Part shown: in pieces, positions 1 to 32,000 of the stretch
How the letters are laid out: each line of letters starts with the position of its first letter
Position numbering within the stretch: position 1 is the stretch's first letter
DNA from: Megasphaera elsdenii DSM 20460
Lineage (GTDB): Bacteria > Bacillota > Negativicutes > Veillonellales > Megasphaeraceae
NCBI RefSeq assembly: GCF_003010495.1
Contig: NZ_CP027570.1
Location: 1,170,001 to 1,202,000 of the forward strand
Length of the DNA: 32,000 nt
Direction of reading: 5' to 3'
Position numbers and translations under genes: made by a program
The notes under the pieces: generated by a model
Told to the model about the DNA's origin: nothing
Seen by the model: only the letters and a program-made list of their open reading frames with translations
Database searches by the model: none

Positions 1-57
1 CCTGGCTGCGATTTCGTAGGGGTCGCCCAAAGGGCGACCCGCTTGATTCTGAGGGAA
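1..57. repeat. Partial GC-rich hairpin repeat module, in reverse orientation relative to 16800..16860. It contains the stem-loop gggtcgccc-aaa-gggcgaccc.
   Basis: The reverse complement of 16808..16863 aligns base for base with 1..57 apart from a few substitutions, including a paired a/t swap in the 9-bp stem. The module is truncated by the IS at 58. Confidence 0.8.
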
Positions 58-106
58 TGGTCCTATGTCAAGATTTCGGACAAATTAAATTGAGGTTTTT
101 CGTTTC

Positions 107-1021
107 TTAGATTCCCAGACGCATATTATGTTTCTGGAAATCAGCATACAGCTTTTCATAGTCATCCGGTGACATGTAGTTGCAATGGCTATGAATGCGT
201 ACGGTGTTGTAAAAGGTATTGATGTATTCAAACACCAACAAGTACGCTTGCTGATAATTTTGAATCTTGAAGCGATTGAGCCATTCCCGTTTAATCAGGG
301 AGTGGAAGGATTCGATGCAGGCATTGTCCCATGGATAGCCTTTCTTCGAATAGCTGCGGCGCATTTGGGATGTCTCCCGAATATATGCCTGCGAAACATA
401 CTGGCAGCCACGGTCCGAATGGATAACCAACAGCTGTCCGGGTTTCCGGCATTGTTTGGCTTCCTGCAGCATCTTGACGATGCCGGCGACGTCCAGATTA
501 CGGGCCAGATTCCAGGCGATGATTTTCCTGGAGAACAAATCCATAATGCTTTCCAAATAGACGAAACCTTCAGCTGTCCAGATATAGGTGATGTCGCTGC
601 ACCATACTTGATCCGGTTCTTCAGGATTGAAGCATTCCTGAAGGATATTCACCAGCGCCACGTCAAAGTCACTGTTACGGGTCGTTACGGTGTAATGCTT
701 TACCCAGCAGGCCTGAATGCCCATTTGCCGCATGTATACGCCAACTGTGCGTTCAGAGATACTGTCCCCGTTCTGCTGCATAACTTGGGCAATCTTCGGG
801 GCTCCGTAAATCTGCTTGGAATCGTCGTAGATAGTTTGAATCTTTTTCTTCATCTCCTTGCGGTGCTGGGCCTGTTTCGATGGTTTGCGCGCCGCCCAGT
901 CATAATATCCTGAAGAAGAAACGTCGAGTTCAGAAAGCACTCCGGACACCGAAAAACGACGTTCTGCCTGATGGGCATTTTCGGCTTCTTCCTGGACACT
1001 GCGATAGATGGCAATGGTCAT
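107..1021 (-). CDS. IS3-family transposase OrfB (DDE integrase core)
   Basis: 304-aa ORF with rve-type motifs (WCSDITYI, HSDRGCQY, NACIESFHSLIKRE). Its frame is open upstream of the ATG and is -1 relative to orfA, so it is probably expressed mainly as an OrfAB fusion. Confidence 0.93.
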   Translation of the reverse strand: MTIAIYRSVQEEAENAHQAERRFSVSGVLSELDVSSSGYYDWAARKPSKQAQHRKEMKKKIQTIYDDSKQIYGAPKIAQVMQQNGDSISERTVGVYMRQMGIQACWVKHYTVTTRNSDFDVALVNILQECFNPEEPDQVWCSDITYIWTAEGFVYLESIMDLFSRKIIAWNLARNLDVAGIVKMLQEAKQCRKPGQLLVIHSDRGCQYVSQAYIRETSQMRRSYSKKGYPWDNACIESFHSLIKREWLNRFKIQNYQQAYLLVFEYINTFYNTVRIHSHCNYMSPDDYEKLYADFQKHNMRLGI

Positions 1022-1299
1022 TTGTCCAGAATGCTGATAGCTTTTTTTAGGACATTCAACGCATCCTTCGCATCCCGCAGTTCACGCTGCAGACGGGCGA
1101 TTTCCTTAGCTTCATCCGAAGCATAGTTGCCGGAACCACGATAAGGCATTTCGCCATTGTCCTTCAGCTGCTTTTGCCAACGGGACAAGGTTTGTGGAGC
1201 AATACCTAGATTCGTAGCACAGCCAACCAAGCCGAGTTCCCGATGTTCATGATAATATTTAACTGCGTTGATTTTGAATTCTTTGTTGAATTTTGCCAT
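1018..1299 (-). CDS. IS3-family transposase OrfA (helix-turn-helix DNA-binding part)
   Basis: 93-aa ORF with an HTH-like segment (LGIAPQTLSRWQKQ) and a leucine-zipper-like C-terminus. An RBS (aaggagg) lies upstream and the stop overlaps the orfB ATG (ATGA). Confidence 0.9.
   Translation of the reverse strand: MAKFNKEFKINAVKYYHEHRELGLVGCATNLGIAPQTLSRWQKQLKDNGEMPYRGSGNYASDEAKEIARLQRELRDAKDALNVLKKAISILDK
1042..1048 (-). promoter_or_regulatory. Programmed -1 ribosomal frameshift heptamer A_AAA_AAA(G) joining orfA to orfB
   Basis: The minus strand reads GTC CTA AAA AAA GCT in the orfA frame. A slip of -1 gives AAA AAA AGC TAT CAG CAT TCT GGA CAA ATG ACC, which is the orfB frame. Confidence 0.75.
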
Positions 1300-1382
1300 A
1301 CTGAGGCCTCCTTAGTTAATCCTATTGTACCACCATTAGGAACCTCAGTTTGACTTGTCCTATTTATATGCTAACACCAGAA

Positions 1383-1605
1383 TCACGGTTACAGTGACGT
1401 GGAGCACCAAAGCCTCGCCTCATAGGAGAGGTGGCCCGAAGGGCCGGAGAGGTTGACCTCTCAGTCAGCTGCGCTGACAGCTCTCCTAACAGGAGAGCCG
1501 GGCCGCCCTCTGGGACGGCCCCTACGCACGAATCACAGCCTGCGGCCTGCGAACTGCGGGCGCCATGTGAAGCAGCTGCAAGCTGCTTCACTTTATCATG
1601 ATGTA
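1383..1605. repeat. Cluster of GC-rich hairpin repeat modules (mostly reverse orientation) plus TGCGRCC-type heptads (1541..1561) and a 10-bp-stem hairpin (1567..1591)
   Basis: Modules include cctcataggagagg-tggcccgaagggcc-ggagaggttg, cctctcagtcagc-tgc-gctgacagctctcct-aac-aggagagc and gggccgccctctgggacggcccctacgcacga. They match the reverse complements of modules in 16618..17080 and 25064..25507, but in a different order. Confidence 0.8.
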
Positions 1606-1663
1606 ACGACATGGGTCCCATGTGAAATCTGTTCGATTATTTCTCAAAAACCTTGAAAAATCC

Positions 1664-1692
1664 TTGCATCATGCGGTTTTTTGTAGTAAACT
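1664..1692 (+). promoter_or_regulatory. Candidate sigma-70-type promoter of the S10 operon
   Basis: TTGCAT (1664..1669), 17-nt spacer, TAAACT (1687..1692), about 130 nt upstream of rpsJ. Sequence-pattern call only. Confidence 0.4.
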
Positions 1693-1824
1693 AAGTAAGT
1701 ACGCGACAACAGGGAAATACGCCCTGAAACGCGCTAAACTATGATATAAGATGTTGCCCGCCTTGCGGGGAAACTCTTATGGAGCAGTCTATTCAAGGAA
1801 ATAGACGTTAGGAGGAATTAAGTA

Positions 1825-2136
1825 ATGGCAAAACAGGAAAGAATTCGTATTCGCCTCAAAGCTTACGATCACAAAACGCTTGATCAGAGCGCGGCGAAAA
1901 TCGTCGACACGGCGAAACGTACCGGTGCTATGGTATCCGGACCGATTCCGCTTCCGACAGAAAAGAACATCTTCACGATTCTTCGTTCTCCCCATGTCAA
2001 CAAAGACTCTCGTGAACAGTTCGAACTCCGTACGCACAAACGCTTGATCGACATTCTCGAAGCATCCAACAAGACCGTTGATGCCTTGACAAGACTCGAT
2101 CTGCCGGCAGGCGTAGACATCGAAATCAAATTATAG
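1825..2136 (+). CDS. rpsJ: 30S ribosomal protein S10
   Basis: 103 aa with a typical S10 sequence ([13 protein letters not shown]..., [13 protein letters not shown]). RBS aggagg. First gene of the S10 operon. Confidence 0.98.
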
Positions 2137-2150
2137 GAGGAGGTGCGATT

Positions 2151-2789
2151 ATGTCTAAAGCTATTTTGGGTAAAAAATTAGGTATGACTCAGGTCTTTAC
2201 TGAAGAAGGCGCAGTCGTCCCTGTAACCGTCGTCGAAGCTTCCCCGAACGTAGTTGTACGTGTCAAGACCGTTGATACGGACGGATACAACTCCATTCAG
2301 CTCGGCTATGGTGAAATCAAAGAAAAACATCTGACAAAACCCGTTAAGGGTCAATTCGACAAAGCAGGCGTTGCTCCTGTTAAGTATCTTCGCGAATTCC
2401 GTTTGACAGATACGCCGGAATATACGGTAGGCCAAACTCTGGCAGCTGATATTTTCGCAAGCGGCGATCTCGTCGACGTAATTGGCACCAGCAAGGGTAA
2501 AGGTTTTGCAGGTACCATCAAACGTCACGGTTTCCACCGCGGACCGATGGGTCACGGCTCCAAATCTCATCGTGAACCCGGTTCTCTCGGACCTATGACC
2601 AGTGGTGGCGGCGGTAAAGTCGTCAAAGGTAAAAAACTTCCTGGACAAATGGGTGGCAATCAGGCAACCGTTCTTCATCTCTCCATCGTCAAAGTCGACA
2701 TGGACAAGAACCTGATCCTGGTTAAAGGTGGTATCCCGGGCGCCAAAGGCAGCCTCGTCATGATTCGCGATACTGTAAAACCCCGCTAA
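2151..2789 (+). CDS. rplC: 50S ribosomal protein L3
   Basis: 212 aa starting [16 protein letters not shown], with conserved operon position. Confidence 0.98.
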
Positions 2790-2819
2790 TAGTTGTCTAA
2801 GGAAGGAGGATAAAATATA

Positions 2820-3443
2820 ATGCCAAAAGTAAGCACGTATAATATTACCGGCGCACAGACCGGTGAAATCGAATTGAACGATAGCGTATTTGGCGTTGAA
2901 GTGAACGAAGCCGTTATGCGTCAGGCCGTTCTCCGTCAGCTCGCCAACCAGCGCTTGGGCACACATTCCACCAAAACTCGCGGCCTCGTTCGCGGTGGTG
3001 GCAGAAAGCCTTGGAAACAAAAAGGAACCGGCCGGGCCCGTGTAGGCAGCAGCCGCAGCCCGTTGTGGGTTGGTGGCGGCACCATCTGGGGTCCCCATCC
3101 GCGCTCTTACGCACAGAAAATGCCGCGTAAAGCTCGTCGCCTCGCCGTTAAATCCGCTTTGAGCGATAAAGTCAATACAAACGAATTGTTCGTCCTCGAC
3201 GAAATCAATCTCGCAGCTCCGAAGACGAAAGAAGTCGTCGCACTCATCAACAACTTCAAATTCGCTGGTGAAAAAGTCCTTTTCATCACCGACAACGATG
3301 AAGTCGTAGAACGCTGCGCACGCAACATCAAAGGCGTTAAAGCCATTTCCACTACTGGCGTCAACATCTTTGACCTGCTCCACTACACGAAATTGTTCGT
3401 TACGAAGAGCGCTGTAGCTAAGATTGAGGAGGTGCTCGCATAA
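2820..3443 (+). CDS. rplD: 50S ribosomal protein L4
   Basis: 207 aa with the [12 protein letters not shown] motif and conserved position. Confidence 0.98.
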
Positions 3444-3727
3444 TGAACATGCATGATCTCTTGCTGAAACCGGTCATCACTGAAAAAACAACGATGATGA
3501 TGTCTGATGGCAAATACACATTCAAAGTACCGCTCCGTGCTAATAAAGTTGAAATCCGTAAAGCTGTTGAAGCCGTCTTCGGCGTCAAAGTTAAAAGCGT
3601 AGCAACACTTCGCACGATGGGCAAATTCAAGCGCATGGGCAAGTACATCGGCAAGCGCCCGGATTACAAGAAAGCCATCGTAACCCTTCAGGAAGGCGAA
3701 ACCATCGAATTCTTCGAAGGAGCTTAA
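3443..3727 (+). CDS. rplW: 50S ribosomal protein L23
   Basis: 94 aa containing LLKPVITEK. The start overlaps the rplD stop (ATAATG). Confidence 0.97.
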
Positions 3728-3757
3728 GGAATTAACGAATAAGGAGGAGGCACTACA

Positions 3758-4585
3758 ATGGCCATTAAATCATTTAAACCGTACTCCGCTAGCCGCCGTT
3801 TCATGACTGTTTCGACATTCGAAGAAATCACGGCGTCTAAACCGGAAAAATCCTTATTGGCTAAAGTAACCAATAAGGGCGGTCGTAATAACAGCGGCCG
3901 TATGACTGTCCGCCATCAGGGCGGTGGTCACAAACGCCGTTACCGTTTGATCGACTTCAAACGTATTAAAGATAACATCCCGGCAAAAGTTGCGACGATC
4001 GAATACGATCCGAACCGCTCTGCTAACATCGCTCTTCTGTTCTACGCAGATGGCGAAAAGAAATACATCATCGCTCCGAACGGCCTGAAAGTCGGCGACG
4101 TTCTCTACAGCGGTCCTGAATCGGATATCAAGATCGGCAACGCATTGCCGCTCCAGAACATCCCCCTCGGTACGCTCGTACACAACGTCGAACTGAAAAT
4201 CGGCAAAGGCGGCCAGATGGTCCGCTCCGCTGGTGAATCGGCTCAGCTCATGGCTAAAGAAGGCAACTATGCACTGCTCCGCCTTCCGTCGGGCGAACTT
4301 CGTCAGGTACACGTACGCTGCCGCGCTACGATCGGCGTAGTCAGCAACACGGACTATGAAAACATCACCATCGGTAAAGCCGGCCGTTCCCGCTGGAAAG
4401 GCATCCGTCCGGGCAACCGTGGTGTCGTCATGAACCCGTGCGATCATCCGCATGGCGGCGGCGAAGGTAAAGCTCCTGTTGGTCGTAAACGTCCGGTTAC
4501 TCCTTGGGGTAAACCTGCTTATGGCGTTAAGACTCGCGACGCTAAGAAAGCTTCCAATAAATTCATTGTGAAGAGACGTAAATAA
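3758..4585 (+). CDS. rplB: 50S ribosomal protein L2
   Basis: 275 aa with motifs GGGHKRRYR and DHPHGGGEG. Confidence 0.99.
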
Positions 4586-4609
4586 GTGTTGAGGAAAGGA
4601 GATAACTAA

Positions 4610-4885
4610 GTGTCCAGATCCATTAAAAAGGGCCCATTCGTAGCACACCATCTCTTGAAGAAAATCGACGCTATGAACGAAGCCAACGAAAAGAAAGTAA
4701 TCAAAACCTGGTCCCGTGCATCGATGATCCTGCCGAGCTTCGTCGGCCACACCATCGCTGTACACGACGGCCGTAAACATGTACCTGTCTATATCACGGA
4801 AGATATGGTAGGTCATAAATTAGGCGAATTTGCACCGACTCGTACATTCAAGGGTCATGCTAAAGCCGAAAAAGTAACTAAATAA
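4610..4885 (+). CDS. rpsS: 30S ribosomal protein S19
   Basis: 91 aa with a GTG start after RBS aaaggag. Begins SRSIKKGPF. Confidence 0.98.
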
Positions 4886-4898
4886 GGGGGTAACTTAA

Positions 4899-5234
4899 AT
4901 GGCAGTAAAAGCTGTTACGAAACACATTCGCATTGCTCCCCGTAAAATTCGGATTGTTGCTGACTTGGTTCGGGGCAAAAACGTCGGCGAAGCTTTCGCT
5001 ATCTTGAAATTCACTCCGAAAGTGGGTTCCCGTGTAGTTGAAAAAACTTTGCGCAGTGCCGTTGCTAATGCGGAACATAACAATGATATGGACGTTGCAA
5101 AATTGTTCATTTCTGAAATCTTTGTTGACCAGGATTCCACGATGAAACGTATTCATCCGCGCAGCCGTGGACAGGCCTTCAAAATTCTCAAACATTCCAG
5201 TCATCTGACGGTTGTTGTTGACGAAAAAGCATAA
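4899..5234 (+). CDS. rplV: 50S ribosomal protein L22
   Basis: 111 aa with a typical L22 sequence ([18 protein letters not shown]). Confidence 0.98.
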
Positions 5235-5247
5235 GGAGGGAAATGGA

Positions 5248-5916
5248 GTGGGTCAGAAAGTTAATGCCCATGGATTCCGCGTCGGCGTTTCCAAACCTTG
5301 GGACGCAAAATGGTATGCAGAAAAAGATTACGCTGCACTTTTGAACGAAGACGTTAAGATCCGTGAATTCTTAAAGAAACAGTTATACATCGCAGGTGTT
5401 TCCCGTATCGAAATCGAACGCTCTGCAAAACGTATCAAATTGATTATCCATACCGCAAAACCGGGCATGGTCATCGGCCGTGGCGGTGCAGGTATTGAAG
5501 ATATTAAAAAAGCGTTGAAAGCCTTCACCACTAAGACTGTCGACGTAAACATCGCAGAAATCAAACAGGCCGAAATGGATGCAACTCTCGTTGCTGAAAA
5601 CGTTGCCGGCCAGCTCGAACGCCGTATCGGCTTCCGCCGCGCTATGAAACAGTGCGTTGGCCGTACCATGCGTATGGGCGCTAAAGGTATCAAGATCATG
5701 TGCTCCGGCCGTCTCGGCGGTGCTGAAATCGCTCGCAGCGAAAGCCTTCGCGACGGTTCCATCCCCCTGCATACGCTCCGTGCTGACATCGACTATGGCT
5801 TTGCAGAAGCTCATACGACCTATGGCTGCATCGGCGTCAAATGCTGGATCTACAAAGGTGAAATCCTCCCGGAAGCTAAGAAAGCTCCGAAGAAACGCGA
5901 AGGGAGTGAAGCATAA
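5248..5916 (+). CDS. rpsC: 30S ribosomal protein S3
   Basis: The ORF track starts at 5212. However, the GTG at 5248 follows RBS aaggaggg (5233..5240), gives the canonical [13 protein letters not shown]-terminus and avoids overlap with rplV. Confidence 0.95.
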
Positions 5917-6341
5917 TGTTAATTCCAAAACGTGTTAAATATCGTAAACAGTTCCGTGGCCGCATGAAAGGCCAGGCACATCGCGGTAATAAAGTAGCTC
6001 ATGGTGATTTCGGCCTCGTCGCTCTCGAACCGTCGTGGATCACGAACCGCCAGATCGAAGCTGCCCGTATTGCTATGACCCGTTATATCAAACGTGGTGG
6101 TAAAGTTTGGATCAAAATCTTCCCGGATAAACCGATCACGGCTAAACCGGCTGGTACTCGTATGGGTTCCGGTAAAGGCGCTCCTGAATACTGGGTTGCC
6201 GTTGCTAAACCGGGCCGCGTACTCTTTGAAATGGGCGGCGTAAGCGAAGAAGTTGCTCGTGAAGCAATGCGTCTTGCTGGCCATAAGCTGCCGATTAAAA
6301 CGAAGTTTGTTGTTAAAGGTCAGGAATTAGGTGGTGAATAA
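5916..6341 (+). CDS. rplP: 50S ribosomal protein L16
   Basis: 141 aa starting [19 protein letters not shown]. Confidence 0.98.
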
Positions 6342-6342
6342 A

Positions 6343-6543
6343 ATGAAGGTTAAAGAAATCCGTGCGCTGAGCGCTGCCGAAATGGATGAAAAAGTGGTTA
6401 GCCTGAAAGAAGAATTGTTTAACCTCCGTTTTCAACATGCGACCGGCCAATTAGAAAATCCAATGCGTATCCGCGAAGTCAAGAAGACAATCGCTCGCAT
6501 CAAAACGGTACAGCGTGAAGCAGAACTGAAAGCGCAGGCGTAA
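6343..6543 (+). CDS. rpmC: 50S ribosomal protein L29
   Basis: [10 protein letters not shown]... I prefer the internal ATG at 6343 to the track start at 6331, which overlaps the rplP end. Confidence 0.93.
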
Positions 6544-6586
6544 GAAGCGTCCATAATTGGAATCTAAAAGGAGGTCACAAGCACAG

Positions 6587-6841
6587 ATGGAAAGAAATGA
6601 ACGGAAAATCCGCGTAGGTAAAGTTGTCAGCGATAAAATGGACAAAACCGTTGTCGTTGCTGTAGAATATAAGACACAGCACAAGCTGTACAAAAAACCG
6701 ATTATCTCGACGGTAAAATTCAAAGCCCACGATGAAAACAACGAATGCCATGTTGGCGACGTAGTCCGCATCGAAGAAACTCGTCCGCTGTCCAAACAGA
6801 AACACTGGAGAGTAGTGACAATCGTAGAAAAAGCTAAATAA
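6587..6841 (+). CDS. rpsQ: 30S ribosomal protein S17
   Basis: [21 protein letters not shown]... The ATG at 6587 lies 13 nt after RBS aaaggagg. The track start at 6557 is probably too far upstream. Confidence 0.94.
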
Positions 6842-6866
6842 GCTTCATTAATTAGGAGGTTAAGCC

Positions 6867-7235
6867 ATGATTCAGCAAGAAACTGTGTTGAATGTTGCCG
6901 ATAACACTGGCGCCAAGAAAATCTTGTGCATCCAGGTCATGGGTGGCTCGTATCGTAAATATGGCAACATTGGTGATATCATTACCGCATCTGTTAAAGA
7001 TGCATCACCCGGTGGCGTTGTCAAGAAAGGCGACGTAGTCAAAGCTGTTATCGTTCGTTCCAAGAAAGGTTTGCGCCGTGCAGACGGTTCTTACATCCGC
7101 TTCGACGAAAACGCAGCTGTCGTAATCAATAATGATAAAAGCCCGAAAGGTACTCGTATTTTTGGGCCCGTTGCCAGAGAACTGCGTGAAAAAGATTTCA
7201 TGAAGATCATCTCCCTGGCTCCGGAAGTATTATAA
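6867..7235 (+). CDS. rplN: 50S ribosomal protein L14
   Basis: 122 aa starting [17 protein letters not shown]. Confidence 0.99.
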
Positions 7236-7251
7236 GGAGGAGGTGTTCTCA

Positions 7252-7569
7252 ATGGGTAAAATGCACGTTAAAACAGGCGATACGGTCATCGTCATCGCTG
7301 GTAAAGAAAAAGGCAAAAAAGGCAAGGTCATCGCAACGTATCCGAAAAAAGACCGTGTCGTAGTTGAAGGCCTTAACCTGGTTAAGCGCCACACGAAACC
7401 GAGTCAGAACAATCCTCAAGGCGGCATTATCACTAAGGAAGCAGCAATCCACGTTTCCAACGTAATGCTCGTAGATCCTGAAAGCGGCAAACCGACCCGT
7501 GTCAAAATGGTCCAGCAGGCCGATGGCACCAAAGTCCGTACAGCCGTAAAGAGCGGTAAAGCTATCTAA
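7252..7569 (+). CDS. rplX: 50S ribosomal protein L24
   Basis: KOW-containing L24 sequence ([22 protein letters not shown]). The ATG at 7252 lies about 9 nt after RBS aaggaggagg. The start could also be 7261. Confidence 0.94.
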
Positions 7570-7590
7570 TAAGAAGGGAGGCCCTTGAGA

Positions 7591-8130
7591 GTGTCCAGAT
7601 TAAAAGACAAATACCTTTCCGAAGTCGTAAAAGGCTTGCAGGAAAAATACAATTATAAAAACGTAATGCAGATTCCGAAGGTTACCAAAGTTGTTATCAA
7701 CATGGCCGTTGGCGAAGCTGTTACCAACTCCAAAGCCTTGGACGCTGCTGTCAATGATATGACCATCATTTCCGGTCAGAAACCGATCATCACGAAAGCT
7801 AAGAAATCCATCGCAGCTTTCAAAATCCGTGAAGGCATGAACCTCGGCTGCAAAGTTACCCTGCGCGGCGAACGGATGTATGAATTCCTCGACAAACTGA
7901 TGAACTTGACACTGCCCCGCGTCCGTGACTTCCACGGCGTCAGTGCCACCGGTTTCGACGGCCGCGGCAACTATACCCTCGGCCTGAAAGAACAGCTTAT
8001 CTTCCCGGAAATCGAATACGATAAGGTTGATAAAGCTCGCGGCATGGACATCACCATCGTTACCACAGCTACGACCGACGAAGAAGGCCGTGACATGCTG
8101 AAAATGATGGGCATGCCTTTTGAAAAGTAA
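7591..8130 (+). CDS. rplE: 50S ribosomal protein L5
   Basis: The GTG at 7591 gives the canonical (M)SRLKDKY N-terminus, about 9 nt after RBS gaagggagg. The track start (TTG 7585) is two codons upstream. Confidence 0.95.
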
Positions 8131-8148
8131 TAGAGGAGGATAACATAC

Positions 8149-8418
8149 ATGGCAAAGAAATCGATGCTCGAACGTGAAAAGAAACGTGAAAAAATGGTTG
8201 CCAAATACGCTAAGCTCCGCGCTGAACTCAAAGCAAAAGGCGACTATGAAGCACTTTCTCAGCTGCCGGCTAACGCATCTCCGGTCCGTCTGCACAACCG
8301 TTGCAAAGTAACCGGCCGTCCTCACGGTTATATGCGTAAATTCGGCATCTGCCGCATCACATTCCGTGAACTGGCTTACAAAGGTCAGATCCCTGGCGTT
8401 AAAAAAGCCAGCTGGTAA
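8149..8418 (+). CDS. rpsN: 30S ribosomal protein S14 (long, 89-aa form)
   Basis: [17 protein letters not shown]...KKASW. It lacks the paired CxxC motifs of the short zinc-ribbon S14 type. Confidence 0.96.
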
Positions 8419-8449
8419 CACGTATTCCATGGAGGGAGGTTTTTAGATT

Positions 8450-8842
8450 ATGGCAATGACCGATCCGATTGCGGATATGCTCACAAGAATCCGTAATGCT
8501 AACTCGGCATATCACGAAAAAGTAGAAATCCCTGCTTCGAAGATGAAAGCTGCAGTGCTCGACATCCTCAAAGAAGAAGGTTTCGTCAAAAACTACGAAT
8601 CCGTAAACGAAGGCAAAACGCTGAAAGTTACGTTGAAATATGGTTCTAATAAAGAAAAAGTAATTACCGGCATCAAGAGAATTTCCAAACCGGGCCTGCG
8701 CGTATACGCTGGCAAAGAAGAACTCCCGCGCGTTCTCGGTGGTTTGGGGATCGCAGTAATTTCCACGTCCCAGGGCGTCATGAGCGACAAAAAAGCTCGT
8801 AAACTCGGCTTGGGCGGCGAAGTTATCGCTTACGTCTGGTAA
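8450..8842 (+). CDS. rpsH: 30S ribosomal protein S8
   Basis: 130 aa starting [17 protein letters not shown]. Confidence 0.98.
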
Positions 8843-8862
8843 ATCGTTTTGGAGGTGTCAAT

Positions 8863-9405
8863 ATGTCCCGAGTAGGTAGAATGCCTATTGATATCCCGGC
8901 AGGCGTAAATGTAAACCTCGATGGCCACGTAATTACCGTTAAAGGCCCGAAAGGCGAACTCACACGTACGCTCCACCAGGATATGAAAATCACAGTGGCT
9001 GACAACGTCATCACTGTAGAACGTCCGTCTGACGATAAAAATCACCGTGCACTGCACGGCCTCACCCGTGCCCTTATTGCCAACATGGTAAAAGGTGTTT
9101 CGGAAGGCTTCAAAAAAGAACTGGAAATCGTTGGCGTTGGTTACAGAGCACAGATGAAAGGTAAGAAACTTGCCTTGACTCTTGGCTTCTCCCATCCCCT
9201 CGAACTCGATGCTCCGGCTGGTGTCACCATCGAATGCCCGAGCGCTACGCAGATCACCATTTCCGGTGCTGATAACGAAGTTGTCGGCGAATTTGCTGCT
9301 AAAGTCCGCGGCTACCGCCTGCCTGAACCGTACAAGGGCAAAGGTATCCGTTATGTTGGCGAACATGTCCGTCGTAAAGCCGGTAAAGCTGGTACGAAGA
9401 AATAA
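8863..9405 (+). CDS. rplF: 50S ribosomal protein L6
   Basis: 180 aa starting [15 protein letters not shown]. Confidence 0.98.
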
Positions 9406-9435
9406 TTAACCTTTAATTAGAAAGGAGTGAATTCC

Positions 9436-9798
9436 TTGAAGAAGAGTAAAAACACAATCCGTTTGAAACGGCATTGGCGTTTACGCAAGAACATCAACGG
9501 CACGGCAGAACGTCCGCGTCTCAACGTTTTCCGCAGCCTTAACAATATCTACGCTCAGGTCATCGATGACCAGAACGGCGTAACTTTGGTTTCCGCAAGC
9601 TCTTTGGACAAAGAAATCAAAGGTCAGAACGTCAGCGGCGGCAACGCCGAAGGCGCAAAATTAGTCGGTGCTTTAGTTGCAAAACGGGCTATCGAAAAAG
9701 GTATCACGACGGTTGTCTTCGACCGTGGCGGTTACATTTATCACGGCCGTGTTGCAGCTCTCGCTGAAGCAGCTCGTGAAGCTGGCTTGAAATTCTAA
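9436..9798 (+). CDS. rplR: 50S ribosomal protein L18
   Basis: L18 sequence ([12 protein letters not shown]...PRLNVFRS). The TTG at 9436 is about 8 nt after RBS aaaggag. The track start (GTG 9427) overlaps the RBS, so the exact start is uncertain. Confidence 0.92.
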
Positions 9799-9816
9799 TC
9801 AAGGAGGAAATAACAC

Positions 9817-10317
9817 ATGGCAAAAGTTGACCATGCAGGTCTCGAATTACAGGAAAATGTAGTATTCATCAACCGCGTTGCTAAGGTAGTTAAAGGCGGC
9901 CGCCGTTTTTCCTTCAGTGCCCTCGTTGTTGTCGGTGACGGCAACGGCAATGTCGGCGCAGGTTTAGGTAAAGCTGGCGAAGTTCCTGAAGCAATCCGTA
10001 AAGGCGTTGAAGACGCTAAGAAACATATGATTTCCGTTCCTCTCAAGAACGGCTCCATCCCCCACACGATCACAGGTATCTTCGGTGCAGGCAAAGTATT
10101 CCTGAAACCGGCTGCTGAAGGTACTGGCGTCATCGCTGGCGGTCCGGTCCGTGCCGTATTGGAACTGGCAGGCGTCCGCAACATCCTCACCAAATCGATC
10201 GGTTCTTCCAACCCGAACAACATGGTTCAGGCAACCCTCGAAGGCTTGAGCCGCTTGAAGGATGTCAACAAAGTTGCTGAACTCCGTGGCAAAACTGTAG
10301 AAGAAATTTACGGTTAA
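9817..10317 (+). CDS. rpsE: 30S ribosomal protein S5
   Basis: 166 aa with motif [16 protein letters not shown]. Confidence 0.98.
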
Positions 10318-10335
10318 TAAGGAGGATATGACAAG

Positions 10336-10515
10336 ATGGCTCAGGTTAAAGTTACTCTCGTAAAGAGTTTGGCAGGCCGTCCTGGTGACCAGCGCGCAAC
10401 CATCGTTGCCCTCGGTCTCCACAAGACGAACTCCAGCGTAGTAAAAGAAGTTACCCCGCAGATCAAAGGGATGCTTCACAAAGTAGAACACTTAGTAAAA
10501 GTAGAAGAAATCTAA
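10336..10515 (+). CDS. rpmD: 50S ribosomal protein L30
   Basis: Not in the ORF track (59 aa). I translated it by hand as [62 protein letters not shown] ggagg. Expected slot between rpsE and rplO. Confidence 0.93.
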
Positions 10516-10536
10516 TATAGAAGGAGGTGCGCTGAA

Positions 10537-11001
10537 TTGAAACTTCATGAAATGAGTATTGTTCCTGGTTCCAAGAAAAAACGCAACCGCGTCGGCCGCG
10601 GCATCGGCTCCGGCAATGGCAAAACGGCTGGCAAAGGTATGAAAGGTCAGCTCTCCCGTAGCGGTGGCGGCAAGCGCCCGGGCTTCGAAGGCGGCCAGAT
10701 GCCGTTGTATCGTTTGCTCCCGAAACGCGGCTTCAAAAACATTTGGGCTAAAGAATATGCAGAAGTTAACGTTTCTGTACTCAACCGCTTTGAAGATGGC
10801 ACGACTGTCGATCCCGTCGCTCTCGTTGAAGCTGGCATCCTCAAGAATGTCCGCGATGGCGTCCGCATCCTCGGCAACGGTGAACTCGAAAAGAAACTCA
10901 CTGTCGTAGCTAACGGCTTCACGAAATCCGCTAAGGCTAAAATCGAAGCAGCTGGCGGCAAGGTTGTAGTACCGGGAGAAGAACCGGTAGCTGAACAGTA
11001 G
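10537..11001 (+). CDS. rplO: 50S ribosomal protein L15
   Basis: TTG start after RBS aaggaggt. Sequence [30 protein letters not shown]. Confidence 0.97.
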
Positions 11002-11013
11002 GGGTGATTTGCG

Positions 11014-12276
11014 GTGTTAGAAAACATCCAAAACGTACTGAACGTCCCGGAATTTCGGAAACGGGCAGTCTTCACCCTCATCATGTTCGTCATTTTCAGA
11101 CTTGGCGTTCACATCCCCGTACCGGGCGTTGATTCGTCAGTCATTGAAAACCTCTTCAGCAGCGGCAACTTGTTCGGTCTTCTGGACTTGTTCGCCGGCG
11201 GGGCACTGAGTAAGTTCTCCGTCCTGGCCATGAGCATCACGCCGTACATCAACGCGTCGATCATCATGCAGCTGCTGACAGCCGTCGTCCCGACCTTTGA
11301 ACAATGGGCAAAGGACAATCAGGAAGGCCGCGATAAGATCCAAAAGGTCACGCGGTACGGTACGGTTGTCCTGGCGTTGATCCAGGCTTTCGCCATGAGC
11401 TATGCGCTGAAAGTCAACAATGCCCTCATCGTCGACAGCTGGGCCATGGTCGTCATGGTCTCGCTGATCCTCACGGCAGGCACGTGTTTCCTCATGTGGC
11501 TCGGTGACCAGATCACAGCTGGTGGGATCGGCAACGGCATTTCTCTCATCATCTTCGCGGGTATCGTAGCGCGTTTCCCTCAAGGGTGCATGACGATTTA
11601 CAAGTATATCCAGGCTGGTTCGATCAACATCTTCCAGGCCTTGCTTTTTGCTGTTATCGCCTTGTTCATGATCGTCGTGGTCATCGAAGTCACCCAGGGT
11701 CAGCGCCGCGTCACGGTACAGTATGCGAAACGTATCGTCGGCCGTAAGATGTATGGCGGTCACTCGACACACATTCCGCTGAAAGTCAACCAGGCTGGCG
11801 TCATTCCCATCATCTTTGCTTCGTCTGTACTGATGTTCCCGATTACCATCGCACAGTTCGTACAGAATGACACGATCCAGTGGGTCGCAAGCTTCTTTGC
11901 ATGGGGCACGGTGACCAACACCGTCATGTACGCACTCCTGATTATGTTCTTCACATATTTCTACACGGCTATTTCGCTGAACATCCCGCAGCTTACGGAA
12001 AATATGCAGAAATACGGCGGCTTCATCCCTGGCATCCGACCGGGTCAGCCGACGGCCATGTATATCGATCGCATCATGACGAGGATCACCCTCGCCGGTG
12101 CCTTCTTCCTGGCCTTCATTGCCATCCTGCCGAACTTCATCGGCTGGATCACGGGCATCGAAGGGGTCTACTTCGGCGGTACAGCCATCCTCATCGTCGT
12201 CGGTGTTGCCATCGACACGATGAAACAGGCAGAATCCTTAGTTTTGAATAGACAATATCAAGGATTTATGAAATAA
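11014..12276 (+). CDS. secY: Preprotein translocase subunit SecY
   Basis: 420 aa, polytopic, with conserved SecY motifs and the position after rplO. GTG start. Confidence 0.98.
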   Translation: MLENIQNVLNVPEFRKRAVFTLIMFVIFRLGVHIPVPGVDSSVIENLFSSGNLFGLLDLFAGGALSKFSVLAMSITPYINASIIMQLLTAVVPTFEQWAKDNQEGRDKIQKVTRYGTVVLALIQAFAMSYALKVNNALIVDSWAMVVMVSLILTAGTCFLMWLGDQITAGGIGNGISLIIFAGIVARFPQGCMTIYKYIQAGSINIFQALLFAVIALFMIVVVIEVTQGQRRVTVQYAKRIVGRKMYGGHSTHIPLKVNQAGVIPIIFASSVLMFPITIAQFVQNDTIQWVASFFAWGTVTNTVMYALLIMFFTYFYTAISLNIPQLTENMQKYGGFIPGIRPGQPTAMYIDRIMTRITLAGAFFLAFIAILPNFIGWITGIEGVYFGGTAILIVVGVAIDTMKQAESLVLNRQYQGFMK

Positions 12277-12292
12277 TAAGGGGGTAGTTTGA

Positions 12293-12943
<651 letters not shown>

Positions 12944-12945
12944 GC

Positions 12946-13698
12946 ATGATTATTTTAAAATCGAAACGGGAAATTGAGTATATTCGCGAAGCTGGCCGCA
13001 TTACTGCTAACGCACTTCAACTCATGAAGAAACTGGCTCAGCCTGGCATTACGACAGGCGAACTCGACCAGCGCTGTGAAGAATACATCCGCAGCTGCGG
13101 CGCTTTTCCGAGCTGCAAAGGCTACTACGGGTTCCCGGCAACCATTTGCGCCAGCGTAAATGAAGAAGTCGTCCACGGCATCCCGGGCCACCGCAAGCTC
13201 AAAGATGGCGATATAATCAGCATTGATTTAGTAGTAAACAAGAATGGCTACCATGGCGATTCGACGGTAACGATTCCTGTCGGCCACGTTCGTCCGGCGA
13301 CCCTCAAGCTCTTGAAGGTCACCGAAGAAAGCCTTTATAAGGGCATCGAACAGGCCGTAGCCGGAAATCACCTCGGCGACATCGGCCACGCAGTCCAGTC
13401 TTATGCCGAATCCTTCGGATACGGCGTCGTCCGCGACTACGTCGGCCACGGCATCGGCACGGATATGCATGAAGATCCGGAAGTGCCGAACTATGGCATG
13501 GCCGGTCACGGCGAACTGCTGGAACCGGGCATGGTCCTGGCCATTGAACCGATGATCAATATGGGCACCGAAAAGGTCCGCCAGCTGAAGAACGGCTGGA
13601 CCGTCGTCACGCGTGACGGCAAACCGGCAGCCCACTTCGAACATACAGTAGCCATCACGGAAAACGGTCCTGAAATTCTGACGTTACCGGAAGAGTAA
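12946..13698 (+). CDS. map: Type I methionine aminopeptidase
   Basis: 250 aa with MetAP metal-ligand context ([23 protein letters not shown]). Confidence 0.97.
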
Positions 13699-13700
13699 GT

Positions 13701-13970
13701 ATGGAACGGACTCAGATGATACCTGTCTGCACGGTCGTAGAAAGCCTGGCAGGCAGGGATAAAGGCCACTTGTATGTTGTTGTCGGCAGTCTGGCTTATC
13801 CCTACGTATGGATTGCTGACGGTAGAAAGTACAACCTGGATAAGCCGAAGAAAAAGAATTGCCGGCATCTCCGGATATTGGGAACGAGCGTATCCACTGG
13901 AAGCGCTGGTCCCGCGAGAATCAGCAATGAATGGATACGGTCCGTCTTGAACCGGGCTGTGAAGAATTGA
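13701..13970 (+). CDS. Small KOW-domain-like RNA-binding protein (conserved hypothetical between map and infA)
   Basis: 89 aa. The segment [18 protein letters not shown] resembles a KOW motif. This slot is occupied by such genes in many Firmicutes. Function unknown. Confidence 0.6.
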
Positions 13971-13984
13971 CCAGGGAGGTTACT

Positions 13985-14203
13985 ATGTCGAAGGTAGATG
14001 TCATTGAAGTAGAAGGCGTCGTCGTTGAAGCTTTGCCAAACGCCATGTTCAAAGTCAAGCTTGAAAACGATCACATCGTGCTGGCTCATGTCTCCGGTAA
14101 AATGCGGATGAATTTCATTCGTATCCTTCCGGGCGACCGGGTCACACTTGAATTGACACCGTATGATCTGAATCGCGGTCGTATCACGTACCGCTTTAAG
14201 TAA
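13985..14203 (+). CDS. infA: Translation initiation factor IF-1
   Basis: 72 aa [28 protein letters not shown]...RITYRFK. The ATG at 13985 follows RBS agggaggt. The track start at 13931 overlaps the upstream gene. Confidence 0.97.
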
Positions 14204-14226
14204 GAGTATTACGCAGGAGGTTAACG

Positions 14227-14340
14227 ATGAAGGTAAAACCGTCAGTAAAAAAGATTTGCGAAAAATGCAAAATTATCAAACGTAAAGGCCGCGTCATGGT
14301 CATTTGCGAAAATCCGAAACATAAACAGAAACAGGGTTAA
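14227..14340 (+). CDS. rpmJ: 50S ribosomal protein L36
   Basis: Not in the ORF track (37 aa). Hand translation: [40 protein letters not shown] aggagg. Confidence 0.95.
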
Positions 14341-14362
14341 TAAACAGGAGGTGAATGAATAG

Positions 14363-14731
14363 ATGGCACGTATAGCCGGTGTGGATTTACCACGTGATAA
14401 ACGAGTTGAAATTGGTTTGACTTACATTTTAGGTATTGGTCTTTCTTCTTCCCAGAAAATTCTGGCTAAGACTGGCGTAAACCCGGATACCCGCGTTCGC
14501 GACCTGACAGAAGACGAAGTACAGAAGATTCGTGAAGTCATCGGTTCTGAATATAAAGTTGAAGGCGACCTTCGCCGTGAAACAGCACTCAACATCAAAC
14601 GCCTGATCGAAGTTAATTCGTATCGCGGCAAACGTCATCGTGCAGGTCTTCCGGTCCGCGGTCAGCGCACCAAGACGAACGCACGTACCCGTAAAGGCCC
14701 GAGAAAAGCTGTAGCAGGTAAGAAGAAATAA
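14363..14731 (+). CDS. rpsM: 30S ribosomal protein S13
   Basis: 122 aa starting [22 protein letters not shown]. Confidence 0.98.
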
Positions 14732-14759
14732 GATTCTTTAAGTAAGGAGGGAAACGATT

Positions 14760-15149
14760 TTGGCTAAGAACGTAAGAAGCAACAAAAGAAAAGAAAAGAA
14801 ACATGTAGAATCGGGCGCAGCACATATCCGTTCTACTTTCAATAACACGATCGTTACGATCACTGACGCAAAAGGCAATGCATTGTCCTGGGCAAGTGCC
14901 GGCGGCCTCGGTTTCCGTGGTTCCCGTAAGAGCACTCCGTTCGCTGCACAGATGGCTGCTGAACAGGCTGCTAAAGCTGCTATGGAACATGGCCTCCGTC
15001 AGGTAGAAGTTTTCGTAAAAGGCCCGGGCTCCGGCCGTGAAGCTGCTATCCGCGCATTGCAGGCTGCAGGTCTTGAAGTCAACTCCATCAAAGACGTAAC
15101 TCCTATTCCGCATAACGGCTGCCGTCCGCCGAAACGGAGACGCGTATAA
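14760..15149 (+). CDS. rpsK: 30S ribosomal protein S11
   Basis: TTG start after RBS aaggaggg. Contains [16 protein letters not shown]...[11 protein letters not shown]. Confidence 0.97.
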
Positions 15150-15201
15150 TCGTAGATAATTAACCAAGGTGTTTTGATTCTGAAATAGGAGGATTTTCCT
15201 A

Positions 15202-16182
15202 ATGATCGATGATAACAAGTTTAAAGTTAAAACCGTCGAAATCAATGAAGACGGTACCTATGGAAAATTCGTATGTGAACCTCTCGATCGGGGTTACGGA
15301 ATCACATTGGGTAATAGTTTGCGGCGTGTCCTCCTGGCATCTCTGGATGGCGTAGCAATCACTTCGATTAAAATCGATGGTGTGCTCCATGAATTTTCGA
15401 CCATCCCCGGCGTCCGGGAAGATGTTTCGGAAATCATCCTCAACCTCAAACAGGTGCGGATGAAATTCTTGGATGATGATATTGACGCACTCGATATCAC
15501 CGTCGATATCTCTGGTGAATGTGAATTCACTGCAAACGATCTTAACGTAAACTCAGACATTGAAATTTTAAACCCGGATCTTCATATTGCCACATTGGAT
15601 ACGGATGCCAACATCCGCATGCAGTGCCACATTGAACGCGGCAAAGGGTATGTTCCTTCTACGAAGAACAAGAAAGAAACGGATATGATCGGGGTCATCC
15701 CCATCGATTCCATCTTTTCGCCTATTGTGCGCACCAACTACGAAGTAGGCAATATCCGGGTCGGCAACGAAATGGATTACGATTCGTTGACGCTTGAAGT
15801 GACGACGGATGGCAGCATCACTGCTGAAAACGCCGTCGCCAAAGCTGCATCCATTATGATCAGCTATTTGAACTACTTCCAGGACATCGCCACCGACGCC
15901 AAAGTCAACGACACATTGGCTGAATTTACCAACAAAGATGGCGAAGAACCGGAAGTACCGGAAGAACCGGACCTCAACGACATCAAGATTGATGTCCTCG
16001 ACCTCTCCGTACGCGCTTCGAATTGCCTGAAACGTGCAAATATCTACACCTTAGGCGACCTCGTAGAACGGACGGAAGACGACTTGTCCAAGATTCGCAA
16101 CCTCGGCAAGAAGTCTGTCGATGAAATCATTGAAAAGTTGCAAAAAGAAGGTTACGATTTAAAATCGAGTAACGAAGAATAG
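15202..16182 (+). CDS. rpoA: DNA-directed RNA polymerase subunit alpha
   Basis: 326 aa. The N-terminal domain contains GYGITLGNSLRRVLL. The C-terminal domain contains LDLSVRASNCLKRANI. Confidence 0.98.
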   Translation: MIDDNKFKVKTVEINEDGTYGKFVCEPLDRGYGITLGNSLRRVLLASLDGVAITSIKIDGVLHEFSTIPGVREDVSEIILNLKQVRMKFLDDDIDALDITVDISGECEFTANDLNVNSDIEILNPDLHIATLDTDANIRMQCHIERGKGYVPSTKNKKETDMIGVIPIDSIFSPIVRTNYEVGNIRVGNEMDYDSLTLEVTTDGSITAENAVAKAASIMISYLNYFQDIATDAKVNDTLAEFTNKDGEEPEVPEEPDLNDIKIDVLDLSVRASNCLKRANIYTLGDLVERTEDDLSKIRNLGKKSVDEIIEKLQKEGYDLKSSNEE

Positions 16183-16199
16183 TTCGAGGAGGATGAACG

Positions 16200-16538
16200 A
16201 TGGCTTATAGAAAGTTGGGACGAGACAGCTCCGCACGTAAAGCTTTGCTGCGCAGCATTGTCACCTCTTTATTCCAGCATGAACGCATTGAAACGACAGA
16301 AGCAAAGGCAAAAGAACTTCGCAAAGTCGCTGATAAAATGCTTACCCTCGCAAAACGCGGCGATCTCCACGCTCGCCGTCAGGTCTTGGCATACATGATG
16401 GATGAAGATGTTGTCAAAAAACTGTTTGACGAAATTGCACCGAAATACAAAGATCGTCAGGGCGGTTATACTCGCATCATCAAAACTGGCGTTCGTCAGG
16501 GCGATGCTGCTCCGATGGTAATCATCGAATTAGTATAA
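16200..16538 (+). CDS. rplQ: 50S ribosomal protein L17
   Basis: 112 aa starting [19 protein letters not shown]. Last gene of the alpha operon. Confidence 0.98.
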
Positions 16539-16547
16539 GCTTGTAAG

Positions 16548-16583
16548 AAAAAAGGGGCTGTCGCATGTGCGACAGCCCCTTTT
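16548..16583. terminator. Rho-independent, potentially bidirectional terminator after rplQ
   Basis: A 12-bp perfect stem ggggctgtcgca / tgcgacagcccc (16554..16579) is preceded by A6 and followed by TTTT. Confidence 0.85.
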
Positions 16584-16618
16584 GAGTGGTTAGTGGCTAG
16601 CAGTTAGTAGTTAGCAAA
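16584..16618 (-). repeat. Degenerate 7-bp tandem repeat, the reverse complement of the CCACTAA family (gagtggt tagtggc tagcagt tagtagt tagcaaa)
   Basis: Read directly. Five heptads abut the terminator hairpin. On the minus strand this is the same heptads-then-GC-hairpin layout seen at 18439..18509, 21221..21260 and 25560..25593. Confidence 0.75.
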
Positions 16619-17080
16619 TGGCTCCCCTGATAGGGGAGCTGTCAGCGAAGCTGACTGAGAGGTTCTTACAGCGACCAGTCGTTCATACACTAATCAGGTC
16701 AACATGACATGGTTTTGCGAACGGCGAACAGCGGCTGCGACCGGCCGTTTATCTCGGACTCAGATGCGGCGTTCCGCCGCGACAGACTCAAACCGACAAC
16801 GACGCTTCGGGAAACCCTCAGCGCGTAGCGGGACGCCCTTTGGGCGTCCCCTACGAAATCGCATTCAGGCGATAATAAATAATCCACGGCCCGTGGCCTC
16901 GTGCGTAGGGGCCGTCCCAACGGGCGGCCCGCCGCGAACAATCGGCTATACACCAATCAGGTCAATGTGGCATGGTTTTGCGACCTGCGACCTGCGGCCT
17001 GCGACCGGTGCGCCCTATGAGGGCGCCCACGACCAACCAACCTCTCCGGCCTTTTAGGCCACCTCCCCTATAAGGGGAGG
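16618..17080 (+). repeat. Composite hairpin-dense repeat element, copy A (5' part, truncated by the IS insertion)
   Basis: Colinear with 25064..25507. It is a chain of 10 or more GC-rich stem-loops plus four TGCGRCC heptads (16979..17006). No reading frame is conserved between the copies. Confidence 0.85.
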
Positions 17081-17129
17081 TGGTCCTATGTCAAGATTTC
17101 GGACAAATTAAATTGAGGTTTTTCGTTTC

Positions 17130-18044
17130 TTAGATTCCCAGACGCATATTATGTTTCTGGAAATCAGCATACAGCTTTTCATAGTCATCCGGTGACATGT
17201 AGTTGCAATGGCTATGAATGCGTACGGTGTTGTAAAAGGTATTGATGTATTCAAACACCAACAAGTACGCTTGCTGATAATTTTGAATCTTGAAGCGATT
17301 GAGCCATTCCCGTTTAATCAGGGAGTGGAAGGATTCGATGCAGGCATTGTCCCATGGATAGCCTTTCTTCGAATAGCTGCGGCGCATTTGGGATGTCTCC
17401 CGAATATATGCCTGCGAAACATACTGGCAGCCACGGTCCGAATGGATAACCAACAGCTGTCCGGGTTTCCGGCATTGTTTGGCTTCCTGCAGCATCTTGA
17501 CGATGCCGGCGACGTCCAGATTACGGGCCAGATTCCAGGCGATGATTTTCCTGGAGAACAAATCCATAATGCTTTCCAAATAGACGAAACCTTCAGCTGT
17601 CCAGATATAGGTGATGTCGCTGCACCATACTTGATCCGGTTCTTCAGGATTGAAGCATTCCTGAAGGATATTCACCAGCGCCACGTCAAAGTCACTGTTA
17701 CGGGTCGTTACGGTGTAATGCTTTACCCAGCAGGCCTGAATGCCCATTTGCCGCATGTATACGCCAACTGTGCGTTCAGAGATACTGTCCCCGTTCTGCT
17801 GCATAACTTGGGCAATCTTCGGGGCTCCGTAAATCTGCTTGGAATCGTCGTAGATAGTTTGAATCTTTTTCTTCATCTCCTTGCGGTGCTGGGCCTGTTT
17901 CGATGGTTTGCGCGCCGCCCAGTCATAATATCCTGAAGAAGAAACGTCGAGTTCAGAAAGCACTCCGGACACCGAAAAACGACGTTCTGCCTGATGGGCA
18001 TTTTCGGCTTCTTCCTGGACACTGCGATAGATGGCAATGGTCAT
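17130..18044 (-). CDS. IS3-family transposase OrfB
   Basis: Identical 304-aa product to 107..1021. Confidence 0.93.
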   Translation of the reverse strand: MTIAIYRSVQEEAENAHQAERRFSVSGVLSELDVSSSGYYDWAARKPSKQAQHRKEMKKKIQTIYDDSKQIYGAPKIAQVMQQNGDSISERTVGVYMRQMGIQACWVKHYTVTTRNSDFDVALVNILQECFNPEEPDQVWCSDITYIWTAEGFVYLESIMDLFSRKIIAWNLARNLDVAGIVKMLQEAKQCRKPGQLLVIHSDRGCQYVSQAYIRETSQMRRSYSKKGYPWDNACIESFHSLIKREWLNRFKIQNYQQAYLLVFEYINTFYNTVRIHSHCNYMSPDDYEKLYADFQKHNMRLGI

Positions 18045-18322
18045 TTGTCCAGAATGCTGATAGCTTTTTTTAGGACATTCAACGCATCCTTCGCATCCCG
18101 CAGTTCACGCTGCAGACGGGCGATTTCCTTAGCTTCATCCGAAGCATAGTTGCCGGAACCACGATAAGGCATTTCGCCATTGTCCTTCAGCTGCTTTTGC
18201 CAACGGGACAAGGTTTGTGGAGCAATACCTAGATTCGTAGCACAGCCAACCAAGCCGAGTTCCCGATGTTCATGATAATATTTAACTGCGTTGATTTTGA
18301 ATTCTTTGTTGAATTTTGCCAT
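18041..18322 (-). CDS. IS3-family transposase OrfA
   Basis: Identical 93-aa product to 1018..1299. Confidence 0.9.
   Translation of the reverse strand: MAKFNKEFKINAVKYYHEHRELGLVGCATNLGIAPQTLSRWQKQLKDNGEMPYRGSGNYASDEAKEIARLQRELRDAKDALNVLKKAISILDK
18065..18071 (-). promoter_or_regulatory. -1 frameshift heptamer A_AAA_AAA of IS copy 2
   Basis: Same sequence context as 1042..1048. Confidence 0.75.
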
Positions 18323-18402
18323 ACTGAGGCCTCCTTAGTTAATCCTATTGTACCACCATTAGGAACCTCAGTTTGACTTGTCCTATTTATATGCTAACAC
18401 CA

Positions 18403-18509
18403 AGGCATAACGACGAACGCATCGCCGAAGGCGATAAGCCACGAGCCACTAACCACGAGCCACTAACCACTAACCACTAACCACTAACCACGGGCTCGCT
18501 ACGCGAGCC
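18403..18509 (+). repeat. 3' part of composite repeat copy A: hairpin atcgcc-gaa-ggcgat, eight CCAC(G/T)A(G/A) heptads (18439..18494), and hairpin ggctcgc-tac-gcgagcc (18493..18509)
   Basis: Read directly. It aligns with 25505..25593 once the IS and one AGG copy are removed. Confidence 0.85.
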
Positions 18510-18531
18510 TACCCCAAAAGGAGTGATATAA

Positions 18532-18966
18532 ATGCCATATCGTATGATGTTAGCTGTCAACTTTACACCGGAACGGCTGGAGCTGGTCAAGCTCCTGGCC
18601 CTCTTGACGAAATCAAAGGTCAAAGCGGTTACGGAAGATGAAAAAAGTGAAACCGTCGGCAAAGTCCTGGGACTGACGGACGATGAAATCGCTGAAATTG
18701 CAGCCATGAAACAGGAAACGGAACAGACCAAGGTCCATGAACAGATGAACGAAGACGAAAATCTTCCGCCTGTGACCAAGGAAGCTCTGATTCTCTGTGG
18801 CTTTGACAACAAGGCCGTCAACCTGCTCTTGAGCAGCATCCGCCGGGGGCGTCTGAAGAATGTTCCCCTCAAGGCGATGTTGACGCCGAACAACATTTCC
18901 TGGACTATCGAAACGATTTTGCAGGAATTGTCGAAAGAACACGAATATTTCCATAAAAAGAGGTAA
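18532..18966 (+). CDS. DUF3783-like small protein (function unknown)
   Basis: 144 aa. The C-terminal part (ILCGFDNKAVNLLLSSIRRGRLKNVPLKAMLTPNNISWTIETILQELSKEHEYF) resembles the DUF3783 pattern as I recall it from clostridial proteins. RBS aaaggag. Confidence 0.6.
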   Translation: MPYRMMLAVNFTPERLELVKLLALLTKSKVKAVTEDEKSETVGKVLGLTDDEIAEIAAMKQETEQTKVHEQMNEDENLPPVTKEALILCGFDNKAVNLLLSSIRRGRLKNVPLKAMLTPNNISWTIETILQELSKEHEYFHKKR

Positions 18967-18973
18967 GACGACT

Positions 18974-19447
18974 ATGCGTCCTACGACACTTTGCTTTCCC
19001 GTCCGTTCGGACGGGAAGCTTTTATTAGGCCGCAAAAAGCGCGGCTTCGGCGTCAGTAAGTGGAATGGCTTCGGCGGCAAGATTGAAGCCGGCGAAGACT
19101 TCCTGCAGTGCGCCGTCCGGGAACTCCAGGAAGAAACGGGCCTCATCGCTCGGGAAGAAGATCTGGAACTCGTCGGCTTTCTCGATTTTCATTTTTCCGC
19201 CTCGCCGGAACTCAACCACATCGGTTTTGTCTATTTCCTCCATACATGGCAGGGGACTATCCAGGAAACGGAAGAAATGGAACCGACATGGTTCGACCCA
19301 GCAGCCCTTCCGTATGATGAAATGTGGAAAGGGGATCGGACGTGGATTCCTATGTTGCTAAAAAAAGAAAAGGTAAAGGGCATCATTACCTTTGCCGAAG
19401 ATAATGATACCGTAGCTCACATGGAATTACATACAGTTGATGCATAA
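18974..19447 (+). CDS. Nudix hydrolase, MTH1/NUDT1-like (putative 8-oxo-dGTP diphosphatase)
   Basis: Nudix box GGKIEAGEDFLQCAVRELQEETGL. Overall colinear resemblance to the human MTH1 pattern (KKRGFG..WNGFGGK...W..D..W.P.LL). Confidence 0.8.
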   Translation: MRPTTLCFPVRSDGKLLLGRKKRGFGVSKWNGFGGKIEAGEDFLQCAVRELQEETGLIAREEDLELVGFLDFHFSASPELNHIGFVYFLHTWQGTIQETEEMEPTWFDPAALPYDEMWKGDRTWIPMLLKKEKVKGIITFAEDNDTVAHMELHTVDA

Positions 19448-19474
19448 AAATAAGTATATATACGAAAAAACGGG

Positions 19475-19501
19475 CAGATAGACATTATCTGTCTGTTTTT
19501 T
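19475..19501 (+). terminator. Rho-independent terminator after the Nudix gene
   Basis: Stem cagataga / tctgtctg (one G-U pair) with a 5-nt loop, followed by TTTTTT. Confidence 0.7.
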
Positions 19502-19536
19502 GTCATCTAGACTACAGTTTAGACAATATGAGGGAC

Positions 19537-19566
19537 TTGACAGGACGGTGGCTTTTATTCTATAGT
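19537..19566 (+). promoter_or_regulatory. Candidate sigma-70-type promoter of the capsule locus
   Basis: TTGACA (19537..19542), 18-nt spacer, TATAGT (19561..19566), about 120 nt upstream of the wzi start. Pattern call only. Confidence 0.5.
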
Positions 19567-19684
19567 TATAAGGTATTAGTAGGTGATAAAGGTCACATAA
19601 TCACTTGTTACAGTTTTGCATATATACATTAGTATAACGTATATCTTTTATTTGATTTTCATAATGAAGTGGAGTTGGATAAGT

Positions 19685-21214
19685 ATGAAGAAGATGAATG
19701 CGGCTTTGATGGCGGCTTTTGTGCTGACCTTAGGCATGACTACGGGAGCTTGGGCAGCCCCGGCGACGACGGCCAATGTTTCGGTAGACAGCCCGTACTA
19801 TGGCTATATCGAAAAGCTGAGTGCCATGGGCTATCTCGATACCATGCCCAACGGGGCCAAACCATACAGCCGCATGCAGATGGCACAGTGGGTCGTCCAG
19901 GCCCAGGATAAGGCCCAGACCAAGCCTATGCCAAAATACTTGTCCGATGAAGTCGAAGCCCTGGCGCAGTACGTAGCGCCGGAAGTGGCGACCCTGCGCG
20001 GGGAAAAGACCTATGATCCGTTGAAGCTCCGTTCCGTTTCGCTGACGGCAGCAGCCCAGCTTTCGGATACGCCGCGCCATTCTTATAGCCGCGTGGTTAA
20101 CGCCGGCTGGCAGACTTTCGGCGCTGACCGCAATGGTTATAAATACGGCCGCGATGGTAACGGTATCTTGGAAGCCGAAATCTCCGGGAACATCGGTCAT
20201 GAAACGGCTATTGCCCTGCGGCCCCGCTTCAGCTATGACAAGGATAATGATTTCAGTGCCAGCCTGGAAGAAGGCTATATCAAGACCCGGGCCGGTATCT
20301 GGGCTTTTGAAGCCGGTAAACAGGCCATGACCTGGGGACAGGGGGAAACGGGGAACCTCGTCTTAGGCGACAACATGCGTCCCTTGACGACCATCCAGGC
20401 CCACTTCATGGAACCCCAGCGCGTCGGTGGTTTCTTCCGTTTCCTCGGCCAGGCCGACGTCCATCTCTTCTACGGCTTCCTCGAAGACGACCGCTCCGGC
20501 CGCGCGAATGCCCAAGATTACGATAATGCCGGTCTCTTTGGCATCCGTGCCGATTTCTCGCCAACGTCGTACTTCACGTTTGGCGTATCCCGCCTGTCCA
20601 TGCTCGGTGGTGACGGCAATGGCTTGGATAGCTCTGACTGGGGGCATTGGCTCTATGGCCGTAACGATGATCGCGACCAGGACCGCTGGGACGACATCGC
20701 CGGCGGTGACTTTCGCTTGAGCCTGCCCGGTGTCACCTTCTACGGTGAACTTTACGGTGAAGACCAGTCCCACTACATGCCGTCTAAAGTGGCTTACCGG
20801 GCCGGTATGTATCTGCCGAAGTTGGCCCATGACGGCTCGTGGGATATGACCTTGGAAATGGCCGACACCAGCGACGCCTGGTACGGTCATCAGCGCTTCA
20901 AGAACGGCTGGACCTATCATGACGCCATCATGGGTGACGCCATGGGCCGCGATGCCCGCAAATACTACGGCGCGATCCGCCATTATTTGCCCAACGAAAC
21001 ATCTCTCGGCCTGTACGCCCAGCGGACGGAAATGGAACGGGGCATGAGCCCCCATCCCACAGTCAATGAATTCGGTCTGACTGGCCAGACAAAACTCGGC
21101 CAGGACGTCTACCTCAACGGCATCATCGGCTACGCCAAGGTAGAAAACGCTGACTTCACGGTCCGTACAGACCACGACAAATTCGCCACTGCCACCATCC
21201 AGTGGAGATACTAG
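19685..21214 (+). CDS. wzi: Capsule assembly Wzi-family outer-membrane protein
   Basis: Signal peptide MKKMNAALMAAFVLTLGMTTGAWA/AP. Motifs shared with E. coli K30 Wzi: WGQGETGNLVLGDNMRP, FYGELYGEDQS and MGDAMGRD. The ATG at 19685 is preferred over the track start at 19616. Confidence 0.8.
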   Translation: MKKMNAALMAAFVLTLGMTTGAWAAPATTANVSVDSPYYGYIEKLSAMGYLDTMPNGAKPYSRMQMAQWVVQAQDKAQTKPMPKYLSDEVEALAQYVAPEVATLRGEKTYDPLKLRSVSLTAAAQLSDTPRHSYSRVVNAGWQTFGADRNGYKYGRDGNGILEAEISGNIGHETAIALRPRFSYDKDNDFSASLEEGYIKTRAGIWAFEAGKQAMTWGQGETGNLVLGDNMRPLTTIQAHFMEPQRVGGFFRFLGQADVHLFYGFLEDDRSGRANAQDYDNAGLFGIRADFSPTSYFTFGVSRLSMLGGDGNGLDSSDWGHWLYGRNDDRDQDRWDDIAGGDFRLSLPGVTFYGELYGEDQSHYMPSKVAYRAGMYLPKLAHDGSWDMTLEMADTSDAWYGHQRFKNGWTYHDAIMGDAMGRDARKYYGAIRHYLPNETSLGLYAQRTEMERGMSPHPTVNEFGLTGQTKLGQDVYLNGIIGYAKVENADFTVRTDHDKFATATIQWRY

Positions 21215-21220
21215 GGAACA

Positions 21221-21260
21221 CCACGAGCCACTAACCACTAACCACGGGGCCTTCGGCCCC
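21221..21260 (+). repeat. Short heptad-plus-hairpin module: ccacgag ccactaa ccactaa ccacggg, overlapping hairpin ggggcc-ttc-ggcccc
   Basis: Read directly. It lies between the wzi stop and the RBS of the next gene. Confidence 0.8.
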
Positions 21261-21275
21261 AAACGGAGAACAATC

Positions 21276-22070
21276 ATGATAGACATTCACTCACATATTT
21301 TATACGATATTGATGATGGCTCTGAATCATTGGACATGTCCCTGCAGATGCTGCGCATGTCTGTGGATTCGGGAGTCACCGATATTATTGCGACGCCTCA
21401 TGTCAATCGACAAGGACACATTCCGTCCTGGCAGACCATCCTTGACAAGGCAGCAGCCCTTCAGGAGGAAGCGGATAAGGCCAATATTCCTATTCGTATC
21501 CATACGGGGGCCGAAGTAGAACTTAACGGCGATACGTTACGTTTCATGAAGGAAAATCACGACGATTATTGTCTGGCCGGCAGCCGCTATGTCATGTTGG
21601 AACTGACGGACCAGTCTCAGCCGGATATTGTGGAAAAGATGATATATGAGTTGCAGATGCGCGGCTTCCTGCCACTTCTGGCCCACGTAGAACGCTATGA
21701 GCGCCTCATGGAACGTCCGGAAACGCTTCTGGCATGGATGAATAAGGGCGTCCTGGCTCAATGCAATACAGGCAGTTTCACGGGCTATTTCGGCTCAAAG
21801 TTGCAACAGCGCGTCCGCGACCTCTACCGCAATAATATGATTCATTTCCTCGGCAGCGACGGTCATCGCGTGGAATTCCGCACGACGGATATCCGTCAGG
21901 CCCATGAAGAATTAGATCGCTTGGCCGCCAAGGAAAAGCCGCATGTCAATCTTTGGAATACAGCGACGCGTAATGCTGAATATATTTTGAAACACCGCGT
22001 CTTTTATCCCGATTTGCCGTCGCATTGGCAAAAAGAGAAAAAAGGCTTTTTCCATCGTCTCTTTGGTTGA
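21276..22070 (+). CDS. cpsB: CpsB/CapC-family (PHP-domain, metal-dependent) protein-tyrosine phosphatase
   Basis: N-terminus MIDIHSHILYDIDDGS...ATPH is typical of this family. Capsule-locus context. Confidence 0.88.
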   Translation: MIDIHSHILYDIDDGSESLDMSLQMLRMSVDSGVTDIIATPHVNRQGHIPSWQTILDKAAALQEEADKANIPIRIHTGAEVELNGDTLRFMKENHDDYCLAGSRYVMLELTDQSQPDIVEKMIYELQMRGFLPLLAHVERYERLMERPETLLAWMNKGVLAQCNTGSFTGYFGSKLQQRVRDLYRNNMIHFLGSDGHRVEFRTTDIRQAHEELDRLAAKEKPHVNLWNTATRNAEYILKHRVFYPDLPSHWQKEKKGFFHRLFG

Positions 22071-22089
22071 ATTTAGGATGTGAATAAAT

Positions 22090-22746
22090 ATGTTGAAGAA
22101 AAGTATACTGGCGCTGGCTGTCGTGACTGCCTTATGGACCGGGACGGCCTGCGCTGAAGAATATTATATGCGCCCTGGCGATGAGCTCAACATCGTCGTC
22201 ACCCAGCAGCAGGATTTAGGCAATTCATCGACGAATCAGTCGCCCTTCGTCGTCCGGCCCGATGGTAACGTATCGTTTCCCTTAGTCGGGGAAATCCACG
22301 CCGAAGGCATGACGGTCTCCCAGTTCACAGATGTCTTGCAGCAGGGCTTGTCTCGGTATATTGTCGATCCCGATGTATCTGTCAATATTTCCAAGTTAGG
22401 CCGCGTCCGGGTCTACGTCTTCGGCGAAGTCCGTAAACCCGGTGCGGTAGAGTTAGACAAAGGCCATACGGTCATCGACGCTATCGGCGCGGCCCAGGGC
22501 TTTACGCGGGATACGGCGAAGAAGAAGATTTTCCTCATCCATCAGGACCAACCGAAATCGCTCATCCCCATTAATCTCAATAATATGCTCAAAACTGGCG
22601 ACATGTCGCAGAATGTCACCCTCCGCGAAGGGGACATCCTCTACTTGACCAAGAATCATCGCATCGACTTTGCTCGCGATATTGCGCCAATCTTTAGCAG
22701 TATCTATATGATTACCGAAGCGAAAGACAACTTAGATAATAACTAG
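22090..22746 (+). CDS. wza: Polysaccharide export protein (OPX/Wza family, short form)
   Basis: 218 aa with a signal sequence, a Poly_export-like segment (PGDELNIVV...G.VSFPLVGEIHAEGMT) and an SLBB-like segment (VYVFGEVRKPGAVEL). Confidence 0.85.
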   Translation: MLKKSILALAVVTALWTGTACAEEYYMRPGDELNIVVTQQQDLGNSSTNQSPFVVRPDGNVSFPLVGEIHAEGMTVSQFTDVLQQGLSRYIVDPDVSVNISKLGRVRVYVFGEVRKPGAVELDKGHTVIDAIGAAQGFTRDTAKKKIFLIHQDQPKSLIPINLNNMLKTGDMSQNVTLREGDILYLTKNHRIDFARDIAPIFSSIYMITEAKDNLDNN

Positions 22747-22772
22747 TATTTCCCATACAGGAGTTGAACAGG

Positions 22773-24230
22773 GTGGAAGAAATAACCATTGATTTGAAGG
22801 ACCTCTTTCAAGTCGTCATGGACCATAAAAAGAAAATCGCTGCCATTACGGCGGCCTTCATGATTGCCGGAGGGGCCTATCTCTGCATTGCTTCGCCAGT
22901 GTACCAGTCGACGTCGCTATTGCGCATCAAGCAGGATAAAGGCTTGGGCGACTCGATCATGTCTCAGGTGTCCGGGGGCAATACACTGGACGATAAGCAG
23001 CGCATGATGACGGATGCGGAAATCCTCAAGAGCCGCAACGTCGTCCTGCCGGTCATCGAAAAGACAGAAGAACGAAATGATGACGGCGAATTACCCGATT
23101 ATGAAAGTTACGTTAAAAAGCACATCGTCACCAAACCGTATAAAGATACGGAAATCTTGGAAGTCGACGTCACAGGCAAATCGCCGGAACAGGCCCAGCA
23201 GGCCAATAATCTTATTGTCCAGGGCTTTATGAACCGCCTGACCGAACTGAGTCATGACGAACAGAAGCGGACCCGCGAGTTCCTGGAACAGCGGCTAGGT
23301 GCTTCTAAGGATGAACTGAGCCAGGCCGAAGACAAACTGCAGCAGTACCAAGCTGCCAATAAGATGTACTCCACAGATGACCAGATGAAACAGCTTACGG
23401 ATAAGCTGAACATCGTTGACAAGGCTAAGGCTGAAAACCAGCTCAATTTGGAAACGGCCCAGGCCGGCTTGAACAGTGTCAATGAACAGCTCAGCTCGGC
23501 TGGCGTCTCCATTGCCGACAGCCCGGCCATTCAGCAGTACAAGACCCAGCTGGCTCAGTTGGAAGCGACGAAAGCCAGCTACGTCGGCAAATACACGGAT
23601 GAACATCCAAAGATGCAGGAAATCAACAACCAGATCAACTCCACCCGTGATTCCCTGAACCAGGAAATCAGCAAGATCGTTTCCCAGCAGGCGCCGTCCA
23701 GCAACAGCGTCCAACAGGGATTACTGGCCGATAAATTCAAGAACGAAGCGGCCATTGCCGTAGCCCAGAGCAAGAAGACCGCTTTGGACCAGATGGATGC
23801 CCAGAACGACGCCATCATTTCATCGCTGCCGGAAAAAGAACAGGGCTTCGTCCGGGTCAAGCGCGATGCCGACGTTTCCAACGAAATCTACGTTATGCTG
23901 GCCAAACGATTGGAAGAAGCCAAGGTCGCCGAAGTCATGGTGCCGAATGAAGTCCAGGTCATCGATGCGGCTACACTGCCGGAAAAACCGATTAAGCCGC
24001 GAAAGGTCTTGATTATGGCCATTATGACCTTATTAGGGCTCATCGTCGGTATGGGGACCGTCATCGTTCAGTCTCTCATGTATCGCAAGATACGGACAGC
24101 TGAAGATGTGGAAAAAGAATTGGGCTTGCCTGTCTTGGGCATGATTCCCGATACCAGCACCTTACAGGTAGAAACGGGAAGCAGCGATGGTTTGTGGTCG
24201 AAAATTAGGAGGAAATTATGGCGGAAATAG
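22773..24230 (+). CDS. Polysaccharide co-polymerase (Wzz/GumC-type chain-length determinant; transmembrane and periplasmic part of a split Wzc)
   Basis: N-terminal TM plus Wzz-like motif, a long coiled-coil region, and a C-terminal TM (VLIMAIMTLLGLIVGMGTVIV). The GTG at 22773 has better spacing from GGAG than the track start (TTG 22764). The start is uncertain by 3 codons. Confidence 0.85.
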   Translation: MEEITIDLKDLFQVVMDHKKKIAAITAAFMIAGGAYLCIASPVYQSTSLLRIKQDKGLGDSIMSQVSGGNTLDDKQRMMTDAEILKSRNVVLPVIEKTEERNDDGELPDYESYVKKHIVTKPYKDTEILEVDVTGKSPEQAQQANNLIVQGFMNRLTELSHDEQKRTREFLEQRLGASKDELSQAEDKLQQYQAANKMYSTDDQMKQLTDKLNIVDKAKAENQLNLETAQAGLNSVNEQLSSAGVSIADSPAIQQYKTQLAQLEATKASYVGKYTDEHPKMQEINNQINSTRDSLNQEISKIVSQQAPSSNSVQQGLLADKFKNEAAIAVAQSKKTALDQMDAQNDAIISSLPEKEQGFVRVKRDADVSNEIYVMLAKRLEEAKVAEVMVPNEVQVIDAATLPEKPIKPRKVLIMAIMTLLGLIVGMGTVIVQSLMYRKIRTAEDVEKELGLPVLGMIPDTSTLQVETGSSDGLWSKIRRKLWRK

Positions 24231-24916
24231 ATTTCATCACCCATTATGACAGCCGGTCGCCCGTATCCGAAGCCTATCGGGCTATCCGGACGAATTTGCA
24301 GTTTGCCGGTGCTGGAAAGCAATTGAAAACCCTCGTCTTTACGTCGGCCATTCCTGGCGAAGGGAAATCGACGACTGTTGCCAATTTAGCTATCGCCATG
24401 GGACAGGATGATAAAAAAATCCTGCTCATAGACTGTGATATGCGTAAGCCCGTCGTCCACCGCCGCTTCGGCCTCTTAAACCGGGGCTTGAGCAACTGCT
24501 TTGCCGAAGACCTGCCGCTGAAAGAAGTCATCCAGGCCGACGTCTTCCCCAACCTGGACGTCGTCACTAGCGGCCCGGTTCCGCCGAATCCGGCAGAACT
24601 TCTGGGATCGAAGAAAATGGAAGCCTTATTGCAGGAAGCAGCGGAAACCTATGACTACGTTTTCTTGGATATGCCGCCGGTCCTGGCCGTCACTGACGCT
24701 GCCCTCATGAGTAGCCGGGTAGATGGCACCGTCATTATCCTGGGCAGTGGCGACATCGGCCCAGATGAAGGCAAACAAGCCAAATCCCTCCTGGAAAAAG
24801 TCCACGCCAACATCCTAGGCGTCATACTGAACAAAGTTCCGCAGCACCACAAGAGCGGCTACTATTACTACTACTATTATGACGAAAACCATAATAAAAA
24901 ACGTAAAAGACGCTAG
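24218..24916 (+). CDS. CpsD/CapB-family bacterial tyrosine kinase (BY-kinase) catalytic subunit
   Basis: Walker A GEGKST, Walker A' LLIDCDMRKP, Walker B VFLDMPP, and a C-terminal run of seven Tyr (GYYYYYYYDE). There is a 13-nt overlap with the upstream PCP gene. Confidence 0.92.
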   Translation: MAEIDFITHYDSRSPVSEAYRAIRTNLQFAGAGKQLKTLVFTSAIPGEGKSTTVANLAIAMGQDDKKILLIDCDMRKPVVHRRFGLLNRGLSNCFAEDLPLKEVIQADVFPNLDVVTSGPVPPNPAELLGSKKMEALLQEAAETYDYVFLDMPPVLAVTDAALMSSRVDGTVIILGSGDIGPDEGKQAKSLLEKVHANILGVILNKVPQHHKSGYYYYYYYDENHNKKRKRR

Positions 24917-25600
24917 CCTCCCCTGCGAAGGGGAGGCGCAGGCCGCAGTTCGCAGGCCGCAGGCCGCCTCGGACTCAGATGCCGCTGCGCGGCGACGGAC
25001 TCAAACTGACAACATCGCCTCGAGTAACCCTCGGCTCGTAAAAAACGCCCCTTTGGGGCGCGTATGGCTCCCCTGATAGGGGAGCTGTCAGCGAAGCTGA
25101 CTGAGAGGTTCCTACAGCGACCAGACGGCCATACACCAATCGGGCCAATGTGGCATGATTTTCGCGAACTGCGACCGGCGTTTATCTCGGACTCAGGTGC
25201 CGCTGCGCGGCGTCAGACTCAAACTAACAACGACGCTTCGGGGGTACCCTCAGCGCGTAGCGGGACGCCTTTCCAGGACGTCCCCTACGGAGTCGCATCC
25301 AGGCGATAATAATTATCCACGGCCTGTGGCCTCGTGCGTAGGGGCCGTCCCGGTTAGGGCGGCCCGCCGCGAACAGTCGGCCATATAACTTGCGAGCTAA
25401 TGTGGCATGGTTTTGCGAACTGTGGTCTGCGACCGGCGCGCCCTACAAGGGCGCCCACGACCAACCAACCTCTCCGGCCTTTCGGCCACCTCCCCTATGA
25501 GGGGAGGCTTAACGACGAACGACCTGCGACCGACGCGCCCCCGTGAGGGCGCCTACGAACCACTAGCCACTAGCCACTGGGGCCACCGGCCCCAATCCTC
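24917..25600 (+). repeat. 704-bp intergenic block made entirely of hairpin modules and heptad repeats. It contains composite repeat copy B (25064..25593).
   Basis: Colinear with 16618..17080 plus 18406..18509. It also holds an extra partial module set at 24917..25063, including inverted TGCGRCC heptads (24941..24968) and a duplicated cggactcag-hairpin-gactcaaac module. Confidence 0.88.
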
Positions 25601-25620
25601 ACGAAAGGAAGGAAAAGGTC

Positions 25621-26991
25621 ATGAAGACCCGTGTTTATCCTACGTCACGTAAACTCTTTGGCTTACTCGGAGACGTGACCATCATTACCTTAACTTACAT
25701 ACTCCTGACCTATTTGATTATTCCGCCAGGCGCACGGGCTATGAATCATGCCTTATATTCCGGTATGTTGCCTGTTGTTATCATCTTTTCAGTCATGATG
25801 TTTAGCATCAATGGCCTGTATACCATCGAGCACAAGCGATTCAGCGAAGTCCTCATCAGCCTGGCAGTCAGTCTATTCTTGGTTCTCATCCTCATCATGG
25901 CCTTGAGCTTCGTAATCCATGAATTCGCTTATTCCCGCGTTTTGATTGTCACCAGTACGGCTGTGCAATTCGTCTTGCTCGGTTTGTGGAAGCGGGCCGT
26001 CCAGCATTGGGAACAGAGCCTTCATCCCGTTCGCCAGGTCATGATTATAGGCAATGAAGACGAATGCCGCCATGTCTATTATCGCATGAGTGCTCAGCCA
26101 CAGCTTAAAATGCAGCTCCAGCACGTCATCATGGATCCGCAGACCGATTGGCGCCAGAAATTGGAAGCTTGTGATATCGATACGCTCATCATCTGCTCAG
26201 ATATCCCCATTGCCACGAAAGCCAAAATCGTCAATTATTGTACGGATAAGGAAATTCAACCATACATCATTCCCGGTTCTTATGAAATCTTTTGTAACGG
26301 GGCCATGCTCCAGAAAATCGATGACGTGCCCGTCTTCCGGCCTAAGAGCCTGCGCCTCAGCGTAGAACAGCGGGCGGTCAAGCGCACTGTCGACATCATC
26401 TTGGCTGGCATCGCCGCTATCTGCGCCTTGCCCTTCGCCATCCCCGTCGCCTTGGCCATCAAACTCGGCGACGGCGGTCCCATCCTCTACAGCCAGGTCC
26501 GCGTCGGCCGCTTTGGCAAGGAATATAAGGTTTATAAATTCCGTTCCATGCGCGTCGATGCCGAAAAATATTCCGGTCCCCAGCTGGCCACCGAAGACGA
26601 CCCGCGCATTACCAAAGTCGGCAAATTTATCCGCGCCACCCGCCTCGATGAACTGCCGCAGATCCTCAACGTCCTCAACGGCGACATGAGCCTCGTCGGC
26701 CCGAGACCCGAACGGCCGTACTTCGTCGAACAGTTTAAACAAGAAAACCCTGAATACGCCTATCGCCATAACGTCAAACCGGGTATTACCGGCTTAGCCC
26801 AGGTCTTTGCCAAGTACAACACAACGCCTTATGACAAACTCGTCTACGACCTCATGTACATCGAAAACTACAGCATCTTAGAAGACTTCGTCATCATGAT
26901 CCAGACCATCAAGATCCTAGTCACCAAGAGCGCCACCGAAGGCAAAGACGTCAGCGGCAAAGACCTAGACCTGAGCAAATTTGAACGCTAA
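25621..26991 (+). CDS. Initiating polyprenyl-phosphate glycosyl-1-phosphate transferase (bacterial sugar transferase, WbaP/CpsE-like)
   Basis: 456 aa with N-terminal TM segments and a C-terminal domain carrying KFRSM, DPRITKVGKFIRATRLDELPQ and SLVGPRP. Confidence 0.92.
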   Translation: MKTRVYPTSRKLFGLLGDVTIITLTYILLTYLIIPPGARAMNHALYSGMLPVVIIFSVMMFSINGLYTIEHKRFSEVLISLAVSLFLVLILIMALSFVIHEFAYSRVLIVTSTAVQFVLLGLWKRAVQHWEQSLHPVRQVMIIGNEDECRHVYYRMSAQPQLKMQLQHVIMDPQTDWRQKLEACDIDTLIICSDIPIATKAKIVNYCTDKEIQPYIIPGSYEIFCNGAMLQKIDDVPVFRPKSLRLSVEQRAVKRTVDIILAGIAAICALPFAIPVALAIKLGDGGPILYSQVRVGRFGKEYKVYKFRSMRVDAEKYSGPQLATEDDPRITKVGKFIRATRLDELPQILNVLNGDMSLVGPRPERPYFVEQFKQENPEYAYRHNVKPGITGLAQVFAKYNTTPYDKLVYDLMYIENYSILEDFVIMIQTIKILVTKSATEGKDVSGKDLDLSKFER

Positions 26992-26994
26992 AGC

Positions 26995-27048
26995 CTCCGT
27001 CTCCCCTGAGAAGGGGAGGTGGCCCGAAAGGGCCGGAAGGGTTCTTCC
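26995..27048. repeat. Hairpin module set in reverse orientation: ctcccc-tgagaa-ggggag, ggccc-gaaa-gggcc, ggaag-ggtt-cttcc, followed by a T-rich run
   Basis: Matches the reverse complement of the module at 17040..17080 and 25470..25507. It lies exactly at the GC-content break. It may also terminate transcription, but support for that is weak. Confidence 0.75.
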
Positions 27049-27076
27049 TATTTTTACAAAGGATGGAGTCATTATT

Positions 27077-27862
27077 ATGTTTCATAAATCACCTTTGGTA
27101 AGTGTCATTATGCCTACATATAATTGTGCTGCCTATATTAGCACATCTATTGAATCTGTTATTTCACAAACAGTAACGGATTGGGAAATTCAAATCGTTG
27201 ACGATTGCAGCACGGACAATACCCAATCTGTTTTACAACCTTACTTAAAAAAATATCCCAATATTCATTATTACTGTTTACCTGAAAATGGAGGCCCTGC
27301 TGTGGCGCGAACTGAAGCCATTAAAAGAGCAGCTGGGAAATATATTGCTTTTTTAGATAGCGATGATTTATGGTTCCCTGATAAATTAGAGAAACAAATT
27401 TCCTTTATGGAAAAAAAAGAGGCTGCTTTTTCGTGCACCGCATATGCTCAGATGGATGCTGACGGCAATTCTTTGCACACTGCTTTATATCCACCTGAAC
27501 AAACTGATTATAAACGGTGTATTCGCTTATCGAATCCTATCGGTAATCTGACAGCTATGTATGATCAGGAAGCTTTAGGAAAATTTGCTGTTCCCTTGAT
27601 TAAAAAACGTAATGACTTTGCCCTGTGGCTCCAAATTTTGAAGAAGACGCCATACTGCTACGGTATGCAAGAGGTCTTAGGAACCTATCGGCTCGGTCGG
27701 AAAGGTTCCGTTAGTAGTAATAAGTTGAAGCAAGCTAAATATCACTGGCAGTTATATCGCCAAATTGAAGGTCATAGTCGACTGCAAAGTCTATATGAAT
27801 TAGGTTGTTGGGTTTTGGTAAAAGGTACACATATTGGTCAAAAAAAGAAACGTATTAGGTAA
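27077..27862 (+). CDS. Family 2 glycosyltransferase
   Basis: VSVIMPTYNCAAYI...QIVDDCSTDNT...FLDSDDLW. The ATG at 27077 after RBS ggatggag is preferred. The track start at 26981 runs through the repeat block. Confidence 0.88.
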   Translation: MFHKSPLVSVIMPTYNCAAYISTSIESVISQTVTDWEIQIVDDCSTDNTQSVLQPYLKKYPNIHYYCLPENGGPAVARTEAIKRAAGKYIAFLDSDDLWFPDKLEKQISFMEKKEAAFSCTAYAQMDADGNSLHTALYPPEQTDYKRCIRLSNPIGNLTAMYDQEALGKFAVPLIKKRNDFALWLQILKKTPYCYGMQEVLGTYRLGRKGSVSSNKLKQAKYHWQLYRQIEGHSRLQSLYELGCWVLVKGTHIGQKKKRIR

Positions 27863-27895
27863 TAACCTTGTTGTTATCTTGCTAATGGAGGAAGA

Positions 27896-28936
27896 ATGAT
27901 GAAAATAGCCATATTAGGACCGGTGATAACTAAAAAATATTTTGGTGGGGTGGCTACTTTTGATGAAGGACTTGCCTTTGCTTTTTCACAGTTGGGATAT
28001 GAAGTTCTTATAATTACAACGCAGAGGAGTAAGGTGACCAATCTGTCTTTGAATATTAAACAGGTTTCTAAGTTACAAGTTGTTGCTAATATAAGGAAAT
28101 ATAAACCTGATTTAGTAATTGCATCTTTGCAATATGCTGCTTATTTTCCTTTTATACATTACGGTGTAAAGATATTGTTTTTGCATGGTTTTTTTAATTT
28201 TCAGTCATATGGCATTTTAAAGACCTTATTGGCGGTTGGCGCGACTAAATTTATGGCCAAATATAGTGATAAAATTTTAGCTAATAGTAATTTTACAGCA
28301 ACAATTAATCGTAGAATTTGGAATATACCCGTTGATGGTATCGCGCATCTTGGCGCTGATGAGTGTTTTTTAAAAAAAATATCACAAAACAGGAATTCAG
28401 TAAAAAAGAAATCCGGTCAAATTTTGTTTACGGGAAGACTTGTTCTTAGCAAGAGAATAGATACCATTATTCGGGCCTTATCTTTATTGAACCGAGATGG
28501 TATTGGATATAATTTTGTCCTTGCTGGAGATGGACCTGAATTGTCACATTTGATGAAGCTAGCACAACAATTAGATGTATCTGTCAATTTTATGGGACGG
28601 GTTTCTCATGATGAAATTTATAAATTATATCAAGAATCAGAACTTTTTATTTCTCTTGGGGAATCGGAGTCTTTTGGGTTAACCTATGTTGAAGCTTTAT
28701 TATCTAATTGTAAAATTGTTTGTCCTAGAACGGGTGGACAGGTGGAATTTTTGAATCACTATTCAAAATATGTTGGATTTGTTAATCCGTTAGATGATTT
28801 AAATATTGAGAATACCATAAAGCAATTATTATTAAAACCAACAGAATCCTTTATTTCATTTGATGATTTTGATAAATTTAATTATCGAAAAACTGCACAA
28901 TCTATCGTGAATATTATGTCAAAAGAAAGCGTGTAG
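27896..28936 (+). CDS. GT4-type (Pfam Glycos_transf_1) glycosyltransferase
   Basis: 346 aa with the pattern GRLVLSKRID...GDGPE...SESFGLTYVEAL (EX7E-like). Confidence 0.82.
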   Translation: MMKIAILGPVITKKYFGGVATFDEGLAFAFSQLGYEVLIITTQRSKVTNLSLNIKQVSKLQVVANIRKYKPDLVIASLQYAAYFPFIHYGVKILFLHGFFNFQSYGILKTLLAVGATKFMAKYSDKILANSNFTATINRRIWNIPVDGIAHLGADECFLKKISQNRNSVKKKSGQILFTGRLVLSKRIDTIIRALSLLNRDGIGYNFVLAGDGPELSHLMKLAQQLDVSVNFMGRVSHDEIYKLYQESELFISLGESESFGLTYVEALLSNCKIVCPRTGGQVEFLNHYSKYVGFVNPLDDLNIENTIKQLLLKPTESFISFDDFDKFNYRKTAQSIVNIMSKESV

Positions 28937-28939
28937 GAT

Positions 28940-29749
28940 ATGAAAAAAAAGTATAAATACATATTTGTAGTCCTGTTGTATAAAAATATGGTGGATATAT
29001 TTGATTTAATAAAATCCATTGAAAAAACTTGCGATAATTATCATATTATTTTAGTTAATAGCTTTTTCGATGAGAACACGGAAGAAGAAGCATTGGAAAT
29101 AGCCAGAAATCGAACAGATTGTTCTTTCCTCTCTGTTGAAAATCGTGGATATGGAGCCGGAAATAATGCAGGTGTACAGTATGCACAAGAAAATTTTGAT
29201 TTTGAATTTATTATTATTTGCAATCCAGATACTGTTATTGAAAAATTTGATCACTCTGTTCTTTTTAATTCCAATCAAGCAGCCATTTATGCACCTAAGA
29301 TTATCTCAAGGGATTATAAACGGCAAAATCCGAATTGGGCTTTTCACAGTGATATATTAGAGTATCTCCAGTATATAGCTTGTAAAAAAGAGAATTTATT
29401 AATGGATTATTTTGTTATAGCGATTTTGAAGTTTGCCAGGATTTTGTACAGTTATATAGCGGATATTTTTCGACTAAAAAAAATAAAAGTTGGAAATGCT
29501 CATGGTAGCTTTTTCATTATCTCTAAATCAGCGATAAACATTTTAAAACCACTATTTGATAGTCATATGTTTTTATTTTATGAAGAAGTTTATTTAGGAC
29601 ATAGAGCTTTTTGTAATCACATACCAATATATTATGTCAAAGATATATTCGTTCGTCACAAAGAAGATGGAAGCATGAAACTTTCTAATGTAAATCTTAG
29701 AAAAGAAGCCCATAAATCGGTAATATACTATAATGAACATCGAAAATGA
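28940..29749 (+). CDS. Probable family 2-like glycosyltransferase
   Basis: 269 aa. The N-terminal Rossmann-like segment and NRGYGAGNNAGV...IICNPD resemble GT2 rhamnosyl/glycosyl transferases. Locus context. Confidence 0.6.
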   Translation: MKKKYKYIFVVLLYKNMVDIFDLIKSIEKTCDNYHIILVNSFFDENTEEEALEIARNRTDCSFLSVENRGYGAGNNAGVQYAQENFDFEFIIICNPDTVIEKFDHSVLFNSNQAAIYAPKIISRDYKRQNPNWAFHSDILEYLQYIACKKENLLMDYFVIAILKFARILYSYIADIFRLKKIKVGNAHGSFFIISKSAINILKPLFDSHMFLFYEEVYLGHRAFCNHIPIYYVKDIFVRHKEDGSMKLSNVNLRKEAHKSVIYYNEHRK

Positions 29750-29778
29750 AACACTGTATTCTAAAAAGGAGACCATAG

Positions 29779-31050
29779 ATGATTATATTTATATTTATTG
29801 CTTCCTTGATTCTAATTTATTTTTCTAAATATATAGATTCTAATTTTTTTTCTCCAGTAGGTGTTGTTTCCATTTATTGGTGTCTTTTAGCTATTTTTTC
29901 GTTGGTTGGAACCTTATCTCTATATGAGTGGGATTATTACGGCTTATTGTGGATTTATTTGGGGATACTCTCTTTCAATGTATTTTATGCTATCGGAAGG
30001 CCTATTCGTTTTGTAACATCGTCTCATGTTAATGATGTCAATTTAAGTTCGATTTCAAAATTATCCTGGGCCGTTTTAATATTTTTAATGACTTTGGGAA
30101 TAATTAAATGGGGAGCTCAAGTATATACTAATGGATTTAGCCTTACTGATTTTTTATCACTTGATAATTTAGCAGCGATGAATCATGAATTTGCAGTTAA
30201 TCGTTATAGTGGAAATGATAATGAAGGAGGAATAGTCGGAATCATTATTTCTGTATTGAATGCAATGGTTTATTCAGCACCGCTTTGTGGTGGATTTGCT
30301 TATCCATATGCTGTTACTAGAACACACAAAAAAATAGCCATATTTTCTTTGATTCCGGTTTTCTTAGTGACGATGACTAATAATACGAAAGCTGGGATGA
30401 TTGGAGGATTATTATTATTTATAGACAGCTACCTTATAGGGTATTATTGCAGATATAAGAAATGGCCGTCGATACATATTAAATCCATTTTACTATTGTT
30501 TTTTTCATTTAGTATTTTTTTGAGTATTATGATTTTTTCGATGATGCTTCGTATGGGAGACAGCAGCTTTTCTACAATTTCTATTGTATTACAAAAAATT
30601 ATTGTATATGCATTCGGAAATATCCAGTCCTTTGATATTTGGCTTTCGCAAGATTATTATTGGATGCAAGATTACTCTTTTGGCGCGATGACATTTCTAG
30701 GAATTTCTAATGTACTTGGGCTTGTACAACGTGTACAAGGTGTTTATACGTCCTTACTAGGGACATCAAGTAATGTATATACTGTATTTAGAGGAATTGT
30801 TGAGGATTTTGGCATTATTGGAGGCATAATATTTATATCTCTACAAGGATTTTTTCTAAGGATTGCCATTAATTCAATTCACTCTTCATATAATCCTTTT
30901 ATTTCAGTGCCTATTGCGATGAGCATTCTTTTCTTTTTTTTGTATGGAATGATTATTTCGCCATGGACATATCTTTCTTTTATAGTAGCATTTTTTATAG
31001 TATTAGTTTATGTTTTTATTGCGTATCATCATATAGATAAAAATACTTGA
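29779..31050 (+). CDS. wzy: Oligosaccharide repeat-unit (O-antigen/capsule) polymerase
   Basis: 423 aa, highly hydrophobic with about 10 or more predicted TM segments, very AT-rich, and located between the GTs and the flippase. Called mainly from topology and context. Confidence 0.6.
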   Translation: MIIFIFIASLILIYFSKYIDSNFFSPVGVVSIYWCLLAIFSLVGTLSLYEWDYYGLLWIYLGILSFNVFYAIGRPIRFVTSSHVNDVNLSSISKLSWAVLIFLMTLGIIKWGAQVYTNGFSLTDFLSLDNLAAMNHEFAVNRYSGNDNEGGIVGIIISVLNAMVYSAPLCGGFAYPYAVTRTHKKIAIFSLIPVFLVTMTNNTKAGMIGGLLLFIDSYLIGYYCRYKKWPSIHIKSILLLFFSFSIFLSIMIFSMMLRMGDSSFSTISIVLQKIIVYAFGNIQSFDIWLSQDYYWMQDYSFGAMTFLGISNVLGLVQRVQGVYTSLLGTSSNVYTVFRGIVEDFGIIGGIIFISLQGFFLRIAINSIHSSYNPFISVPIAMSILFFFLYGMIISPWTYLSFIVAFFIVLVYVFIAYHHIDKNT

Positions 31051-31069
31051 ATATATTACGAGGTTTTTT

Positions 31070-32000
31070 ATGATTACCAAGACGATGAGTAAGGCCATTA
31101 GCGGTGTTATTTTATTTACCCTTATAGCCAAGATATTAGGTTTTCTCCGAGAAGTGACATTGTCTTACTATTTTGGTGCGACTGGCATTTCAGATGCATA
31201 TTTAATTTCCCAAACGATTCCTGGAACTCTTTTTCAGTTTGTCGGAACTGGATTAACTACATGTTTCATCCCTATATATTACAAATTACTTAACCAAGAT
31301 GGGGATAATAAAGCAAATTATTTTACTAACGCTATTATTACTTTGGTATTAAGCTTTTCGACAGCCATTATTATTTTAATTTGGATTTTTACTCCTACCA
31401 TTGTTAAATTATTTGCTATGGGATTTAATGGGGATACCTTATATTATGCCTGTCAGTTTACCAGAATTGGTGTGCTGAGCCTCTATTTTTCCACTTTTAT
31501 TTATGTATATAATAGCTACTTACAAGCAAATAATATATTTACGCCCACTGCTTTTGCCGCTATTCCTAATAGTATTTTTATTATATTATCTATTATTTTA
31601 GGATCTTTTTTTAATATATGGATTTTATCAATTGGAAGTACGTTAGCTGTAGGGGTTCAGCTATTATTTTTATTTTATCCGATACATAAACTGAGATTTC
31701 ATTTCCATTTCAATTTTAATTGGAAAGATGATTCAGTTCGTGAATTTTTTTGCTTATTAGGGCCGGTAATTATTGGGGTTTCTGTAAATGAATTAAACAC
31801 ACTAGTAGATCGAACCTTAGCTTCTCAAATATCTGTCGGCGGGATATCATCGTTAACGTATGCGAATAGTTTGATAATGCTAATTCAAGGAGGAATTGTT
31901 CAACCTATTGCAACGGTTTGTTATCCTAAAATCACTCATTATATTTCGATTAGAGATTCTAAAAGCGCTAAAAATATTGTAGAACAAACATTAAATTTTA
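31070..32000 (+). CDS. MurJ/MviN-family (MOP superfamily) polysaccharide or lipid-linked oligosaccharide flippase, 3'-truncated by the window end
   Basis: Not in the ORF track because no stop falls within the window. The frame is open by hand translation from the ATG at 31070 to 32000. The N-terminus KILGFLREVTLSYYFGATGISDAYLISQTIP and the later LGPVIIGVSVNELNTLVDRTLAS..GGISSLTYAN match MurJ-family patterns. Confidence 0.8.
   Translation, partial: MITKTMSKAISGVILFTLIAKILGFLREVTLSYYFGATGISDAYLISQTIPGTLFQFVGTGLTTCFIPIYYKLLNQDGDNKANYFTNAIITLVLSFSTAIIILIWIFTPTIVKLFAMGFNGDTLYYACQFTRIGVLSLYFSTFIYVYNSYLQANNIFTPTAFAAIPNSIFIILSIILGSFFNIWILSIGSTLAVGVQLLFLFYPIHKLRFHFHFNFNWKDDSVREFFCLLGPVIIGVSVNELNTLVDRTLASQISVGGISSLTYANSLIMLIQGGIVQPIATVCYPKITHYISIRDSKSAKNIVEQTLNF

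Follow-up and report, generated by a model that had tools for sequence, protein, structure and literature searches.

The three leader modules described here are probably (we put the chance at about 60%) the gene-proximal edges of a modular, lineage-specific repeat in the intergenic DNA of Megasphaera elsdenii, assembled from palindromes in the manner of REP/BIME or BOX elements and from heptad microsatellites, and not gene-specific operators. The window is the whole stretch of DNA analysed, 32 kb of strain DSM 20460; the species is a lactate utiliser of rumen and gut that is used as a probiotic. As slippage-prone simple-sequence repeats, the heptads drift in number and unit composition between strains; whole blocks of the surrounding mosaic are gained and lost between strains, and the hairpin beside the ribosome-binding site (RBS) belongs to the palindromic units of the mosaic.

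A sequence-only reading of this DNA had claimed that a heptad run, a GC hairpin, an RBS and an ATG follow each other in this order three times. The coordinates bear this out, with all features on the forward strand. Site i consists of eight units at 18439-18494 (CCACGAG CCACTAA CCACGAG, four times CCACTAA, CCACGGG) and a GC hairpin at 18492-18510 (GGGCUCGC-UAC-GCGAGCCU) whose 5′ arm overlaps the last heptad, followed by GGAG at 18520 and the ATG of a DUF3783 gene at 18532. Site ii lies in the wzi-cpsB intercistronic spacer, with four units at 21221-21248, the hairpin GGGGCC-TTC-GGCCCC at 21246-21260, an RBS at 21265 and the ATG at 21276. Site iii has three units, CCACTAG CCACTAG CCACTGG, at 25560-25580, a hairpin at 25578-25594 with the core GGGGCC-ACC-GGCCCC and the ATG at 25621. 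Two details of the same reading also stand for all three sites, namely that the last heptad merges into the 5′ arm of the hairpin and that no T-tract follows the hairpin on its 3′ side. Between 27 and 40 nt separate the end of the heptad run from the ATG, a distance that holds the hairpin and a GGAG-type Shine-Dalgarno (SD) sequence. The genes downstream are real and encode a DUF3783 protein, a CpsB phosphatase and a Bac_transf initiating sugar transferase, respectively.

As evidenced by a pattern count, these head-to-tail units exceed chance and are heptanucleotide simple-sequence repeats (SSRs). The two-heptad pattern CCACKRRCCACKRR has 12 matches in the 32-kb window, all on the + strand and all within sites i-iii, where 0.01 were expected; none of 100 shuffles reached 12. 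Tandem Repeats Finder (TRF) likewise detects the heptad arrays with a period of 7. The hairpins fold at -14.0, -12.7 and -13.8 kcal/mol for sites i, ii and iii (z -3.1 to -3.9), and the 56-nt heptad run of site i, with 24 C and 7 G, has a minimum free energy (MFE) of 0 and is predicted to be unstructured. The best sigma-70-like promoter of the capsule operon is found upstream of wzi at 19537-19566 (+; TTGACA-18-TATAGT, 11 of 12 matches), and from its position we infer that sites ii and iii fall within the capsule operon transcript. A sigma-70-like search found no promoter within the mosaics, and we rejected a mosaic-internal promoter driving the downstream genes for that reason. Searching Rfam at gathering thresholds gave 0 matches in the window; the sole match at E<=1, BjrC68 over the rplQ terminator, scored 22 bits against a gathering threshold of 39 and was taken as noise.

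The modules are the gene-side (3′) edges of a fast-changing intergenic mosaic of 7-base microsatellites and small palindromes, which occupies three regions within the window. The first of these begins behind rplQ. The intrinsic terminator of rplQ (16550-16583, +) is a 16-bp palindrome with 100% complementary arms (16550-16565 and 16568-16583), flanked by an A-run and a T-run, and could therefore act bidirectionally. Adjoining it at 16585-16616, on the minus strand, is an inverted run of the heptad family of sites i-iii that forms the left mosaic boundary and had been overlooked in the earlier reading; it is G-rich in the sense of rplQ, its + strand being GTGGTTA GTGGCTA GCAGTTA GTAGTTA. The 5′ part of mosaic copy A follows at 16618-17080 (+) and comprises chained GC-rich palindromic units and four TGCGACC units (16978-17006); its families D2, D4, D5, D7, D9, D11, D14 and D15 match 25064-25507 at 87-95%. 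Copy A is interrupted by an IS3-family insertion at 17081-18402 (-; orfA of 93 aa, orfB of 304 aa) with a 3-bp target duplication, AGG. Strains free of the insertion carry the continuous sequence ggggaggcataacgacg at that point, and a second, identical IS3 copy is located at 58-1379. The 3′ part of copy A, at 18403-18438 (+), is an AACGACG/AACG heptad remnant with the hairpin atcgcc-gaa-ggcgat (18421-18435), which leads directly into site i.

Mosaic copy B spans 24917-25559 (+) between the tyrosine-kinase and the sugar-transferase gene, and holds palindromic units, a CGCAGGC run at 24937-24967 and a CTGCGRC run at about 25414-25437. A further mosaic segment beside the first IS3 copy, at 1380-1560 (-), has a GCCTGCG run at 1538-1559 and families D6 and D17. 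A composite repeat of about 570 nt is present in two paralogous copies (78% overall identity) that have sites i and iii as their 3′ ends, the site i copy being the one split by the IS3 insertion. The other heptad families of the mosaics (TGCGACC, CGCAGGC, GCCTGCG) are each followed by a palindrome as well. Overall, the regions are made of short GC-rich palindromic units in variable extragenic order, as in REP/BIME elements. They fold far better than shuffled sequence (z -7.5 and -6.9), with predicted long-range stems that arise from inverted heptad runs; for 24917-25625 the MFE is -335 kcal/mol (z -7.5) and the long-range stem would be two inverted heptad runs paired with each other.

Slippage-type variation in heptad number, expected by the sequence-only reading, is observed at all three sites when orthologous loci are compared between strains. 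Twelve M. elsdenii genomes have 4, 4, 4, 5, 5, 5, 5, about 5, 6, 8, 8 and 11 units at site i, and the number ranges from 4 to 5 at site ii and from 2 to 3 at site iii (2 in genome L125). Strains with an identical DUF3783 protein still differ in their site i heptads, from 4 to 11. Unit type at site i exchanges freely between CGAG, CGAA and TAA forms, and unit order differs; site i of L126 is built of CGAG and CGAA units alone, without UAA or UAG, and UAG occurs at site i in none of the 12 genomes compared. At site iii, L126 and L129 carry different heptads, CAAACTA/AAAACTA. The flanks are near-invariant, and the site i hairpin and RBS are unchanged in the 11 other M. elsdenii genomes. Copy-number polymorphism between conserved flanks at an orthologous locus is what defines a variable-number tandem repeat (VNTR), and the variable unit number and type next to near-invariant flanks is microsatellite behaviour.

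The blocks further upstream vary on a larger scale. Among the strains the rplQ-DUF3783 spacer measures 257-879 nt, with whole blocks present or absent. Of the inverted run at 16585-16616, L122 and L127 retain a shortened form, gagtggttagc, for which pairing with the CCACUAA run downstream is predicted in L122. The wzi-cpsB spacer is short (62 nt) in some strains and reaches about 680 nt in L125, L126 and L129, where a full mosaic precedes 5 heptads. This long form ends '...ggggaggcataacgaYgaacg..atcgccgaaggcgataag + heptads + hairpin', the same edge as at site i. L122 and L130 have no module before the transferase gene and show an AT-rich, promoter-like region there.

In five sister Megasphaera lineages (68-94% protein identity) the module before DUF3783 is absent, and their orthologous spacers, 61-101 nt long, contain only a terminator and an RBS. 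An ancient conserved DUF3783 leader, which we had considered, was rejected on these grounds.

The same comparison bears on the proposal that the module is a site for an oligomeric, triplet-recognising RNA-binding protein of the HutP or TRAP kind, which would control the three downstream genes. Its attraction is geometric: a 7-nt period amounts to triplets with 4-nt spacers, and site iii reads UAG-N4-UAG. HutP recognises UAG (NAG) triplets in two clusters of three, with spacers of 4 nt; its site overlaps a terminator that is disrupted when HutP binds, upstream of hut genes and with hutP adjacent, while TRAP binds 9-11 GAG/UAG triplets that are 2-3 nt apart. The triplets here vary by site and strain: site i shows UAA, GAG and GAA, with UAG in no strain and with neither UAA nor UAG in L126, and site iii contributes one or two UAG. 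Unit numbers range from 2 to 11 with mixed triplets, and the 4-nt spacing misfits TRAP. The hairpins lack a T-tract, no competing terminator/antiterminator structure is seen, and the neighbouring genes encode DUF3783, NUDIX and capsule proteins. Moreover, the module is missing from the sister species and from some strains, and the same heptads turn up in inverted orientation in 3′ regions, as well as across many unrelated phyla. The likeness is thus confined to regularly spaced triplets in a leader, and the differences concern triplet identity, spacing (for TRAP), copy number, genetic context and conservation. The strain comparison largely refutes the HutP/TRAP idea, which the sequence-only reading had raised as speculation and which we regard as highly improbable.

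Variable heptad number could also be the function itself. The module would then be a contingency-type 5′-UTR or intercistronic element in which the number of heptads sets downstream expression, notably of cpsB and the initiating sugar transferase, either through an altered leader length or through the extent of pairing with an upstream inverted G-rich run, which would make or abolish a long duplex open to a double-strand RNase. The hypervariability at all three sites fits this, and so does the probable transcription of sites ii and iii inside a capsule operon with a sole good promoter at 19537. Capsule loci are also well known for phase variation. An upstream inverted G-rich run is, in the predicted fold, able to pair with the C-rich run. 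There is also a precedent in Haemophilus influenzae, where the (ATCTTTC)n repeat in the 5′-UTR of hmw1A/hmw2A forms, at 11 repeats or more, a hairpin arm with a G-rich region that is cleaved by RNase III, and expression depends inversely on repeat number (PMC12721329). The M. elsdenii repeats resemble it in the 7-nt unit, the probable transcription in a leader, the variable copy number and the predicted pairing with a G-rich segment, although their runs are shorter, and RNase III cleavage and repeat-number-dependent expression belong to the hmw case. Against this, the module also precedes the DUF3783/NUDIX pair, for which phase variation would have no obvious use, the mosaic's other heptad families and palindromes are equally variable, and sites ii and iii have no inverted CCAC-type partner nearby in the window. 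Furthermore, 7-nt changes in a G-free, unstructured spacer before a strong hairpin would have no obvious effect on RBS access. We consider a tunable leader conceivable but doubtful.

Heptad arrays with a fixed polarity relative to genes were described by Rehm et al. 2015 for GGGAATC in Xanthomonas and GGGGA(T/C)T in Nostoc, where the G-rich strand is coding in arrays that lie up to 50 bp behind a stop codon, at times overlapping the codon, and non-coding in those up to 50 bp ahead of a start codon (PMC4692102). The window obeys this rule, as the run after rplQ is G-rich and the runs before the DUF3783, cpsB and transferase genes are C-rich. So do CCACNNN heptad arrays in many phyla, whose sense strand is C-rich just before starts and G-rich just after stops. 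These arrays come from the genome-collection and metagenome matches listed, mostly from phyla other than that of Megasphaera, with genes called by a simple self-trained ORF scorer and not by curated annotation. An earlier polarity count based on open reading frames was open to distortion by shadow ORFs at high GC, and it was redone with the coding scorer and with a test independent of gene calls.

Among the matches listed, the 131 CCACTAR arrays, read with the C-rich strand on top, have at their 3′ end, within 30 nt, 29 gene starts and 43 opposite-strand gene ends; at the 5′ end the same distance holds 5 starts and 12 ends (binomial p-values for this set 4e-5, 3e-5 and 3e-9). Start codons lie 1-23 nt from the CCACTAR arrays listed and stop codons at -18 to +7 nt. 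For the 128 CCACGAR arrays listed the counts are 17 starts and 24 ends at the 3′ side against 2 and 7 at the 5′ side. A test that needs no gene calls points the same way: among the matches listed, inverted partner runs are found on the 5′ side of the C-rich run in 21 cases vs 2 and in 19 cases vs 3. Megasphaera-like contigs show the same polarity. Heptads other than CCAC, retrieved as by-catch, follow the same trend and carry less weight; here, stop-free G-sense arrays can swallow ORF starts. A bias in orientation and distance relative to genes therefore exists for the arrays listed (29:5 and 43:12; 17:2 and 24:7).

Two candidate explanations of these arrays were dropped. The presence of stop codons in all six frames (CCACTAR offers TAA/TAG and, on the complement, TAG, and 7 is coprime with 3) was rejected as the key feature because site i of L126 has only CGAG/CGAA units and stop-free CCACGAR arrays are equally polar. 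The hairpin was likewise rejected as a universal companion of heptad arrays, as 5 of 120 and 4 of 117 arrays listed have a GC hairpin within 33 nt of their 3′ end, a frequency not above that on the 5′ side. A Desulfobulbia metagenome-assembled genome (L037, L081) is an exception, with heptad arrays that do have a 3′ hairpin.

G-quadruplexes, emphasised by Rehm et al., need at least four tracts of G3 or longer. The complements of the present units, TTAGTGG and CTCGTGG, contain GG at most, and CCAC[GT]A[AG] arrays therefore cannot form quadruplexes of that kind. The polarity holds for heptads unable to form such structures; quadruplex formation is therefore not its cause, and the start/stop strand rule probably does not depend on it. 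The CCACNNN data thus extend the polarity to non-quadruplex heptamers in many phyla, and the rule needs another cause, such as avoidance of false starts, Rho or polar growth of the arrays.

One such cause would be that the arrays are generic RNA elements of gene borders, whose C-rich, G-poor strand points 5′ to 3′ into the coding region, so that RNA running into a gene from outside would bear an unstructured C-rich tract, and which serve either to load Rho on untranslated or antisense read-in RNA or as a translation-enhancing, CA-rich leader, with the hairpin as a processing stop or 5′ stabiliser. A single rule, by which the C-rich strand meets the coding boundary with its 3′ end, then covers starts and stops (72 vs 17 and 41 vs 9 within 30 nt among the arrays listed), non-CCAC heptads at these loci show the same trend, heptads incapable of G-quadruplexes are included, and the C-rich site i run has zero predicted structure. 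The proposal is purely inferential, however. At 14-21 nt, runs such as that of site iii fall short of the length of known rut sites, some arrays (L171, L134) sit upstream of promoters and thus outside leaders, and a canonical Rho terminator predicts C-rich RNA after stops, where the opposite is found. We hold it to be unlikely. Rather unlikely, too, is a joint version in which the arrays form a phylum-spanning, polar class of RNA-level gene-border elements, which would, for example, load Rho on untranslated read-in RNA or offer ribosomes a structure-free landing zone, and in which the M. elsdenii array plus hairpin would be a length-tunable leader whose slippage diversifies capsule expression from cell to cell.

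Under our preferred reading, the lineage-specific intergenic repeat, recombination between dispersed short repeats would account for the gain and loss of mosaic blocks, and the element would be tolerated, possibly as mildly useful, in one orientation only. Before a start codon, the C-rich, G-poor form may serve as an inert, single-stranded spacer that keeps the RBS accessible, because it lacks AUG, GUG and UUG codons, SD-like G-runs and self-structure. The G-rich form, with a GUG in each unit, would be confined to 3′ regions. In RNA, the stable stem-loops may act as generic structural barriers or stabilisers within polycistronic mRNA. The false-start argument covers the polarity at start codons and does not explain why the C-rich form is avoided just after stops (43 vs 12). 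That the site i hairpin is conserved and the order heptad-hairpin-RBS is kept in all M. elsdenii genomes could reflect selection instead of recent common descent. The sequence-only reading had allowed for a microsatellite carried by a larger repeat, and this is the picture obtained; the arrays are also biased in orientation and distance relative to genes.

The mosaic accounts for spacer differences of hundreds of bases between strains with identical flanking proteins, including those in the capsule operon. Heptad and mosaic sites are to be reckoned with as assembly breakpoints, as possible strain-typing markers and as possible sources of expression heterogeneity.

Modular extragenic palindromic mosaics are known as REP/BIME in enterobacteria and as BOX in pneumococcus. 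The M. elsdenii mosaic shares with them short GC-rich imperfect palindromes in variable order and number, an extragenic and partly intercistronic location, variability between strains and the lack of a T-tract, and the IS3-family insertion recalls IS1397, which targets BIMEs. REP/BIME elements occur in tens to hundreds of copies per genome and have a cognate RAYT (Y1 transposase). Heptad microsatellites are not known from the architecture of BIME or BOX.

A literature search on the four heptad words returned nothing relevant. TAACTGA direct repeats of marine Beggiatoaceae, cyanobacteria and Bacteroidetes (MacGregor 2015, PMC4679880) are similar in their scattered phylogenetic distribution and in the post-transcriptional roles proposed for them, and the minus strand of the inverted run at 16585-16616, with TAACTAC TAACTGC, comes near that unit. 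They differ in that their unit is another sequence, no palindrome mosaic is described there, and TAACTGA runs overlap the RBS position of genes that often have no SD (PMC4679880), whereas at sites i-iii a hairpin and a good SD lie between the run and the ATG. A layout of the TAACTGA type, with the run ending a few nucleotides from the start, is found in many of the cross-phylum CCACTAR arrays listed (1-23 nt).

The heptamers of Rehm et al. are likewise intergenic tandem 7-nt units, with few to about ten units per site, inverted pairs and the same strand rule, and most of them are transcribed (PMC4692102). They fall into the class of long heptanucleotide SSRs described by Mrazek et al. 2007 (cited in PMC4679880). 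Their loci are genomically stable (PMC4692102), whereas copy number and surroundings vary strongly among M. elsdenii strains. The unit here, CCAC[GT]A[AG], is another one, and its runs sit inside a mosaic of palindromes, with a GC hairpin behind them. Overall, the M. elsdenii modules join the known polar intergenic heptameric repeats and the REP/BIME-like mosaics.

Three genes in the window are preceded by the same module, at sites that we call i, ii and iii. Eight CCAC[GT]A[AG] units at 18439-18494, four at 21221-21248 and three at 25560-25580, all on the + strand, stand before genuine ORFs encoding a DUF3783 protein, a CpsB-type phosphatase and a Bac_transf initiating sugar transferase, respectively. 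The sequence at all three sites matches exactly the layout described in the sequence-only reading (heptads, GC hairpin, RBS, ATG), down to the final unit, CCACGGG or CCACTGG, which forms the first hairpin bases, and the missing T-tract 3' of each hairpin. A GGAG-type RBS follows, with the ATG 15-27 nt beyond the hairpin. Searching the window with a two-heptad pattern returned 12 matches where 0.01 were expected, all on the + strand and within sites i-iii; TRF picked up the arrays too. Folding predicts the heptad run to be unstructured as RNA (MFE 0) and gives the hairpins -12.7 to -14 kcal/mol. In the window, no Rfam family covers the modules or the mosaics, the chains of small palindromes and 7-nt repeat runs that fill the spacers. 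A sub-threshold match to the sRNA family BjrC68 at 16545-16606 on the - strand (22.4 bits against a gathering score of 39, E 0.029) overlaps the rplQ terminator and inverted heptads; the terminator hairpin most probably accounts for it.

Each module forms the border, on the gene side, of a mosaic that is modular and differs between strains. Small GC-rich palindromes, interleaved with further heptad runs (TGCGACC x4, CGCAGGC x4, GCCTGCG x3), are chained through 1380-1560, 16540-17080, 18403-18531 and 24917-25620. Repeat analysis identifies 16618-17080 plus 18403-18531, between DUF3783 and rplQ (16200-16538, the last gene of a ribosomal protein operon), as a paralogue of 25064-25620, with blocks 87-95% identical and 78% identity overall. 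A single composite element is therefore present twice, ending on its 3' side in site i in one copy and in site iii in the other. The first copy is split by an IS3 insertion. Both of the identical 1322-bp IS3-family copies, on the - strand at 58-1379 and 17081-18402, are inserted among the mosaic's palindromes and flanked by 3-bp target duplications (GAA and AGG, respectively), suggesting that such palindromes are a preferred target of this IS, much as IS1397 inserts preferentially into BIMEs. Directly after the rplQ terminator the + strand carries an inverted run of the CCACTAA-type family (GTGGTTA GTGGCTA GCAGTTA GTAGTTA), without a minus-strand gene downstream; the rplQ-DUF3783 mosaic thus has heptad runs of opposite orientation at its two ends. 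The 709-nt site iii spacer folds to an MFE of -335 kcal/mol (z -7.5), with a predicted long-range stem between its 5' CGCAGGC and 3' CTGCGRC runs; in the 274-nt rplQ-DUF3783 spacer of L122, another M. elsdenii contig, GUGGUUAG is predicted to pair with CUAACCAC (z -6.9).

No sigma-70-like promoter was found in the mosaics. As the sole strong match, TTGACA-18-TATAGT at 19537-19566, lies upstream of wzi, sites ii and iii are intercistronic, inside the transcript of the Wzi/CpsB/Wza/Wzc capsule cluster; site i follows the rplQ terminator and precedes DUF3783. Megasphaera-like contigs carry a recurrent unit, cattcgagTATAATggcaggcttttacga followed by (CCACGAR)3-13 and tttttccacgagccgagggtcactcgaggc, in L143 (101-134 and 1526-1558), L153, L176, L226, L223 and L080, in which the heptads begin at about the expected start of a transcript from the TATAAT box.

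We compared ten further M. elsdenii contigs with an identical DUF3783 protein (L121-L130) and a metagenome contig (L250). The variability in heptad number that had been claimed from the window was borne out between strains: the unit counts at site i are 8, 6, 5, 5, 5, 4, 4, 5, ~5 (one nucleotide being deleted), 4 and 11. Unit order (CGAG, CGAA, TAA) also differs, and the flanks (small hairpin, terminal hairpin, RBS) are essentially invariant. The heptads thus behave as a microsatellite. The speculative likening of their triplets with 4-nt spacers to RNA sites of a HutP/TRAP-like protein did not survive, as every defining feature that could be tested fails; we consider such a site very improbable. 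In L126, no site i unit contains TAA or TAG.

Among strains the rplQ-DUF3783 spacer measures 257 to 879 nt, depending on which mosaic blocks are present; L124 (assembly GCA_000283495.2) has the IS at the same place as the window. The wzi-cpsB spacer, 62 nt in the window strain, measures ~680 nt in L125, L126 and L129, where a full mosaic with the site i edge ('...ggggaggcataacga.gaacg..atcgccgaaggcgataag') precedes five heptads; in two of the three the site ii hairpin is weakened (gggaccttaggcccc). At site iii the count is 3, 2 or 3, with other heptads (CAAACTA/AAAACTA) and hairpin ggggcctgcagcccc in L126 and L129, and an AT-rich promoter-like region instead of the module in L122 and L130. All this is how a microsatellite prone to slippage behaves when it sits within a modular repeat that undergoes recombination. 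A contingency-type leader, tunable through its repeats, is possible but on the whole unlikely. The capsule locus itself is strain-variable: in L122 and L130 wzi, cpsB, wza and wzc are missing and the sugar transferase directly follows NUDIX, and the whole locus is absent from L123 and L127. GC falls to ~30% at 27000-32000, suggesting serotype-specific glycosyltransferases gained by horizontal transfer.

Sister species and some strains do without the module. In all five sister DUF3783 orthologues (94, 89, 84, 78 and 68% identity, the last labelled Megasphaera cerevisiae by its source), the gene lies 61-101 nt after rplQ and the spacer is terminator and RBS alone, so M. elsdenii acquired the site i module recently. 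The 94% relative has a related mosaic in its wzi-cpsB spacer (L255, 5192-5435), where hairpin ggggccccggcccc is preceded by AACGACN rather than CCACNNN heptads; in the M. elsdenii mosaics, the 'aacgacgaacg' motif seems to be a relic of such an AACGACN array.

Similar arrays occur well beyond Megasphaera. Scanning one genome per species for CCACTARCCACTARCCAC gave at least 120 matches, those listed coming from Planctomycetota, Acidobacteriota, Chloroflexota, cyanobacteria, Victivallales, Bacteroidota, Proteobacteria and Megasphaera, and a metagenome scan for CCACGARCCACKARCCAC also gave at least 120. The matches listed are true arrays of 3-38 units, often adjoined by other heptad arrays or an inverted partner; many of these loci (L001-L120, L131-L250) hold several adjacent families, e.g. 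CCCTGAT, CCCTAAT, GGGACTA, GTAACCC and GGTAATT. Gene calls came from a coding scorer that was self-trained and that, on a test locus, found most of the M. elsdenii genes already known; each array was oriented with its C-rich strand on top, and gene boundaries within 30 nt of either end were counted. The tabulation against genes called for in the sequence-only reading, here made across phyla, reveals a clear bias. Among the matches listed, 131 CCACTAR arrays have 29 gene starts and 43 opposite-strand gene ends at the 3' end versus 5 starts and 12 ends at the 5' end, and 128 CCACGAR arrays have 17 and 24 versus 2 and 7 (binomial p 3e-3 to 3e-9). Independently of gene calls, the inverted partner lies 5' rather than 3' of the C-rich run (21 vs 2, and 19 vs 3). 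Start codons lie 1-23 nt past the array and stop codons -18 to +7 nt from it, the array's first TAG often being the neighbouring gene's own stop, as with (YTAGTGG)n runs in L020, L046, L073, L075 and L092. Other heptad units in the same loci show the same trend, a count to be read with caution since stop-free G-sense arrays can swallow ORF starts. Megasphaera-like contigs have G-sense runs right after stop codons or terminators (L036, L142/L217, L219, L221, L248, L140/L240) and C-sense runs in leaders (L080, L134, L223 and the TATAAT-proximal unit). The module's orientation thus obeys a rule common to heptamer repeats of many phyla. A generic RNA function at gene borders is a distinctly improbable account of the module. 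Few arrays have a hairpin directly on their 3' side (5/120 and 4/117). The three-part layout, otherwise rare across phyla, recurs in L037 (near 3819-3880) and L081 (Desulfobulbia MAG CAZDYX01), where a CCACTAR run ends in CCACTGC, merging into GC hairpin ggccaacggccgc before a start codon.

We favor, at a probability of roughly 60%, a lineage-specific repetitive DNA family that is orientation-filtered and has generic stem-loop effects, rather than a gene-specific regulatory site. Next to a start codon the element would persist solely in its harmless orientation: the C-rich sense strand offers neither start codons, SD-like G-runs nor structure, and the complement brings a GUG in each unit. The stem-loops would have generic mRNA effects alone. 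This orientation filter gives no reason why C-rich arrays should be avoided immediately past stop codons; a rule related to Rho, or array growth that is polar at the DNA level, could possibly account for it.

Literature searches for CCACTAA, CCACTAG and their complements found no mention, and one on M. elsdenii found nothing on these repeats among the papers listed. Heptanucleotides are the most abundant long-SSR class in many prokaryotes (Mrazek 2007, as summarised in PMC4679880). In Beggiatoaceae, cyanobacteria and Bacteroidetes, forward-oriented TAACTGA runs of unknown function closely precede start codons (MacGregor 2015, PMC4679880). A 7-nt SSR in the H. influenzae hmw 5'-UTR works via a long hairpin cleaved by RNase III (PMC12721329), and a preprint on Nostoc raises, as speculation, the idea that heptamers close to start codons are regulatory. 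In the GGGAATC repeats of Xanthomonas and the GGGGAYT repeats of Nostoc, the coding strand carries the G-rich sequence up to 50 bp past a stop codon, overlaps included, and the non-coding strand carries it in the 50 bp ahead of a start codon; inverted pairs are known and the majority of repeats is transcribed (Rehm et al. 2015, PMC4692102). The present findings matter for the clear strain-level dynamics within a capsule operon and for extending this published polarity rule to non-quadruplex heptamers across phyla. With exactly the polarity of the Xanthomonas and Nostoc heptamers, the CCAC-type repeat is a new member of an already known kind of repeat.

Follow-up and report, generated by a model that had tools for sequence, protein, structure and literature searches.

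What fills the long, hairpin-dense spacer in the EPS operon of Megasphaera elsdenii DSM 20460? The spacer lies between a gene for a Wzc-like kinase (24218–24916) and one for a priming sugar transferase (25621–26991), in the 32,000-nt stretch of DNA analysed here (the window; NZ_CP027570.1, positions 1,170,001 to 1,202,000, corresponding to about 904708–936707 of HE576794.1). Its 704 nt exceed the span given in the original prediction, which had described a composite element of about 0.45–0.55 kb with a pattern expected under selection on secondary structure (RNA or single-stranded DNA). We find that the region 25064–25507 forms the central part of an intergenic mosaic, 704 nt long and built from short palindromic repeat modules, and that it is not a discrete RNA gene (Table 1).

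The spacer and its paralogous copy

When the spacer was compared with the window by blastn, 25064–25507 aligned with 16618–17080 at 83.1% identity (468 columns, E 5e-118). The end-to-end alignment proposed earlier is therefore real, at an identity slightly under the 85–90% estimated by eye, and its largest gaps are 14 and 7 nt rather than the 18-nt indel reported. The proposed continuation past 25507 is also real; it is weak (25505–25578 against 18403–18471, 70% identity) and is separated from the main alignment by an IS3-family element.

Table 1. Repeat modules and insertion elements in the window (window coordinates).
Feature	Position	Strand	Remarks
Repeat-filled spacer, whole	24917–25620	.	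EPS operon, stop codon to start codon
Hairpin CCTCCCC-tgcgaa-GGGGAGG, then heptamer array	24917–24967	+	Hairpin right after stop codon; CGCAGGC x4.4 at 24937–24967
Module C, copy one	24968–25040	+	
Module A, double hairpin	25064–25110	-	Left end of colinear block; R1 71 bits, E 5e-21
Module D, copy one	25111–25180	+	
Module C, copy two	25186–25259	+	82% identity with 24968–25040
GTAG-tagged REP hairpin GTAGc GGGACGCC-tttccag-GACGTCCC CTAC	25257–25288	.	Stem-abutting tag on minus strand
GTAG-tagged REP hairpin GTAG GGGCCGTCC-cggtta-GGGCGGCCC	25338–25365	+	T.G wobble, tag strand
Module D, copy two	25363–25431	+	74% identity with 25111–25180
Module B, sister double hairpin CCTCTCCGGCC-tttc-GGCCACCTCCCC-tatga-GGGGAGG	25467–25510	+	Right end of block; R1 45.7 bits, E 1e-12
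Leader module	25535–25593	+	Ahead of RBS
Degenerate B-like module	26994–27040	-	Just 3' of sugar transferase stop codon; R1 E 0.12 only
Paralogous block copy	16618–17080	+	Cut at 17080
IS3-family insertion sequence	17081–18402	-	orfA 18041–18322, orfB 17130–18044
Rest of the spacer of the IS-split copy	18406–18531	+	
Second IS3-family copy	58–1379	-	Identical to 17081–18402; GAA duplication
B(-) 1410–1454 abutting A(+) 1455–1501	1410–1501	.	Inverted-pair layout of DUF559 cassette without a gene between
GTAG REP after the 1410–1501 pair	1500–1525	-	

The 444-nt colinear block consists of inverted A(-)/B(+) ends that enclose a REPIN-like pair of GTAG-tagged hairpins, module C twice and module D twice. 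On the minus strand module A reads CCTCTCAGTCAGC-ttc-GCTGACAGCTCCCC-tatca-GGGGAGCC. Modules A and B, each about 45 nt long, align as variants of one architecture; B is inverted relative to A and pairs with it in the consensus fold (columns 5–21 with 452–468). The two GTAG-tagged hairpins inside the block are inverted relative to each other, their tags facing inwards. Downstream of the block, the leader module is made up of a GTAG hairpin on the minus strand (25535–25556), CCACTAG heptamers (25560–25578) and the hairpin GGGGCC-acc-GGCCCC (25579–25593), a layout that is repeated 5' of the genes starting at 18532 and 21276. The assignment of the B-like module behind the transferase gene is weak, since the model of the A/B module (R1) gives it only a marginal score.

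Every hairpin quoted in the original prediction could be found. The non-coding reading agrees with the absence of Pfam matches for open reading frames crossing either copy. No named Rfam family was recognised either: scanned with Rfam 15 at the gathering threshold, the window and 11 cassette loci gave no match, and a search of 24880–25640 by E-value yielded chance-level matches only. Compared with shuffled sequences, the fold had z = -4.6 as DNA (25064–25507) and z = -6.9 as RNA (24917–25620). Neither a sigma-70-like promoter nor a plus-strand terminator could be found within 24917–25620, and the spacer is therefore probably transcribed. T-tracts are present in few of its hairpins.

The block at 16618–17080 is an old paralogous copy (83% identical) that was split later by an IS3-family insertion. 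Its order is A(-) at 16618–16664, D, C, GTAG REPs at 16825–16854 and 16905–16930, D, and B(+) from 17039. The insertion is flanked by a 3-bp AGG duplication (17078–17080 and 18403–18405), and in IS-free strains the spacer is continuous at this site. Behind it follow a hairpin, CCACTAA heptamers (18437–18491), the hairpin GGGCTCGC-tac-GCGAGCC and the RBS. The second IS3-family copy also sits in repeat DNA, 14 nt from a GTAG REP at 16–40. The original prediction did not mention the element that splits this copy, the inverted A/B ends or any relation to BoxC-like repeats and DUF559. About 150 kb contained just two full colinear copies of the block, which lie 8.4 kb apart and point the same way. 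No target-site duplication is visible at either end of the block.

Repeat modules within the genome and beyond it

The individual modules are found again, differently ordered, oriented and arrayed, elsewhere in the window and in five further 21-kb samples of the same genome. Module C forms arrays elsewhere in the genome (L134, 3503–4031), the pair B(+) A(-) is repeated four times over with a period of 130 nt at L128 (9158–9642), and within operons whose genes share one strand the A/B modules point either way. With modules shuffled elsewhere, both orientations in use and a variable interior, the region is not one coherent element selected as RNA.

The block interior indeed differs among strains; what does not vary in this comparison is the presence or absence of the whole block. 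The equivalent of the EPS spacer in another strain (L002) has about 80 nt extra, and the orthologous rplQ spacer ranges from 264 to 900 nt among strains, with a different interior. Upstream of the orthologous transferase gene, one strain carries a plain promoter and is free of repeats there.

GTAG-type REPs are palindromic units of 20–40 bp with a GC-rich stem of 6–13 bp and a short loop (Di Nocera et al., 2013; PMC3733652). They further carry an unpaired GTAG end tag, occur in about 100 or more copies per genome and frequently form inverted dimers (PMC3733652). Palindromic units of this kind are present in M. elsdenii, for instance at 25338–25365 and as GTAG GGGACGCCC-aaa-GGGCGTCCC. A 151-kb sample, which covers about 6% of the genome and is biased towards repeat-rich IS flanks, contains 55 GTAG-tagged hairpins, whereas the identical hairpin rule gave 4–20 with each of eight control tetranucleotides as the tag; extrapolated from this biased sample, the count would amount to hundreds per genome. 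Stem mismatches on the tag strand are mostly T.G (22), with A.G (6) and C.A (4) less common. Inverted dimers were found at 25257–25288/25338–25365 and as three in tandem at L134 (11266–11811).

The original prediction had suggested a search for a RAYT-type transposase, which is apt since the block holds GTAG-tagged REP hairpins. None was found: phmmer with E. coli RayT, a single distant query, had no match among 5,639 open reading frames of 1.09 Mb of loci, and no PF01797 gene was called in the M. elsdenii samples, which cover about 6% of the genome. The genome does contain IS605-type TnpB remnants, and a TnpB fragment in L135 is truncated by an N run. Because the RAYT search came back empty, the GTAG hairpins are a part of the mechanism without an enzyme.

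The original prediction also held that differences between the two copies fall mainly in loops and that stem changes are compensatory, as expected under structural selection. Between these copies the first is a trend only, with substitutions at 9.9% of paired and 14.8% of unpaired positions (Fisher p = 0.14). Of the changed pairs, two were compensated on both sides, seven could still pair although one side had changed, and 13 were broken. Compensatory change is seen for the A/B hairpins across many copies; the two-copy stem/loop bias is not significant. In the A/B alignment (A4), which was fitted to the structure of the model and so favours pairing, 97.1% of the cells are paired, against 42–64% in slid controls. 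Both-side changes occur in nine of the 13 pairs, and the 95 doubly changed cells compare with 19.6 ± 3.4 in shuffles, none of 500 reaching that number. This supports compensatory change that keeps the individual hairpins, visible once many copies are compared.

We also considered whether the CTCGCC/GGAGAG variant is a G.U wobble that marks a functional strand. The variant was rejected in this role, as it is mismatched whichever strand is read, and the idea of a functional strand was dropped because the A/B stems lack strand asymmetry (G.U 6 vs A.C 8).

Outside this genome, a 24-mer of module A has exact matches in at least 120 stretches of species-representative genomes. The hosts among the matches listed are Oscillospiraceae, Ruminococcaceae, Lachnospiraceae, Monoglobus, Christensenellales, Phascolarctobacterium and Megasphaera. 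Literature searches on REP or intergenic repeats in Megasphaera, on repeats of Faecalibacterium, on RAYT in Firmicutes and on DUF559, Vsr-like homing endonucleases, BoxC and ycjD turned up no account of these repeats or of their link to DUF559.

DUF559 genes beside the A/B modules and the BoxC parallel

In a survey of open reading frames at module-centred loci, DUF559 was the sole recurrent small family; it was present at seven loci and lay less than 200 nt from a module in six of them. In gut Firmicutes the A/B superfamily usually frames a DUF559 gene of about 120 aa as an inverted pair. An independent test set was formed by 80 metagenome loci fetched with DUF559 peptide patterns; it represents one DUF559 subfamily, itself seeded from module-bearing loci, and at 64 of the 80 a module lies no more than 150 nt from the gene: 38 loci have one upstream, 50 have one downstream and 24 have both. 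Over the first 100 nt, module density per locus is 0.53 on the upstream side and 0.73 on the downstream side; beyond 600 nt it is about zero. Duplicate loci are not the source of this link, since modules flank the gene in 53 of 68 protein clusters formed at 95% identity.

Orientation and register are also constrained. Upstream modules are mostly on the minus strand (34:12) and downstream modules mostly on the plus strand (39:19). At 32 of 79 loci (about 40%) the DUF559 stop codon lies inside the downstream module, with a modal offset of -22. The upstream module ends 10 nt or less from the start codon at a minority of loci, and at some its GGAGAGG end occupies the position expected for the ribosome-binding site.

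The module-linked protein matches Pfam DUF559 (PF04480, E 2e-28) and NCBIfam PRK09767 (YcjD), as well as PDB 3HRL (E 9e-20) and the homing endonuclease I-Bth0305I, 3R3P (E 1e-3). In this nuclease fold the residues D53, E64, D66 and H70 do not vary. Scoring returned over 7,000 close relatives. A defence-system library gave weak matches to restriction-type nuclease domains only.

RefSeq names members of the DUF559 cluster as M. elsdenii proteins, and the DUF559 protein of M. elsdenii has the accession WP_353804401.1. On M. elsdenii-type contigs the gene is found at one fixed locus, inside an A/B array with a period of 130 nt; it is therefore unlike an active transposon. The sole allele without the gene (L128 compared with L189) is the product of an IS-associated replacement. 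In M. sueciensis a module lies 36 nt upstream of the DUF559 ATG. No DUF559 gene was present in about 250 kb of sampled Megasphaera DNA, including about 150 kb of DSM 20460, and tblastn with DUF559 proteins detected no remnant in the window or in the other sampled Megasphaera DNA.

A similar arrangement apparently exists in enterobacteria. BoxC elements are GC-rich imperfect palindromes of 56 bp, with some 20–30 copies per genome in E. coli. In E. coli (ycjD), Enterobacter and Klebsiella the 3' end of the DUF559 gene is fused to a BoxC unit, so that the stop codon falls within the unit, and the sites are non-syntenic. The BoxC consensus is CCCTCACCC-TAA-CCCTCTCCCC-nnn-GGGGCGAGGGG, about 50–56 bp (members in PMC2267715, supplementary file 69).

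Both the A/B modules and BoxC have a core hairpin CCCTCTCC(C)-loop-(G)GGAGAGGG that follows a direct-repeat-like block, CCCTCNCC; both show the recurrent stem mismatch CTCTCC/GGCGAG, form clusters with inverted units and are fused to the 3' end of DUF559. The A/B modules share their second hairpin and their 5' CCCTCNC block with BoxC, whereas their conserved first hairpin (GTC-stem-GAC) stands where BoxC has only about 3–4 nt, and the hosts belong to different phyla. The relationship rests on shared motifs and gene context; with R1, the E. coli BoxC region gave no significant match (best E 0.39). The A/B modules are thus related to BoxC in architecture and gene context, but are not members of it.

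Origin of the mosaic and related repeat systems

The best overall explanation, which we hold to be fairly probable, is a repeat mosaic whose A/B modules are tied to a partnership with the DUF559 nuclease. A/B pairs would be gene-less derivatives of a DUF559 cassette. Judging from the sequences, the nuclease may nick or cut hairpins extruded from the DNA, and recombinational repair would then copy or rearrange the A/B pairs, a partnership like that of REP and RAYT with a different nuclease. The GTAG hairpins would spread separately, through a RAYT-type enzyme of which none was found here, and module-level recombination and slippage would build and reshuffle the mosaics. We infer that the modules are mobilised by DUF559; no movement of an A/B pair or block was observed. 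The pair order in the M. elsdenii cassette is B(-)...A(+) and that of the block A(-)...B(+), so the block is not a simple deletion derivative of the present cassette. On a wider scale, we tentatively propose that DUF559/YcjD-family PD-(D/E)xK endonucleases could be the enzymes that partner a superfamily of CCCTCYCC hairpins spread across phyla, made up of the A/B modules of gut Firmicutes and the BoxC repeats of enterobacteria.

The association could also have arisen the other way round, with DUF559 as a free-standing selfish gene, similar to a homing endonuclease, that entered pre-existing A/B or BoxC doublets, the repeats being spread or kept by host recombination or for a hairpin function of the host. 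The sequence kinship with I-Bth0305I is consistent with this, as are the enterobacterial orthologues at non-syntenic sites and the position of the gene exactly between an inverted pair that is also found gene-less (1410–1501; the 130-nt units of L189). We nevertheless regard it as unlikely. Many loci have the stop codon at a fixed offset inside the module, and some also the ribosome-binding site; given these translation signals, co-evolution as one unit fits better than repeated insertion. Moreover, in M. elsdenii the gene occupies one locus only, though A/B pairs occur at many sampled sites.

We consider it more doubtful still that a classical REP/REPIN/BIME system is at work, in which RAYT (Y1, IS200-like) alone moves or maintains all modules and the adjacency of DUF559 is incidental. 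Such a system would not predict the concentration of A/B modules at DUF559 genes in fixed orientation and register; A/B modules moreover lack the GTAG tag, and the searches for RayT (in 1.09 Mb of loci) and for PF01797 (among called genes of the M. elsdenii samples) were empty. It does agree with the enrichment of GTAG hairpins, their T.G wobble on the tag strand and their inverted dimer (25257–25365), all of which match the GTAG superfamily (PMC3733652), and with the IS605-type TnpB remnants.

It is very improbable that the repeats have no dedicated mobility and reflect one local segmental duplication in a 9-kb region, their hairpins being decayed terminators or neutral palindromes. This would suit the two full copies in the same orientation and the similarity that extends some 15 nt beyond module B and weakly further, but modules lie at many unlinked loci and in other genera, pairing is maintained by compensatory variation and few hairpins have T-tracts.

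Least of all can we credit a discrete cis-acting RNA, leader or intercistronic, that stabilises, processes or attenuates the downstream mRNA: each copy directly precedes a gene and is on its coding strand, in a probably transcribed spacer with an RNA fold score of z = -6.9, but Rfam gave no match, A/B orientation is mixed within same-strand operons, neither a G.U/A.C asymmetry nor a significant two-copy stem/loop contrast exists, and the interior is dispensable and strain-variable, one strain lacking repeats ahead of the transferase gene. The hairpins are probably co-transcribed with the EPS operon as a side effect and may alter mRNA stability or read-through there.

The mosaic in M. elsdenii is a Firmicutes counterpart of the enterobacterial BIME/REP and BoxC clusters, and the BIME/REP-like architecture of the original prediction was well chosen. 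As in REP/PU, BIME and REPIN repeats, short GC-rich palindromes lie mostly downstream of genes and in alternating orientation; alternating clusters of palindromic units with linkers are seen at L128 (9158–9642) and in the window. IS3-family elements lie inside these repeats, as IS1397 does in BIMEs. The enterobacterial PU sequences (Y, Z1, Z2) are absent, and the repeats are an analogue of BIMEs rather than members. With REP/RAYT systems they share the GTAG hairpins in inverted dimers and a single-copy nuclease gene flanked by its own repeats; the sequences differ, and the gene embedded in A/B encodes a PD-(D/E)xK (DUF559) enzyme instead of an HUH/Y1 one. Firmicutes are not mentioned in the main text of the published survey of GTAG and CGTC repeats.

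Like pneumococcal BOX, RUP and SPRITE, these are modular, hairpin-forming intergenic repeats of a Firmicute, with no sequence similarity to them. BOX modules are not known to be associated with a nuclease gene, and RUP is probably mobilised by an IS630-type transposase. The pneumococcal repeats are transcribed with neighbouring genes (PMC3049150). The block further resembles MITEs in being small (about 0.45 kb) and non-coding, with inverted terminal modules (A(-)/B(+)) of which an inverted pair also bounds the coding relative, the DUF559 genes. It differs from them in that no target-site duplication was seen, the coding relative is a Vsr-like nuclease and the ends are themselves hairpins. By its matches to DUF559, 3HRL, 3R3P and PRK09767 the partner protein resembles YcjD and the Vsr-like/EDxHD enzyme I-Bth0305I; unlike homing endonucleases, its gene is free-standing, is not located in an intron or intein and has multicopy hairpin repeats on its flanks.

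Interspersed palindromic repeats occupy much of the intergenic DNA of bacteria, and a cognate enzyme (RAYT) is known for the REP family only. The BoxC repeats of E. coli have been on record for decades without a known origin or function. DUF559 is a very large family of unknown role that includes E. coli YcjD. In practice the repeats break short-read assemblies (the contigs L003–L006 end inside this spacer) and yield spurious open reading frames and strain-level length polymorphism inside operons such as the EPS locus. The link to DUF559 may explain where such repeats come from. The oriented, register-fixed fusion of DUF559 and repeat, which spans many Firmicutes and three enterobacterial genera, gives both orphans, BoxC and DUF559, a testable hypothesis. 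If it is true, this would be a second nuclease/repeat partnership of the REP-RAYT kind, or a minimal IS-like element with a Vsr-like nuclease as its only protein, and the stem mismatch CTCTCC/GGCGAG might be recognised by this relative of a mismatch endonuclease.

Modular anatomy of the repeat spacer

The window corresponds to about 904708–936707 of the Megasphaera elsdenii DSM 20460 sequence HE576794.1. Besides the end of the ribosomal-protein/rpoA operon, it contains an exopolysaccharide (EPS) operon with wzi, cpsB, wza, wzc-like, priming transferase and glycosyltransferase genes. A blastn search of the repeat-filled EPS spacer against the window recovered the two look-alike copies of the original prediction, 25064–25507 (the block) and 16618–17080 (the first copy), with 83.1% identity over 468 columns, and the similarity extends about 15 nt past module B. 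The first copy was also correctly said to resume at 18406 after a gap, although similarity there is only about 70%, since an IS3-family element splits this copy and IS-free strains have an uninterrupted spacer. The block is more stably folded as DNA than its shuffles (z = -4.6), and the whole spacer folded as RNA gave z = -6.9 against shuffled sequence. No family match was found for ORFs crossing the block.

The spacer is a series of separable modules. Modules A and B share one double-hairpin architecture, CCTCTC(A/C)G-hairpin-(A/C)(G/C)CTCYCC-loop-GGRGAG(C/G)C. Because they are inverted, A pairs with B in the consensus fold, and the colinear block is therefore bounded by an inverted pair. Three window genes have a 7-nt tandem array (CCACTAA, CCACTAG) and a short GC hairpin directly 5′ of the RBS, and the 7-nt period of this leader places stop codons in every reading frame of both strands. 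In other taxa (L011, L092, L035 and L089 among the loci listed with the leader) the order is A module, TAATCAC heptamers, RBS. The heptamer arrays GCAGGCC and CTGCGAC are mutually reverse-complementary (24937–24967 vs. 25414–25440, 16979–17006 and 1538–1559) and pair across about 450 nt in the spacer RNA fold.

Features of the window and of the IS3-family loci (positions in the window unless stated otherwise)
Feature	Position	Orientation or strand	Remarks
rplQ	16200–16538		End of ribosomal-protein/rpoA operon; two small genes also present
IS3-family element	17081–18402 (1322 bp)	orfA, orfB on minus strand	Interrupts first copy at 17080; AGG duplicated
Second IS3-family copy	58–1379		Identical to 17081–18402
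IS3-family element in loci L127–L136	9643–10964 in each (locus-internal)		
Repeat-filled spacer	24917–25620 (704 nt)		Between Wzc-like kinase and priming sugar transferase genes
Hairpin and heptamer array	Start of spacer		Immediately 3′ of stop codon
Module C	24968–25040; second copy 25186–25259		Then small hairpin before module A
Module A	25064–25110	Minus	
Module D	25111–25180; second copy 25363–25431		
Two GTAG-tagged hairpins	25257–25288; 25338–25365	Inverted, REPIN-like pair	Another hairpin comes next
Module B	25467–25510	Plus	
Leader	End of spacer		Hairpin, CCACTAG heptamers, GC hairpin; terminates just 5′ of RBS
Heptamer and GC-hairpin leaders	18437–18512; 21220–21262; 25552–25593		

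The modules also occur in other combinations. At 1410–1525, B(-) abuts A(+) and is followed by a GTAG hairpin, an order and orientation unlike the block. Five other 21-kb samples of the DSM 20460 genome, located via the multicopy IS transposase, hold many spacers with A/B pairs, C arrays, tandem GTAG dimers or partial combinations, and a related contig (L128) has four B+ A- repeats with a 130-nt period. The orthologous rplQ-DUF3783 spacer, compared in eight strains or metagenome contigs, is 264 to 900 nt long and retains the outer A hairpin and module B, while the interior is absent, shortened or partly duplicated. The EPS spacer of another strain has ~80 nt extra, and in one strain the transferase gene is preceded by a plain promoter without any repeats. 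Such independent modules and variable spacers are not what a 0.45-kb RNA selected for its structure would show. The proposed single structured element thus did not hold, whereas the suggested neighborhood of BIME/REP mosaics was correct.

The EPS locus itself differs among M. elsdenii strains (L225 3917–4095 and L226 4095–6435 vs. window 19616–24916). One contig without wzi-wzc has a NUDIX gene, a 180-nt spacer (terminator and good promoter, without repeats) and then the priming transferase gene, and another has different genes at the EPS site. An RVT_1 reverse-transcriptase gene (468 aa) lies 3′ of the EPS genes, about 3 kb past the window end (L001 19272–20678). Short-read Logan contigs (L003–L006) stop within the repeat spacer, 168–284 nt upstream of the transferase gene; the repeat mosaic evidently breaks assemblies.

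DSM 20460 has at least seven copies of the IS3-family element. Target duplications of 3 bp were seen in 9 of 10 copies examined; repeat DNA holds or adjoins 6/10, with a GTAG hairpin 8–15 nt away in 4/10. The L128 copy is without a duplication and stands in place of a DUF559 gene. BIMEs are targeted similarly by IS1397 and ISKpn1. In the 'complete' DSM 20460 sequence a run of N, in a region bordered by GTAG-like hairpins, truncates an IS605-type TnpB gene (L135 about 1650–2800; HE576794.1 near 1.36 Mb).

Base pairing in the A/B modules and GTAG hairpins

Structural selection had been proposed from the two copies, but on their own these say little about it: substitutions affect 9.9% of paired vs. 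14.8% of unpaired positions (p = 0.14), and among the changed pairs 2 are compensated and 13 broken. The family-wide data on A/B gave a different picture. The 24-mer GCTGTCAGCNNNGCTGACTGAGAG has exact matches in at least 120 stretches from species-representative genomes, with Oscillospiraceae, Ruminococcaceae, Lachnospiraceae, Monoglobus, Christensenellales, Phascolarctobacterium and Megasphaera among the matches listed. With R1, a covariance model of A/B, 49 of these loci yielded a total of 97 A- and B-type copies. In these copies 97.1% of cells are paired (42–64% in slid controls), both-sided change is seen in 9 of 13 pairs, and doubly changed cells number 95 vs. 19.6 ± 3.4 after shuffling (a level reached in 0/500 shuffles). 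The alignment was fitted to R1, which favors pairing; the margin is nonetheless large, and the family-wide data decisively support structural selection on the A/B module.

G.U (6) and A.C (8) cells are equally rare, and both module orientations occur within same-strand operons. Pairing in A/B is therefore preserved with no strand preference, which is the expectation for DNA palindromes and not for sense RNA. GTAG-tagged hairpins number 55 in 151 kb, vs. 4–20 for control tags, and have a recurrent T.G wobble in the stem on the tag strand (22 T.G, 6 A.G, 4 C.A). They match the published GTAG REP superfamily (PMC3733652), the main text on which makes no mention of Firmicutes.

Association of the modules with DUF559 genes

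Clustering of ORFs from module-centered loci gave a ~120-aa DUF559 protein as the only recurrent small family (7 loci). The gene lies <200 nt from a module, with modules on both sides, in 6/7 loci, and in 3/7 the GGAGAGG end of the upstream module is 5–9 nt 5′ of the ATG, the expected position of a ribosome-binding site. PDB entries matched by the protein are 3HRL (E 9e-20) and 3R3P (E 1e-3), the latter being the Vsr-like homing endonuclease I-Bth0305I, and its D, E, D and H residues are invariant.

An independent test used 80 metagenome loci, fetched by DUF559 peptide patterns and scanned with R1. A module was found ≤150 nt from the DUF559 gene in 64 of them (38 upstream, 50 downstream, 24 both sides), and 53 of 68 protein clusters remained flanked after de-duplication at 95% identity. 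Within 100 nt of the gene there are 0.53 modules per locus on the upstream side and 0.73 on the downstream side; past 600 nt the density is essentially zero. The minus orientation predominates upstream (minus:plus 34:12) and the plus orientation downstream (plus:minus 39:19), so the CCCTCTC ends point toward the gene. The stop codon falls within the downstream module in 32/79 loci (modal offset -22), and in about nine the upstream module ends ≤10 nt before the predicted start codon.

NCBIfam ties the DUF559 protein to E. coli YcjD. The ycjD gene ends ...CCCTCTCCCTGA (L241, E. coli K-12 1351039–1351830); downstream lie a partial duplicate of the gene's 3′ end and a repeat that is copy eco:9 of the published BoxC family. 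E. coli genomes have this repeat at a median of 16 places. Enterobacter- and Klebsiella-type orthologs occupy non-syntenic sites (L242, L244 and L246 listed with L241), and both end within a BoxC unit; their stop codons lie in the hairpin loop, and more BoxC units come next. BoxC and A/B have in common the CCCTCTCC/GGGAGAGG hairpin, the CCCTCNCC block on the 5′ side and a recurrent mismatch in the stem. Since R1 gave no significant score on BoxC, the relation concerns architecture and context rather than demonstrated sequence homology. Our literature search found no publications tying DUF559 or ycjD to BoxC or any repeat.

The mismatch, CTCTCC/GGCGAG, recurs at one stem position of Firmicutes A/B modules in many loci (e.g., window 1410–1454, L028, L034, L037), giving T.C or G.A depending on the strand. 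It is also in the BoxC consensus, and the partner DUF559 protein shares its fold with the mismatch-specific nuclease Vsr. A high-GC relative has CTCCCTCCCC...GGGGGAGGG hairpins on both flanks.

DUF559 cassettes in Megasphaera and the block

In M. elsdenii-type contigs a single DUF559 gene occupies a fixed locus 5′ of a His_Phos_1 gene. It sits in a spacer of a tandem A(+)/B(-) array with a 130-nt period, whose gene-less spacers resemble versions of the gene-bearing spacer shortened by deletion. Members of its protein cluster are labeled in RefSeq as proteins of M. elsdenii. The cassette, i.e., the gene with its inverted flanking modules, is in tandem in one such contig (L233 1863–2872) and single in close relatives. 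M. sueciensis carries the gene once or as two tandem copies, with a module 36 nt 5′ of the ATG (two in CP116939.1, L220 3001–4123, vs. one in L219/L221). This suggests that tandem cassettes arose by unequal recombination between flanking modules.

No DUF559 gene was found in the sampled DSM 20460 DNA, a partial genome sample. In its (-)...(+) topology the block matches the cassette; 357 nt of other repeats stand where the ~370-nt gene would be, and the module types are swapped (A(-)/B(+) in the block, B(-)/A(+) in the cassette of M. elsdenii). The exact gene-less cassette form is seen in the pair at 1410–1501. We therefore read the block as a relative of the cassette. It would be non-autonomous and MITE/REPIN-like, and may have gained GTAG REPs and C/D modules and afterwards been copied once; we infer this copying, as well as any role of DUF559 in it. 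Neither target duplication nor insertion polymorphism of the whole block unit was seen.

As no promoter or terminator was predicted inside the spacer 24917–25620, effects of the repeats on the EPS operon transcript are plausible. The predicted feature is genuine, but consists of several modules instead of a single structured element. It is a variant of the already known BIME/REP mosaic type, to which the link between DUF559 and the repeats is added as a strong association.
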